A stretch of 64,000 nucleotides of DNA from Bacteroidales bacterium (GCA_012798805.1 JAAZMM010000019.1:2771-66770); one strand, 5' to 3'; positions 1 through 64,000 are shown, counted from the first letter of the stretch. Program-made: numbers and translations. Notes: a model not told the origin generated them from the letters alone.

Positions 1-792
1 CTCGCCATTCTCTGAAATAAAGGCAAGACGGTCCACATCGGGATCCACAGCAACACCGAGATCCGCCTTGTGGGCGACAACAGCTGCAGCGAGATCGGTA
101 AGATTTGAGGGAACAGGTTCGGGATTGTGCGCAAAATGGCCGTTGGGCTCACCGTTTATTGTGATACACTCCACCCCCAACGCCTCGAAAAGTCTCGGCA
201 TCACTATGCCTCCGACGGAGTTTATGGCATCCAGAACCACCTTAAAACCTGCATTCTTAATAGCCTGAAGGTTCACAAGTGGATAAGAAAGAACAGCATC
301 AATATGTGCCTGGGTAAAATCCTTATACTCCATCAGACCGATGGAATCTACATCCTTATAATCAAAATCTCCCGACTCTGCAACCTCCAGAAGAGCTGCA
401 CCCTCTTCACCAGTCAAAAACTCACCCTCCTCATTGAGCAGTTTGAGAGCATTCCACTGTTTGGGATTGTGGGATGCGGTAAGAATAATACCCCCGTCAG
501 CCTTCTCAAATACTACTGCCATTTCAACAGTTGGCGTGGAGGCCGGACCAGCATTTACAACATCAATACCGCAAGCCATCAAAGTACCGCAAACAATGGA
601 ATCAACCATCTTGCCGGAAATACGGGCATCCCTGCCTACAACCACTTTATAACGCTCTTTTGATGGGAACTTTCTTTGGAGTTGACGCGCATACGCCGAT
701 GTAAATTTAACAATGTCTATCGGAGTTAATGCATCACCCGGAGCACCTCCGATTGTGCCTCTAATGCCTGATATTGATTTGATTAGTGTCAT
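1..792 (-). CDS. glmM: phosphoglucosamine mutase, N-terminal 264 codons (3' end runs off the window)
   Basis: Absent from the ORF track because it stays open to position 1. The reverse complement from the ATG at 792-790 reads MTLIKSISGIRGTIGGAPGDALTPIDIVKFTSAYARQLQRKFPSKERYKVVVGRDARISGKMV. This is the GIRG-type N-terminus of alpha-D-phosphohexomutases and resembles GlmM. Confidence 0.85.
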   Translation of the reverse strand, partial: MTLIKSISGIRGTIGGAPGDALTPIDIVKFTSAYARQLQRKFPSKERYKVVVGRDARISGKMVDSIVCGTLMACGIDVVNAGPASTPTVEMAVVFEKADGGIILTASHNPKQWNALKLLNEEGEFLTGEEGAALLEVAESGDFDYKDVDSIGLMEYKDFTQAHIDAVLSYPLVNLQAIKNAGFKVVLDAINSVGGIVMPRLFEALGVECITINGEPNGHFAHNPEPVPSNLTDLAAAVVAHKADLGVAVDPDVDRLAFISENGE

Positions 793-832
793 TTTATAGA
801 AATAATTGTGTGTTTGTCGTAAAAATATGCGC

Positions 833-840
833 CAAAGTTA
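833..840 (-). promoter_or_regulatory. candidate Bacteroidota -7 promoter box for glmM
   Basis: The plus strand reads CAAAGTTA, which is TAACTTTG on the minus strand and matches TAnnTTTG. It lies 41 nt upstream of the glmM ATG. Confidence 0.4.
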
Positions 841-881
841 CAAAAAGCGGCAAAATATTTGGCCATTCTCTAAATTATTTC

Positions 882-889
882 TACTTTTG
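882..889 (+). promoter_or_regulatory. candidate -7 promoter box for rpmE2
   Basis: TACTTTTG matches TAnnTTTG and lies 38 nt upstream of the ATG at 928. Confidence 0.45.
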
Positions 890-927
890 CAGCCCAAAAT
901 GATTTTAACAACTAACATTCCGATAAA

Positions 928-1179
928 ATGAAAAAAGGTATACATCCCGAATCCTACCGTCTTGTAGCTTTCAAGGATATGTCAAATGATCATGTGTTTA
1001 TCACGCGCTCATGCGTCAACACCAAGGAGACCCTCGAAGTTGACGGTGTTGAGTACCCTTTGGTAAAGGTCGAGATTTCCAATACTTCACATCCGTTTTA
1101 TACCGGTAAGATGAAGCTCGTTGACACCGCAGGCCGCGTTGACAAATTTTACAGCAGATACAAGGACAGAAAGAAATAA
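928..1179 (+). CDS. rpmE2: 50S ribosomal protein L31, type B
   Basis: 83 aa, [10 protein letters not shown]...SHPFYTGK...VDKFYSRY. This is an L31 signature lacking the CxxC zinc motif, so it is type B. Confidence 0.93.
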
Positions 1180-1205
1180 GCCGCGAGGCGTTTTGTTTAT
1201 AATAC

Positions 1206-1979
1206 TTGGAGGGGTGGCTTACGCAAAGTCACCTTTCTTTTTTAAACCGGCAACAATCTATTTTGAAAGAGCTCCTCACTAAATATGCACTCCGGTACAA
1301 CCGTCCTGAATTTTTCGAGAAAGATCCTGTGATCTTTCCTAAAAAATTCGCAAAGTTGTCACACGAGGGTAAGGCATCTCTACAAGATGTCGAAATAGCT
1401 GCCGTGATTGCAGCACATCTCGCCTGGGGCAGAAGAAATATGATTGTAAACAATTGCAACAGAGCTTTTGATGAGATGCAATGGCAGCCATATCAATATA
1501 TAATGGAGGGAGAGTGGCGCAATGAAAGAACCTCTCTCCACAGGACAGTCAAATGGTGTGACTTTGCAGAGATCTGCTCCCGGCTTCGTAACTTCTACAT
1601 GCAGTGTGACTCCCTGGAATCACTCACGCCCGACCTTTTCAGAACTGAAATATACGGACAGAAAAGCAATCCAAAGGCAGCAAATAAAAAGATACACCTG
1701 CTTAGACGCTGGATGATACGTGATGATGGCATAGTTGACCTTGGAGTTTGGAAAAATAGCTCTCCTGCCGACCTTATCATACCGCTTGATGTCCATGTTC
1801 ACCGTACTGCCACAATGCTCGGCATCACCTCGCGCAAAAGTACCGATTTATCAACAGCGTTGGAAATCACATCCTTTCTCAAGGAAATCTTCCCCACAGA
1901 CCCATGTAAAGGAGATTTTGCGCTTTTTGGTTATGGCATAACACACCAAAAGGAGAAAAATTACGGCATTGTTTGTTGA
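1206..1979 (+). CDS. TIGR02757/DUF2400 family protein
   Basis: 257 aa with DPVIFPKKF...EIAAVIAAHLAWGRRNMIV...IPLDVHVHRTA, recalled as DUF2400-like. The start is a TTG in the track and there is no upstream in-frame ATG, so the start is uncertain. Confidence 0.6.
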   Translation: MEGWLTQSHLSFLNRQQSILKELLTKYALRYNRPEFFEKDPVIFPKKFAKLSHEGKASLQDVEIAAVIAAHLAWGRRNMIVNNCNRAFDEMQWQPYQYIMEGEWRNERTSLHRTVKWCDFAEICSRLRNFYMQCDSLESLTPDLFRTEIYGQKSNPKAANKKIHLLRRWMIRDDGIVDLGVWKNSSPADLIIPLDVHVHRTATMLGITSRKSTDLSTALEITSFLKEIFPTDPCKGDFALFGYGITHQKEKNYGIVC

Positions 1980-2048
1980 AAAAAAGTACCATGGAATTTT
2001 CTGATACATATATATTTTATTATTTTTGTTTTCGCTTGAGGTGAGGAT

Positions 2049-2639
2049 ATGCCCAAATTGTATATAATAGCAGGCTGTAACGGCGCAGGTAAAACCACCG
2101 CATCCTACACGATATTGCCCGATATGCTCAATTGTGATGAGTTCGTCAATTCGGATGAGATTGCAAAGCGTTTGTCACCTAATAACCCGGAGGAGTCTGC
2201 CATAAGGGCAAGCAGGTTGATGATGGCGAGGATTGATGAGTTGATTGACAAAGGGGAGACATTTGGAGTTGAGACCACTTTGGCTACGAGGACACTGAGA
2301 AGGGTCATTATAAGAGCACAAAAAAAGGGTTACACAGTAACTCTGGTGTATTTCTGGCTCAAAGTGCCGGAACTGGCCGTTGAGCGGGTGAAACTTAGAG
2401 TCGAAGCAGGCGGACACAATGTCCCGGAAGCCACAATTCGCAGACGCTACGATGTGGGCATCAAACATCTTTTCAATCTCTACATGCCGATTTGCAATTA
2501 TTGGATATTGATAGACAATTCCAATAATCCAAGCAATATTATAGCCGAAGGTGGAACGAATGTTGTTACTAAAATACACAATAAAACCTTATATAACCAA
2601 TTAATCAATTATGAGCGAACTAGAAACGAGAGAACTTAG
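2049..2639 (+). CDS. zeta-toxin-like / COG4185 P-loop ATPase (putative toxin)
   Basis: 196 aa with Walker A GCNGAGKTT near the N-terminus and the general layout of zeta toxin/AAA_33 kinases. An SD-like GGTGAGGA sits just upstream of the ATG. Confidence 0.75.
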   Translation: MPKLYIIAGCNGAGKTTASYTILPDMLNCDEFVNSDEIAKRLSPNNPEESAIRASRLMMARIDELIDKGETFGVETTLATRTLRRVIIRAQKKGYTVTLVYFWLKVPELAVERVKLRVEAGGHNVPEATIRRRYDVGIKHLFNLYMPICNYWILIDNSNNPSNIIAEGGTNVVTKIHNKTLYNQLINYERTRNERT

Positions 2640-2766
2640 AGAAACCATTCTTCTGGGTTTAGACATCAGTTTTCAGAGGCTCGTACAGGAAAAAAGACAA
2701 GACAATTCCGAGTTGGCTTTTGCCCGTAAAGGACAGATTGTTAGAATAAAAGCCGATGACATTTGA
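2611..2766 (+). CDS. unannotated 51-codon ORF overlapping the 3' end of the zeta-like gene (candidate partner/antitoxin)
   Basis: ATG at 2611 and TGA at 2764-2766. Hand translation gives MSELETRELRETILLGLDISFQRLVQEKRQDNSELAFARKGQIVRIKADDI. It overlaps the upstream gene by 29 nt in the +1 frame and is followed by a strong terminator. It is too short for the 60-aa ORF track. Confidence 0.45.
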   Translation: MSELETRELRETILLGLDISFQRLVQEKRQDNSELAFARKGQIVRIKADDI

Positions 2767-2815
2767 ATTATTCTTGTTGTACTCTGCCAAAATTGAGAAA
2801 TTACTAACCCCTAAC

Positions 2816-2843
2816 ACTACTGCAGCAATGCAGTAGTTTTTTT
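2816..2843 (+). terminator. intrinsic terminator-like hairpin
   Basis: ACTACTGCA-GCAA-TGCAGTAGT forms a 9-bp perfect stem with a GNRA-type loop and is followed by a T-run. It sits after the small ORF and 5 nt before the tldD ATG. Confidence 0.7.
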
Positions 2844-2847
2844 GTCG

Positions 2848-4263
2848 ATGAGAGACTACTTCGATCTGTTTAACATAACAAAAGAGCAACTGAAACTCTT
2901 GCTTGACGAAGCCCTCGCTTCCGGAGGAGACTATGCCGACATTTTTTTCGAATATAGCACAGGAGAAGTACTTGCGTTGCGAGATGGTGAAGTCAATTCC
3001 ATCCGCAACGACATCGACTTTGGGGCCGGAGTCAGAGTCATTCGCAACGGTCGCACAGGTTATGCCTATTCTGAAAGCACGGATCTGAGAGACCTGCGTG
3101 CAGCTGCACAAGCTGCTGCCCGTATAGCTAATTCTCCCTCCGAAAGGAGAAAAACGGCCCAAATTGTTCCTCTGAAACTGAAAAACTATTATCCCCGATC
3201 TAATGAATCATCGGACTTTAACATTTCCTCAAAAAAGGACTACCTTAAAGGGATCCACACAAGACTTTCCGAAGGTGACAGCCGAATAATCCAGATCATC
3301 GGACAGAGCTCCTGCTCTCTGAGCAAAATAATTTTCATCAATTCCCTGGGAGAATTTTACTGCGATGAAAGGCCGCTGGCTTCCGTAGTCTTCAGCGTAA
3401 TTTTCACTCAAGGTGACATCACGGACAATTACACCAGCTCGAAAAGTTTCAGAATGGGAGATGAAATGTTCACTCCGGCTCTGGCAGATGAGATTGTGGG
3501 TGAAATACTCGATGCCATCCCTACGGTGCTGGAGGCAATTCGTCCGAAGGGTGGTGAAATGGCAGTAGTAATGGGGGCCGGAGGATCCGGAATACTACTG
3601 CATGAAGCCATAGGGCATGCATTTGAAGCCGATTTCAACCGTAAAGGAATATCTATATTTTCCGACAAGATGGGAGAGCAGATCTGCAGCAAATCGATCA
3701 GCATAGCGGATGACGCTACCATTCCCTCCAACAGAGGATCCCTCAACGTCGATGACGAGGGGGTGCCCGGGCAGAAGACCATGCTGATTACGGAAGGTGT
3801 TCTAACCTCATATCTTCACGACCGCATTAGTGCTCAACACTATAAAGTCAAGCCCACAGGAAATGGACGCAGGGAGTCTTTTAGATTTGAACCTATCCCG
3901 AGAATGCGAGCCACCTATATGGAAAATGGCACCGCTACCACAGAGGAGATCATCTCCGGTGTATCCCAAGGCATCTATGTAGATAAATTCCGGAATGGAC
4001 AGGTACAGATCGGAGCGGGAGACTTTACTTTCTTCGTTAAGAGCGGGCGGATGATTGAGAATGGACGCCTCACCCGCCCCATCAAGGACATAAACATAAT
4101 AGGCAATGGCCCAAAAGCACTCGCGGATATCCTTGAGGTAGCATCAGACGGTAAGATGGAAGATAGCACCTGGACCTGCGGTAAAGGGCAACAATGCCCC
4201 GTGTCATGCGGTATGCCTACAGTACTTGTGAAATCACTTACAGTGGGAGGAAACAACCAATGA
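2848..4263 (+). CDS. tldD: metalloprotease TldD
   Basis: MRDYFDLF...GGDYADIFFEY...HEAIGHAFEAD (HExxxH-type site) ...GMPTVLV. The track start at 2842 is TTG; the ATG at 2848 is preferred. Confidence 0.9.
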   Translation: MRDYFDLFNITKEQLKLLLDEALASGGDYADIFFEYSTGEVLALRDGEVNSIRNDIDFGAGVRVIRNGRTGYAYSESTDLRDLRAAAQAAARIANSPSERRKTAQIVPLKLKNYYPRSNESSDFNISSKKDYLKGIHTRLSEGDSRIIQIIGQSSCSLSKIIFINSLGEFYCDERPLASVVFSVIFTQGDITDNYTSSKSFRMGDEMFTPALADEIVGEILDAIPTVLEAIRPKGGEMAVVMGAGGSGILLHEAIGHAFEADFNRKGISIFSDKMGEQICSKSISIADDATIPSNRGSLNVDDEGVPGQKTMLITEGVLTSYLHDRISAQHYKVKPTGNGRRESFRFEPIPRMRATYMENGTATTEEIISGVSQGIYVDKFRNGQVQIGAGDFTFFVKSGRMIENGRLTRPIKDINIIGNGPKALADILEVASDGKMEDSTWTCGKGQQCPVSCGMPTVLVKSLTVGGNNQ

Positions 4264-5579
4264 AAGAGATCTCTATAAAGGCCCTCCAAATGGCTCTGGA
4301 TGCGGGTGCATCCAATGTGCGGGTAATTTTGGAGAAGGGTCGTGGTGATGTGGTGACTATACTCAACGGAAAGATTGACCGTCTCTATCAAGCTGCCAGC
4401 TCGGTCCTCTATTTCCATATCTTTGCCGGAGGAAAATACGGCACATTTTCCACCAACCTGATGGATGAAGTAACGCTGAGGCAATTTACCGCCAATGCGG
4501 TGAACGCTACGCTACTGATGACCCCTGATGAGCACAGGTCTCTGCCGGAGAGAGAGCTCTGCTATAAAGGAGATGGACCTGACCTTCAGCAGTATGACCC
4601 CTCCATTGAGAGTCGTCCTTCCACCAGGGGAATCGCTATTGCGCAGGAGGTGGCGGCAGAGATGCTCTCTGACGGCAGGGTTATTTCAGCGGAGAGCGAA
4701 TATGGGGACTATGTGGAAGAGCACTTTATCGCGGATAGTTTGGGATTTGAAGGTTATCAGCGCAAATCCGGTTTTGCAATTGGAGCTACCTGTTCCGTTG
4801 GCGGCAAAGGCGATGAAAAACCCGAAAGAAATTGGTATGAAGATGAGGTTTTCTTTGACAATCTCCAATATAGGGGATGCGGTACCAAAGCTCTGAATAT
4901 GGCGCTTGAAAGCATAGGTCCGGTCAAAATGCCTTCCGGTTCATACAATATGGTTGTAGATAGAAACATAGCTGCGAAACTTGTAATGCCCCTTACCAAA
5001 GCACTTAAAGGCAGTGCCCTTCACACACGCAATTCGTTTCTGGTGGATAGACTTGGTGAGAAAGTTTTTGGGGAGAATGTCTTTCTGAGAGATATGCCAC
5101 ACACTATCGGCAATGCCTCCTCCCGTCTTTTCAATATCGAGGGCATAGCCACAAAAGAACGGGATATCATTTCCGGGGGCACTATTTGCAATTATTTTAT
5201 CGACAATTATTATAGCCGCAAATTATCCCTTGCTGTTACCATCGGCACACCTTCGGTGGTAATAATGCCCAAAAATGAGCTTTTGTCAAATAATAAATTA
5301 TCTTTGTCTGATATTTTAAAGAGAGCAGAGAGAGGTATTTATGTCACTCAATTCAACGGAGGTAACTGCAATGCCGCCACAGGAGACTTCTCCTACGGCA
5401 TAGAGGGATTTTTGTTTAACAATGGGGAAATAACACATCCGATAAATGAAATGTTGGTGTCGGGCAATCTCATTAAGTTGTGGAACAATCTCATAGTTAC
5501 TGCCGATGACCAGATGAAGAGTCGTAAATGGCAGATACCTTCACTCTGTTTCTCAAACGTTAATTTCAACGGACTCTGA
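4260..5579 (+). CDS. pmbA: PmbA/TldE family metalloprotease
   Basis: MKEISIKALQMALDAGASNVRV... Its ATG overlaps the tldD TGA (ATGA), the usual tldD-pmbA pairing. The track ORF starts earlier (4194) in the same frame. Confidence 0.85.
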   Translation: MKEISIKALQMALDAGASNVRVILEKGRGDVVTILNGKIDRLYQAASSVLYFHIFAGGKYGTFSTNLMDEVTLRQFTANAVNATLLMTPDEHRSLPERELCYKGDGPDLQQYDPSIESRPSTRGIAIAQEVAAEMLSDGRVISAESEYGDYVEEHFIADSLGFEGYQRKSGFAIGATCSVGGKGDEKPERNWYEDEVFFDNLQYRGCGTKALNMALESIGPVKMPSGSYNMVVDRNIAAKLVMPLTKALKGSALHTRNSFLVDRLGEKVFGENVFLRDMPHTIGNASSRLFNIEGIATKERDIISGGTICNYFIDNYYSRKLSLAVTIGTPSVVIMPKNELLSNNKLSLSDILKRAERGIYVTQFNGGNCNAATGDFSYGIEGFLFNNGEITHPINEMLVSGNLIKLWNNLIVTADDQMKSRKWQIPSLCFSNVNFNGL

Positions 5580-7048
5580 TGGAGAAAAAGAAAAAACCAG
5601 GTCTTATCCTATCGCTCGTTCCAGTAGTAATACTAATTACAATACTGGCAGTAGGGGTTATTATTTTTGGTGAAGATGTAACCAGTGGCCCCTCACAAAT
5701 CGCGCTTGTAACTGCTGCGATCATCACCTGTCTTATCGGAATGCTCTTTCTCAAAGTACCCTGGGAGCATTTTTCAGATGCTATGGGTGATAATATGAGC
5801 AAAACAAGCGAGGCTATTTTCATCCTGCTCATGATTGGAGCCCTAACCTCCACCTGGATGCTCTCCGGAGTCGTCCCGACAATGATATATTGGGGCCTCA
5901 AGCTTATACACCCGTCGATATTTCTGCTGGTTACATTTATGCTCTGCTCCATTATTTCCATTCTGGCCGGCAGCTCATGGACTACTGTCGGCACCATAGG
6001 GGTAGCAATGCTCAATGCGGGGCAGATAGTTGGAATACCCACCGGCTGGCTTGCAGGAGCCATTATCTCCGGTGCATATCTTGGTGACAAGATATCACCT
6101 CTCTCCGACACCACAAATCTTTCCGCTTCCGTTGCAGGAGTCGATCTTTACAAGCATGTAAAATACAATTTAATCACTACCATACCGGCAGCCATCATCT
6201 GTCTGATTATTTACACCCTGGCGGGATTCTTCATACCTACTACCTCAACCGTGGATGTGGGCGCACAGCTCGCCGCTCTTCAGGAGACATTTAATATTTC
6301 AGGATGGCTCCTATTAATCCCTGTAGTGACTATTTACCTGATTTACAAAAAGGTGCCGGCAGTACTCACACTCTTTATCTCAGCATTTGTGGGCGCTTTG
6401 GTGGCCTTTTGGGCACAACCCCAAATAGTAGGGCAAATTATCTCCGGAATGGGTAGCTTCAAGGAGTTCTTCTACACCATACTGAAAATGATGTCCAGCG
6501 AGATTTCAATTGAGACCGGTGACCCTTTGATTACTGCTCTGGCCTCCACAAATGGCATGTACGGTATGGTTAACACCGTCTGGATCATTATTTGCGTTAT
6601 AATGTTTGGAGGAGCTCTCTCAGCCAGCGGAATGATTCAGACCATTACTGAAAGCATGCTGCGTTTTATGCACAACTTGGTAAGTATGATAACCTCTACT
6701 GTTTTAACCTGCATTTTCTGCAATATAGTGCTTGCAGACCAATATATGGCCATCTTGCTCCCCGGAAAAATGTTCAGTGACGTTTACAGAAGAAAGGGCT
6801 ACGCTCCTGAGCTTTTGAGCCGCACATTACAAGACTCTGCAACTGTGAGTTCAGTCATGGTGCCCTGGAATACCTGTGCAGTTGCACAATCCGGAGTACT
6901 GGGAATCTCCTGCATGGTTTGGTTCCCCTATGCATTCTTCTGCTTTATCACTCCCGTAATAGCGATTATCATTGCTGCTATGGGATACAAGATCCGCCGT
7001 CTTCCTGCTGAAAATGGCGAAGCTGCAACTGCAACGGTAGCATCATAA
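5579..7048 (+). CDS. nhaC: Na+/H+ antiporter NhaC family
   Basis: 489 aa, polytopic and hydrophobic throughout, with an NhaC-like N-terminus (KKPGLILSLVPVVILI...). The start overlaps the pmbA stop by 1 nt. Confidence 0.8.
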   Translation: MEKKKKPGLILSLVPVVILITILAVGVIIFGEDVTSGPSQIALVTAAIITCLIGMLFLKVPWEHFSDAMGDNMSKTSEAIFILLMIGALTSTWMLSGVVPTMIYWGLKLIHPSIFLLVTFMLCSIISILAGSSWTTVGTIGVAMLNAGQIVGIPTGWLAGAIISGAYLGDKISPLSDTTNLSASVAGVDLYKHVKYNLITTIPAAIICLIIYTLAGFFIPTTSTVDVGAQLAALQETFNISGWLLLIPVVTIYLIYKKVPAVLTLFISAFVGALVAFWAQPQIVGQIISGMGSFKEFFYTILKMMSSEISIETGDPLITALASTNGMYGMVNTVWIIICVIMFGGALSASGMIQTITESMLRFMHNLVSMITSTVLTCIFCNIVLADQYMAILLPGKMFSDVYRRKGYAPELLSRTLQDSATVSSVMVPWNTCAVAQSGVLGISCMVWFPYAFFCFITPVIAIIIAAMGYKIRRLPAENGEAATATVAS

Positions 7049-7084
7049 TTATTTTGAACAACAATAACGGAAATTTAAAATAGA

Positions 7085-7618
7085 ATGAAAATTAAAGAAA
7101 ACAAAGTAGTATCTCTGATCTACAATCTGGAAGTCAATGGCGAACTCAAAGACTCCTGCGACAAAGAAAATCCACTTGAATTCATAATGGGCATGGGCTA
7201 TTTGCTCCCCAAATTTGAGGAAAACCTCCTTGATAAGAGTGTTGGCGACAAATTTGACTTTGTGCTCTCTGCTGCAGAGGGTTATGGCGAATTCAATCCC
7301 CAGGCTATCGTTGACCTCCCTAAAAACATATTTGAAATAGATGGTGTACTCCAGGAAGAGCTTCTGGTTCCCGGCAATTACATTCCCATGAGGAATCAAA
7401 TGGGTGGCGTAATACCCGGAAAAGTTGTGGAAGTGAGCGAAGAGAGTGTAAAAATGGACTTCAACCATGAACTTGCAGGGCAATCACTCCATTTTACAGG
7501 AGAGATTACTGCAATAAGAGAGGCTACTGAAGAAGAGCTTGTCAATGGACTCTACGGCGAGAGAGCTATGCACAACTGTGAGGGCGAGTGCTCATCTTGT
7601 GGAAGTGGCTGTAACTAG
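7085..7618 (+). CDS. slyD: FKBP-type peptidyl-prolyl isomerase, SlyD-like
   Basis: MKIKENKVVSLIYNLEV...PLEFIMGMGYLLPKFEENL...HELAGQSLHFTGEI. The tail is Cys-rich (CEGECSSCGSGCN). Confidence 0.85.
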   Translation: MKIKENKVVSLIYNLEVNGELKDSCDKENPLEFIMGMGYLLPKFEENLLDKSVGDKFDFVLSAAEGYGEFNPQAIVDLPKNIFEIDGVLQEELLVPGNYIPMRNQMGGVIPGKVVEVSEESVKMDFNHELAGQSLHFTGEITAIREATEEELVNGLYGERAMHNCEGECSSCGSGCN

Positions 7619-7637
7619 CTGACTATCCCACATTGCT

Positions 7638-8672
7638 CTATTTATTTATCTGATAATAGTCTGCTGCACGAGATATAGGTGCCACATCCATTGGAGTGAA
7701 AAGCCCTTCTCTGTAGCGGTAAAGAGCAACTATACCTATCATCGCCGCATTGTCGGTAGTAAATCTGAGTTCGGGCAGGAAGAGATTCCAGCCCCTTTTT
7801 TTTCCTTCGAGGGATATTCGCTCACGAAGTTCGGAATTAGCGGAAACCCCTCCCCCGAGACCAATTTCCTTGATACCGGTCTGCTTTGCCGCAAGGATGA
7901 GTTTTTTAAGAAGAATATCTATCAAATCTTTCTGAAACGAGGCACAAATATCGACTTTGTTATTCTCCAAAAAATCAGGATCCTTTGCAATCTCATCCCT
8001 AAGAAAATAGAGCAGCGATGTTTTTATGCCGCTGAAACTGTAGTTCAAGCCGGCAATATTGGGCTTTGCAAAACGGAATGCCGAGGAATCTCCCTCTTTT
8101 GCAAGACGATCAATGACCGGACCTCCCGGATAGCCTAGTCCCAGCAATTTAGCACACTTGTCAAATGCTTCTCCAACAGCATCATCTATGGTGTAACCGA
8201 GCACTTCATAATCGAGATAATCATTGACCCTTACAATCTGGGTATGGCCCCCGGAAACAAGTAATGAAAGAAAAGGAAAATGCGGCTCCCGATGTTCCCT
8301 GCCATCAACCCTTATAAAGTGAGAAAGCATATGACCCTGAAGATGATTAACCTCAATTAGAGGCTTCCCTATCGCAATGGAAAGCCCTTTTGCAAAGGAA
8401 GTACCCACCAAAAGCGACCCCAGAAGTCCCGGACCACGGGTAAAGGCGATTGCATCCAATTGTTCTACGGTGACACCGGCTTGATCAAGGGCCTGAGAGA
8501 CTACCGGAAGAATGTTTTGCTGGTGTGCGCGGGAGGCAAGTTCCGGCACCACTCCGCCATATTGTCTATGTACCTCCTGAGAGGCCATGACATTGGAGAG
8601 CAGATATTCTTCCCTGAGAACTGCAGCTGAAGTGTCATCACAAGAGGATTCTATTGCAAGAATTATCGCCAT
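7638..8672 (-). CDS. tsaD: tRNA N6-adenosine threonylcarbamoyltransferase TsaD
   Basis: MAIILAIESSCDDTSAAV...GGVVPELASRAHQ...SGGHTQ, the classic Gcp/TsaD motifs. Confidence 0.95.
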   Translation of the reverse strand: MAIILAIESSCDDTSAAVLREEYLLSNVMASQEVHRQYGGVVPELASRAHQQNILPVVSQALDQAGVTVEQLDAIAFTRGPGLLGSLLVGTSFAKGLSIAIGKPLIEVNHLQGHMLSHFIRVDGREHREPHFPFLSLLVSGGHTQIVRVNDYLDYEVLGYTIDDAVGEAFDKCAKLLGLGYPGGPVIDRLAKEGDSSAFRFAKPNIAGLNYSFSGIKTSLLYFLRDEIAKDPDFLENNKVDICASFQKDLIDILLKKLILAAKQTGIKEIGLGGGVSANSELRERISLEGKKRGWNLFLPELRFTTDNAAMIGIVALYRYREGLFTPMDVAPISRAADYYQINK

Positions 8673-8688
8673 ATCTTAAATTGGATTG

Positions 8689-8706
8689 AATTTTGTGCAC
8701 AAAATT
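8689..8706. promoter_or_regulatory. 18-bp perfect palindrome in the tsaD/tamB divergent region, carrying back-to-back -7-like boxes
   Basis: AATTTTGTGCACAAAATT. The minus-strand half contains TAATTTTG (8707-8700), 27 nt upstream of the tsaD ATG. The plus-strand half reads GAATTTTG (one mismatch). It is followed by the tandem direct repeat AAAATTAGTA x2 (8701-8720) and TACTTTTG (8719-8726). Confidence 0.5.
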
Positions 8707-8727
8707 AGTAAAAATTAGTACTTTTGT

Positions 8728-11700
8728 TTGATATACCGTAAATTAAAGCACATCAAGACCTGGAAAAAAATAGTTCTTGCGGTGGTTATTCTTATCACAC
8801 TTATTCCAACCACCCTCTATATTGCAATACAAATGCCTGTATTCCAGACATATTTATGCAATAAGGCCTCTTCTATGCTTTCTGAAAAGATCAATGGTGA
8901 TATATCCGTCGGTGCTATATCATACGCCCTTTTCAACCGCTTGATTGTAAAGGATGTTCTGGTGGCCGGTCCTGTAGGTGATACTCTGTTTCATGCAAGC
9001 AAGGTCTCTGTTAACCTACAGGCTCGAAGTGTTATTTCAGGAGAAATAGAAGCGAACAAAATTGTTGTTGAAGGTGGACAATTCAATATATGTAAAATAA
9101 CCCCTGACGAGAGCAATCTCTCCATGTTGATGAAAAAAAAGGAGAAAACCCGGGAAGATGATATTTCTGAGGATGTTGAAAATGATTTTGAAGAAATTTC
9201 AGAAGAGAAATCAGATGGATGGACGAAATCGCTAAATATTGACAAAATCGAAATAAGAGATTTCACATTCAGGGCACTCGACACATTTGATATCACAATC
9301 TACAAAGACCCCAGGACTATAGATTGGAGCAACATAGTACTGAACGACATTAATCTCTCAGCACGTAATCTCCGTATAGAGGATGATATAACGGTCATAC
9401 TGGACAATCTCGCGTTCAAGGAGGGTAACGGACTAAATGTAAACACCTTTAGTGGGGAGATACGTCTGGGTGATGTACTCGAATACAATGGCCTTGACAC
9501 CATTACCCGTAAGGAGATCTATATTGACGATATGCTCTATGACGACGGGTACTCAAGGCTTGTGACAGAGTACTACTCGATGAGATTTGACGATTTCAGT
9601 GACTTTTCGGATTATATGACAAAGGTTTACATGGGCCTTGACCTTAAAGAAGGGTCATTTCTCGACTTTCGATCTTTAAGAAGTTACACCGATGAACTAT
9701 CATATTTTACCTTGAACTTTTATTTGGTTGGCGAAACAAAAGGCACGGTGAGCAATCTTATTACTCATTCTCTCAAAGTACAATCCAAATCAAGGCAAAC
9801 ATTACTCGATTTTTCCGCTCACCTTTCCGGTCTGCCATACACCGACGAGACAATGGCCACTTTTGATATCAAGCAATGCTATACAACTACTGCAGAAATA
9901 GCTGATATAGTGGCCTCCGTTACCGACACCCCTATTGATAAAAAAGCCATCAGCTCATTTGCCAGAAATGAAAGAATTCATTTTGACGGCAGTCTTAATG
10001 GTTTCTTTGAGGACTTTGTCGCATTCGGAGAGCTTGGCTCCGAGGATCTGGGACAATTCAAGGTTGACATCATATGTCGCAATGAAAGAGGAGTCGGCTA
10101 TGAACTTATTGGATTTATAAAGAGCAAATCATTCGACCTCGGACGTCTTTTAGACAACTCTCTTTTAGGCGACTTTACCTGCGATGCTACTGTTTCAGCA
10201 CTATTTGGCCAGGAGTCAAGCATAGATATCGAGCAAATCAGCATTAGCGAACTTGGATTCAACAACTACAACTATAGTAATATTCTGGCTACGGGAAGAC
10301 TGGCTAACAGCGAATTTGACGGACGCGTAATCTGTAGCGATCCAAATCTCAACTTTATGTTCCACGGCCTCTTTGCACTCGCGGGCAAGAGCAATAATTC
10401 TCTATACAAATTTAATCTGGCACTCGGTCACGCTGACCTTCACGCGCTTAATTTTGACAAAAGGGAAATCTCGACGATCAAGCTCCAGGCAGATGCCGAC
10501 TTTACCAAAACCAAGGCCGGGGATATGTTTGGAGATATTCTAGTCAAAAATCTCAGCTGTTCACTTGGAAGCGACAATTTTGATGTAGGCAACATCCACC
10601 TCCGTTCCAATTCATATAAAGATTACTACACCCTCCAACTCAAATCCTCGTTTGCCCGGGCTGACTATGAAGGCACAGCTCCAATCTCATCATTTGCATC
10701 AGATATGCTTAAGCTTACAGCAGAACATCACCTTAGCCATTTATTTGAGACAAAAGAGGATCAGGAAGGGCTGCCCGATATACAAGAAAATTATAGTTTC
10801 AATCTTCAGACTTTCGATATGAGGCCGGTCTGCAGTTTCCTGATGCCGGGTCTCTACGTGGAAGATCGGTCTATGGTAAATGTCAGAGTCACAAGTGACG
10901 ACATTTTGAAAATCGCTGTCAAATCGCCTCTGCTGGCCTACAAACATAATTACATCAAGGATCTTGACTTGACGGTGGACAACCGGGACAGTATGATTAC
11001 CACAATCTTCAGATCCGAAATGTTGCAATCCGGCAACATAAAAGGCTATGATGCAATCATCAAGGCACTTGTAAAAGATAACTCGATAGGACTTAATCTC
11101 GGATTTGACAATCGTGAGCAGAAGGCCACTTATGCCGATATAAATGCAAGGGTATCATTCCCTGAGCCCAAGGAGAATGGATTAAAAATTCTTGCTGACT
11201 TTTACCCCTCAAATATTGTTATAAATGGAAACAACTGGGCCCTGAACCCCTCTTCCATAGAATATGTAGATAAGGATATATCAGTAACTAATTTCGGCCT
11301 CTCAAATGAAGACCAGACAATACGTTTTGACGGCAGACTCTCAGCAAGCCCCGAAGATACGCTTACAGTCAAACTAAACCGTTTTGATGCCTCCGTGATC
11401 AATCCATTTTTCGATATACCACTCGACATACAGGGTTTTCTGACCGGTAAAGCAGAATTGTTTGGCCTCTATGCTGAAAACAAGGGCCTGTTGCTTAATA
11501 TTGATGGGGATCAAATTTCAGTTGCCGGTGATCAAATCGGCAATCTCGGCATCCATACCACCTGGAATGAAGCGGGTAAATGTTTTGATTTTTTACTCAA
11601 CAACAGAAAGGATGAACTCACACCTCTCTATCTTGCAGGATCCTATTATCCAAACAATAAGAACATTACAGGAAAATTATCTCTGGACAAATTCTCACTT

Positions 11701-13380
11701 GTCTGCCTCGGTCCCGTAGTTGAAGGTCTTTTATCAAATGTCAGTGGAAATATCTCTGCAGATATTGACATATCAGGTACTCCGGACAAATTGGCTCTTA
11801 ATAGTACCAACGGACATTTTGACGAATTTAATTTTGTACTGGACTACACAAAAGTGCCATATACCCTTAACGGTCCTTTCAGTGTGAGTGAAAAAGGAAT
11901 CGTATTTGAAGAGACAATTGTTACAGACAAATTTGGTCATGAAGGAATACTAACCGGAGGATTGCACTATGACTACTTCAAGAATATGCACCTCAATGCC
12001 AGACTGAATGCCGAACATCTCCTCGGCCTCAACACCACAGCCGCAGATAACGACTTATTCTACGGAAGAGCATTCGCTACCGGCACAATCCGCATAAGCG
12101 GCCCCTTCAACAAACTTTTGCTGGATATGAACATAACCACCGGACGTAATTCCACCATACATATTCCGCTAAGTTCCTCTTCAAGCAGCCACACTTCACT
12201 GCTGACATTTGTGGACAAAACCACAGTCAAGTCCATTTCAGCTTATGATTCACTCCAAGTGATGAATAGTGCCATCGAAGAGAAAGAGAACTATGAATTT
12301 GCCGTCAGAATGCGCGTAAATGCCACCCCTGACGCTGAAGTCCATCTTGAAATCAACAAAGCACTTGGTGATGTCATTAAGTCGCGCGGAACCGGCCAGT
12401 TAGTAATAAACACCAACACCGCCACAGACCTGTTTGACATCAAAGGCAACTACAATATTGATGAAGGCAGTTACAAATTTGTGCTGATGGGACTTGCATC
12501 CCGTGATTTCATTATCAATCCCGGCGGAACGATCAACTTTACGGGCGACATAATGAAGTCGGACCTCAACCTCGAGGCTATTTACCGCACAAAAGCTTCC
12601 ATAGGGACTCTGATAGCTGATACTACATCCATAAGCACCAGGCGGACGGTGGACTGCGGGATAGGCATTACCGGCAAACTTGCCAATCCTGAATTGACCT
12701 TCTCCATTGATATACCTGACCTTGACCCTACCATAAAGGGACGTGTTGAAAGTGCATTGAGTACCGAAGACAAACGTCTTAAACAACTGCTGACCCTGCT
12801 TCTCTCCGGAAGCTTTGTTCCCGATGAACAGTCGGGCATTGTAAACAACACTACGGTACTTTACTCCAATGCTTCGGAGATTATGGCCAACCAACTAAAT
12901 AATGTCTTCCGCCAGCTCAACATCCCTCTCGACCTTGGGTTTAATTATCAGCCCGGAGAGAATGGACGCGACATATTTGATGTAGCTGTTTCAACACAAC
13001 TGTTCAACAACCGGGTCAACATCAATGGAAATATAGGCAACAGGCAATATATGACCTCCAATCAAAGCGACTTGGTGGGTGATGTCGATATGGAGATCAA
13101 AATCGATCGTACGGGCAGAATACGCCTGACTCTTTTCTCCCATTCTGCAGACCAATATAGTAACTATCTTGACCAATTGCAGCGCAATGGAATAGGTGTC
13201 TCCTATCAAGAAGAATTTGATGACTTCAGGGAACTTTTCAGAAAGATCTTCTGGAGCAAAAGACGCCGTGAAGAGTATGCTGCTCAGCAAGCGAGAGTGC
13301 TGGAGATACGTCAAAAAGACCCCCTGCAACGAATGCAGGAACAACAATCAAAGCAGACGCAAGAAACCACCATCAGGTGA
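8728..13380 (+). CDS. tamB: translocation/assembly module protein TamB (DUF490)
   Basis: 1550 aa with an N-terminal signal-anchor (IVLAVVILITLIPTTLYIAI) and a very long beta-rich body, divergent from tsaD as is usual in Bacteroidales. The start is uncertain: it is TTG, only 2 nt after a -7-like box, with no in-frame ATG before the TM segment. Confidence 0.8.
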   Translation: MIYRKLKHIKTWKKIVLAVVILITLIPTTLYIAIQMPVFQTYLCNKASSMLSEKINGDISVGAISYALFNRLIVKDVLVAGPVGDTLFHASKVSVNLQARSVISGEIEANKIVVEGGQFNICKITPDESNLSMLMKKKEKTREDDISEDVENDFEEISEEKSDGWTKSLNIDKIEIRDFTFRALDTFDITIYKDPRTIDWSNIVLNDINLSARNLRIEDDITVILDNLAFKEGNGLNVNTFSGEIRLGDVLEYNGLDTITRKEIYIDDMLYDDGYSRLVTEYYSMRFDDFSDFSDYMTKVYMGLDLKEGSFLDFRSLRSYTDELSYFTLNFYLVGETKGTVSNLITHSLKVQSKSRQTLLDFSAHLSGLPYTDETMATFDIKQCYTTTAEIADIVASVTDTPIDKKAISSFARNERIHFDGSLNGFFEDFVAFGELGSEDLGQFKVDIICRNERGVGYELIGFIKSKSFDLGRLLDNSLLGDFTCDATVSALFGQESSIDIEQISISELGFNNYNYSNILATGRLANSEFDGRVICSDPNLNFMFHGLFALAGKSNNSLYKFNLALGHADLHALNFDKREISTIKLQADADFTKTKAGDMFGDILVKNLSCSLGSDNFDVGNIHLRSNSYKDYYTLQLKSSFARADYEGTAPISSFASDMLKLTAEHHLSHLFETKEDQEGLPDIQENYSFNLQTFDMRPVCSFLMPGLYVEDRSMVNVRVTSDDILKIAVKSPLLAYKHNYIKDLDLTVDNRDSMITTIFRSEMLQSGNIKGYDAIIKALVKDNSIGLNLGFDNREQKATYADINARVSFPEPKENGLKILADFYPSNIVINGNNWALNPSSIEYVDKDISVTNFGLSNEDQTIRFDGRLSASPEDTLTVKLNRFDASVINPFFDIPLDIQGFLTGKAELFGLYAENKGLLLNIDGDQISVAGDQIGNLGIHTTWNEAGKCFDFLLNNRKDELTPLYLAGSYYPNNKNITGKLSLDKFSLVCLGPVVEGLLSNVSGNISADIDISGTPDKLALNSTNGHFDEFNFVLDYTKVPYTLNGPFSVSEKGIVFEETIVTDKFGHEGILTGGLHYDYFKNMHLNARLNAEHLLGLNTTAADNDLFYGRAFATGTIRISGPFNKLLLDMNITTGRNSTIHIPLSSSSSSHTSLLTFVDKTTVKSISAYDSLQVMNSAIEEKENYEFAVRMRVNATPDAEVHLEINKALGDVIKSRGTGQLVINTNTATDLFDIKGNYNIDEGSYKFVLMGLASRDFIINPGGTINFTGDIMKSDLNLEAIYRTKASIGTLIADTTSISTRRTVDCGIGITGKLANPELTFSIDIPDLDPTIKGRVESALSTEDKRLKQLLTLLLSGSFVPDEQSGIVNNTTVLYSNASEIMANQLNNVFRQLNIPLDLGFNYQPGENGRDIFDVAVSTQLFNNRVNINGNIGNRQYMTSNQSDLVGDVDMEIKIDRTGRIRLTLFSHSADQYSNYLDQLQRNGIGVSYQEEFDDFRELFRKIFWSKRRREEYAAQQARVLEIRQKDPLQRMQEQQSKQTQETTIR

Positions 13381-14271
13381 TACCTCCATTACTGCCTCCC
13401 TTCCCAGCACAAGCGAATAATTAGGCTGCTCGTGACCGCATGGAAATCCGAAAAGAACCGGACAATCGAGAGGGTCGGTATGCTCCTTTATGAGAGTATA
13501 TACATCTTTCCCCCATGTATCGCTATCTGCCGTATCTGTAAACTGACCTATTATCATGCCTTTGAGACGGTCGAGCATACCTGCGTATCGCATTGTAAGC
13601 AACATCCTATCCACTGTATGCATTTTTTCGCCAATATCCTCAATAAACAGAATGGAGTCCTCCTCGAATAGATTTTGAATAGGAGTGCCTATAGTACTGG
13701 CAAATAGGCATAGATTGCCTCCAACCAGCCTGCCTCTGCACTTTCCTGACTTACTGAATGGGTGTGGTTCGGTGGAATAATGCATTTTTCGGCCAAAAAG
13801 CGCATCATAGAGTGAATCAAATGTCTCCTGCGGTGCATCTCCAAAGGTACTGGGCATTGCTCCGAGTATCGATTCCAATCCCAATGAGTTCAATGCATTA
13901 TGAAAAATAGTTATATCACTGAAGCCCACTAACCATTTCGGATATTTCTTAAAAAGATTTAGATCCAGGTGAGTCAGAGTACGCATCGAACCATATCCGC
14001 CACGAAAGGAGATTATCGCTTTGACCTCCTCATCAAGGAGCATTTCGCGCATATCTTCAGCTCTAAGAGCATCTTCTCCGGCAAAATCGCCCGAAAGTGA
14101 CTCATACAAGTATTTCCCTTTTTTAACTTTAAGTCCCCAGGAATGAAATACGGCACTCCATTTTTCTTCATATTCGGGGGTGCGTTGAGATTGTGCAATA
14201 GCCGATGCCATCGCCACAAGCCCTATTGTATCACCGGGTTTGAGGTATGGCGGTCTGATAAAGTGTCGCAT
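13348..14271 (-). CDS. LD-carboxypeptidase (peptidase S66)
   Basis: 307 aa. It has PGDTIGLVAMAS, GFSDIT (nucleophile Ser context) and a C-terminal GHEQPN-type motif. It lies 5 nt downstream of the HDIG gene, and its 3' end overlaps the tamB 3' end by 33 nt. Confidence 0.8.
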   Translation of the reverse strand: MRHFIRPPYLKPGDTIGLVAMASAIAQSQRTPEYEEKWSAVFHSWGLKVKKGKYLYESLSGDFAGEDALRAEDMREMLLDEEVKAIISFRGGYGSMRTLTHLDLNLFKKYPKWLVGFSDITIFHNALNSLGLESILGAMPSTFGDAPQETFDSLYDALFGRKMHYSTEPHPFSKSGKCRGRLVGGNLCLFASTIGTPIQNLFEEDSILFIEDIGEKMHTVDRMLLTMRYAGMLDRLKGMIIGQFTDTADSDTWGKDVYTLIKEHTDPLDCPVLFGFPCGHEQPNYSLVLGREAVMEVSPDGGFLRLL

Positions 14272-14276
14272 CTTAT

Positions 14277-16331
14277 CTATTTTTCTTTGTGATCGCGTTT
14301 TCGCTTTGGATAGGCAATACGCGCATGATATGTCTGTTTGAGCTGTCTCTTAAAGGACTCTTTGACCATATTGATCTCCTTAAATGATATATCAGCCCGC
14401 GCAAGCTGTTTATCCGAAAGACGGGAGCCGAGAATTTCTTCAACCAGTTCTGAGATACTTTCGTCAGTATATTTCTTGAGTGAGCGTGATGCAGCCTCAA
14501 CAGCATCCGCCATCATCACAATCACCTGCTCCCTGGTAGTGGGAAGCATTCCTTTATAGGTAAAAGGGGCAGTATTCTTGGGATCGCCACCATTATTGCA
14601 ATAGACATTGTAGAAATAAAGAGTCATGGATTGACCGTGATGTGAACGTATAAAATCTTTTATCACATCAGGAAGATGAAATTTGCGCGCCAGTGCAAGT
14701 CCATCATCCACGTGGCGAATAATATCTGCTGCACTCTCCTCCGGTGTAAGATCCTTGTGGTAATTGTCCTGCGCACTGCCGGGATTAACATTTTCAATGA
14801 AACATGCGGGATTTTCCATTTTACCCACGTCATGGTACATTGCACCCGCTCTTGCCAGCATCGCATTAGCTCCGATCTCCCGAGCAGCAACTTCAGCCAT
14901 ATTAGCCACCATCAGAGAGTGTTGGAAAGAGCCTGGTGCCCGATGCGATAGCTCCTGGAGCAGCTTGTTGCTACTGTCCGTAAGATCAAACAGACGAGAG
15001 TATGAGGTGAATGAAAATATTCTTTCGAACAGAAGTACAAACGGATTGAGCACAACACATAACACTGCATTTATCGCAATGAATGTCACGGTATAGCTCT
15101 TCCAGATCATCGCTGCGTCATCCGTCAACAGACGGAACGAAAGCAGCACCGCCATCATTCCCACAAAAATAAATATTGAATTTAGGAACACTTTCCACCC
15201 TCTATTGAAATAGGTATAGGTAAGCAACCCTATACTGCCGGCAACCAGATTAATACCGAAAAGTTCTATGCCATTCTCCGCAATCAGCAAAAGTGGCAAA
15301 AGCGAAATGAGGTAGATGGGAAAGATTATCTCATTTTTGAAAAATGAAGCAGCAATTAGGGCCAGTGCTGCAAATGGCACAATATAAATGAGATTGGCAC
15401 CCAGACGATGGACCAGAGCTGTGGCCGCAAATGCAAATAGCACCATCAGAAGTATAAACAGAAGCTGTCTTGTGTTTCTCAAAACCTCCTTCGATGTGAA
15501 GAAAATGGCGAGGAAAAGGAGAAAGACCAATATAAGCACCGTCACCACATGACTCACAATGAGCCAGCCACGTGCAGAGCTATAACCAAAACTTCTGTTG
15601 TACTCAGCTTTGTAAGAGTCGAGAATCTGTTCGATCTCAGCAGAAACGATCTCACCCTTGGAGACAATCAACTGTCCGGAGTAGATAATACCCTTGGTGG
15701 GCGATATATAATTAACCGCATCACGGTGCAAAAGCGCAGTAACATCCTCATCGTACACCAGATTAGGTACAATCCAGGAGGGTATGTTTATAAGTGTAAG
15801 AAGAGAGTCTGTAGCCACCTTCGGAAAAGTATAGCGCAGATCTGCCTGCAGCAGACCGGCAGCTCTCTTCTGATCATACACCTCCAAAGCAGGCATATCC
15901 GTTACCCTTCCATTCCTATTTACGAATATCACTTTGTCCGAGATATCCTCATCTTCGAAAGTGGAGACTATCCCGCCGGAATATGCATCGGATAGAAAAT
16001 CGGAAATATGCCGTGAAATATCTCCCGGAATGGAGTTCTCTATGGAAAACCTGGCGAAACCATCCAGCATCCTTTCAGCTGTCTCATTATTATAGTTATA
16101 ATATTCGACAATATGTGAGGTTTTTTGCTCGATTTCCACCAGCAACTCAGCCTCGGTCTTTAAAATGGGAAAATCAAATGGAGCAATTAGCGTCTCATAA
16201 ATCCAGGCCTGGCCACGTGCATATTCATACTTGAATTTTCCCTCATTGGGATAGAGAATGATCATCAGTACCGCCAAAACAGCAAACCAAATGAGCGACC
16301 GGTAGTTTTTGAGGTTTCTTGTTGTTTCCAT
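14277..16331 (-). CDS. 7TM-HD (HDIG) membrane phosphohydrolase, PgpH/YqfF-like
   Basis: 684 aa with an extracellular N-terminal domain, a block of TM helices, then the HD domain (SLMVANMAEVAA...MYHDVGK...IRSHHG). Confidence 0.8.
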   Translation of the reverse strand: METTRNLKNYRSLIWFAVLAVLMIILYPNEGKFKYEYARGQAWIYETLIAPFDFPILKTEAELLVEIEQKTSHIVEYYNYNNETAERMLDGFARFSIENSIPGDISRHISDFLSDAYSGGIVSTFEDEDISDKVIFVNRNGRVTDMPALEVYDQKRAAGLLQADLRYTFPKVATDSLLTLINIPSWIVPNLVYDEDVTALLHRDAVNYISPTKGIIYSGQLIVSKGEIVSAEIEQILDSYKAEYNRSFGYSSARGWLIVSHVVTVLILVFLLFLAIFFTSKEVLRNTRQLLFILLMVLFAFAATALVHRLGANLIYIVPFAALALIAASFFKNEIIFPIYLISLLPLLLIAENGIELFGINLVAGSIGLLTYTYFNRGWKVFLNSIFIFVGMMAVLLSFRLLTDDAAMIWKSYTVTFIAINAVLCVVLNPFVLLFERIFSFTSYSRLFDLTDSSNKLLQELSHRAPGSFQHSLMVANMAEVAAREIGANAMLARAGAMYHDVGKMENPACFIENVNPGSAQDNYHKDLTPEESAADIIRHVDDGLALARKFHLPDVIKDFIRSHHGQSMTLYFYNVYCNNGGDPKNTAPFTYKGMLPTTREQVIVMMADAVEAASRSLKKYTDESISELVEEILGSRLSDKQLARADISFKEINMVKESFKRQLKQTYHARIAYPKRKRDHKEK

Positions 16332-16342
16332 AAATTATTTTA

Positions 16343-16350
16343 TAATTTTG
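16343..16350 (+). promoter_or_regulatory. candidate -7 promoter box for the esterase gene
   Basis: TAATTTTG lies 25 nt upstream of the ATG at 16376. Confidence 0.45.
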
Positions 16351-16375
16351 TAAAGTTAAGAAAAAAAGTGCTACA

Positions 16376-17209
16376 ATGAAAAAACTAATCCTGGCTGTGG
16401 CTCTCATTTTAGCCACATTTACAATCAATGCACAAGAACTTGTCGTCATCAGTTCAGACCTCCTTAAGTGCGATGATTCAATCCTTGTATTCACTCCAAA
16501 GCGTTATGGTCACCACGACTATGCTACAAATGAAGAGATGCCCACATTGTTTCTTCTTCACGGCTGGTCAGGATGCTACCGCAACTGGGCAGACAAGTCC
16601 GACTTACAGCGGGTCAGCAATCGTTTCGGATTCAGAATCATCTGTCCTGATGGATTTTATAATAGCTGGTATGCGGATAATGTCGATAAAGACAAAATGC
16701 AATGGAGAAGTTTCTTTGACAGGGAACTCTATCCACAGATGGTGGAAAAATATAACCTGGATCCGGAAAAGACCTTCATAACAGGTCTTTCAATGGGAGG
16801 GCTTGGTGCTATCAATATCTTTCTGGATGACATATCCAGATTTAGGGCTGCCGGCTCTATGAGCGGCGTGCTCGATATCTTTCATACCTCCCCCAGACTG
16901 CTCGATGAGGAGCTCAGCCAGATTCTGGGTCCTTATACTCCTGACAATCACCTCTATGAAGCCAATAATCCGATAGCCAACCTTGACAAAGTGGCCGGAT
17001 CGGGCAAATTGATGGTAATATCCTGCGGATATGATGACTATTATGTGAGATCCAGCACCGATTTCTCGGCAAAATGCCGTGAAATGAAGATCCCTCACAT
17101 TATGCTTCTCTCCCCGGGAACTCATTCCTGGACCTACTGGGACTATGCCTTAGTAGAACATCTGGAGTTTTTCACAAAAATCCTTCAAGGAGCAAATTTA
17201 GGATATTGA
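16376..17209 (+). CDS. secreted alpha/beta-hydrolase, esterase family
   Basis: Signal peptide MKKLILAVALILATFTINAQ, LLHGWSG, and the nucleophile elbow GLSMGG. Confidence 0.8.
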   Translation: MKKLILAVALILATFTINAQELVVISSDLLKCDDSILVFTPKRYGHHDYATNEEMPTLFLLHGWSGCYRNWADKSDLQRVSNRFGFRIICPDGFYNSWYADNVDKDKMQWRSFFDRELYPQMVEKYNLDPEKTFITGLSMGGLGAINIFLDDISRFRAAGSMSGVLDIFHTSPRLLDEELSQILGPYTPDNHLYEANNPIANLDKVAGSGKLMVISCGYDDYYVRSSTDFSAKCREMKIPHIMLLSPGTHSWTYWDYALVEHLEFFTKILQGANLGY

Positions 17210-17257
17210 GTTGCTACGCAACTAGTTCTGAGTATATAGTTATGAGTTTCGAGTTGA
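17207..17257 (+). repeat. phased heptamer array (T/G)AGTnnn starting at the esterase stop codon
   Basis: TGAGTTGC...TAGTTCT GAGTATA TAGTTAT GAGTTTC GAGTTGA. There are five consecutive in-phase units at 17223-17257, plus the unit containing the TGA stop. Confidence 0.6.
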
Positions 17258-17349
17258 CGCAAGCTACGGCAGCAGGATAGAAACGAAAGTTTGTATGAAG
17301 GGTTGCGTTATCCGAAGATTGGGAAAGAGTGAGTGAATTAAATAAAAAT

Positions 17350-17378
17350 ATGGACAGGTTCCGTAAGAACCTGTCCAT
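17350..17378. terminator. 12-bp perfect hairpin between convergent genes (possible bidirectional terminator)
   Basis: ATGGACAGGTTC-CGTAA-GAACCTGTCCAT. It is flanked by an A/T-rich sequence on the left (a T-run on the minus strand) and TATCGTATATTT on the right. Confidence 0.6.
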
Positions 17379-17556
17379 TATCGTATATTTCAGACTTGTA
17401 GTGTTTAACCTCTTCTGTGTAGCATTGATATATTTTCGTATTTGACGAAAGGAGAGGCATTAATACGATTACTCCCCCGCAACAAACTTCAACATCTGTA
17501 TCCTTTATCTCCCAACTCAAAACGAAAAAAATCCCCACACCTCACAACCCGAACCA

Positions 17557-17661
17557 CCCCGCACCCTGCAACGCGCAACACGCAACACACAACACACAAT
17601 CATTCACTACTACACGCTCAGGACTCCCAACTACACACTACATACTCGGAACTCGGAACTA
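17557..17661 (-). repeat. degenerate 7-nt tandem repeat, about 15 units, beginning with the TAG stop of the downstream gene
   Basis: The minus strand reads TAGTTCC GAGTTCC GAGTATG TAGTGTG TAGTTGG GAGTCCT GAGCGTG TAGTAGT GAATGAT TGTGTGT TGTGTGT TGCGTGT TGCGCGT TGCAGGG TGCGGGG. The 7-nt phase is kept throughout. Confidence 0.65.
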
Positions 17662-18918
17662 CTTAATAGACATGTCGCGGATCTCCTCTGCGTCATAAAC
17701 ACCCTTGTCGAGCTTCACCTTGATCTCGGCAAATGCGTCGAGAGTGTACTCTACATCCTCGAGTGAGTGGGCCGCAGTAGGAATAATACGATACATTATG
17801 ATACCTTGAGGCACCACAGGATATGTAACGGTAGAGCAGAAAATCTTATAATTTTTCCTAAGGTCAATCACGATGTTCGTGGCCTGCGCCAAATTACCAT
17901 CCATAAATACGGGAGTAACACACGCTTCAGCAGGTCCAATATCGAATCCTCTCTTACGGAGACCCTCCTGGAGAGCCCTGGTCACAACCCAGAGTTTGTC
18001 ACGAAGACGTGCACCCTCTTCACCACGGATAATTTCGAGGCGTTTAAGAGCGCCCTCAACGATAGGCATGGGAAGTGACTTTGCATAAATCTGAGAACGA
18101 AGATTATACCTTAGGTAATTAATAATGGCTCTTGGACCGGCTACAAATCCACCGATTGTGGCCATTGACTTGGCGTATGTGCCGATGTAGAGGTCAATTT
18201 CGTCCATCACATCGAAATGCTCGGATGTACCGCGGCCTTCCTTACCCATGACACCGAAACCGTGTGCATCATCAATCAAAATACGGAAATTATATTTCTT
18301 TTTGAGATCAACAATCTCTTTAAGAATACCGAGTGCACCGGTCATACCGTAAACACCCTCCGTAAGAAGTAGTACTCCACCTCCTTTCGCCTCAGCCTCT
18401 TTGCAAGCTCTCTTTATGATCCTCTCGCAATCGGCAATATCATTATGACGATATTTATATTTAGCACCAAGATGGAGGCGTATTCCATCGAGCAAACAAG
18501 CGTGACATTCGTTGTCATAAACTATCACATCATGACGACAAACGAGCGCATCAATGGTAGATACGATGCCCTGATAACCGAAGTTGAAAAGGAAACAATC
18601 TTCTTTTTTCTCGAAGTCAGCAAGTTCTCTCTCAAGTCTCTCATGAAGCGCAGTATGTCCGGTAAGCATTCTGGAGCCCATAGGATAAGCCATTCCCCAT
18701 TTTGCAGCACCTTCAGCATCTGCCTTGCGTATCTCGGGGTGATTGGCAAGACCAAGATAGTTGTTAATACTCCAACAAAGAACCTCTTCGCCCTGGAAAA
18801 ACATCTTGGGACCTATTTCTCCCTCAAGTTTGGGAAACATAAAGTAACCAAAAGCTTTATCACGATATTGGCCAAGCGGACCACCTGAATCTTTGCTTAG
18901 TCTTTCAAAAATGTCCAT
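17659..18918 (-). CDS. alpha-oxoamine synthase family PLP enzyme (8-amino-7-oxononanoate synthase / serine palmitoyltransferase-like)
   Basis: 419 aa with NNYLGLANHP, DDAHGFGVMG and the PLP-lysine context GTYAKSMATIGG. The specific substrate cannot be told from sequence alone. Confidence 0.8.
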   Translation of the reverse strand: MDIFERLSKDSGGPLGQYRDKAFGYFMFPKLEGEIGPKMFFQGEEVLCWSINNYLGLANHPEIRKADAEGAAKWGMAYPMGSRMLTGHTALHERLERELADFEKKEDCFLFNFGYQGIVSTIDALVCRHDVIVYDNECHACLLDGIRLHLGAKYKYRHNDIADCERIIKRACKEAEAKGGGVLLLTEGVYGMTGALGILKEIVDLKKKYNFRILIDDAHGFGVMGKEGRGTSEHFDVMDEIDLYIGTYAKSMATIGGFVAGPRAIINYLRYNLRSQIYAKSLPMPIVEGALKRLEIIRGEEGARLRDKLWVVTRALQEGLRKRGFDIGPAEACVTPVFMDGNLAQATNIVIDLRKNYKIFCSTVTYPVVPQGIIMYRIIPTAAHSLEDVEYTLDAFAEIKVKLDKGVYDAEEIRDMSIK

Positions 18919-18944
18919 AGTACAAAATATTTAGATTATAGTAA

Positions 18945-22641
<3,697 letters not shown>

Positions 22642-22645
<4 letters not shown>

Positions 22646-25641
22646 CTCGTTTTCAGTTTGTCTAAACGCATTTCAACTTGTTCTTTCACATCATCGGACC
22701 CCCCTGTGGGTTCATATCCTTCAAGTACGCTCTCATATGTTGCCACTGCCTGTTCAACATCTCCCCTATCCGCAAATGAATCACCCAGGACGATAAATGC
22801 TTTTGCAAGCCAATAAATCTGAGGGGTTTCGGATTCTGAAAAGTCATAAACTCGATTTTCAACAGCGATAAAATCACCGGCTCCATAAGAATCCATAATC
22901 AGCAAATAGGTAGCCTCAGCTCCATAACTGTCATGAGGATTACGGGAAAGAGTAGTAAGAATCGGTTTTGCCTCTTCCCTATTATCGAGAAACAGAAGAC
23001 TCTTTGCGGTAATATATTCTGCCTCACGCAACATCTCTTCAGGAAGATCTGTTACCCCGCTCACCCTTTTGGCATCTGCAACCGCCTCCTCATACTGCTT
23101 ATTGTTGTAATAAGAGCGCATACGGCCAACATAGCCGCTATTTTTCATATTTTCGGTACTGGCGATATAAATGAGAGATTCATATGCAGTGACTGCCGTA
23201 GAGTAGTGCTCGAGTTCCAATGAAATATCGGCATAATTGCGGGTAGCTGCTTCGGCAAAAGGGCCCTCGCCCCGTTTTATAACCTGGAAGTAGGCATCTG
23301 ATGCGGCCTCTTTACGCCCTTTAGCCTTAAGAGACTCGGCAAGGTAATAGTATGCCTGTGCCGTCTTGGAACCGGAAGGGTATTTTTTTACAAATGATTG
23401 CAGCGATGAAATGGCTGAGTTATGGTTGCCCGAAAGGTAACGTTGTTCTGCAGCATTGAAAAGCATAAGCTCCTTCTCATCCTCACTTTTAATATCCGAC
23501 ATCCCGAGAGTTTCGAGGTATGCGAAGTACTCTTCAGGCTGATTGATGGTCTGATAGACGCTTTCCATACCCGATATGGCATTGGGAACCTCGGGTGAGA
23601 GCGGCATCCCCTCAATAATGTTCTTATAATATTCGATTGCCTTGTTGTATTTACCGTTGTTGGCATTTATCATCGCCAGTTCGAGCATTGACTTAGTAAA
23701 ATAGGTACTATCTGCATCATGCCCGATAAGGGTCAGAAAGCACTCTGCCGCATCATCGTCGGCCCCACGCTGCACCAGGGTGCGTCCCAATTCGAAGAGA
23801 CACTGTGTGTAAAGTTCCGCATTGCGATTGATCTTGAGAGCTTGTCTGAGTATGGTTATCTTTCTCGTATCATTGCCAAGGAGTCCATAAGAAACAGCGC
23901 TCTGATATGCCGGATAGAGATCGTTTGAAGTGGGATATCTGTTAAAGACCTGCTCGTAAGTGGTGGCAGCAGCCGTATAGTTGTTCTGCATGAAATAAGA
24001 GTCTGCAAGACGCACACGTGCATCCTTTTCAAACTGTTTACGACCGCTCCTGCCTAAATATTCAGAAAACCATTGCTGAGCTCTGTCAAATCTGCCCCAC
24101 ATAAAATAACCGTATGCAAGGTTATATATGGCCGTAGGATACTGCTCCGAATCGAGAAAATAGGGGTTTTCCATCAGACCGAGGTTTATATTTGTGGATT
24201 GACGATATCTTCCATTACGGAAATGACACTCTGCCAGCCAATACTTGGCAAGTGCCTCAAGCCGAAGATCGTGACGTCCATTCTCTATTGAAAGCTCCAG
24301 CATGGGAACTGCCGATCTGTAGCCTCTGTTTTCAATTAGCTGCATAGCTCTGAAGAATGCAGCTTTCTGAAGGTTTGCCGAGGATTCGTCTGAAAGTTCG
24401 CGTATCTTTGTAAGAGCTGCCACAGCAGAGTTGTAGTCCTTACTTAAAAGGTATGAGGCTGCAATGTAACTATTGATGATATCATCTTTTCCACTCTCCG
24501 GATATTGCTCCATATATTGTTCAAAACCTGAGATATCGCCATTGACGTCAAATGAGAGTTTCGCATGATTGAAAAGGGCATCTTCTTTGATGACAATGTC
24601 AAAATCCGACTCTGCTGCCGCTTTAAAGGCCTCCATTGCAGCAATTTTATTGTGTTGACGCAGATGGCTGTTGGCACTATAATAGTAAGCACTCTGACCA
24701 ATAGCATCTTCACTGCCGACAACTTTACTAAAAGATTCTATGGCTTGTTGAAATGCCTGGAGCGTATATGATAGAAGTCCGGAGTAATAATGGTCTTTTC
24801 GGCTAAGATTGCCTCCGGATGCAGAAAACATATCGAAATATTGGGCAGCCAAAGTCGGCTGTCCCATTGAAAAATAGGCCTCGGAAACTATTCTCGCCAT
24901 ACTGACCTGCAAATCACGATCGAGGGTATTAAAAATTGCAGGACCCCGGTCAATTACATATTTGTAATTTTCCAGCATGAATTCCGATTCGACGACATAG
25001 TACGATGCAAGCACGGAAAAGCGGGGGTCTTTCTCAGCTTTTCTGAAAAGTGGCAAAGCAGCATTGAAATCCTTTTCCAGATAACGAACATAACCTAAAT
25101 AATATTGGCTGGGAACAGTGTAAGGATTGAATTCGCCCTCAATAATAGCGGTCAGCTTCTCTGCTGCCACATCTGTATTGCCGGCTCTGATATAACAGTA
25201 TGCACTTTTAAAGTCATATTCAATCTGCTCCTCCGCATAAAGGAAGGGCTTTTTTATGGAATCATAGATGACAAGTGCATCAGCATACTCTTCCCTGTCA
25301 AAAAGACGCGAAGCCAGGGCAAACTTAACCATCTGTAGCTCCGGGGCATTGGGGTATCTGTCCTCGAAATTTTTTACAAGACCGGCAATATTCGACCTGT
25401 CCAGACGAATTGCACACATGGTCTTGTAGGCCTCTACCTGAATGGCAAAAATAGAAATATCGCTATCCGGATCCGGAGTCACCCTATTCAACATCTGCTC
25501 TGCCGAATAGAAGGCTCCTTGCCTGTAAAGGTCAAGTGCTGACTCAAAACGGCTGTCGCTATGGCGTTCTTGTGCCATCACCTGCCCGGACAACATTAGG
25601 GCAAGTAGGACAAGTAACACTATAAAACCTTTATTTTTCAT
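22642..25641 (-). CDS. large secreted tetratricopeptide-repeat protein
   Basis: About 999 aa from MKNKGFIVLLVLLALMLSGQVMAQ (ATG at 25641; the track ORF starts 13 codons earlier at 25680). TPR-like A/Y/F-rich 34-residue periodicity runs throughout. Confidence 0.75.
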
Positions 25642-25807
25642 CAAACAAATTTCGTCAAAGTATCGTATAAACATCCGCATCAGTCACATTCAAATATCAG
25701 GTAAAGTGTTTTATTTTAATATGTTAACACAAACCTGCTATTCCTAAAACATAAAAGACAAAAATACAAAAAAAATCTCATTTATTGTAGTTATATTAAA
25801 GGATTAA

Positions 25808-26560
25808 TCAGAACACAAATCCATAACCAATACTTATGTTAATATTTCTACCCGCGGTTGAGGTTTCGTAAAACATTTTGTTGTACACCTGATCGGTACT
25901 GACTATTAATTCTGCTGAGGATTTTTGTAACGGTTGTTGAAAGTTTATATCAAGAAGCAGAGAGCCGTTGTTTGAAATGAGATATCGGGTTGACAAACCA
26001 AAATTTACAAGCAGAGATGATGCCTGTTGTTTATATGATAAATTGCACCTGATGCCATCTTTTTCAACACTCTTTGATAAATCTCTATTCGGCAAATAGG
26101 TCATATATCCTATTCCGACTCCCGGATGAACCTTCCATCTGTTTTGCTCAAACCGATAGATGACTCCGATGTCTAAAGCCGGGTGAATCAGACTTGGCAA
26201 TGGAAAAAAAGCATCAACCAAACCCTCCATCATATCATCCACAAAACCGGATGGGTAATATTCCGACTTATTACATTTATAAATATTTACCTGAAACCTC
26301 GCATATACTCCTACTTTTTTTGAAAAAAGATATGTTAAACGAAGTCCGGTCACAGGAACAACCTTCGGCTTTAAGTCAAATAGTTCGGGTTCGGATAGCG
26401 AGCTTGAGCTTATCAAGTCTATATTTGCCCCTACTTTCACATCAAGCAGCCATTTATGGTTTTGATGATTTAAATAAATTTTCTCCATTTGTTCCTGCTG
26501 ACCATAGCAGCATAAACCGAAAAAGAGAAATATAAGGGTCAGGCAATAAGATTTAGTCAT
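25808..26560 (-). CDS. small outer-membrane beta-barrel (porin-family/PorT-like) protein
   Basis: 250 aa with signal peptide MTKSYCLTLIFLFFGLCCYGQ, beta-strand periodicity, and a C-terminal GYGFVF. Confidence 0.65.
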   Translation of the reverse strand: MTKSYCLTLIFLFFGLCCYGQQEQMEKIYLNHQNHKWLLDVKVGANIDLISSSSLSEPELFDLKPKVVPVTGLRLTYLFSKKVGVYARFQVNIYKCNKSEYYPSGFVDDMMEGLVDAFFPLPSLIHPALDIGVIYRFEQNRWKVHPGVGIGYMTYLPNRDLSKSVEKDGIRCNLSYKQQASSLLVNFGLSTRYLISNNGSLLLDINFQQPLQKSSAELIVSTDQVYNKMFYETSTAGRNINISIGYGFVF

Positions 26561-26622
26561 GAGTAGGGAGTGTGTAGTGTGTAGTAAGGAGCTCAGAACT
26601 CAATACTAGTAACTCGGAACTA
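26561..26622. repeat. head-to-head heptamer arrays meeting at a GAGCTC palindrome
   Basis: The plus strand reads GAGTAGG GAGTGTG TAGTGTG TAGTAAG GAG|CTC. The minus strand, starting at the radical SAM TAG stop (26622-26620), reads TAGTTCC GAGTTAC TAGTATT GAGTTCT GAGCTCC. It fills the entire 59-nt spacer between two genes. Confidence 0.65.
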
Positions 26623-27693
26623 ATTTAATCTTCCCATCATTTCCAGATGGCATTGCAAAAGTTCACCGGTTTGCTCGTCGCGAAGATGTAAACCATTACC
26701 TTCACAATATTTGTAAGCTTTACAAGTGGCACATTTTCCCGTTTTAGTCCAGGAACGGTCACGCATTATCTGATATTTGGTATTCCAAACGGTCCAGAAA
26801 TCATCTTTATATATATTACCTTGAATATAATCGCCACGCAGGCTCGGACAGGCGCTGATATCACCATTTGCCAATACCGAGCCAATGTGAATGCCCGCCT
26901 GGCAGAAGAAAGGAGCATCTCTCACTTCAAGTTCATAATCCGCCAAATAGCCTTCACAGCCGTATGAGGCGCGTATTTTTCCCTCTTTTCTGGTCTCCTT
27001 TATAAAATCCAACATCTGAACGAACTCCTCAGTAGAAAGTCTGAGCAACGGATTATCTTTTGCCCTTCCTTTAGGGAAAACGGTAAAAAGTCTCCAGTGA
27101 GTAACGCCAAGCGAAAGCAACAATTCCTTTAGTTTATATAAATCGGGCAACGACTTTTTATTAACACAAGTAACCACGTCATAAACCAGATCGGGAGTAG
27201 AGGCCACTCGCCTAATAGCATCCACAGCCCTCTTCCATGAGCCCTTTTTACCGCGAAACCACTCGTGAGACTCTGCCGTATAGCCATCGAGGCTCACGGT
27301 CACCGAGCGTAATCCTGAACTGAGCAATTTATCCAATCTCTCTTGTGAAAGTCCCCATCCATTGGTTACAAATCCCCACGGATATCCCATATCATACATA
27401 GCTCTTCCGCACTCTTCCAGGTCATTTCGCATCAAAGGTTCTCCTCCGGTAAGCACAATCATGGTCTTATTGGGATTTACATGCGGGCGAATATCTTCAA
27501 GCACTTTCAAAAAATCCTCTTTAGGCATATCGGGAGTGAGAGATTCGCGTGTGCAGTCACTTCCACAGTGAATACAGTTGAAGTTGCACCGCAGGGTGCA
27601 TTCCCAAAAGAAATATGTGAGTTCGTGTAATTTTGCTTGCGTTTTTCTATGTTCGCGAAATAGATTCAGCAGGATTCTTTTCCGTAATTTCAT
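26620..27693 (-). CDS. radical SAM/SPASM-domain protein (lipoprotein-associated family)
   Basis: 357 aa with CNFNCIHC (CxxxCxxC), GGEPLM, and a Cys-rich C-terminus: FFCQAG...SACPS...GKCATCKAYKYCEG...LQCH. From memory it resembles the family NCBI names as a TIGR0413x radical SAM/SPASM protein. The accession is not verified. Confidence 0.85.
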   Translation of the reverse strand: MKLRKRILLNLFREHRKTQAKLHELTYFFWECTLRCNFNCIHCGSDCTRESLTPDMPKEDFLKVLEDIRPHVNPNKTMIVLTGGEPLMRNDLEECGRAMYDMGYPWGFVTNGWGLSQERLDKLLSSGLRSVTVSLDGYTAESHEWFRGKKGSWKRAVDAIRRVASTPDLVYDVVTCVNKKSLPDLYKLKELLLSLGVTHWRLFTVFPKGRAKDNPLLRLSTEEFVQMLDFIKETRKEGKIRASYGCEGYLADYELEVRDAPFFCQAGIHIGSVLANGDISACPSLRGDYIQGNIYKDDFWTVWNTKYQIMRDRSWTKTGKCATCKAYKYCEGNGLHLRDEQTGELLQCHLEMMGRLN

Positions 27694-27710
27694 CTTCGGC
27701 CAGGTTTTAA

Positions 27711-28223
27711 CTACTCTTCCTCTTTCATTTCCTTATATGTTGATGCAGGAACGCCATACTCGGGAACAGGTTGAAAATGTTGGAGTTTAAAATTAGCATC
27801 TTTCTTTTCAAATATTCCGTCATACCACCCTCCTTTTCCTTTCTTTACCTGTGTCATTTGCTTTGTGTTGACCAAAATTGAATCGGGTCCATACCATCCG
27901 CCATCATCCGTTCCTTCCAAATCTTTGGCAACAACCCAATAGTCTTCTCCCGGAAAATCATTAAATTTCAACTCATAATCGCCAAGAGCATTGGTCCGTA
28001 CCGTATCATTCTTGGGTGAGTGACGCGATTTTTTGATGACTGCAATATTTTTAAGCGGCTTTTGCGACTCCTTATCCGTAACCTTTCCCTTAATTACATA
28101 ATCTGCATTTGGAACGCCATATTCTACCGTAGGTTCGATCCAATCGCATCCGGTCAACATTCCTACCAGAGAGAAAAAGAGGGTTAATATTTTACCATAG
28201 GTTTTAAGCGCAATTTTTTTCAT
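27711..28223 (-). CDS. radical SAM-associated putative lipoprotein, copy 2
   Basis: 170 aa with lipobox LTGC, then VEYGVPNADYVIKGKVTDKESQKPLKNIAV (CarboxypepD_reg-like beta-sandwich start), and C-terminal PVPEYGVPASTYKEMKEEE. Confidence 0.8.
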   Translation of the reverse strand: MKKIALKTYGKILTLFFSLVGMLTGCDWIEPTVEYGVPNADYVIKGKVTDKESQKPLKNIAVIKKSRHSPKNDTVRTNALGDYELKFNDFPGEDYWVVAKDLEGTDDGGWYGPDSILVNTKQMTQVKKGKGGWYDGIFEKKDANFKLQHFQPVPEYGVPASTYKEMKEEE

Positions 28224-28239
28224 GACTATTCAATTAAGA

Positions 28240-28758
28240 TTATTCTTTGGTTTTTCCCTCCAGATCCTTATATTCTGCTGACATGACACCATATAGTGCA
28301 ATAGTCGCATGTTCCATTTCAAAGTTCAAATTCTCCTTGAGAAAAACTCCTACAAACCAACCGCCACTACCCTCTTTCACCTTTTTCATTTTTTTCGAAT
28401 TAACTATTGCCGACTCGGGCGCATAGACTCCGCCATTATCCTCCCCATCCAAATCTTCGGCAAATATTCGATTGTCCTCCCCGGGAAATGCAGTAAACCT
28501 TAATTCAAAGTCACCACGGGCATTAGTCCGCACCGTGTCGTTTCCAATTGGTGATACTTCGGTTTTTCTTATGACTGCTATGTTTTTAATCGGCTTTTTC
28601 GACTCCTTATCAGTTACCTTCCCTTTAATGATAAAATCTGCCGCCGGGACCCCATATTCAGGTACGGGCAGGGGTTTTTCGCATCCGGTGCCAATACCCA
28701 AAAGGGCAAAAAGCAGAGTTATTATTTTGCCGTAGGTCTTAATGGCTATTTTTTTCAT
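28240..28758 (-). CDS. radical SAM-associated putative lipoprotein, copy 1
   Basis: 172 aa with lipobox GTGC, then VPEYGVPAADFIIKGKVTDKESKKPIKNIAV. It is a paralogue of copy 2, with more than half of residues identical by eye. Confidence 0.8.
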   Translation of the reverse strand: MKKIAIKTYGKIITLLFALLGIGTGCEKPLPVPEYGVPAADFIIKGKVTDKESKKPIKNIAVIRKTEVSPIGNDTVRTNARGDFELRFTAFPGEDNRIFAEDLDGEDNGGVYAPESAIVNSKKMKKVKEGSGGWFVGVFLKENLNFEMEHATIALYGVMSAEYKDLEGKTKE

Positions 28759-29079
28759 AACTTTCTGTGCATTGAGATTAAAAATAAAATAACTTTTGTC
28801 TAATTACATATACGCAGTCACTGACTAAATACTTCCGTTAATGTTAAATTATTTTAAATCATAGAAGAATTCGTAATTTTTGCCGCTTAACAATATTGCA
28901 CACAAAATGTGCCGAGCGATACTTTAATGTCAAGATTTTGCATCCGCAATAGTTATAATTAGATGCAAAAAAGGACAAAAGCGCTGCATTGAAATGATTT
29001 TTTGGCATTTTATCGCCCAATAAATATTGGGTATTTGGAGAAAGCTGATTTGATCTAAAATTATTTAAAAATAAAAATG

Positions 29080-29087
29080 TATTTTTG
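29080..29087 (+). promoter_or_regulatory. candidate -7 promoter box for ftsE
   Basis: TATTTTTG lies 20 nt upstream of the ATG at 29108. Confidence 0.45.
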
Positions 29088-29107
29088 TCTCCAAAGAATC
29101 TCAAAAA

Positions 29108-29785
29108 ATGAACGAAAACGATATTATCATAGAGTTTGAGGATGTGGAAATCACAAACGGAGAAATTCCCATTATCACTTCACTCAACCTAACTATCCGT
29201 GAAGGAGAGTTTGTTTATCTCACCGGCAAGGTCGGCAGTGGAAAAACCTCCATCATACGCGCTATAACTGCAGAAAATCCCGTTACCACAGGCAGGGCCC
29301 AAGTAGGAGATTTCAACCTCCGCAACCTCAAAAGAAAGAAGATACCCTACCTCAGACGCAAAATCGGAGTTGTTTTCCAGGATTTCCAACTCCTGATGGA
29401 TAGGAGCGTAGAAGACAATCTCCTTTTTGTCCTCAAATCCACCGGATGGAAAGACCGCACCCAGATGAATGAGCGCATAAATAGCGTACTTGAGGCTGTA
29501 GGAGTGGCCAGCAAGGCACATAAGATGCCGCACCAACTCTCAGGAGGCGAACAGCAGAGAGTTGCCATAGCCCGCGCCCTGCTCAACGAACCGCGCCTGA
29601 TACTTGCGGATGAGCCCACGGGCAACCTGGACGGAGAGACTGCCACAGGCATAATGCGCCTGCTTGTCGAGATCAACAGGACCCGCAAGACCGCAATCCT
29701 GATGGTAACACACAATATGAATATAGTTCGGGAATATCCCGGAAGAATACTTGTCTGCGCCGATAATGAATGCAAAGAAATATAA
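29108..29785 (+). CDS. ftsE: cell-division ABC ATPase FtsE-like
   Basis: 225 aa with Walker [10 protein letters not shown], signature [15 protein letters not shown], and Walker [13 protein letters not shown]. No ftsX follows. Confidence 0.8.
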
Positions 29786-30407
29786 GCAGGTAATAGACTG
29801 GTTTGAAGCCAATATGCCGGTGGCTGAGAGTGAACTGGACTATAAGAATCCTTTCCAGCTGCTCTGCGCAGTGATACTTTCTGCTCAGGCTACCGACAAA
29901 AGAGTCAATATGATTACCCCCGAACTCTTCGAACGATTCCCCACTCCCGAAGATATGGCCGCATCAAATGAGAACGAGATCTATCAAATCATACGCTCGA
30001 TCACTTATCCCAATAGTAAAGCTCGCCACCTGCTGGGGATGTCCCGAATGCTGGTAAGCGACTTTGGGTCTGTTGTGCCGGATGATATTGATGAGCTGCA
30101 GAAACTCCCCGGTGTAGGACGTAAAACAGCCAATGTGGTGGCATCGGTCGTTTACAACAAACCGGTTATTGCCGTGGACACACATGTATTCCGTACCGCA
30201 CGCCGACTGGGACTCTCATCAGGCAGTACCGTACTCGAGGTAGAAAAAGATCTGACGGCCGGCTTTCCGGAACATCTTCGTGCAAAAGCGCATCACTGGC
30301 TGATTCTTCACGGCCGCTATGTCTGCACTGCGCGAAAACAAAAGTGCGAATCCTGCGGACTCGCACCTTTTTGTGACTTTTTCAATCAAAAAACAACTTC
30401 TGATTAG
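29766..30407 (+). CDS. nth: endonuclease III
   Basis: MNAKKYKQV...[11 protein letters not shown]...[12 protein letters not shown]...DTHVFR...C-x6-C-x2-C-x5-C cluster ([17 protein letters not shown]). The ATG at 29766 is preferred over the track start at 29751. Confidence 0.92.
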
Positions 30408-30886
30408 AATCTTTTTGTAACGCCAATATAGGATCTGTAAGGGGCAGCATCAAATACAATGAATCCTACATTGTATTTACCATCTGCAAATATGCCCCAG
30501 CCGTTACGGAAATTGTACTCTATACCTGCGCCTAAGTCGAGGCCAAGATGAAAATCCATATTACCAAATCCTATGCTCGCGCCAATAATGGGGTAAATAT
30601 TGAGGCCATCAACGAGATTTATCAAGTAGTGGAACCCCAGATCAAAACCAAGGCAAACGGCCTTATCAATAAATACATCGAAACCTGCCCGCCCTCTGAA
30701 ATTATTGGCACAAAAATCACCATGGAGACCAACGGTTGGGCCCAAAAATGCATAACCTATATGTCCGCCCATTGCTCCAAATTTGTTTGAGGTTTTGTGA
30801 ACCTTCTGACCCTCTACGGTTGTCTGAGCCGATAGAGATGAAACACCTATCAGAGCAACAGCCAGCAATACTATTATTTTCTTCAT
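30404..30886 (-). CDS. small outer-membrane beta-barrel protein
   Basis: 160 aa with signal peptide MKKIIVLLAVALIGVSSLSAQ, Gly/aromatic strand pattern, and a C-terminal ...GVTKRF. Confidence 0.65.
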   Translation of the reverse strand: MKKIIVLLAVALIGVSSLSAQTTVEGQKVHKTSNKFGAMGGHIGYAFLGPTVGLHGDFCANNFRGRAGFDVFIDKAVCLGFDLGFHYLINLVDGLNIYPIIGASIGFGNMDFHLGLDLGAGIEYNFRNGWGIFADGKYNVGFIVFDAAPYRSYIGVTKRF

Positions 30887-30981
30887 TTGATAATTTTTTG
30901 TTAGACAAAAATTGAAATTTTATGTATCTTTATTGTTTAAACAACATGCAAATGTAATATTATTTTTTTACTCCAAACTTT

Positions 30982-31893
30982 TTGAAACCCAATTCCGACA
31001 TATTTGCTACAACTCTCTCCGACTTCAGATCATGCCTCAAACTGGAAAGATCATTGTCTGACAACACCATAGCCGGATACAACTCCGATTGTTCAAAATT
31101 TTTCGCATTCCTGAAGGAAAAGGACGTTATTTCGCCGGAGGCAGCCTCATCCGAAGATATCTCGGAATATCTCGCGCAAGTAACAAGCGCAGGGCTCTCC
31201 AAAAGGAGCCAGGCCCGTCTTGTAAGTTCTCTCAAAGCACTCTACCGATTTTTAGAGAGCGAAGGGCGGCTCAAAGATAATCCCTGCGACAGGATTGATA
31301 CCCCTAAACCGGGAAGATATCTTCCTGAGGTGCTCTCAGTAGAGGAGGTGGAGCGTATTCTCGACTCTTTCGACCTTTCGAAAAGCGAAGGACAGCGCAA
31401 TAAAACCATCATCGAGGTGCTCTACTCCTGCGGGTTGAGAGTGAGTGAATTAGTGGATCTTCGTATCAGCGACCTTTTTTTAGCCGAGCAATTTATCAGA
31501 GTGACCGGCAAGGGGTCAAAGCAGCGTCTGGTTCCCATAGGTGAGCCTGCAATACGCAGCATTTCCCTCTATATGGAGATCCGTAATGCCGGTCCGGTGG
31601 CAAAGGAAGCGGAGGATATACTCTTTCTTAACCGCCGCGGAAGCAAGCTCACGCGGGAAATGATTTTCCTGATTGTTCGCCGGCAGGCGGAAATCGCCGG
31701 AATCCGGAAAAATGTCTCTCCCCACACCTTCAGACACTCTTTCGCCTCTCATTTGGTGGAAAATGGAGCTGATTTGCGTGTTGTACAGGAGATGCTCGGA
31801 CATGAAAGCATACTCACAACAGAAATTTACACTCACATCGACACTAAAAAATGGCAGAAAACTATTCTGCAATTTCATCCTAAAAGAAAATAA
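30982..31893 (+). CDS. xerD: site-specific tyrosine recombinase XerD
   Basis: 303 aa with LSDNTIAGY..., GLRVSELVDL, HTFRHSFASHL and LGHESILTTEIYTH (R-H-R-Y catalytic set). The start is TTG in the track and no in-frame ATG is nearby. Confidence 0.88.
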   Translation: MKPNSDIFATTLSDFRSCLKLERSLSDNTIAGYNSDCSKFFAFLKEKDVISPEAASSEDISEYLAQVTSAGLSKRSQARLVSSLKALYRFLESEGRLKDNPCDRIDTPKPGRYLPEVLSVEEVERILDSFDLSKSEGQRNKTIIEVLYSCGLRVSELVDLRISDLFLAEQFIRVTGKGSKQRLVPIGEPAIRSISLYMEIRNAGPVAKEAEDILFLNRRGSKLTREMIFLIVRRQAEIAGIRKNVSPHTFRHSFASHLVENGADLRVVQEMLGHESILTTEIYTHIDTKKWQKTILQFHPKRK

Positions 31894-31962
31894 TTTTTGC
31901 TACCTTTACCGATTGAATTTTGAAATGAAATTATAAAATAACACTTAACTTATATTTAAATT

Positions 31963-33159
31963 ATGGCTTACACTACCACAACTAAGCAGAGCTATGGAAA
32001 CAGAGTTTCCAAATCTTTCAAGGGTATCGGCAGCGGTATCCTTCTTTTTATTATAGGTACAGTACTGCTATTCTGGAACGAAGGCAGGACGGTCAAAGTC
32101 AAACGTGCTTTAAACCAAGCCGCTGATGTTACTGTGGAGATGCCCGACATCTCCAGAATAGATCCTCAATTTGAAGGCAAAATGGTACACGCCACAGGCG
32201 ATGCATCTACCGCTGAAATCCTTACCGACGGACTCTTTGGTATTTCACTAAATGCCATCAATCTCTCACGCGATGTTGAATACTATCAGTGGACCGAACA
32301 GAGCAAAGAGGAGAAAAAAGAGAAAATAGGCGGTGGTCAGGAGATCATTACCACATATACATACAGCAAGAAATGGGTCTCTTCACCTGTAAATTCCTCC
32401 GAATTTGCCGATCCTGATTACCAAAATTCCAATTTTGTACTCACTACTATTGAATCAAACCAAATTGTGGCCGATGTGGTTGATTTCGGAGCCTACAAAC
32501 TCCCTCCATTCCTCAAAAACGGTATTAGAAGTTCGGAAACAGCCACTCCACAGCTTACCGAAGAGATGATTAAAGAGTGGAATGAAGTACTATGGAAGAG
32601 AGACAGCTCAGCTACGGTTGCAGTCAGCACAGGCCAGGCCTATTTAGGACGGGATGCTAATAACCCTGAGGTAGGCGATGTCAGGGTGACATTCGGATAT
32701 ACCCCTACTCCACAGACAGTATCTATCCTGGCAGTTGTAATAGGTGACACTTTTAGTCAGTTTGTTGCGAAAAACGGTAAAAATGTTTTCCGCATCGAAT
32801 TAGGCACGGTTCCTGCTGCAAACATGTATGACGCAGCACAGAAAGAGAACAAGGTAATTGCCTGGATTGTTCGCATCATTGCAGTTCTATTGATTATTGG
32901 TGGACTCAAGGGTATTTTCAACTTCCTCAGCACCGTGTTCGCAGTTGTTCCTTTTATACGCAGGATTATCGCAGCAGGTATCAATTTTATCTGCACCGTC
33001 GTCGGCCTTATCTGGAGCCTTTTGATATTTGTCATAGCCTGGATCTCCTATCGTCCCGCACTCGGCATTACCTTCCTTGTCCTAATAGTTGCACTTATAG
33101 TGCTTCTTGTAATGCGCTCAAGGAAAAAGAAAGCCGCAGCCGCAGATATACCCGCTTAA
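31963..33159 (+). CDS. TMEM43/DUF1625 family membrane protein
   Basis: 398 aa with an N-terminal TM followed by WNEGR, a long soluble loop, and three C-terminal TM helices. This is recalled as the DUF1625 architecture. Confidence 0.65.
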   Translation: MAYTTTTKQSYGNRVSKSFKGIGSGILLFIIGTVLLFWNEGRTVKVKRALNQAADVTVEMPDISRIDPQFEGKMVHATGDASTAEILTDGLFGISLNAINLSRDVEYYQWTEQSKEEKKEKIGGGQEIITTYTYSKKWVSSPVNSSEFADPDYQNSNFVLTTIESNQIVADVVDFGAYKLPPFLKNGIRSSETATPQLTEEMIKEWNEVLWKRDSSATVAVSTGQAYLGRDANNPEVGDVRVTFGYTPTPQTVSILAVVIGDTFSQFVAKNGKNVFRIELGTVPAANMYDAAQKENKVIAWIVRIIAVLLIIGGLKGIFNFLSTVFAVVPFIRRIIAAGINFICTVVGLIWSLLIFVIAWISYRPALGITFLVLIVALIVLLVMRSRKKKAAAADIPA

Positions 33160-33170
33160 CAGAAACCATT

Positions 33171-34400
33171 ATGAAGAAACGAGTATTTTTAATTTGCATA
33201 CTGGCTATAGCTTTGATAGCAGGATGTTCAACAAAGGGAGGAAAGAGTCCTCAAACAACTGCCGGAATAAAAGATAATCCCTATCAAGGGTTTCTTACGC
33301 GTGCCGATTTCGGACTCAACGGTCCTGTAAAATCTTTTACCGAGACCAGATACTATGATATGCTGCCTTTCTCACGTACATGGAACTTTGATCCTAAGGG
33401 CAGGGTTATTTCAATTGTCGAAGAAGATGTGCACCCCCAGACCCGTTTGGAAATAAGTATAGATGCTAAAGGGAATCCGGTTGACACGATCTATTCTTTT
33501 ACAGACTTTCTTCAATATGCCTTTGATATGGAGGCCAGCACCTATCTTCCTGATGGAAGGCCTCTTTCTGAGGTATATAGAATGGATGAGGAGCTGGCTG
33601 AAGTATATAACTATTACTACGACGACAATGGACGCTGCATAAGAAAAGACATTGTGGAGAGTAATGGTGAACTTAGAGGTGCTTACCTCTATTCATACGA
33701 TGAAAATGGTAACCTTACAAATGAACAGTACAGAAGCAGCAAATACGCGGTCGATGGTAACGAACTACTCTTAGAGATTGTAAATATATACGACAGCAAT
33801 GGCAATCTGATCGAGACCAGCCATTATAATGCAGGCAAACTCGAGCTCAGAGATCTAATGTATTATAATGACAAAGGGGATCTGTTACGCCATTATTCCG
33901 AGTACGCGAGGGGATCTGCTACCGAGATTATCTACACATTTGACAAAGAGGGCAGGTGCAACGGCGACAGGTTCTATTCCCTTGAAGAGGACGGGCGTGT
34001 GATAATGGCTCGAGATAGCACATTTATCGACGAGGCAGGATACAGGCATCAGGAGCACTACACCTGGACAGGTGGTCTGCACACCAGTGAAGCCATTTTT
34101 GACAAAGAGGGCAAAATGGTAGAATACAATTACTATGGCGAATTTGCCCAGGAATCCCGCATTCCTGACAACACCATTATTTTCCATTACGATAAAGATG
34201 GTTACCTTAGCAAAGCTGACCTCAAGAGCCAATATGATATAGTCCCCTACTACTTCGGAGAGAAGGATAGCTACGGCAACTGGACACGCCGTTCTCTTCC
34301 CCCCGAAGAGGTATTTGATACCTTTGGTATCGGCATACATGAATTTGACTATTTTCTCAGGCATTATGAAAGAACATATACCTATTATGAGGAGGATTAA
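33171..34400 (+). CDS. hypothetical lipoprotein with YD-like repeats
   Basis: 409 aa with lipobox IAGC. It carries repeated Y(Y/S)YD(D/E)NG.L / YDSNGNL / FDKEG / YDKDGYL motifs spaced about 20-25 residues apart. Confidence 0.65.
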   Translation: MKKRVFLICILAIALIAGCSTKGGKSPQTTAGIKDNPYQGFLTRADFGLNGPVKSFTETRYYDMLPFSRTWNFDPKGRVISIVEEDVHPQTRLEISIDAKGNPVDTIYSFTDFLQYAFDMEASTYLPDGRPLSEVYRMDEELAEVYNYYYDDNGRCIRKDIVESNGELRGAYLYSYDENGNLTNEQYRSSKYAVDGNELLLEIVNIYDSNGNLIETSHYNAGKLELRDLMYYNDKGDLLRHYSEYARGSATEIIYTFDKEGRCNGDRFYSLEEDGRVIMARDSTFIDEAGYRHQEHYTWTGGLHTSEAIFDKEGKMVEYNYYGEFAQESRIPDNTIIFHYDKDGYLSKADLKSQYDIVPYYFGEKDSYGNWTRRSLPPEEVFDTFGIGIHEFDYFLRHYERTYTYYEED

Positions 34401-34437
34401 GACGATAAATATTAACTAACATATTAAATTTTATTCT

Positions 34438-34989
34438 ATGGTAACAACATTGATTGTAATAGGCATACTTGCCATTTTGATAATCTGGGTGATTTCCGTA
34501 CAACGGAATCTGGTCAGCAAAGAAGAGTTGTGCAATAATGCCATGAGCCAGATAGGTGTGCAAATGTCGAGTCGCTGGGATGCACTCACAGCACTCGCGG
34601 AGCTCATCAAATCCTATGACGAGCACGAATACAAGACTCTCAGGGATGTGATTGCACAACGCGCAACCATCACCGGCGCAAGTTCTGCGGCTGATACTGA
34701 TATGCAGGAGACCATTCTTACAGATGCTATGAGACGCCTTGCCGTGGTAATTGAGAAGTACCCCGACATCAAAGCGAATCAAATGTACATTAAGACAATG
34801 GACAGCGTCAACATGTATGAAAATCAAGTTCGTATGAGTCGTATGGTGTACAACGACAGCGTAACCAACTATAACAGGCTTATCCGTCAGATTCCCAGTA
34901 ATCTCGTAGCTTCATTGTTCGGTTTCAAATCCAAGGAGTATCTTGAAGAAAACGAGGCTAAAACCGAAATGCCCAAAATGAACCTATAA
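34438..34989 (+). CDS. lemA: LemA family protein
   Basis: 183 aa with an N-terminal TM then NLVSKEE...QMSSRWDALTALAELIK...YNDSVTNYN, the LemA hallmarks. Confidence 0.88.
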   Translation: MVTTLIVIGILAILIIWVISVQRNLVSKEELCNNAMSQIGVQMSSRWDALTALAELIKSYDEHEYKTLRDVIAQRATITGASSAADTDMQETILTDAMRRLAVVIEKYPDIKANQMYIKTMDSVNMYENQVRMSRMVYNDSVTNYNRLIRQIPSNLVASLFGFKSKEYLEENEAKTEMPKMNL

Positions 34990-36701
34990 TGGGAATGAGA
35001 AAGTTACTCCTATTATTGTTGGCCTGCATTGTTGCATTTTCTGCATCAGCGGCAGATCCTGCCATTCGGGATATCAACATCACATATATACTGACACCTG
35101 AAGGCCACGCTAAAGTTACGGAGGTATGGGATGTCACTGTTACAAGTGGGACCGAATGGTATCTGGTGAAATCTAATATGGTTACAGCAAACTCAATTAC
35201 AGATCTCGCAGTGACCGATGAGACCGGCCTCAACTTCATAAATGAAGGTGAATGGGATATAGACAGGAGCCTTGGCAAAAAGGCCGGCAAATGCGGTATC
35301 GTCCATAAAGGAAGTAATGATTACGAATTGTGTTGGGGTGTCGGCTCCTATGGAGACCATATTTTTACAGTACATTACACCATCAACAACTTTGTGTTGT
35401 CAATGGAGGATTATGATGCGATACATTTTCAGTTCATCTCGCCCAACCTCTCCTCCGCTCCCGAACATGCAAAGGTGACTATCAGATATCAGGATGACCT
35501 TTACCAGCTCGATACCTCCAATACTCGTGTTTGGGGCTTTGGCTATGAGGGCACCTGTGAGTTTATAGATGGTGCCATTGTGGCCGAATCCGGCAAGCCT
35601 TTCAGAACTAATAGTTCTGTCATCATTTTGGCTCGATTTGAGAAAGTAATGTTTCAGGATCTTGTCAATATTGATGACCACCTCTTTGAAGAGAGACACG
35701 TCATGGCAATGGAGGGAAGCCACTTTGATGGAGAACCTTCCGATAATGATTACTCAAGCAACAGTGGCCTCAGAGATGCAGTTATTTGGATAGTATGGAT
35801 TTTAGTCTTTATTCTGACAGCTTTCGGCATAAGAAAACAGGGCCACAAGTTCAGGAACATCAACACCTTTGGAGTTAAAAAACTCAAAGATGTGGAGTGG
35901 AGCAGGGAGATTCCATACAATGGAAACCTGCTCGCCACAAATTATGTTATTACCAAAGCCCCTTCCCTGTTTAAGACACGCAATAGTTATGCTATAGCTT
36001 CAGCATATATCCTGAAGATGATACAACAAAATATTCTCATCACAGGTAAGGACGAGAAAGGGAAAATCACTATTGCTTTTAACGACAATGCTGATCTCGG
36101 AAAGCTTGAATCCCCCGCAAAATCACTTTTCAATATGATGAAGTTGGCTAGCGGAGCAAACAAGATTCTTGAAGACAAGGAATTTTCCAGATGGGCCAAC
36201 AAAAACAAAAGCACCCTGATTGACTGGACAAAATCGATCACCAACAAGGGCAAAAAAGCCCTTACTGACGGAGGTTTTTACGCGAAAAGTAGATTTACTC
36301 CACTAGGAGTACAGACCAACAACAAAGTTCTGGGTTTTTTCAAATATTTGCTGGACTTCACTATTATCAATGAAAGAAAAGCAGTAGAAGTGCATCTATG
36401 GCAAGATTATCTGGTATTTGCCACTCTTTTCGGCATTGCCGACAAAGTAGCGAAGGAGCTTAAAGATATTGATCCTATAGCCTTCGAGGAGGTGGTAAAC
36501 TACGATTTCGACACATTTACTACAATTCTACACCAGACAAACTCACTATCCAATGCCATCACGCGGAACTCTTATGAGCCACCAACATCTTCAGGCGGCT
36601 CATACTCAGGAACAAGCTCCTGGAGCGGCGGAGGAGGAAGCTCTTCATTTGGCGGCGGTGGGGGATTTTCAGGAGGCGGCTCCGGCGGAGGAAGCAGATA
36701 A
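34989..36701 (+). CDS. DUF2207 domain membrane protein
   Basis: 570 aa with a signal peptide, central TM segments and a Gly/Ser tail (GGGGSSSFGGGGGFSGGGSGGGSR). Its start overlaps the lemA stop (TAATG), the usual LemA-DUF2207 pair. Confidence 0.8.
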   Translation: MGMRKLLLLLLACIVAFSASAADPAIRDINITYILTPEGHAKVTEVWDVTVTSGTEWYLVKSNMVTANSITDLAVTDETGLNFINEGEWDIDRSLGKKAGKCGIVHKGSNDYELCWGVGSYGDHIFTVHYTINNFVLSMEDYDAIHFQFISPNLSSAPEHAKVTIRYQDDLYQLDTSNTRVWGFGYEGTCEFIDGAIVAESGKPFRTNSSVIILARFEKVMFQDLVNIDDHLFEERHVMAMEGSHFDGEPSDNDYSSNSGLRDAVIWIVWILVFILTAFGIRKQGHKFRNINTFGVKKLKDVEWSREIPYNGNLLATNYVITKAPSLFKTRNSYAIASAYILKMIQQNILITGKDEKGKITIAFNDNADLGKLESPAKSLFNMMKLASGANKILEDKEFSRWANKNKSTLIDWTKSITNKGKKALTDGGFYAKSRFTPLGVQTNNKVLGFFKYLLDFTIINERKAVEVHLWQDYLVFATLFGIADKVAKELKDIDPIAFEEVVNYDFDTFTTILHQTNSLSNAITRNSYEPPTSSGGSYSGTSSWSGGGGSSSFGGGGGFSGGGSGGGSR

Positions 36702-36731
36702 ATTCCATTTGTCCGAATTGCAAAAATAAAG

Positions 36732-36739
36732 TACCTTTG
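36732..36739 (+). promoter_or_regulatory. candidate -7 promoter box for the M23 peptidase gene
   Basis: TACCTTTG lies 18 nt upstream of the ATG at 36758. Confidence 0.45.
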
Positions 36740-36757
36740 CGTCTAAAATAGAATCCT

Positions 36758-37717
36758 ATGAAGCGCAGAGGTATTTTTTTATTGACCTTTATTTTAATAT
36801 CGGTACCGATATCGGGACAAAACAACAACCATACACAAGACACGATTCCACAGAGGGACACCCTCGGATATGACGAAGTTCCAATACCAATAGATACTTT
36901 GGATACCGATGATAAATTCACAAAAATAGTCCTCTACGATGACTACACCTGGGAATATGCCGATATGGGCAGACCGGTAATAGATACAGCGGGATTCTTT
37001 GACTCCTGGGAAGGAACAGGTGTACACTCCTTCAGAGAGATAGCAATCTCGGACCTTCCGGAGGAAGTTGACCTGATGCTGGTGGACTCGCTAAATAGCT
37101 TCTGTGTCCCCTATCAACAAAAAGTGGGTTCCGGATTCAAGTTCAGAAGAACCAGGGAGCACAAAGGTGTGGACCTTTCGCTTAAAACAGGAGACACCAT
37201 CAGAGCTGCATTCAACGGCATTGTGCGTGTTTCGGAAGGAACAAGGAGAACCGGCGGCTACGGAAATCTGGTAGTTATCCGCCATACAAACGGACTCGAA
37301 ACCTATTACGCTCACCTCTCAAAAAGATTGGTGGATAGCGGTGAGGTAGTCAAAGCAGGCGAAGTGATCGGGCTGGGAGGAAACACCGGCCGCAGTTATG
37401 GTGCCCACCTCCATTTCGAAACCAGATACAAAGGGCACCCCTTCGATCCTCAGCGTATCATTGATTTTGAGAATGGCGTACTCAGAGACTCAATATTTAC
37501 CCTCAAAAAACACTACTTCAGCATTTATTCGCACTATGGGCAGACTGACGAAGAGTCTCTGGCTGCTTCTCAACGCATAGTACACACTATCAAATCCGGA
37601 GACACCCTCGGGGCACTCGCCAGGCGATATAATACCACCGTGAGTAAAATCTGCAAACTCAACGGCATAAGTTCCAACAAGATATTAAGAATCGGCCAAC
37701 GCCTGATAGTTAGGTAA
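36758..37717 (+). CDS. M23 family metallopeptidase with C-terminal LysM domain
   Basis: HKGVDL...GNLVVIRHTNGLETYYAHL...GAHLHFE (HxxxD/HxH M23 set), plus a LysM domain HTIKSGDTLGALARRYNTTVSKICKLNGI. Confidence 0.88.
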   Translation: MKRRGIFLLTFILISVPISGQNNNHTQDTIPQRDTLGYDEVPIPIDTLDTDDKFTKIVLYDDYTWEYADMGRPVIDTAGFFDSWEGTGVHSFREIAISDLPEEVDLMLVDSLNSFCVPYQQKVGSGFKFRRTREHKGVDLSLKTGDTIRAAFNGIVRVSEGTRRTGGYGNLVVIRHTNGLETYYAHLSKRLVDSGEVVKAGEVIGLGGNTGRSYGAHLHFETRYKGHPFDPQRIIDFENGVLRDSIFTLKKHYFSIYSHYGQTDEESLAASQRIVHTIKSGDTLGALARRYNTTVSKICKLNGISSNKILRIGQRLIVR

Positions 37718-38500
37718 TATTCTCTCCAGGAGCGCTACGCGCATTGTATCTCCCTCCTTCAGATATAGAGAGTGGAGTTCTTTAAGATAGGTGTAGGCGA
37801 CAAAACCGTACTCTTTGCGTACCAATTCTTCTTCCGGAAGAAAAAACATCTCTCCTTGATTAAATACATTGATGCAGAAAAGCACTTTGTCACCCTCTAT
37901 CCAGGCCGGAATCAGCTTTTCCCGATATTCTACAGGATATACCGGAAGGGAACAATCCTGAATAAACATAAAATAGAGAAGCATCAGAAGGTGTTTTCCC
38001 CCCTCTCTGCTATTGAGAATTGTAACCGGCATCTGATATTCCGGAGAAACATCATCTGACGGGAGCACATTAAATCCGAACCTATGAAAAAAAATGTGGT
38101 TAAAGACCCCGCAACTCTCCATTGCCGTCATCCCGCTACCCAACTCCATGACCATATGCGCAGATTTCTCAACAAATGAATTGACCAATTCGCGCCAATC
38201 TTCTCCTCGATAGAGTAACTTTGTAATCATTACAGTAAAATCGAGCAGCTGCAATTGTTCCCCTTCTTCAAGACGAGCAGCATTATTCATCGAAGTTATG
38301 ACCATTTCATAATAAACCTCTTCCAGGCGTGCACCGGCAACTTCCCTGATGGCAGAATCACATTCACCCGAAACTATCTGCTCAAGAGCGGAAAACATCT
38401 CCGGTCCCTGTCTGATGACTTCTGCCGTTACAGTTTTGGCAACTATGGGGTCAGGGTCATCAAGCAAGGTATAGAGGGAGTGCTGGAGATCAGTTTGCAT
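37685..38500 (-). CDS. hypothetical protein (no family recognised with confidence)
   Basis: 271 aa and soluble. It is translationally coupled to the upstream phosphorylase gene (TGATG overlap). Its 3' end overlaps the M23 gene by 33 nt. Confidence 0.55.
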   Translation of the reverse strand: MQTDLQHSLYTLLDDPDPIVAKTVTAEVIRQGPEMFSALEQIVSGECDSAIREVAGARLEEVYYEMVITSMNNAARLEEGEQLQLLDFTVMITKLLYRGEDWRELVNSFVEKSAHMVMELGSGMTAMESCGVFNHIFFHRFGFNVLPSDDVSPEYQMPVTILNSREGGKHLLMLLYFMFIQDCSLPVYPVEYREKLIPAWIEGDKVLFCINVFNQGEMFFLPEEELVRKEYGFVAYTYLKELHSLYLKEGDTMRVALLERILPNYQALADS

Positions 38501-39393
38501 CAGGAGGATGTGCCGGTAAGTGTATCGAGGGCGAATCTGATAAGATCCTTCATCAAAACATGGTAATCAGGACGACTCTCTTTTGCATAGCGATTTGCTA
38601 TTACAAGACAGATTGTACCTGCGTCGTGCCCCAAAAGTGCAGAGAGACCGGAAATAGCGGAACTCTCCATCTCAATATTAGTAACCCTTCGCTCTCCATA
38701 TCTGAAAGTCTCAAGACTATCTATAAGATTGTCAAATATGAGCGGAAGTCTGACTGATCTGCCCTGAGGACCATAGAAACCAGGAGCTGAGATGGTCATT
38801 CCCATAACCGAATCCTTTTTAAACAATGATATCAGACGCTCCGAGGATTTGATGAAATAGGGAGCTGATAGTCGCTCAGGCCAATCCATATGTCTCACAA
38901 ATGCTGCTTCCATTGTAGCGTCCACAACATCGGGGCAACCTGCATACCAATTTAGGAGACCATCAAATCCGATGGAATATTGAGAAAAAACATGACTTCC
39001 AAGCGGTATATCGGGCTGAACTGCTCCACAAGTGCCGATACGCAGAAGTGTCAAACGTTTGTGTTCCTTTTTGATACATCTGGTATTAAAGTCAATATTA
39101 GCCAGTGCATCAAGCTCTGTGACTACAATATCGATATTGTCCGTACCTATACCGGTGGAAATAACAGAAATTTCCTTACCATTATAACGGCCTGTGACCG
39201 TACGAAATTCACGCGAAGATTTATCAACTCTTATTGAACCTTCCTCAAAAAAGGAGGCCACAAGCTTTACTCTGCCGGGATCTCCCACCAGGATAACGGT
39301 ATCGGCCAGATCTTCCGGAAGAATATGGAGGTGGAATATTGATCCATCGGGATTGATAATGAGTTCAGAGGGTGCAATAGGTAACTGAGACAT
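38500..39393 (-). CDS. nucleoside phosphorylase (PNP/UDP family 1)
   Basis: 297 aa with VILVGDPGRV, SVISTGIGTDNIDIV and IEMESSAI, the phosphorylase family 1 motifs. Confidence 0.8.
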   Translation of the reverse strand: MSQLPIAPSELIINPDGSIFHLHILPEDLADTVILVGDPGRVKLVASFFEEGSIRVDKSSREFRTVTGRYNGKEISVISTGIGTDNIDIVVTELDALANIDFNTRCIKKEHKRLTLLRIGTCGAVQPDIPLGSHVFSQYSIGFDGLLNWYAGCPDVVDATMEAAFVRHMDWPERLSAPYFIKSSERLISLFKKDSVMGMTISAPGFYGPQGRSVRLPLIFDNLIDSLETFRYGERRVTNIEMESSAISGLSALLGHDAGTICLVIANRYAKESRPDYHVLMKDLIRFALDTLTGTSS

Positions 39394-39419
39394 AAGTGTC
39401 GGTTTTTTGGTTTAAACTT

Positions 39420-39427
39420 CAAATATA
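39420..39427 (-). promoter_or_regulatory. candidate -7 promoter box for the phosphorylase operon
   Basis: The plus strand reads CAAATATA, which is TATATTTG on the minus strand. It lies 26 nt upstream of the ATG at 39393. Confidence 0.4.
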
Positions 39428-39440
39428 GGACTTTTTTTCC

Positions 39441-39448
39441 TAATTTTG
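39441..39448 (+). promoter_or_regulatory. candidate -7 promoter box for the DUF4293 gene
   Basis: TAATTTTG. This box contains the TTG that the ORF track used as a start, which argues for the ATG at 39476 instead. Confidence 0.45.
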
Positions 39449-39475
39449 TCAATTCAAACCACACATCAAGGCAGT

Positions 39476-39934
39476 ATGCTCAAAAGATTTCAAACATATC
39501 TTATAATTGCAGCAGCGTTGCTGCTCGGTTCTATGTTGTTTTCCAATATGTGCTATGGCGTCATCCCATCCGATGCCCCTTCGGAGCAGTGGGAACGCAT
39601 TACCATTAGCTTTTATGAAAGAAGCCAGTTTCTGATAATGGCATTCGTGAGCTTCTCCTTATGTGTGATTGCACTCTTTTATCAAAAGAAACGCATAATC
39701 CAGATACGTATCTGTCTGCTCAATTCCATTATTCTTGTTGCTTTTCAGGTATGGATCCTGGTAGAGTTCTTCAAGCTTAGGCCCCTCTATTCCCTTTCAA
39801 TACCATCACTTTTTCCAATCATATCCATTATCCTGATGATGTTGGCCATCAGATATATTGCCAGAGATGAGGCAACGGCTCTATTTTCAGGCGCAGCCCA
39901 AACAAAAAAATCCGTCAAAAATAAGAAAAGGTAA
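39476..39934 (+). CDS. DUF4293-like small polytopic membrane protein
   Basis: MLKRFQTYLIIAAALLLGS... with 4-5 TM segments. The start was moved to the first ATG downstream of the -7 box. Confidence 0.65.
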   Translation: MLKRFQTYLIIAAALLLGSMLFSNMCYGVIPSDAPSEQWERITISFYERSQFLIMAFVSFSLCVIALFYQKKRIIQIRICLLNSIILVAFQVWILVEFFKLRPLYSLSIPSLFPIISIILMMLAIRYIARDEATALFSGAAQTKKSVKNKKR

Positions 39935-39936
39935 CC

Positions 39937-41937
39937 CTACTCTTCGCTCCTGCAATATTTCTGAATGACACTGTAGGCCTCCTGGATACCGAGCTCACCC
40001 GCCATACTCAGATCCATACAACCTTTTTCCTTATCCTTAAGATAGATCAGCACAAGGCCGCGATTGTAGTAGGCCTCGCCAATATTTGGATATAGTTCCA
40101 GAGCCTTTGTGTACTGTACTATTGATTCCGGAAGATCGTCGGATAGACAATAGAGGTTGCCGAGATTGTAATATATGTAGGGAAATGAGGGATCTATTGA
40201 GGCAGCCTTTTTCATATCATGTATAGCAGGAGTATAGTCGTATGAGTGACGTACCTGCTCCTGCACTCTTGTCTTGACTGTATTGTCATTGTCGAGAGTG
40301 AGCACGGGGACATTGTTTTCTATAGATGAGATAAAATCTATCATTTCCGCCTGTAGAGCCCCTCTGTTTATATAATAATAGATATTTTCCGGATTCTTTT
40401 CAATCGCTTCGTCATAGCAAACCATTGCAGTATTAAACTGCTTGTTATCCGTCTCAAGCAATGCTTTAGCAAAGAGATTGACATCAGTACGCGCAACACG
40501 GAGCCGACGATTGACCTCTTCACGAAGTATATGTGCATCAGGCAAGTAGCCGCCTTTTGATGATTCGAATTTAATAGAAATGGGAGAGGCGCTTATAAAT
40601 CGGTCGAGTGCCGAATCATCGAACCTGCGGTTGATGACGACGTTAACCTCCTGATGGGCATTATCCGGAGCCACTGCAGCAAACTTGTAGAGAGGTTTTA
40701 GGCGAATGTCCACATCTCTGTATTGTAGCAATTCATTGTCAAAATCCTTCTTCGCAAAATCTGCATCAAGGGCCAGTAAATGATCATATTTGCGCGTCGT
40801 ATCGGCAAAAGCGGCATATCCTGTGGAATCTGAAGTCTGAGCGCGGTATTCCTCTATTTTTCTTTGCGCTATTTCATAATCCTGACGCGAAGAATTGTAT
40901 TGTCCAAGCTGACTCTTTGCATAGGCTCGATTCATATAGGCCTTAGCAAAATCAGGATAAAGGTTAATAGCCTTGGAATAGTCATCCATCGCTTCACGAT
41001 AGCGGCCCATTTCCATATAAACGGCGGCACGGTTAAAGTAGGCCAGTACGTTATTTGGGTTGATAGCCAGCACTCTGTCGTAGTCCTCGAGGGCGTTGCG
41101 GTAATCCCCTACCTGAGCCCGGATGATTGCCCTGTTGTAGAGGGTAAGAGCATTGCCGGGTTCCTCCTCCAGCACTTTATTCAGGTCAGCCAGTGCCCCC
41201 TCTATATCCTTCAGTTCATGTCGGATAATAGCTCTGTTGAAGTACGCAAAAGTATTTGCAGTATCGAGTTTAATTGCGGTATTCAAGTCTTCGAGAGCGG
41301 GTTCCATCTCCTGCCTGAGTGCGTATATTCTGGACCTGCGCACATAGCCTTCGGGATCGTATCTATCTATGGAGATAGCTTTATTGTAGTCCTCAAGAGC
41401 TTTTGTGGTATCGCCCAGATAGAGGTAGGAAGCTCCCCTATTGAGATATGCACTACACTCGCGAGGTTCTTTTTTAATAAACATGTTGAAGTCCTTGACC
41501 GCCTTCTCGAACTGCTGAGAAAGAAAGTAGGTGACTCCCCTGCTGAAGTAGAGTCCGGTATATCCCGGACGCAGATCCACGGCCTCTTCAAGGTCCTTGA
41601 GTGCCAGATCATATTTACCTATTCTGCTAAGGGTAATGGCACGATAGTGATAGGCGGGAGTATATATTGGATTGAAGTGGATAGTCTTATCAAAGTCCAT
41701 CTGCGCTCCTACAAGATCACCAAGGTTGTATTTTGCAATGCCTCTGAAGAAATAAGCTTCGAATATGGTGCTATCCAAACGGGAAAGGATATTGAAACTC
41801 TCGATAGCGTTGGAATACTTGCCCTCTATCAGCGCCTGCCTTCCCCTGTAGTAAAAATGATCACGGTCGTACTGACACCAAACCGGTGCGGTGGTGACGA
41901 GAATTAAGAGGGGAATTAGAAGGGCTTTTTTGAACAT
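39937..41937 (-). CDS. secreted tetratricopeptide-repeat protein
   Basis: 667 aa from MFKKALLIPLLILVTTAPVWCQ (ATG at 41937). The track ORF extends 72 codons further upstream across the divergent promoter region and into the start of the M28 gene at 41978, which I consider spurious. It has many canonical TPR units (...AYFNRG...A..D...AI.L.P...). Confidence 0.8.
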   Translation of the reverse strand: MFKKALLIPLLILVTTAPVWCQYDRDHFYYRGRQALIEGKYSNAIESFNILSRLDSTIFEAYFFRGIAKYNLGDLVGAQMDFDKTIHFNPIYTPAYHYRAITLSRIGKYDLALKDLEEAVDLRPGYTGLYFSRGVTYFLSQQFEKAVKDFNMFIKKEPRECSAYLNRGASYLYLGDTTKALEDYNKAISIDRYDPEGYVRRSRIYALRQEMEPALEDLNTAIKLDTANTFAYFNRAIIRHELKDIEGALADLNKVLEEEPGNALTLYNRAIIRAQVGDYRNALEDYDRVLAINPNNVLAYFNRAAVYMEMGRYREAMDDYSKAINLYPDFAKAYMNRAYAKSQLGQYNSSRQDYEIAQRKIEEYRAQTSDSTGYAAFADTTRKYDHLLALDADFAKKDFDNELLQYRDVDIRLKPLYKFAAVAPDNAHQEVNVVINRRFDDSALDRFISASPISIKFESSKGGYLPDAHILREEVNRRLRVARTDVNLFAKALLETDNKQFNTAMVCYDEAIEKNPENIYYYINRGALQAEMIDFISSIENNVPVLTLDNDNTVKTRVQEQVRHSYDYTPAIHDMKKAASIDPSFPYIYYNLGNLYCLSDDLPESIVQYTKALELYPNIGEAYYNRGLVLIYLKDKEKGCMDLSMAGELGIQEAYSVIQKYCRSEE

Positions 41938-41951
41938 AATGACAAAAATAG

Positions 41952-41959
41952 TACTTTTG
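41952..41959 (+). promoter_or_regulatory. candidate -7 promoter box for the M28 peptidase gene
   Basis: TACTTTTG lies 18 nt upstream of the ATG at 41978. Confidence 0.45.
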
Positions 41960-41977
41960 CACTTTGTTTGAAAAAAA

Positions 41978-42919
41978 ATGAAAAAATTTGCACTCAGTAT
42001 ATTGTTCCTTCTTACGGCATCTTTGCTTTTTTCACAGGTACTATCCAAATACGAACAAAAGCTATACCGCGGCAAACAGCAGGAGATACTCTCACATATC
42101 GCTGACGATATGGCACAAGGACGTGCATCCGGCACAATAGGCAAACAGGCCATAGAGCAATATATAGTGCGCAGGTTCCGGGAATATGGGCTTAAGCCCT
42201 ACAACTGGCACTACATTCAGAGTGCCAGGTACAATGACTCTATAATAACAAGAAATGTGGTCGGAGTAATTCCTGCTGCGGTCCCAACTGACAAATATGT
42301 AGTAATAGGTGCCCATTACGACCATATCGGCGAGATCAACGGCATCATCTATAATGGGGCTGATGACAACGCTTCAGGCGTTACTGCTCTTATTAATCTT
42401 GCAGAGATGTTTTCTGCTATGAAAAAAGATGGCAATGGGCCGGGGAAAAACATTATATTCGTAGCATTTGACGGCAAAGAGTTCAACATGTGCGGCTCAG
42501 ATCATTTTGTCAAAAACCTGCCATTTCCGGCACGCAATATCACCTGTATGGTTAATATGGATATGATTGGTACCGACCTTGAACCTGTCGGATTCAGACG
42601 CGAATATCTTATTGCCCTTGGAGAAGAGCGACTTGACCCTAAGTACCGTGGGATATTGGGCTATCTAAGCCGGAGCAAAAAATATGAGATGGACCTTGAC
42701 CTGACATATTATGGCAGTAAAGACTTCACCAGGCTTTTTTACCGAATGAGTGATCAGCACTCTTTTGCCAAAGCGGGAATTCCGGCACTGCTATTCACCA
42801 GTGGCATTCACAAGCACACCTATAAGCCCTCCGATCTCCCCGAGATCATTAACTATGATGTGTTGAGAAAACGCACATTATTGATATTCAATTTCATCTT
42901 CAGAGTCTGCGAATACTAA
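41978..42919 (+). CDS. M28 family aminopeptidase
   Basis: 313 aa with a signal peptide, GAHYDHIG, GADDNASGVTALINLAE and FVAFDGKEFNMCGSDHF. Confidence 0.85.
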   Translation: MKKFALSILFLLTASLLFSQVLSKYEQKLYRGKQQEILSHIADDMAQGRASGTIGKQAIEQYIVRRFREYGLKPYNWHYIQSARYNDSIITRNVVGVIPAAVPTDKYVVIGAHYDHIGEINGIIYNGADDNASGVTALINLAEMFSAMKKDGNGPGKNIIFVAFDGKEFNMCGSDHFVKNLPFPARNITCMVNMDMIGTDLEPVGFRREYLIALGEERLDPKYRGILGYLSRSKKYEMDLDLTYYGSKDFTRLFYRMSDQHSFAKAGIPALLFTSGIHKHTYKPSDLPEIINYDVLRKRTLLIFNFIFRVCEY

Positions 42920-42943
42920 TTCCGGTTTTTGCGGATTATTCAC

Positions 42944-42951
42944 TATATTTG
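42944..42951 (+). promoter_or_regulatory. candidate -7 promoter box for the amidase-uvrB-rsh-uvrA string
   Basis: TATATTTG lies 50 nt upstream of the ATG at 43002. Confidence 0.35.
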
Positions 42952-43001
42952 TTGTTTATAACCCACGGTAAAAATCATCGTGCCGACAATATTTTTATAC
43001 A

Positions 43002-44519
43002 ATGAAATACATTAAATTTACTCTTGCGGCCATCGCTGCCTTTTTTATCTCTCAGACCTTAACAGCTCAAGTGCCCCTCAAAGTTGTCATCGGAGGAGAG
43101 GACACGGTTTACAACCGGAAACATACTATTGTGTGCATTACAGATCCCGGAAATGTTGCCGCTATAAATGAAAACCAGTTGAAGGTTTATCGCACAGGTG
43201 CTTTTGGAACTGAGCTTGATCTGAAACCCGGCCACAACAAAATTGAAATAACACTATTCAAAGGAAAAAACAGACGGATTGAAGTTCTCAATATTTATTA
43301 TGATCCTACCGCACAAAAACCTGAGCGTTCAGAACCAAAAATCACACTTTCAGAGGCGAAAGCGATCGTGGAAAAATCACAGTACAGGGAGGAATCTTTG
43401 TATGGCATCTCCCTTGATGGTGCCTATTTGCAGTTCGGTGATGGAGATGACCGTCTTGGTGGATCCAAAATGGGATATATTGATTCAGGAATAATATTCA
43501 AGATCGTCGCCTCTGTCGGTGACCTTTACAAAGTGCAGCTTTCACAAAATAAATTTGCCTACATCCCCAAAGAATATCTTGAAAGAACCGACGAAAGGAC
43601 TTACCAATCCAACACCGGCAGCTGGAGCGTTTCCAACCTCGGTAAAGCCGACAGAGTGAGCATCTCTCTGCCACAACGCCTCCCCTACACCTCCTGGACA
43701 CAACTTGACCCTACCACCATTTGCATCGATATCTTCGGAGCCACCAACAATAGCAACTGGATAACCCAGTACAGAGGTCTGCAGATGATTGACTATGTGG
43801 ACTACAGACAGGTGGATAGCGATGTATTCAGGGTCATCATCCGCCTCAAACACAAATATTGCTGGGGTTACAAAATCGGATATGAGGGAAACAACCTTGT
43901 CATCGACGTACGTCATACTCCTACACTTTCTCTCAACGGACTTAGGGTAGGTCTTGATGCCGGACACGGAGGTGATGCTCACGGCGCCGTCAGTATAACC
44001 GGCATAAGGGAAAAAGATGTAAACCTGAATATGGTATATTTACTCAAAAGAGCACTGGAATCCAAAGGTGCCACAGTTGTACTCAGCAGAAGTAACGACA
44101 CAAATGTGCCGATGAATGAAAGAAAACGTATCTTTAGAGAGAGTAATGTCCATATAGCACTCTCCATCCACAACAATGCCGGTGGCTCACCGGTCAACCC
44201 TATGGGATCAAGCACCTACTACAAGCACATCACCAATCGTGACTACGCTGAGACTATGCTTGAGAGACTCCTGGAACTTGGAGTGCCCAACTTTGGGCTT
44301 GTGGGTAATTTCAACTTTTCCCTGGCAGCACCCACAGAATACCCCGTGGTATTGCTCGAACTTCTCTTTATGAGCAGTATATGGGATGAAGACAAGCTTG
44401 CCGATCCCGACTTTCAAAAGCAAATAGTCAATAGTATCGTACTTGGACTTGAGGATTATCTCGAAAAGGTAAATGACTCCATTGAGGAGCCCGTTGTAAA
44501 AAAGAGGAAAAGAAGGTAA
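43002..44519 (+). CDS. N-acetylmuramoyl-L-alanine amidase (Amidase_3) with N-terminal extension
   Basis: 505 aa with a signal peptide and the C-terminal catalytic domain VGLDAGHGG...E(K)DVNL...SIHNNA. Confidence 0.85.
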   Translation: MKYIKFTLAAIAAFFISQTLTAQVPLKVVIGGEDTVYNRKHTIVCITDPGNVAAINENQLKVYRTGAFGTELDLKPGHNKIEITLFKGKNRRIEVLNIYYDPTAQKPERSEPKITLSEAKAIVEKSQYREESLYGISLDGAYLQFGDGDDRLGGSKMGYIDSGIIFKIVASVGDLYKVQLSQNKFAYIPKEYLERTDERTYQSNTGSWSVSNLGKADRVSISLPQRLPYTSWTQLDPTTICIDIFGATNNSNWITQYRGLQMIDYVDYRQVDSDVFRVIIRLKHKYCWGYKIGYEGNNLVIDVRHTPTLSLNGLRVGLDAGHGGDAHGAVSITGIREKDVNLNMVYLLKRALESKGATVVLSRSNDTNVPMNERKRIFRESNVHIALSIHNNAGGSPVNPMGSSTYYKHITNRDYAETMLERLLELGVPNFGLVGNFNFSLAAPTEYPVVLLELLFMSSIWDEDKLADPDFQKQIVNSIVLGLEDYLEKVNDSIEEPVVKKRKRR

Positions 44520-44528
44520 AAAGCAATA

Positions 44529-46520
44529 ATGGAGTTCAGGATCAGTTCATCATATAAACCTACGGGTGACCAGCCTGAAGCTATAGAGCAGATCTGCAAT
44601 TCGATCTGTGAAGGCACTCTGGCTACTACCCTTATGGGTGTGACAGGGTCGGGCAAGACCTTCACCATGGCCAATGTCATTGAAAGACTACAACGACCGA
44701 CACTTATCCTGAGCCACAACAAAACCCTCGCTGCACAGCTTTATGGTGAGTTTAAATCCTTCTTTCCCGACAATGCTGTAGAGTATTTTGTATCATACTA
44801 CGATTACTATCAACCTGAAGCATATCTGCCCACGACGGATACCTACATCGAGAAGGATCTCAGCATCAATGACGAAATCGAAAAACTCCGTCTGAGCACC
44901 TCCTCTTCCCTTCTTTCCGGAAGAAGAGATATTGTTGTGGTATCCTCCGTATCCTGCCTTTACGGTATTGGAAATCCCGAAGATTTTCACAGTACTACGA
45001 TCCATCTCAAGAGAGGGGAACTGTTTAGCCGCCAACAATTTCTTTACAAGCTGGTTGATGCTCTCTATTCACGCAATGAAGTTGAATTTAACCGTGGCAA
45101 TTTCAGGGTAAAGGGAGAGTGTGTGGAGATTTATCCCGCTTATGGAGATATTTCCGTTAGAGTGCTTTTTTTTGGAGATGAGATTGAGAGCATTGAGATT
45201 ACGGACCCCATCAGCGGTGCCACCCTTAATTATTTGGATGAAATTTCGATTTTTCCTGCAAACAATTTCGTTACCACCAAGGAACGAATTCGTAGTGCTA
45301 TCAGCAACATCCAGGATGATATGATGGTGCAATACAATTACTTCAGGGAGATTGGTAAGCATTTGGAAGCCAAGAGGCTCAAAAGCCGTGTAGAATATGA
45401 TCTGGAGATGATAAAAGAGATAGGGTACTGCCCGGGTATTGAGAACTATTCGAGATATTTTGACGGCCGCAAAGCAGGTGACAGGCCTTTCTGTCTGATA
45501 GACTATTTTCCGAATGATTTTCTGACATTTGTGGATGAGAGTCATGTCACATTACCTCAAGTGAGAGCAATGTATGGTGGAGACCGTTCCCGCAAGGAGA
45601 CACTTATCGAATATGGTTTCAGGTTACCGGCAGCTGCCGACAACCGTCCTCTGACATTTGATGAGTTTGAATCACTGATAGGCCAGCGTCTCTTTGTGAG
45701 TGCCACTCCGGGAGAGTATGAGTTGGAAGCTACAGGGGGTGTTATTGTTGAGCAAATAGTACGTCCCACAGGATTGCTGGATCCTCCTATTGAGATTCGC
45801 CCCATCGCTAACCAGGTAGATGATCTGCTGGAGGAGATAGAGATACGTGCCGAGCAAGATGAAAGAGTGCTCGTCACCACTCTGACCAAAAGGATGGCGG
45901 AGGAACTTGAGAAATATCTGACCAAGGCCTCAGTGAGAGCGCGTTATATCCATTCCGATGTAGATACGCTTGAGAGGGTTGAGATTATTGAGGATTTCAA
46001 GGAGGGCAGATTTGACGTACTGGTGGGAGTCAATCTGTTACGAGAAGGACTTGATATACCTTCGGTCTCACTGGTTGCCATACTGGATGCCGATAAAGAG
46101 GGATTTCTTCGCTCCGCCAGGGCACTTACACAAACCGCAGGAAGGGCAGCTCGCAACCTGAATGGCAAGGTAATAATGTATGCTGATACTGTTACCCGCT
46201 CCATGAAAGAAACAATAAATGAAACTGAAAGGCGCAGGGCTAAACAAGAGGCCTATAACAAAGCTCACGGTATTACTCCTACACAAGTGGCAGTCTCTTC
46301 AAGGAGCGCTCTCTCAAAAAGCACCTATAAGGCTGAAGAGGAAGCCAAGGTACGGCTACTTGCCGAGGACCCCGTTATCAGCAGGATGTCTCCGGCAGAA
46401 TTGGTTCGGGCAGTAGAAGCTGCCAAAAAGAAGATGGAGGAGTCTGCAGCTGAACTTGATTTCATCCTTGCTGCAAAATATAGGGATGAGATGAATTCCC
46501 TAAAGAAATTATTGAAATAG
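44529..46520 (+). CDS. uvrB: excinuclease ABC subunit B
   Basis: 663 aa with YKPTGDQPEAI, GVTGSGKTFTMA, helicase motifs and a C-terminal UVR domain (ELDFILAAKYRDE). Confidence 0.95.
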   Translation: MEFRISSSYKPTGDQPEAIEQICNSICEGTLATTLMGVTGSGKTFTMANVIERLQRPTLILSHNKTLAAQLYGEFKSFFPDNAVEYFVSYYDYYQPEAYLPTTDTYIEKDLSINDEIEKLRLSTSSSLLSGRRDIVVVSSVSCLYGIGNPEDFHSTTIHLKRGELFSRQQFLYKLVDALYSRNEVEFNRGNFRVKGECVEIYPAYGDISVRVLFFGDEIESIEITDPISGATLNYLDEISIFPANNFVTTKERIRSAISNIQDDMMVQYNYFREIGKHLEAKRLKSRVEYDLEMIKEIGYCPGIENYSRYFDGRKAGDRPFCLIDYFPNDFLTFVDESHVTLPQVRAMYGGDRSRKETLIEYGFRLPAAADNRPLTFDEFESLIGQRLFVSATPGEYELEATGGVIVEQIVRPTGLLDPPIEIRPIANQVDDLLEEIEIRAEQDERVLVTTLTKRMAEELEKYLTKASVRARYIHSDVDTLERVEIIEDFKEGRFDVLVGVNLLREGLDIPSVSLVAILDADKEGFLRSARALTQTAGRAARNLNGKVIMYADTVTRSMKETINETERRRAKQEAYNKAHGITPTQVAVSSRSALSKSTYKAEEEAKVRLLAEDPVISRMSPAELVRAVEAAKKKMEESAAELDFILAAKYRDEMNSLKKLLK

Positions 46521-46529
46521 TAGAATAAA

Positions 46530-48680
46530 ATGGTTCCCGAAATATTAAAAAATATAATCAAAAACTATAATGAAGAGGAGGCTGCGATGGTCAAACGAGC
46601 TTATCGCATAGCTGAATCCGAGTTGAAGGGAATAGAGCGCGGCAATAACAGCCCCTTTATCGGACACCCGCTGGGAGTGGTCTCAATTATTTCGGAAATT
46701 GGGCTTGTAGCTGATTCCATAACAGCTGTTTTTTTACATGAGGCCAATCGTTTCAAAGCAGAAAACCCATCCGAACTCAATAAAACGACACTTTTCAAGA
46801 GTTACTCCTCTAATTTCCCTAATGATGTAGTTGAAATCGTCACGGGACTCAACAACATAGCTTCAATAAAGTTACAGGAGACCAATCTCGATGCTGAACG
46901 TTACCGCAAACTTATCGTCTCTTACTCTAGTGATCCCAGGGTGATCCTGATTAAGCTTGCGGACAGAATGGAGGTTATGCGTAACCTCGACCTATTGCCT
47001 GCGTCCAAGCACAAGTCAAAAATAATGGAGACTATGTTGCTCTATATACCGCTGGCCCACCAACTTGGACTTTATCGCATCAAAAGCGAACTGGAAGACC
47101 TTTTTCTCAAATATGCGGAACCGGAACAGTATCGTGCCATCACCAACAATCTCAAGGCCACTAAAAGGGATCGGGATCAGTTGATGAAACGATTTGTAAA
47201 CCCTCTTAAAGACAAACTTAGCCGTAACGGCATTAATTATACCTTGAAAGCACGCACAAAAAGTGCCTATTCTATCTGGAAAAAGATGCAAACCCAAAAA
47301 ATCTCATTTGAGAATGTACACGATGTGTTTGCAATCAGATTTATTATAGATTCCCCACCCGAAAGAGCGAAGGAACAGGAGCTGTGCTGGAAGGTTTACT
47401 CCCTTGTAACAGAAGAATATCAACCCGACACCTCGCGGCTGCGCGACTGGATTACAATACCAAAGGAGAATGGCTATGAATCTCTCCATACTACTGTACA
47501 ATACAAAGAAGGTGTCTCAGTTGAAGTGCAGATACGCACCACCAGAATGGACTACGAGGCAGAGCATGGTCATGCGTCGCACTGGTCATACAAGGGCATC
47601 AAAAGCGAAAGCGGCGTTAGTAGCTGGCTCGACAGGGTTAGAACGCTGATGCAGGATGGGGATGCGCTAAAATACAAACAGGTCTCCCCTATTTTGCTCA
47701 ACGAGATATTTGTTTTCACTCCTACCGGAGACCTCAGACAACTTTCTGAAGGTGCAACCGTGTTGGACTTTGCATTTGACATCCACACAAATCTGGGAAT
47801 AAAGTGCTCCGGGGGCCGCGTCAATGGAAAAATGGTTTCCATTAAGGAGAGACTCAAAACCGGTGACGTGGTAGAGATAATAAGCAATAAAAACCAGAAA
47901 CCCACCGCTGACTGGCTCAACATAGCTGTGACATCCAAGGCCAGGAGTAAAATCAGACAGAGACTCAAAAAGGAGGAGAATAAGAGAGCTTACGCCGGAA
48001 GGGAAATTCTCGAAAGAAGGCTTAAAAACTGGAAAATCGAAATAAATGATGAGATTCTCCACTCCCTGATAAAAAAATTCAAACACAAAACCATCAACGA
48101 GTTTTATAGTGCCATCGGGGATGGGGCCATCAATATGATTGAACTAAAGGAGTACCTTTCTGAGGACAAAAAACAAGAGAAAGCAGCCGACACACCCGAA
48201 AAGGTAATCAAAAGCACAATAAAGGAGGATTCTTCAGACTATCTGATAATTGATGGTAAATTGGGAAATGTCGATTATAGAATGGCAAAGTGTTGTAACC
48301 CTATTTTCGGAGATGAAGTATTCGGCTTCGTAACTATTAGAGAGGGCATTAAGATCCACCGAATTTCCTGTCCCAATGCTGCACGCCTGATAGAGGCTTA
48401 CCCCTATAGAATTCAAAAGGTAAAATGGAGAGAAAATCTAAGTAAAGGTAGTTTCCAGGTAACTTTACGTATAATAGCTGACGGAGATTTCGCCACCACC
48501 AACAAAGTCATAACGGCCGTTAATTTATTCAAAGCCTCCATTCGCTCTTTCAATGTCAATGAAAAGAGAGGAGCTTTCGAAATAACAATGCAACTCTATG
48601 TTCCCAACAATCTGGAACTAGATAAGATAATGGCTTCACTCAAGAAACTTGGGTATGTAAGGCAAGTAACAAGGCTATAG
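46530..48680 (+). CDS. bifunctional RelA/SpoT-homologue (p)ppGpp synthetase/hydrolase
   Basis: 716 aa with an HD domain (GHPLGV...FLHEA), a synthetase domain (AYSIWKKM...DVFAIRFI...GYESLHTTV), a TGS domain ([11 protein letters not shown]) and a C-terminal ACT-like domain. Confidence 0.92.
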
Positions 48681-48689
48681 TAAGGCATA

Positions 48690-51494
48690 ATGGCTGAAAA
48701 ACAGATACATATCAAAGGAGCCAGAGTCAATAATCTTAAAAACATTGACCTGAAGATACCGCGAAACAAACTCGTGGTTATTACCGGTGTCTCCGGTTCC
48801 GGCAAATCTTCCCTTGCGTTCGATACCCTTTTTGCCGAGGGACAACGCCGTTTTGCCGAGAGTCTCTCCTCCTTTGCAAGACAATTTCTCGGCAGGATGA
48901 ACAAGCCTGCAGTGGACTATATCACAGGCATACCACCGGCCATTGCCATCGGTCAACATGTGCACAGCCGCAACTCAAGATCTACAGTCGGGTCAAGCAG
49001 CGAGATTAATGACTATCTCAGATTGCTTTATGCAAAGATAGGAAAAACCTATTCTCCCATTTCCGGCAAAGAAGTCACCTGTGATACCCCAAAAAGTGTT
49101 TCCGATCATATTATCGCTCAGGGCGAGGGCAATACGGTACTAATACTGGCTGATATCAGATGGAGAGAGGAGGGCCAGGTAGAAAAACTTTTAAATCTCA
49201 AACAGGAGGGATTTATCAGAATGGCCTCATCGGAAGGGTCTGTTTTCAGAATAGAAGAGATATTGCAAAACAGATCGGGCTTTGAGGATATGGAGCTCTA
49301 TCTCCTCGTGGACCGCATCATCATAAATAACAACAATGAGGAGACACTTAGTCGCCTCCTTGACTCTACACAGACAGCATTTATGCAAGGAAACGGGCGC
49401 ATTGCACTCTTTAGCAATGGTCTGCTAATGAAGTTTTCAAATATATTTGAGTGCGACGGGATAATATTCGAGAACCCGACGGAATATATGTTCAGTTACA
49501 ACAATCCTATTGGTGCTTGTCCCAATTGTGGTGGTTTCGGCAAGGTTATGGGCATTGACGAAGCGCTGGTAATACCCAATCCCTCGTTGAGTGTATATGA
49601 AGGTGCAGTAGCGTGCTGGAAGGGAGAGACTATGAGCCGTTTTCTAAATGACTTTGTAATGGAATCCGGAGAAACCTGATTTCCTATACACAAACCCTAC
49701 AATAAACTGTCGCCGGAAGAAAAAAAAATACTCTGGGAGGGAAAAAACGGCAGCACGGCCATCACTCCTTTTTTCAAATGGATTGAGAGCAAAAGATACA
49801 AGATACAATTCAACTATATGCTCTCCCGCTACTCCGGAAGGACTACCTGTCGTCTCTGCAACGGCACCAGACTCAAGGAACAAGCTCGCTGGGTCAAGGT
49901 AGGAGGAAAAGATATAACCGAACTGATGCAAATGCAAATAGGAGATCTGGCAAAACACTTCGATGCCCTGTTGCCAGGCTCCCAATCGGGAATTGAACTC
50001 GATGAGTATGACTATAGTATCGCATCAAGAGCACTCAAGGAGATAGCAGAGCGACTAAATTATCTTCAATCAGTAGGACTCTCCTATCTCACTCTCGACA
50101 GAGCTTCCTCCACCCTCAGCGGAGGTGAAAGTCAGCGCATCGCACTTGTAAGTTCACTGGGCAATAATCTGGTGGGATCCATGTATATACTGGACGAACC
50201 GAGCATAGGTCTCCATCCCCGGGATACCCACAGACTCATCTCGGTACTGCAAAGACTTCGTGACCTCGGCAATACGGTAATAGTAGTGGAGCATGACGAG
50301 GATATCATACGCGCTGCAGACCACCTAATCGACATAGGGCCACTAGCCGGAAGAGAGGGCGGAGAAGTCGTCTATCAGGGACCGGTTACCGGTAAAAACC
50401 CATCGTCACTCACACTTAAATACCTATCGGAACGAAATCTAAAGAGCATCCCTCCGGCAAGGCGAAGGTGGAAGCACTCCATAGAGGTGGTTGGTGCAAT
50501 GCAAAACAATCTGAAGAATATCAATGTCCGTTTTCCGCTCAATTGTCTGACCGCAGTCACAGGAGTTAGTGGCAGTGGCAAATCTTCTCTCGTGGGAGAT
50601 ATACTTCACCCCGCACTCTACCGCCATATTCATCAGCTGGGAAGCAAACCCGGAATATTCCGCGAACTTAGGGGAGATTTGAATCGAATAAGTTCGGTCG
50701 AGTATGTGGACCAGAATCCCATCGGCAGAAGCACACGGTCCAATCCGGTGACCTATCTTAAGGTCTATGATGACATCAGAAAACTTTTCTCCGAGCAGCC
50801 CTATGCCAAAATGAACAACTATGGACACTCCCATTTTTCATTCAACATCGATGGAGGCCGTTGTCCCGAATGTCAGGGAGATGGAGTAATCAAGATAGAG
50901 ATGCAATTTATGGCCGATGTGACAATAACATGTGAAGCGTGTGGCGGCAAGAGATTCCAGCCCGATATTCTCGAAGTAAAATATCAGGGTAAAAACATCA
51001 GCGATGTGCTCGAAATGAGCGTAGATGAGGCTATAGAGTTTTTCTCGGCCCAAGATGACCTGGCAGCAAAGAGAATTGCTGATAAACTTCAGCCTCTCAA
51101 AGATGTCGGACTTTCCTATGTGAGTCTGGGCCAAAGCAGCAGTTCGCTTAGTGGAGGAGAGAGTCAGAGAGTAAAATTGGCCTCCTTTCTCGGAAAGGAG
51201 TCTTCTTCGGGAAATATCTTGTTTATATTTGATGAACCCACCACCGGACTTCATTTCCAGGATATAGAAAAACTGCTCAACTCATTTGATGCTCTTATAG
51301 AAAAAGGGCACTCCATTATTGTAGTTGAGCATAACCTCGACATTATAAGAGCAGCGGACTGGGTTATAGATCTCGGTCCTGATGCAGGAGATAAAGGTGG
51401 AGAATTGGTGTTTGAAGGCACTCCTGAAATGCTGGCCCTTCATCCGGAACTCCCCACAGGTGCCGCTTTGGCCAGGAAATACAGAAATGAGTAG
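48690..51494 (+). pseudogene. uvrA: excinuclease ABC subunit A interrupted by one in-frame TGA (codon 330)
   Basis: The two track ORFs (48690..49679 and 49818..51494) are in the same frame. Reading through the TGA at 49677-49679 gives a continuous UvrA sequence: ...FLNDFVMESGET*FPIHKPYNKLSPEEKKILWEGKNG...YSGRTTCRLCNGTRL... Both ABC modules, the Zn-finger cysteines and a total of 934 codons are otherwise intact. Confidence 0.85.
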
Positions 51495-51536
51495 CAACAA
51501 TTGAGACGCTTTGACTATATTTATATTTTGAAAAAG

Positions 51537-53069
51537 ATGAGAACCCTCTACGTACTGCTGATATTAACCCTGCTCACCTTCTGCAATAGACAGAAGGAAG
51601 GAAACGCAACGGCAATGTCTGCCAGTGACACGCTCTGTACAATCATTCCTCATCTTCCTGATACCTCTTTTTCTTCTATTGATGCATTGATATATGAAAT
51701 TACAATTTTCGATACATTAAACAGCGGGATAGTAGAAGATTTAAGAAACCCGTATGACTCAACTCCCGGTATATTAACCTTTAGAGGAGGGCCGTACAGG
51801 GATTTTCCCAAACATGGAAATGTAGCTGACAGGCCTGACTCTATTGCTATTGATTGGGTCTTTAAGACCGCATTCGACACCACAAAAACCCCTTACGGTA
51901 TCTGGGGAGGCGGCACCGGATGGACAGGACAACCTCTCCTGGCAGATTGGCAGGGAAGCACTGCCGGTAAAAACTTCACAAACAGAGAGGTAATTGTGGG
52001 GTCGCTTGCAGGAAAAGTCTATTTCCTGAATTATACTACCGGGCAACCCTCACGAACTGAAATTAATGTAGTCAATGTCATTAAAGGCACGCCTTCACTT
52101 GATCCCTCACTCAACGGCAACCTTTATATTGGACAGGGAGTGGAAATAAATCCTCCTTTTGGAGCGATGGTGATCGATCTTGAGAGAGATTCCATAACTC
52201 ATTTCGTGCCGAAAGACCGACAGGCATGGCGCGGATGGGGTGCTTATGACTCATCCCCGATAAGAGTCGGACAATTTCTTTTCAGACTGGGAGAAAACGG
52301 CACGGTCTATAAATACCTTGTAGAGCAAGGTTCATTGAGTCTGCACTCCACTTTGAAATATCGAATTAAGGGCAAAAAGGCCCCTGGCATCGAGTCTTCA
52401 CCGGCGGTTTACCGCAACTATGGCTACTTTTCGGACAACAACGGCAATGTAATATGTTTCAACCTAAATAATCTCAAACCGGTATGGAGATATGACAACC
52501 ACGATGACAGCGATGCTACTCCGGTGCTTTGTGAAGAAGAGGGTATCCCCTACCTCTATACCTCATGCGAGGTTGACAAACAGGGTTCCAGTGGTTATTC
52601 TTATTTCATAAAACTCAATGCTCTGACAGGAGAAAAGATTTGGGAAAATAAATTTGCCTGCAATAAAGCCTATTCTAATGAGAAATGGTCTGATGGAGGA
52701 ATGTTTTCCACACCACTACCCGGGATTGGAGATTGCAGCAACTACATTTTTACCTCTATAATCACTCATATTCCCGAATACAGTGGTATTTTTGTAGCAA
52801 TTGACAAGAATACGGGCGAAACACTTTATAGTCTTGACCTAAAGCGCTACGCCTGGTCTTCTCCCGTACCTATGCTGGATGCAGAAGGGAAAATGTATAT
52901 CTTTACAGCAGACTGCTGGGGATATATCTATCTTATCGAAGGAGCAACGGGAGATCTGCTCCTGACACGGAAGTTAGGTATGAATTTCGAAGGATCACCG
53001 ATAATAGTGGACAATAGTGTAATTATCGGTTCTCGTGGACGAGAGATTTATAAAATTTCAATTTACTGA
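51537..53069 (+). CDS. PQQ-like beta-propeller repeat protein (BamB-like fold), probable lipoprotein
   Basis: MRTLYVLLILTLLTFCN (lipobox-like). It has repeated G.(V/I)Y....G.L/V...TG strands typical of PQQ/BamB propellers. The ATG at 51537 is preferred to the track start at 51501. Confidence 0.7.
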   Translation: MRTLYVLLILTLLTFCNRQKEGNATAMSASDTLCTIIPHLPDTSFSSIDALIYEITIFDTLNSGIVEDLRNPYDSTPGILTFRGGPYRDFPKHGNVADRPDSIAIDWVFKTAFDTTKTPYGIWGGGTGWTGQPLLADWQGSTAGKNFTNREVIVGSLAGKVYFLNYTTGQPSRTEINVVNVIKGTPSLDPSLNGNLYIGQGVEINPPFGAMVIDLERDSITHFVPKDRQAWRGWGAYDSSPIRVGQFLFRLGENGTVYKYLVEQGSLSLHSTLKYRIKGKKAPGIESSPAVYRNYGYFSDNNGNVICFNLNNLKPVWRYDNHDDSDATPVLCEEEGIPYLYTSCEVDKQGSSGYSYFIKLNALTGEKIWENKFACNKAYSNEKWSDGGMFSTPLPGIGDCSNYIFTSIITHIPEYSGIFVAIDKNTGETLYSLDLKRYAWSSPVPMLDAEGKMYIFTADCWGYIYLIEGATGDLLLTRKLGMNFEGSPIIVDNSVIIGSRGREIYKISIY

Positions 53070-53085
53070 TAAAAGGAGATATAAT

Positions 53086-53673
53086 ATGGATACAAGATTG
53101 ACACAAGTAACGGACATAGCTCTTCCGGCACCTCGCCGTAAGGGAGGGATGCCTCTGATGGAGGCGCTGAACCTGAGGCAATCCCACAGAGAACTATCAC
53201 CCCAACCGCTTGATATGCAGACACTTTCGGATTTGCTTTGGGCAGCATGGGGCTACAATAGAGAGCATAAGCGCACAGCCCCCTCATCACACAACCGACA
53301 GGAAATTGACCTCTATGTTTTCCTTGAAAGCGGAACATACATCTATGATGCTGCGGGCAACCGTCTGCTGCTCCACGATCACGAGGATTTGCGAAGTCTG
53401 ACAGGTACCCAAGACTTTGTAGGAACTACCGCTGTAGAAATAGCTATGATTGCCGACACCTCTAAAATCAAGGGGAAGACTCCCCAAGGCATCATCGAGG
53501 CTATCTATGCCAACACCGGCTTCATCTCCCAAAACATCTACCTTTTCTGTGCCCATGCAGGCCTGGGAGGTGTTACCCGCGCCATAGTTCCAAAAGAGAA
53601 ACTGGCACAAAGGTTGCGGCTTAACGATAATCAGGTCATAACACTCGTCCACACCGTAGGACACAAAAAATGA
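53086..53673 (+). CDS. nitroreductase family protein
   Basis: 195 aa with LRQSHRE(L/F)S, LLWAAWGYN and RTAPSSHNRQ motifs. An unusually good SD (AAAGGAGAT) sits 5 nt upstream of the ATG at 53086. Confidence 0.8.
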   Translation: MDTRLTQVTDIALPAPRRKGGMPLMEALNLRQSHRELSPQPLDMQTLSDLLWAAWGYNREHKRTAPSSHNRQEIDLYVFLESGTYIYDAAGNRLLLHDHEDLRSLTGTQDFVGTTAVEIAMIADTSKIKGKTPQGIIEAIYANTGFISQNIYLFCAHAGLGGVTRAIVPKEKLAQRLRLNDNQVITLVHTVGHKK

Positions 53674-53681
53674 GATCCTAA

Positions 53682-55097
53682 ATGGAACAACTTAAGATAC
53701 TTTTCAAACAATTAACCGGCGAACAGCCGCTATCAACAGAAGAACTCCCTTCATCAGGCAGCAACAGGCGCTACTTCCGTATAAGGGGCAAAAATCGCAC
53801 TCTTATTGGAGCAAAAGGTACATGTGTGGATGAAAACATAGCTTTCATCACCATCGCCAAACATTTCCGGGAGCGGGGACTCAATGTGCCGCAAGTCTAT
53901 AACTCCAGTGAAGATAATATTTACTATTTGCAAGAAGACCTTGGTGATGACACTCTCTATAGTCGCATAACAAAGGGGCGTGATAGCGGAAAGTATTCGC
54001 CCCAAGAGAAAGAATTGCTCTTCAAAACAATACGAAAACTACCTTCAATCCAATTTGAAGGAGCAAAAGGACTTGATTTCTCAATCTGTTATCCTCAGCC
54101 GGAGTTTGACGAAAGGATGATCTTTTTTGACCTTAACTATTTCAAATATTGTTTTTTGAAGGCAACGGGCATCGAATTCAGCGAAATTGAATTGCAGAAT
54201 GATTTTGAAAATATGGCGAAAGTGCTTATGCATAATATGTCCGACACTTTCCTATACCGTGATTTTCAGGCCCGCAATGTGATGATTGTGGACGATGAGC
54301 CCTACTTCATAGACTTCCAGGGAGGACGCCGGGGACCGATCTTTTACGATGTAGCTTCATTTATATGGCAAGCCAAGGCCTGTTATTCTGAAAATCTAAA
54401 AAACGAACTCATAGATGTCTATCTGGAGGCTTTAAAGAAATACATACCGGTTGATAAAAAGCAGTTCCGCTCAACTCTGCGCCATTTTGTGCTCTTTAGA
54501 ACTCTTCAGGTACTGGGAGCCTATGGTTTTAGAGGTTATTTTGAAAAAAAGCCCCACTTCCTGCAGAGCGTACCCTATGCCATAGACAATCTTCGGAAAC
54601 TTCTCGTAGAGCCCTTCCCCGAGTATCCCTATCTTTCTGAGATTCTCGGTGAGCTGACCCGTATGCGCGAATTCACGGAGATGGGCATAGACCGCCGTCT
54701 TGAGGTTAAAATATATAGTTTTGCCTATAAGAAGGGTATTCCAAATGATGTCAGTGGCAATGGAGGCGGCTATGTTTTTGATTGCCGTGCCCTCGAAAAT
54801 CCCGGAAAATATGATCATTTCAAACATTTTACCGGTCTGGACAAGGAGGTAGCAGATTTCATGGAGGCGGAAGGCGGTGTCCAAAAATTCCTCAACAAAG
54901 TCTATTCGCTGGCAGATACACATGTCCAGAGATATATTGAGCGTAAATTTACCCACCTGATGTTCTGCTTCGGCTGTACCGGAGGCCAGCACCGGTCAGT
55001 CTATTGCGCTCAACACCTGGCTCAGCACCTGGCCGGTAAATTTAATATAAAGGTTCGGCTCTATCACCGCGAACAAGGTCTGGAGCAAGAGTTTTAA
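53682..55097 (+). CDS. fusion: APH-fold anomeric amino-sugar kinase (AmgK-like) + RapZ C-terminal-like domain
   Basis: Residues 1-330 carry SGSNRRYFRI, YRDFQARNVM and IDFQGGRRGP.FYDVASF (COG3178/AmgK hallmarks). Residues 338-465 carry SFAYKKGIP...VFDCRALENPG...TGLDKEV..F...GCTGGQHRSVY.AQHLA, which aligns by eye to the E. coli RapZ C-terminal domain (SFGFKHGIP...FDVRFLPNPH...TGLDKPV...GCTGGKHRSVY). Confidence 0.8.
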   Translation: MEQLKILFKQLTGEQPLSTEELPSSGSNRRYFRIRGKNRTLIGAKGTCVDENIAFITIAKHFRERGLNVPQVYNSSEDNIYYLQEDLGDDTLYSRITKGRDSGKYSPQEKELLFKTIRKLPSIQFEGAKGLDFSICYPQPEFDERMIFFDLNYFKYCFLKATGIEFSEIELQNDFENMAKVLMHNMSDTFLYRDFQARNVMIVDDEPYFIDFQGGRRGPIFYDVASFIWQAKACYSENLKNELIDVYLEALKKYIPVDKKQFRSTLRHFVLFRTLQVLGAYGFRGYFEKKPHFLQSVPYAIDNLRKLLVEPFPEYPYLSEILGELTRMREFTEMGIDRRLEVKIYSFAYKKGIPNDVSGNGGGYVFDCRALENPGKYDHFKHFTGLDKEVADFMEAEGGVQKFLNKVYSLADTHVQRYIERKFTHLMFCFGCTGGQHRSVYCAQHLAQHLAGKFNIKVRLYHREQGLEQEF

Positions 55098-55098
55098 T

Positions 55099-55851
55099 AT
55101 GAAGCCTTACGCTCTGATATTCGCTGCGGGTCTGGGCACAAGGCTCAAACCGCTGACTGACACGATGCCAAAGGCGTTGGTGCCGGTCAGGGGTGTTCCA
55201 TTGCTCGAAAGTGTGATTCTCCGCCTCAAAAAGGCAGGATACCGCCATATTGTAATAAATGTACACCATTTTGCAGAGCAGATCATCAATTTTATTGAGC
55301 AAAATGAGTCTTTTGGGATTTCAATTTCAATATCGGATGAAAGAGATCTGCTACGTGAAACAGGAGGCGGCATTAGACATGCCGAACCTCTTCTGAAGTC
55401 GGATCATTTCCTGGTTCACAATGTCGATATAATCACCGATCTGGAGCTCTCCCGCTTCGAAAAAGAATATCTGGATGCAGAAAAAGAGAGCCGGGAGGGG
55501 GAAAAACCTCTTCTGGCAACAATTCTGGTAAGTGAACGCAAAACGCAGCGATATTTTCTTTTTGACAGCTATAACAATCTGGTTGGCTGGACCAATAGCG
55601 CCACCGGTGAGGTGCGTTCCCCATTTTCATTACTTAATCCTGACAACTGTCGCAAACTTGCATTTGCAGGTATCCACAATATATCACAAAGGGTCTTTCC
55701 GCTTATGAAGGAGTGGCCGGAACGCTTTTCCATAGTAGATTTCTATATTGCCAACTGTGACAAATTTATTATAAAAGGGATCGAAGTACCCGGGCTCTCA
55801 GTTCGTGATGTGGGCAAAATTTCAGATCTCCGGGAACTTAACGGCAAATAA
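55099..55851 (+). CDS. sugar-1-phosphate nucleotidyltransferase, MurU-like
   Basis: 250 aa with an N-terminal LIFAAGLGTRLKPLTDTMPKALVPV (GxGTRxxPxT). It starts 1 nt after the kinase gene, the AmgK/MurU gene order. Confidence 0.8.
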   Translation: MKPYALIFAAGLGTRLKPLTDTMPKALVPVRGVPLLESVILRLKKAGYRHIVINVHHFAEQIINFIEQNESFGISISISDERDLLRETGGGIRHAEPLLKSDHFLVHNVDIITDLELSRFEKEYLDAEKESREGEKPLLATILVSERKTQRYFLFDSYNNLVGWTNSATGEVRSPFSLLNPDNCRKLAFAGIHNISQRVFPLMKEWPERFSIVDFYIANCDKFIIKGIEVPGLSVRDVGKISDLRELNGK

Positions 55852-55927
55852 AATAGTCCGGCTTATTTACGACAAAAAGGGGTACGGAGTATATCTGCAA
55901 ATAACTCACTAACTGATCTTTTCCTCT

Positions 55928-55966
55928 CATTTTGGCACGAAAATGGTGTTTTTTCGTGCCAAAATG
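55928..55966. terminator. 16-bp perfect inverted repeat (terminator or operator) after the MurU-like gene
   Basis: CATTTTGGCACGAAAA-TGGTGTT-TTTTCGTGCCAAAATG. The stem ends are A/T-rich on both sides, so it could act in either direction. Confidence 0.55.
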
Positions 55967-56022
55967 CTAACTTTATAGTTTAATATGAATTGAATATTAA
56001 CGACTATTAAAATATAATATCA

Positions 56023-57450
56023 ATGAAACGCACATTAATTATGCTTGCAGGAGCAATCACAATCCTAAGTTGTACCGGTTGCGGCAGCAACGAAATGTAC
56101 AAACGTATCGACGATATTGAACAATATCGAGCCTATTATAACGAAACACTTAAAGAACTTTCAGACCCATCCTATCATGGACGCAGCAATTATGGAGATG
56201 GAAACATAAAAGCAGCGTTATACATAATCGGAGAACTCCAAAAGATGGGAATTGAACCGATGATGGATGAGATTGGAGCAGAACCCCAAGAGGCAACCCC
56301 TCCTTTCAAAGGCACAGCCAAGCCTTGTGGTCCCATGCGTTTTGAAGGCACTCCGGATGATCAAATGGCATATTTACAACACTATAGCCTGCCGATGAAT
56401 GTAATGCGTGGTGCAATGGAGGTAAGCATTGACGGAAATGAACTTGTTCCCGCCGTGGATTTTGTGGCGAAAGAGTTCTCCCCTGCCTGTAAAGGCGAAT
56501 TCAAACTTGCATATCCCGGTGTTGAAAAATACACTTCCGTTCAAGAACTCGCCAATCACCTCAACAGCGGTATTTACAAAAACCAATTCGTGGTTATCGA
56601 ATGGGAGCCCTACAAGGAAAAAATAGGAACAAACTACTTTGAAAGGTACCGCGAATTTATGGACATGCTTCAGCCTGATAAGGTAGCCGGAATTATCTAC
56701 AGATCTGAAACCCAACTCCCTTACTTCAAGGCACGCTCCTATTATGTAACACCCGTGCCGGCATTCTTCATATGGAACGGACTCGCCGAGGGAGCAAAAA
56801 AAATCAGTGTAAATATGGATTGTGAACTAATCGAGTGTCACGATGCCCATAATGTTCTCGCCTCGATCAAGGGTACAAAATATCCAGAAAAACGTTATCT
56901 GCTGATGGGTCATTTTGACCATCTAGGCTATATGGGTATCGATAATGTACACCCCGGTGCCAATGACAATGCCTCAGGTCCCGGTATGATGCTTGCCCTG
57001 GCAAAATATTTCTCCGCCAATCCCCCTGAGTGCACAATTGACTTTGCATTTTTCGATGCAGAAGAGTGTAATCTGCTGGGATCCTATTACTACAAATGTA
57101 ACCCGCGCTATCCTCAGGAAAATATAAGATATATTCTCAATTACGATATGGTTGCAGATTCACCGGAGTCAATTTACCTGCAGGTTCCTGAAGAGGGCAT
57201 GGCTGGTTATGAACTGATTAGGAAAATCAACAACTCTTTTGATGAGCCTTTCAATTTCATAATGGCCGACATCGTGGACGATAGTGACAACTATTTCTTC
57301 GCTATCGACGGAGTTCCTTCCATCTATTTCCACTCTGAGGGCAAATTTAAGGATATTTACCATACGCCGTTTGATACTTACGACAACATCTCCGATGAAG
57401 GGTTTGAACGCCTCTTCACACTTACAATCAACTTTATCGACAAGTATTGA
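56023..57450 (+). CDS. M28 family peptidase, lipoprotein
   Basis: 475 aa with lipobox ILSCTGC, GHFDHLG, GANDNASGPGMMLALAKY and FAFFDAEECNLLGS. Confidence 0.82.
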   Translation: MKRTLIMLAGAITILSCTGCGSNEMYKRIDDIEQYRAYYNETLKELSDPSYHGRSNYGDGNIKAALYIIGELQKMGIEPMMDEIGAEPQEATPPFKGTAKPCGPMRFEGTPDDQMAYLQHYSLPMNVMRGAMEVSIDGNELVPAVDFVAKEFSPACKGEFKLAYPGVEKYTSVQELANHLNSGIYKNQFVVIEWEPYKEKIGTNYFERYREFMDMLQPDKVAGIIYRSETQLPYFKARSYYVTPVPAFFIWNGLAEGAKKISVNMDCELIECHDAHNVLASIKGTKYPEKRYLLMGHFDHLGYMGIDNVHPGANDNASGPGMMLALAKYFSANPPECTIDFAFFDAEECNLLGSYYYKCNPRYPQENIRYILNYDMVADSPESIYLQVPEEGMAGYELIRKINNSFDEPFNFIMADIVDDSDNYFFAIDGVPSIYFHSEGKFKDIYHTPFDTYDNISDEGFERLFTLTINFIDKY

Positions 57451-57497
57451 AAACAGCATAGCATAGGGCCTAATTTGGTACTTTAGACACTAATCAG

Positions 57498-57505
57498 TAC
57501 CTTTG
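57498..57505 (+). promoter_or_regulatory. candidate -7 promoter box for the pncB-pncA fusion gene
   Basis: TACCTTTG lies 34 nt upstream of the ATG at 57540. Confidence 0.4.
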
Positions 57506-57539
57506 CGGGCTATTTTTAAGTATTAACACGAAGAATATC

Positions 57540-59582
57540 ATGTTGAACCACTCATATTGTTCTGACAAATATCAGTACACGATGGGAAAATCATACTACG
57601 ACAGTGGTATGAAAGATACCATAGGCATCTTCAATCTCTTTTTCAGAAAAGCTCCCGATAACAATAATTGGGCTGTAGTCAGCGGCATAAGTGAAGCGCT
57701 TGAGATGATTGAGGGACTTGGCTCCGAGGATGAGACTTTCTTCGAGAAATTCCTCCCGGGAGAGGAGTATGCAGAATTTCGTTCCTATCTGGCAGGAATG
57801 AAATTTACAGGCCAGGTATATGCTATGAAAGAGGGCGAAATAGCATTTCCCAAAGAACCCATAATAACTGTTGTGGGTCCTATTATTGAGGCGCAGGTAC
57901 TTGAAACACCTCTCCTCTGTATAATGAACCACCAGATGGCAGTAGCCACAAAGGCCTCACGCGTCACACGCAGCACTCCCAAACCGGTCAGCGAATTTGG
58001 CTCGCGCAGAGCACACGGTCCCTGGGCTGCCCAATATGGCGCTAAAGCAGCTATTATTGCAGGATGTGATGGAAGTTCCAATGTGCTAGCCGGCATAAAA
58101 TGCGGATTTGAATCAACAGGCACTATGGCCCACAGCTTTACTACATCGTTCGGCTGCTCCATTGAGGGTGAATATAAAGCATTCGACGCCTATATCAAAA
58201 CACATAAGGGTGAAACGCTGATCATGTTGATAGATACCTTTGATACCCTAAAATGTGGTCTGAAAAATGCTATTAAAGCTTTCAAAGCTAACGGCATTGA
58301 TGACTCTTACCCCCATCTCTACGGAGTAAGACTCGATAGTGGTGACTTGACCTACCTCTCACAAAAGTGTCGTAAAGCTCTTGACGAGGCAGGACTCACA
58401 AATTGTAAAATCTTCGCTTCAAACTCTCTTGATGAATATATAATCTCAGACCTTGAAAAACAGGAAGCTTGTATTGATATCTACGGAGTTGGTGATGCTA
58501 TTGCCACCTCTAAGCATAACCCCTGTTTCGGTAATGTCTATAAACTGGTGCAAGTTGGGGATGAACCGGTACTTAAACGCTCTGAAGATAAGATCAAACT
58601 TATCAATCCCGGCTTTCAGATTACCTACCGTCTGATTCAAAAGGGACGATTTGAAGCTGATGTGACCTGTCTCAGGGGCGACTCATTTGCGAAAATCATA
58701 GAGGCCGGTGAAGAACTCACAATTGTGGACGAGATGGATGTCAGCAAATTTACAACATTTGCTGCCGGTTCATATACCTTCCGCAAACTCCAGGAACTTG
58801 TTTACGACAATGGAACAATCATCCCTGATAAACGCACAATCTATCAGAAGAGAGAATATTATAGGAAAAATCTGGCCTCATTTGACGAAACACAGACCCG
58901 TATCCTCAATCCACACTTCTATAAAGTGGATATATCCGATGATCTCTACGACCTGAAAATGAAAATAATAAACAGGATTATATTGCAGATAAATGCAATG
59001 GAAGAGATGGAGGATGGCAGTGGGGTAAGGAGATATAGCCATGTGGTAGTGGATATGCTCTACGACTTTATTGATGGTACCCTTGCTTGTGCCAATGCAG
59101 AAAAGGCCGTAGAGGAGAGCGTAAAATATATTGATGCACACCCGGGCCAAAAGGTACTTTATGTGCTGGACCACCATCCGGAGAACCATTGTTCATTTAA
59201 AGAGCATGGCGGTATATGGCCTCCACACTGCGTCCAAAAAACAAGAGGCGGAGATATTCATGCCCGTTTTTATAGCATAGAAAACGAATCCAACAGACCC
59301 TCCCGCGACAACAAGTTTTACAAGGGATGCAATCCCCGCGTAGAGCAATATTCCGGCTTTGAGGGGCGTGACCGTGAAGGCATCGAACTTAATTCCTTCC
59401 TCAGCAAAGATGTTGTGGTAAGCGGTATCGCTACGGAGTATTGTATCCGTGAAACCTGTTTTGATCTGATCAAGGCCGGACACAATGTATTCCTACTTGA
59501 GAACGCACTTGGCTATATTGATAAGGAAGGGCATGAAAAAACCCTTAAAGAACTAGCTAAAATAGGAGTAAAAATCATCTAA
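57540..59582 (+). CDS. pncB: fusion: nicotinate phosphoribosyltransferase + nicotinamidase (isochorismatase fold)
   Basis: 680 aa. The first ~480 residues are NAPRT-like (DKYQYTMG, SEFGSRRAHG, TMAHSF, GVRLDSGD). The last ~190 are PncA-like (VVVDMLYDF, DHHPENHCSF metal site, GIATEYCIRETC catalytic Cys). Confidence 0.85.
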   Translation: MLNHSYCSDKYQYTMGKSYYDSGMKDTIGIFNLFFRKAPDNNNWAVVSGISEALEMIEGLGSEDETFFEKFLPGEEYAEFRSYLAGMKFTGQVYAMKEGEIAFPKEPIITVVGPIIEAQVLETPLLCIMNHQMAVATKASRVTRSTPKPVSEFGSRRAHGPWAAQYGAKAAIIAGCDGSSNVLAGIKCGFESTGTMAHSFTTSFGCSIEGEYKAFDAYIKTHKGETLIMLIDTFDTLKCGLKNAIKAFKANGIDDSYPHLYGVRLDSGDLTYLSQKCRKALDEAGLTNCKIFASNSLDEYIISDLEKQEACIDIYGVGDAIATSKHNPCFGNVYKLVQVGDEPVLKRSEDKIKLINPGFQITYRLIQKGRFEADVTCLRGDSFAKIIEAGEELTIVDEMDVSKFTTFAAGSYTFRKLQELVYDNGTIIPDKRTIYQKREYYRKNLASFDETQTRILNPHFYKVDISDDLYDLKMKIINRIILQINAMEEMEDGSGVRRYSHVVVDMLYDFIDGTLACANAEKAVEESVKYIDAHPGQKVLYVLDHHPENHCSFKEHGGIWPPHCVQKTRGGDIHARFYSIENESNRPSRDNKFYKGCNPRVEQYSGFEGRDREGIELNSFLSKDVVVSGIATEYCIRETCFDLIKAGHNVFLLENALGYIDKEGHEKTLKELAKIGVKII

Positions 59583-59589
59583 TACAGCA

Positions 59590-60540
59590 ATGAATTACAT
59601 CGGAATAGATCTCGGTGGCACAAAAGCAGTTGGAGCCATCTTCAATAGCGATGGAGATATCCTGCTTCAAAAACAGAGGCTTCTCGAAAGCAGAAGTGGA
59701 ACTGAAGTCGGAGCGCTCGTATGCAACCTCTGCAAAGAGCTCTGCAATGAGGGTAAAATCCCGCACGGAGCTCCCCTGAGCATCGGTGTCTGCATTCCGG
59801 GCATCTCCTACTCCGATACAGGGTGCGTATGGGCACCCAATATCCCCGGATGGGACAACTATCCATTGCACGATGAATTATTAAAGATAGCACCCCAGGC
59901 TACGGTTACCATCGAAAGCGACCGCACCTGCTATATTTTGGGCGAAGTTCAGATGGGTTGTGCAAAAGGATGCCGCAATGCAATCTTTATAGCTGTCGGC
60001 ACCGGTATAGGAGCCGGCATTCTAATTGACAACCACGTGCTACACGGCCATTCGGATATTGTAGGAGCTATAGGTTGGCTTGCTCTAAAGCCCCCCTACA
60101 CACAAGATTACGATCAGTGTGGCTGTTTTGAAACATACTGTTCCGGGGAAGGGCTGGCAAAACAATTACGCCGTCTTCTGATGGAGAATAAAGAATATAG
60201 CGGAGAACTCCGCAAGTATAATATCGAAGATATTACCTCATACCACCTTTTTGAAGCATATGACAATGGTGATCCAATGGCAAAAAAGGTTATGGAGGAG
60301 GCTATTGAAATGTGGGGTATGGCTACGGCCAACCTTATCAGTATATTTAATCCGGAGAAGGTGATTTTTGGAGGCGGGGTCTTTGGTCCGGCAGTTAAAT
60401 TTCTTCCCCAAATCCGCCATGAAGCGGAAAAATGGGCCCAGCCGATAAGCATGAAACAGGTAGAAATCACATCAACTGCGCTGCCCAAGCTTGCAGGACT
60501 CTATGGAGCAGGAGCGGTAGCCATCAAATTTGCAAAATAA
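59590..60540 (+). CDS. ROK family sugar kinase
   Basis: 316 aa with MNYIGIDLGGTK and the ROK Zn motif region HGHSDIVGAIGW...CGC...YCSG. Confidence 0.85.
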   Translation: MNYIGIDLGGTKAVGAIFNSDGDILLQKQRLLESRSGTEVGALVCNLCKELCNEGKIPHGAPLSIGVCIPGISYSDTGCVWAPNIPGWDNYPLHDELLKIAPQATVTIESDRTCYILGEVQMGCAKGCRNAIFIAVGTGIGAGILIDNHVLHGHSDIVGAIGWLALKPPYTQDYDQCGCFETYCSGEGLAKQLRRLLMENKEYSGELRKYNIEDITSYHLFEAYDNGDPMAKKVMEEAIEMWGMATANLISIFNPEKVIFGGGVFGPAVKFLPQIRHEAEKWAQPISMKQVEITSTALPKLAGLYGAGAVAIKFAK

Positions 60541-60546
60541 AAGGTT

Positions 60547-61695
60547 ATGACACAAAAGAGTAATATAAAGGTAGTGATTGCCGCTCAAGTCGGCATTTTC
60601 TTTTTCGGAGTTGTGTTCTTTGTGTTGGGCACAATCCTAAATGCGCTGGGCCTTACTGCCGCCCAGAGCTCAACTTTGGCCAGTTCGCTCCCTCTGGGAG
60701 TGCTTATAGGCTCATTGGTATTTGGTCCGATCATTGACAGATATGGATACAAGATTCTCCTGGTCGGTGCAGCTGCAATGGGTGTTGTGGGTCTTGAGAT
60801 CCTCGCATTCACTAACTCCTTTGGGGCAATGGTGGCTGCCATCCTTCTGATCGGTACCTGTGGAGGTATGCTCAACGGATCTACCAGCGCCCTTATTTCC
60901 GACTCTTCCGAAGGAAAAGCCAGGACATCCAACCTATTTGTGCTTGGTCTGGTATATTGTATAGGAGCAATTGTCATCACCTTAATTATGACAATCTGCT
61001 ACGAAAAAGTTGATTATCACAAAATTCTGATGATAATGGGCTTCTTGATGGCAGCTGCTATGCTCTATTTTATAGCGATAAAATTTCCGGAGGCAAAATG
61101 CAAACAGGGCATCTCATTCAAGAGCGTAATCAATATGATTAAGGAACCGACTCTCCTTATTTTCAGTTTCGCACTTGCATTCCAGAGTGCACTTGAGGCT
61201 CTCGCAGCCACCTGGACATCCAAATATCTGGAAGACATCGGTTATGTTGGAAAAATGGCCCTCGTGGCATCTATTTTCATTCCTGTCGGACTTGCAATCA
61301 GCCGGGCCTCTCTTATTGTCATCTCCAAAAAGGCTTCCAGCAAGACAATTGTGCTCACAAGTATGGCAATAGCTGTGGCCGGTATCATTTGCCTCTTTAC
61401 AGCTAACGGTGCTGCAATGACTATTATAGGCACAACACTCATCGGAATGGGACTTGCAGCCACATTCCCCGCCACATTTGGAATACTTGGAGAGAAGTAC
61501 AGTGAGATGTCAGGCACGGCATTCAGTTTTGCCCTGACCATAGCACTTATTGGCAATACTCTCATCAACAAACTAGTGGGGACACTTGGAACAGGCTCCC
61601 TTCTCTATGTGATGCTCGGCTCCATCCTACTGCTTGTGGTATTATTCTTGATAGGATGTTCTACCATTAGACCTGAAAAGGCAATAAAAAAGTAA
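60547..61695 (+). CDS. MFS transporter
   Basis: 382 aa with about 12 hydrophobic segments and a D-R-x-G-Y-K-like loop (GPIIDRYGYK) between TM2 and TM3. Confidence 0.8.
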   Translation: MTQKSNIKVVIAAQVGIFFFGVVFFVLGTILNALGLTAAQSSTLASSLPLGVLIGSLVFGPIIDRYGYKILLVGAAAMGVVGLEILAFTNSFGAMVAAILLIGTCGGMLNGSTSALISDSSEGKARTSNLFVLGLVYCIGAIVITLIMTICYEKVDYHKILMIMGFLMAAAMLYFIAIKFPEAKCKQGISFKSVINMIKEPTLLIFSFALAFQSALEALAATWTSKYLEDIGYVGKMALVASIFIPVGLAISRASLIVISKKASSKTIVLTSMAIAVAGIICLFTANGAAMTIIGTTLIGMGLAATFPATFGILGEKYSEMSGTAFSFALTIALIGNTLINKLVGTLGTGSLLYVMLGSILLLVVLFLIGCSTIRPEKAIKK

Positions 61696-61707
61696 ATATA
61701 GATTGAT

Positions 61708-64000
61708 TTGATACTATCGAAGGTCAGAAAAGGAGTTGTAGTAGTGCTGCTGATGGCACTATTTGTGGTCGTTTCTTTGTACGGACACGGCCATAATAGT
61801 GCTTTGACCAATAGCAATACTATTATTCGGGACACCGTTTCTACAGCCAGGGATACGATTCTCCCTAATCGTGATACAATTCCTTTCGTCAGGGATACCA
61901 TTTCAACTGCTCAAGATAGTATTCCGGCTATTGTAGATAGTACTGCACTTGCCTCAAAGCAACCAGCTGCTGATTCAATTGCGATCCCTTCCGACACTCT
62001 GACCTATCCCTACGGCATTATGGAGATCGATACGGTAAATTTCTGGAAACAGATTGACACACTCACCATACCCTATCTCGACTCCACCTATACCGCCTAC
62101 TTTGATTCTCTCGCACTTCATCTTCCGGATGCAAAAGACATAAAAAGAGCTGAACGAAGAAATGCAAGAGAGTACCGTGACAGCGTAAGGCTGGCTACGC
62201 CCCGCATTCTGGACACCTATGTGATCCCGGATTCGCTACACTATCAGCGTATGCTTACCTGGACTCATGAACAAAATTTCAATGATATCACCCTAACTGA
62301 AATAGATACCTCGTTTCAATACAGGTTTAACGACTATCCCTTTCTGCGCAATGATGTAAATGGTACATATTTGGGCACAATTGGCTCTGCAATGCAGTAC
62401 CACAATTATTTCAAGCGAGAAAAATTGGATCTGTTTCCGCAGTTTGAACCCTATCTGGCCTATTTCCATACTCCGGAAAATATTCCTCATTACAATACCA
62501 AATCTGCCTATACGGAACTTGCTTACTGGGGAACGCCATTCGCCACAAAACAACTTGAGGAATCCTGCGTCAAAATTCTCACCACTCAGAATATCACACC
62601 TGCGCTAAACCTCTCCTTCCTTTACAGACAGTATGGCTCGAGGGGTATGCTGAAAAATGAGGCCACTAATAACCGTTCATACGCGATAGGTATCAATTAC
62701 CTTGGAAAAAAATACCTTCTAAATGCCGGCTTTATCAGTCAGGCTGTAATTCGTTCCGAAAATGGGGGCCTTCAGGACTCATTCTGGGTACGAGATACCA
62801 TTGTGGATGCTAAATCAATCGAAGTCAATCTACAGGATGCCAACAACTTGCTCAAACGAAGGACTGCCTATCTTACTCACAGCTATACTATCCCGATGAA
62901 TTTCTTCCGCAAGAAGGATTCGCTTGATGTTGGTGAAGGTACCGTTGCATATATAGGACACAGCCTGGAGTACTCACGATATAGCAAAGTCTATACTGAC
63001 AATATTACTGAAAACGACGAATACGGCCGTAATTTCTATTTCAACCAGTTCTATCTCAACAAGATATCCAGCAGAGACTCTCTTGGGACGGAACGGTTTG
63101 AAAATAAAGCATTCATCCGTCTGCAGCCATTTGCCCACGACGCAGTTATATCCAAACTTGACGTCGGAGTCGGCTATCAAATGCTCTCCATATATAGCTT
63201 TGATCCTTCACACTATCTGAGCGGAAATATCAGTGAGCGTCAAAATAATCTCTACCTCTATGCCGGAGTCTCAGGACAATACAGGAAATATCTCTCCTGG
63301 AGTGCTGACGGCAAATATACTTTTGCCGGCTACAACCTCAACGATCTCGACATTGGAGGAAAAATCAAATTATCATTCTATCCTATTGATGAAGGTATCC
63401 ATCTGACAGGTAGTTTACGAACGACATTGACGGAGCCACATCCTTTTCATCAGAAAATTTACACCAACCACCATAAGTGGCACAATGACTTCCAAAAAAT
63501 CTCTGACAGCAGAGTTAAAGCCTCTCTTGATATTCCCAAATGGCAAACACATGCCGGATTCAATTATGCTCTGGTGAGCGGACTTATCTATTATGACACT
63601 CTCTCGATAATCAGACAAATAGACAAGCCCGTCAGCATCATTTCGGCATCTCTGGAGCAAAACATACGACTTTGGATACTCCACTTGGACAATCGTGCTC
63701 TTTTCCAGCTCTCTTCTGACGGTGAAGCGCTTCCGTTACCCAAGTTGTCCCTTAATCTCAAATACTATATCGAATTCAATGTGGTCAAGGATGTTATGAG
63801 AATGCAGATTGGTCTCAACGCCTTGTTCCACACCAAATATTATGTTCAATCGTACAGTCCCGACCTCGGAGTGTTCCACAACCAACATAAGGAACTCATT
63901 GGAGGTACCCCATATTTTGATGCATTTGTAAATATGCAGTGGAAAAATGTCACTCTATTTCTCAAATACACCAACACATTTAAAGGGTGGCCACAGGCCG
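61708..64000 (+). CDS. large outer-membrane putative porin (Porin_10-like), 5' portion; continues past the window end
   Basis: Missing from the ORF track because it has no stop in the window. This frame is open from the TAG at 61699-61701 to position 64000. The TTG at 61708 gives a signal peptide MILSKVRKGVVVVLLMALFVVVSLYG (the ATG at 61753 is an alternative). Aromatic-rich beta-strand content follows (...YAIGINYLGKKYLLNAGF..., ...LSLNLKYYIEFNV...). Confidence 0.65.
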   Translation, partial: MILSKVRKGVVVVLLMALFVVVSLYGHGHNSALTNSNTIIRDTVSTARDTILPNRDTIPFVRDTISTAQDSIPAIVDSTALASKQPAADSIAIPSDTLTYPYGIMEIDTVNFWKQIDTLTIPYLDSTYTAYFDSLALHLPDAKDIKRAERRNAREYRDSVRLATPRILDTYVIPDSLHYQRMLTWTHEQNFNDITLTEIDTSFQYRFNDYPFLRNDVNGTYLGTIGSAMQYHNYFKREKLDLFPQFEPYLAYFHTPENIPHYNTKSAYTELAYWGTPFATKQLEESCVKILTTQNITPALNLSFLYRQYGSRGMLKNEATNNRSYAIGINYLGKKYLLNAGFISQAVIRSENGGLQDSFWVRDTIVDAKSIEVNLQDANNLLKRRTAYLTHSYTIPMNFFRKKDSLDVGEGTVAYIGHSLEYSRYSKVYTDNITENDEYGRNFYFNQFYLNKISSRDSLGTERFENKAFIRLQPFAHDAVISKLDVGVGYQMLSIYSFDPSHYLSGNISERQNNLYLYAGVSGQYRKYLSWSADGKYTFAGYNLNDLDIGGKIKLSFYPIDEGIHLTGSLRTTLTEPHPFHQKIYTNHHKWHNDFQKISDSRVKASLDIPKWQTHAGFNYALVSGLIYYDTLSIIRQIDKPVSIISASLEQNIRLWILHLDNRALFQLSSDGEALPLPKLSLNLKYYIEFNVVKDVMRMQIGLNALFHTKYYVQSYSPDLGVFHNQHKELIGGTPYFDAFVNMQWKNVTLFLKYTNTFKGWPQA
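61828..61953 (+). repeat. six in-frame 21-nt tandem repeats inside the porin N-terminus
   Basis: They encode RDTVSTA RDTILPN RDTIPFV RDTISTA QDSIPAI VDSTALA. Confidence 0.7.

Follow-up and report, generated by a model that had tools for sequence, protein, structure and literature searches.

What could a radical SAM enzyme without a signal peptide do beside proteins that are themselves exported? The question is raised by a locus in a 64,000-nucleotide stretch of DNA from a Bacteroidales bacterium (hereafter the window), in which four co-oriented ORFs on the minus strand span positions 25,808 to 28,758. Two lipoprotein paralogues, 1 (28240-28758, 172 aa) and 2 (27711-28223, 170 aa), are followed by a radical SAM/SPASM enzyme (26620-27693, 357 aa) and by ORF4. 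The sizes and coordinates of the ORFs, as well as the gaps of 16, 17 and 59 nt between them, agree with a preliminary description of the sequence. That description had named a family pairing, radical SAM-associated putative lipoprotein, which corresponds to TIGR04133 and TIGR04134 of NCBIfam; all three proteins exceed the curated cutoffs of these models. The two are comparative-genomics families (“rSAM/lipoprotein system”) whose description assigns neither motif nor chemistry. JGI attaches the same label to proteins identical or nearly identical to these. In the literature searched, the two accessions and the names of the families turned up a single time, as a typographical error for a T9SS type-B CTD model.

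The radical SAM/SPASM enzyme

The enzyme is a member of TIGR04133, with 549.7 bits against a cutoff of 425 and an alignment of residues 3-351 to positions 1-347 of the 350 in the profile. The Pfam domains Radical_SAM (PF04055, 71.4 bits; gathering score 29.5) and SPASM (PF13186, 31.9 bits; gathering score 21.5) are both detected, and the former, together with a CX3CX2C motif, places the protein in the radical SAM superfamily. The cluster motif is CNFNCIHC (C36, C40 and C43; 27565-27588, minus strand), as the preliminary description had read it; of these three cysteines, C43 is near-invariant in the family alignment and the other two are invariant. The Cys-rich, SPASM-like C-terminus described with it is also present (26650-26904, minus strand) and reads C264...G277x4C282...C321x2C324x5C330...C348. 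Compared with the seven-cysteine SPASM pattern, CX9-15GX4C...CX2CX5CX3C...C, the region retains CX12GX4C, CX2CX5C and the terminal Cys, and in the whole family Gly334 takes the place of the fourth Cys of CX2CX5CX3C. Additional conserved cysteines occur at positions 32, 47, 95, 176 and 246; the invariant C246 may stand in for the missing fourth SPASM Cys.

Other NCBIfam models are matched below their cutoffs, namely AhbD (139.1 bits), TIGR04053 (132 bits), NirJ2 (121.1 bits) and TIGR04103 (118.1 bits), the last being the highest-scoring peptide-maturase model. The cutoff is 725 bits for TIGR04103 and 500 bits for AhbD and NirJ, and those of the AhbD, TIGR04053 and NirJ2 models lie overall between 395 and 500 bits. 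A PDB sequence search with the enzyme retrieved no splicease structure, and the nearest entry is BlsE with 67 bits.

The lipoprotein precursors

The operon encodes two paralogous precursors, each composed of a signal peptide of about 25 residues, Cys26, a tether with an X-Y-G site, a small beta-sandwich and a C-terminal disordered tail with a further X-Y-G site. They are 58% identical and score 89.9 (paralogue 1) and 92.9 bits (paralogue 2) against TIGR04134, whose NCBIfam cutoff is 39.8; these scores and the adjacency to a TIGR04133 gene make both of them members. In paralogue 1, the leader deduced from the translation (residues 1-25, MKKIAIKTYGKIITLLFALLGIGTG; 28684-28758) is directly followed by the lipobox Cys26 (28681-28683), and the proposed splice sites are E34-Y35-G36 near the N-terminus (28651-28659, context PLPVPEYGVPAAD) and L155-Y156-G157 near the C-terminus (28288-28296, context TIALYGVMSAEY). 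In paralogue 2, the lipobox Cys26 lies at 28146-28148, and the proposed sites are E34-Y35-G36 (28116-28124, context EPTVEYGVPNAD) and E155-Y156-G157 (27753-27761, context QPVPEYGVPAST). All of these features are on the minus strand. In both paralogues the N-terminal site is located in the flexible tether, 8 residues past Cys26. E34, Y35, G36, P38, A40 and D41 are invariant in the lipoprotein family alignment, where the mean column identity is 58%, and the C-terminal xYGV motif is kept in most members of the same alignment. In paralogue 2, the 14-mers encoding the two YG sites are identical at 13 of 14 positions.

The AF2 model of paralogue 2 (mean pLDDT 77) comprises a helix (residues 2-25), a coil (26-39), a beta-sandwich (40-147) of transthyretin-like or CarboxypepD-reg-like fold, and a disordered tail (148-170). 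The N-terminal YG site falls in a low-pLDDT tether (~57-59) that links the lipidated Cys to the fold, and the C-terminal site in the disordered tail (pLDDT 44-52). The model thus predicts both main YG sites to be in unstructured, accessible segments flanking the fold. The suggestion of the preliminary description that the lipoproteins are candidate substrates of the enzyme appears to be right, and we regard them as likely substrates. No further protein with a leader and YG motifs was found elsewhere in the 64-kb window.

Conservation of the system and the Tyr-Gly motif

For comparison we assembled 80 loci (81 with the window) distributed over five or more phyla and covering Bacteroidota, Fibrobacterota, Marinimicrobia, Hydrogenedentota, Chitinivibrionales and Spirochaetales. 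Immediately upstream of the enzyme, 73 of the 77 loci with sufficient upstream DNA have one or more ORFs in the same direction that combine a signal-like N-terminus with a YG motif. The conserved unit consists of the enzyme and one to six upstream exported proteins; no other neighbouring gene is conserved across the compared loci, dedicated leader proteases and transporters included. The window locus is a typical, unexceptional member of this widespread two-gene system of radical SAM enzyme and exported lipoproteins.

The enzyme is 56-97% identical across phyla, whereas the partners diverge fast. Their mature parts are unrelated, being beta-sandwiches, Cys/Ser-rich Fibrobacter proteins or peptides of 60-92 residues, and only the N-terminal signal/lipobox leader and the X-Tyr-Gly motifs are common to all classes. 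Similarity between the Fibrobacter partners and the window lipoproteins is limited to matches of 8-10 residues around PEYGVP. TIGR04134 covers only the beta-sandwich partners and misses the short peptides, the Cys/Ser-rich Fibrobacter proteins and T9SS-tailed forms, and these divergent classes belong to no named family in NCBIfam or Pfam. A short RiPP-like precursor ORF had been reported as missing, which holds for the window; relatives do possess such precursors, of 60-92 aa with a leader and one to three YG motifs. Since these relatives pair a leader with YG repeats alone, the beta-sandwich domain is dispensable.

No dipeptide is more over-represented in the partners than YG (295 observed, 79.6 expected; 3.7-fold), and 140 of the 153 partners carry at least one. 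The 555 control ORFs contain 501 against an expected 505.8. With one representative per cluster the count is 26, compared with a mean of 8.7 ± 2.8 and a maximum of 19 over 2000 shuffles, and the enrichment is independent in Fibrobacterota (4.9-fold) and in the other phyla (3.3-fold). The consensus is P(-2)-X-Y-G-V(+2)-P(+3), in which Gly is invariant, position -1 is frequently occupied by Glu, Lys or Asp, and the +2 residue almost always has a C-beta (V, T, A, P, C or I). It agrees with the experimentally used splice tags PlpA2 PIRPxYGLPI and PlpA3 AVAAMYGVVF.

The leader is conserved across the partners as well. A basic-x-aromatic-x-basic motif in its n-region is found in 52% of partners and 20% of control lipoproteins, and in 81% of partners the lipobox Cys is followed by acidic residues. 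As a rule, the first YG comes within about 5-25 residues of this Cys, which in a few partners (loci L031 and L017) itself supplies the X of XYG. YG also occurs at C-termini and repeatedly in internal positions, up to seven times in 247 residues (L047), and in partners with SPI/T9SS sorting in place of a lipobox.

Comparison with spliceases and other maturation systems

X-Y-G is the target of spliceases in the published literature, and its conservation therefore allows a specific chemistry to be proposed for the partners. Binary spliceases that dispense with a Y protein have also been described, in which the leader helix binds the enzyme, and spliced products are reported to inhibit proteases. 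PlpX of Pleurocapsa PCC 7319 belongs to TIGR04103 (824 bits). It aligns with the window enzyme over the full length in BLASTP (28% identity, residues 21-349, E=2e-38) and matches the TIGR04133 model full-length with 147.6 bits, this model being among its top five. The locus combines homology to PlpX with X-Y-G in an adjacent precursor, two of the features expected of a splicease system. The score of the enzyme against TIGR04103, the equivalog model of the characterised spliceases, is 118.1 of the 725 bits required, and it represents a distinct family.

As in the type I system PlpX/PlpY/PlpA of Pleurocapsa, a radical SAM/SPASM enzyme adjoins one or several X-Y-G precursors. The P-X-Y-G-V/L-P context and the possibility of multiple sites per precursor are likewise shared with spliceotide systems. 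No Y-like ORF is present at the locus and PlpY has no convincing similarity to the leaders; the binary arrangement and the predicted helix of the N-terminal leader resemble the Y-less RhaX/RasX/RcsX of Rheinheimera. In contrast to the spliceotide systems, the window enzyme is assigned to TIGR04133 and not to TIGR04103, and unlike PlpX, which has the full CKTCEFAELCRGGC, it carries Gly for the fourth Cys of CX2CX5CX3C and extra conserved cysteines. The place of a Nif11/NHLP-type leader is taken by a lipoprotein (or SPI/T9SS) signal peptide. Many of the putative substrates are, unlike spliceotides, folded exported proteins, X is often Glu or Lys, and a protease or exporter gene is absent. Splicease chemistry has been demonstrated for spliceotides, whereas for the TIGR04133 system we infer it from motif analogy. 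Literature searches for spliceotides or spliceases in connection with lipoproteins or Bacteroid* returned nothing relevant, and the survey of Scott et al. (Chem 2022 8:2659) may already cover the class.

A cytoplasmic Fe-S enzyme acting on an exported lipoprotein had been called an unusual logic, which overstates the case. anSME matures exported sulfatases and QhpD cross-links periplasmic QhpC, both in the cytoplasm before export. The TIGR04133 enzyme would similarly be a cytoplasmic radical SAM/SPASM enzyme that acts on an export-bound protein before translocation. The chemistries of the two precedents are cited in PMC8326336. Their targets are not what the window lipoproteins offer: anSME targets C/S-x-P-x-R and QhpD forms Cys-Asp/Glu thioethers, whereas each window lipoprotein has a single Cys, that of the lipobox, and no C/S-x-P-x-R sulfatase motif. 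An anSME-like formylglycine role was rejected on these grounds, and thioether (sacti/ranthi) chemistry on the grounds that the lipobox Cys is the only one in the mature Bacteroidales partners. Neither the anSME nor the QhpD model is among the top NCBIfam matches of the enzyme.

Alternative explanations

The same substrates and the same YG target could undergo a radical chemistry other than tyramine excision, such as epimerisation, beta-hydroxylation or a Tyr-based crosslink, the latter either a three-residue Tyr-Gly-Val/Thr cyclophane as in triceptides or a C-O/C-C link. We consider this unlikely, yet deserving of real weight: identity to PlpX is just 28%, the enzyme is outside TIGR04103, the altered auxiliary-cluster Cys pattern is accompanied by extra conserved cysteines, and the C-beta of nearly every +2 residue is compatible with an aromatic-to-C-beta cyclophane. 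In triceptide motifs, however, variation is found at the middle residue and conservation at the third. The partners display the reverse, an invariant Gly and a variable +2 residue, as in XYG splice sites; the flanks agree with the PlpA splice tags, and among the top NCBIfam matches TIGR04103 is not outranked by any model of a cyclophane or crosslink maturase.

A small-molecule or cofactor enzyme of tetrapyrrole type, with the lipoproteins as binders or carriers instead of substrates, would account for the strong conservation of the enzyme beside fast-diverging partners and for AhbD, TIGR04053 and NirJ2 being its best non-self matches. The preliminary description had itself named clear orthology to a cofactor-biosynthesis radical SAM enzyme as a ground for giving up its proposal. 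No such orthology is seen: AhbD and NirJ, the highest-scoring characterised models for the radical SAM core, reach 139 and 121 bits, far below 500, and with cutoffs of 395-500 all scores remain far too low. PlpX, a genuine splicease, is equally AhbD/NirJ-like (168 and 146 bits), neither a tetrapyrrole gene context nor conserved heme or cofactor genes nearby are observed, and partners of unrelated fold that share only leader and YG fit substrates and not binders. The export of the partners, set against an Fe-S enzyme that has no signal peptide, also argues against this role, which we regard as improbable. Equally little credence, or marginally less, is given to YG as a sorting or structural signal of exported proteins, for instance for surface exposure, with the enzyme acting elsewhere on the chain (for example near the lipobox Cys) or the adjacency being regulatory. 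The closeness of the first YG to the lipobox Cys, the acidic residues after it and the Cys-Y-G sites of L031 and L017 would suit such a signal. The C-terminal and many internal YG motifs would not, nor would their presence in SPI/T9SS-sorted proteins that have no lipobox. The enrichment is moreover tied specifically to adjacency to the rSAM gene, and to our knowledge no sorting signal has the form YG.

Proposed mechanism

We return to the splicease reading, which explains the data best and in which the locus would be a two-component, Y-less splicease-type modification system with the lipoprotein signal peptide as leader; on the analogy drawn above, we judge its chances to be about even. The TIGR04133 enzyme would act in the cytoplasm on the unfolded chain before Sec export. 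The signal-peptide helix would double as the RiPP leader for recognition, as in the published binary spliceases, and such leader recognition is moderately supported. At the X-Y-G sites a tyramine equivalent (C8H9NO, -135.07 Da) would be excised as by PlpX, RcsX and RasX, and the cutting of tyrosine out of the backbone would leave a reactive keto group, as in known spliceases. At the N-terminal sites the product would derive from Glu, and at the C-terminal sites from Leu or Glu. Sec/Lgt/LspA would then export and lipidate the protein and remove the leader, and the system would need no leader protease or transporter gene of its own. More speculatively, the membrane-tethered ketoamides could serve as reactive handles or as electrophilic warheads, for example as reversible covalent Ser/Cys protease inhibitors in anaerobic habitats rich in proteases.

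Several observations speak against the splicease reading. The TIGR04103 score is below cutoff, and by HMM score the enzyme is equally close to AhbD, TIGR04053 and NirJ2; the differing SPASM Cys pattern and the extra conserved cysteines could signal a different chemistry. Glu, Lys or Asp is frequent at position -1, and one DYG site is reported to have been left unspliced by RcsX.

A broader and more tentative proposition is that TIGR04133 enzymes form a large, phylum-spanning splicease clade that uses the Sec/lipoprotein signal peptide as RiPP leader and yields membrane-anchored ketoamide warheads in Bacteroidales, Fibrobacter and other anaerobes. The family is found in thousands of gut, rumen and digester genomes of Bacteroidales and Fibrobacter. 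If the proposition is true, tyramine splicing would for the first time be seen as a routine step in maturing exported structural proteins, signal peptidase II would act as the leader protease, and a signal peptide would double as RiPP leader. Should the splicease reading hold, ribosomal beta-amino-acid (ketoamide) formation would extend from secreted cyanobacterial and proteobacterial peptides to membrane-anchored proteins of dominant anaerobes. A family annotated as “rSAM/lipoprotein system” or “hypothetical protein” would gain a testable chemistry (-135.07 Da at defined residues), and protein engineering would gain naturally short splice tags (P-X-Y-G-V-P) and a compact single-component enzyme of 357 aa.

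Flanking regions and ORF4

Upstream of the operon lies the AT-rich region of the preliminary description (given there as 350 bp), which measures 349 bp (28759-29107, no strand assigned; GC ~0.30-0.32) and presumably holds the promoter. A sigma-70 consensus scan of this region gave 9 sites against 10.5 in shuffled sequence, this consensus not covering Bacteroidota promoters; the scan for sigma-70 promoters and terminators, which does not apply to Bacteroidota, did not exceed chance. The 59-nt spacer before ORF4, previously termed a repeat, consists of trivial low-complexity sequence with no repeat of at least 12 nt.

ORF4 (25808-26560, minus strand, 250 aa) adjoins the enzyme gene in the same orientation and is probably a small outer-membrane beta-barrel. 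It had been counted as a component of the operon, which the comparison contradicts: it is present in just 3 of the 81 loci (the window, L001 and L002), and even L003, with an enzyme that shares 93% identity with the window's, lacks it. ORF4 is a bystander and no conserved part of the system. Its earlier designation as a beta-barrel is plausible, as 11 of 28 relatives weakly match PF13505 (OMP_b-brl); ORF4 itself lends weak support, with no match in Pfam, an NCBIfam OMP match of 17.5 bits (cutoff 60) and a single-sequence AF2 model whose pLDDT of 36 is too low for use. The ORF4 family is small, comprising 77 representative clusters.

Gene Organization and Family Assignment

Four minus-strand ORFs encode lipoprotein 1 (172 aa, 28240-28758), lipoprotein 2 (170 aa, 27711-28223), the radical SAM enzyme (357 aa, 26620-27693), and ORF4 (250 aa, 25808-26560), with spacings of 16, 17, and 59 nt; the sizes and gaps given in the preliminary description are exact. 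The intergenic stretch 5' of the operon spans 349 bp with a GC content of ~0.30. The two lipoproteins are 58% identical. The enzyme carries the CNFNCIHC motif and a Cys-rich C-terminus, and its Radical_SAM and SPASM domains are recognized by Pfam. HMM searches of NCBIfam place the enzyme in TIGR04133 (549.7 bits vs a cutoff of 425). The lipoproteins score 89.9 and 92.9 bits against TIGR04134 (cutoff 39.8), the family named “radical SAM-associated putative lipoprotein”, and the family pairing given in the preliminary description is therefore correct. Identical proteins are present in public Bacteroidales MAG records, where they are labelled “hypothetical protein” or “radical SAM protein”, while JGI uses “rSAM/lipoprotein system”. 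The locus is an ordinary member of a known, uncharacterised family pair. No tRNA genes or Rfam families at the gathering threshold were found across the whole 64-kb window.

Conserved Neighborhood and Partner Classes

Scanning a single genome for each species gave at least 597 enzyme relatives. ORFs were called and neighborhoods mapped in all 80 loci retained, which represent Bacteroidales, Fibrobacter and other Fibrobacterota, Marinimicrobia, Hydrogenedentota, Chitinivibrionales, and Spirochaetales. The conserved unit consists of one to six co-directional genes immediately upstream of the enzyme gene, the products of which have a signal-like N-terminus; such genes are found in 73 of the 77 loci with sufficient upstream DNA. 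Clustering of the remaining neighbors across the loci revealed no conservation past local synteny. The beta-barrel, previously regarded as an operon component, has to be removed from the system: ORF4 is found in the window and in only the two loci closest to it, is absent from locus L003 although the L003 enzyme is 93% identical, and is a lineage-specific neighbor. Its family is small (~250-aa proteins, 77 representative clusters). PF13505 (OMP_b-brl) is matched weakly by 11 of 28 sampled relatives. A small barrel in the outer membrane is a plausible reading of ORF4; its single-sequence AF2 model has too little confidence to be informative. In the NCBI record, NMB36751.1, translation begins later (226 aa) and the predicted signal peptide is lost, and the 250-aa start, with MTKSYCLTLIFLFFGLCCYG|QQ, looks more likely.

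We also note a 1012-aa TPR-rich signal-peptide protein directly downstream of ORF4 (22642-25680, minus), which is syntenic in L001 and L003 and not in other loci. A 160-aa signal-peptide protein (30404-30886, minus) with the C-terminus ...GVTKRF is conserved in L001-L003, is unrelated to the rSAM system, and looks like another small OMP.

Reading of the sequences of the partners, that is, the proteins with a signal-like N-terminus encoded directly upstream of the enzyme gene, distinguishes four classes. The first comprises the TIGR04134 beta-sandwich lipoproteins. The second consists of 60-92-aa peptides in which “xYG(V/T)P” repeats, one to three in number, accompany a leader and a lipobox Cys, for example ...CEEPDIPLPAYGIVPMYGVPAST... 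in L009 and ...GCPPVVLYGPVPEYGVQPAYGVPAVY... in L036. One 63-aa precursor of L009 lies at 4874-5065. The third contains Cys- and Ser-rich Fibrobacter proteins with the leader MFYKHWKKI..FWAGC, in which YG occurs up to seven times (L047, 247 aa); no similarity to the window lipoproteins was detected beyond 8-10-residue matches around PEYGVP. The fourth combines an SPI signal with a T9SS sorting domain (L023). None of the non-sandwich classes matched a model in NCBIfam or Pfam. The leader and the X-Y-G motifs are the sole features common to the partners. The absence of a short RiPP-like precursor noted earlier holds for the window, where a search of the 64 kb found no further ORF with leader and YG, and fails for the relatives that encode the 60-92-aa peptides.

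In the Chitinivibrionales and Fibrobacterota partners L023 1273-2103 and L039 5207-5989, the lipobox is replaced by a type-A T9SS sorting domain at the C-terminus (TIGR04183; 30.3 bits vs a cutoff of 23); these proteins also have the beta-sandwich, a YG motif, and a signal of the SPI type. Arrays of up to four to six leader-plus-YG genes occur in Fibrobacter (L044, L050, L053, L063, L066), with the leader MFYKHWKKI..FWA[SG]C, and some Fibrobacter loci have the rSAM gene in tandem duplicate.

Distribution and Placement of YG Sites

YG is the most over-represented dipeptide in 153 partner ORFs, with 295 observed vs 79.6 expected from the partners' own composition (3.7x); the observed/expected ratio is 0.99 in 555 control ORFs of the same loci. 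The enrichment persists with one representative per cluster: 26 YG were counted, and 2000 shuffles gave a mean of 8.7 +/- 2.8 and a maximum of 19. The enrichment is 4.9x in Fibrobacterota and 3.3x in all others. The consensus around the site is P(-4)-V-P(-2)-[E/L/K/M]-Y-G-V-P-x-A, and E34, Y35, G36, P38, A40, and D41 are invariant in the Bacteroidales lipoprotein alignment, where mean column identity is 58%.

Lipoprotein 2 was modelled with AF2 at a mean pLDDT of 77. In the model, residues 2-25 form a helical signal peptide and residues 26-39 a low-confidence tether holding E34-Y35-G36; residues 40-147 form a confident beta-sandwich, which a fold search identifies as transthyretin-like, and residues 148-170 form a disordered tail holding P-E155-Y156-G157-V-P. 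The two main YG sites are therefore predicted to sit in accessible, unstructured segments. The equivalent sites in lipoprotein 1 are E34-Y35-G36 (28651-28659, minus) and L155-Y156-G157 (28288-28296, minus). A third YG of lipoprotein 2 (W110-Y-G) lies within the fold and is not conserved, and the leader-internal “TYG” reads LYD or FYD in other clades. The 14-mers encoding the EYGVP motifs of lipoprotein 2 (27748-27761 and 28111-28124) match at 13 of 14 positions, which suggests motif duplication or strong constraint.

Relationship to Spliceases

Published work gives X-Y-G as the motif targeted by the radical SAM/SPASM spliceases PlpX, RcsX, and RasX, which excise a tyramine equivalent. The splice tags used experimentally, AVAAMYGVVFPW (PlpA3) and PIRPxYGLPI (PlpA2), and the partner sites have the P-X-Y-G-V/L-P context in common. 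Binary, Y-less spliceases have been described, in which the enzyme is bound by the N-terminal leader helix; for PlpX and RhaX, the helix is reported to dock on the enzyme with the YG beside the SAM cluster. The Pleurocapsa plp locus was found via the PlpA3 sequence, and its PlpX (L081:8754-10013; TIGR04103, 824 bits) can be aligned to residues 21-349 of the window enzyme at 28% identity (E=2e-38). PlpX matches the TIGR04133 model full-length (147.6 bits), and among peptide-maturase models TIGR04103 gives the window enzyme its highest score (118 bits). AhbD, TIGR04053, and NirJ2 score higher; this resemblance is common to PlpX and thus provides no argument for a cofactor role.

The selection of the lipoproteins as candidate substrates was right. 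The YG sites are probably the target of the enzyme, and the likeliest role for it is a splicease-type modification of XYG sites in lipoproteins led by a signal peptide. Whether the reaction is tyramine excision is an even call. Another radical reaction at Tyr-Gly is a serious rival because of several differences between the enzyme and PlpX and because of the residues found at X. The TIGR04133 enzymes form a separate equivalog family with a conserved N-terminal extension of ~20 aa. In contrast to PlpX, they lack the fourth SPASM Cys of CX2CX5CX3C (C330-E-G-N-G334), and in the enzyme-family alignment A1 they have additional invariant or near-invariant Cys32, Cys47, Cys95, Cys176, and Cys246. These features may reflect rewiring of the auxiliary cluster or an additional metal site. 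Further, X is frequently Glu, Lys, or Asp, and RcsX was reported to leave one DYG site unmodified.

According to a summary of Scott et al. (2022, Chem 8:2659), 3418 rSAM-SPASM proteins were screened for YG-rich neighbors, such enzymes occur in 189 genera, and 27 splicease-substrate pairs were confirmed. This approach would very probably have flagged the TIGR04133 family, and the functional link may therefore be published already. Within the literature searched, no link of spliceases to lipoproteins, Bacteroidetes, or Fibrobacter was found.

Proposed Mechanism

The action of a cytoplasmic Fe-S enzyme on an exported lipoprotein had been called an unusual logic, a view that needs correction. In splicease-type modification, the precursor would be synthesised with its signal peptide as leader, and the enzyme would bind it prior to export, we infer through the leader, and splice the XYG sites, putatively with excision of tyramine. 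Export, lipidation, and leader removal by Sec/Lgt/LspA would follow, which would account for a system with no protease or transporter gene of its own. The pairing, the common leader and YG motif, the homology to PlpX, and the positions of the sites are shown by the analysis, and leader recognition and tyramine excision are proposed on that basis. Any protease-inhibitor role of the products would be conjectural.

The lipobox Cys doubles as X of X-Y-G in L031 354-599 (“..FEACYGTP”) and L017 4018-4545 (“..FAACYGPIE”). If these sites are spliced, the beta-amino acid would be the lipidated residue itself.
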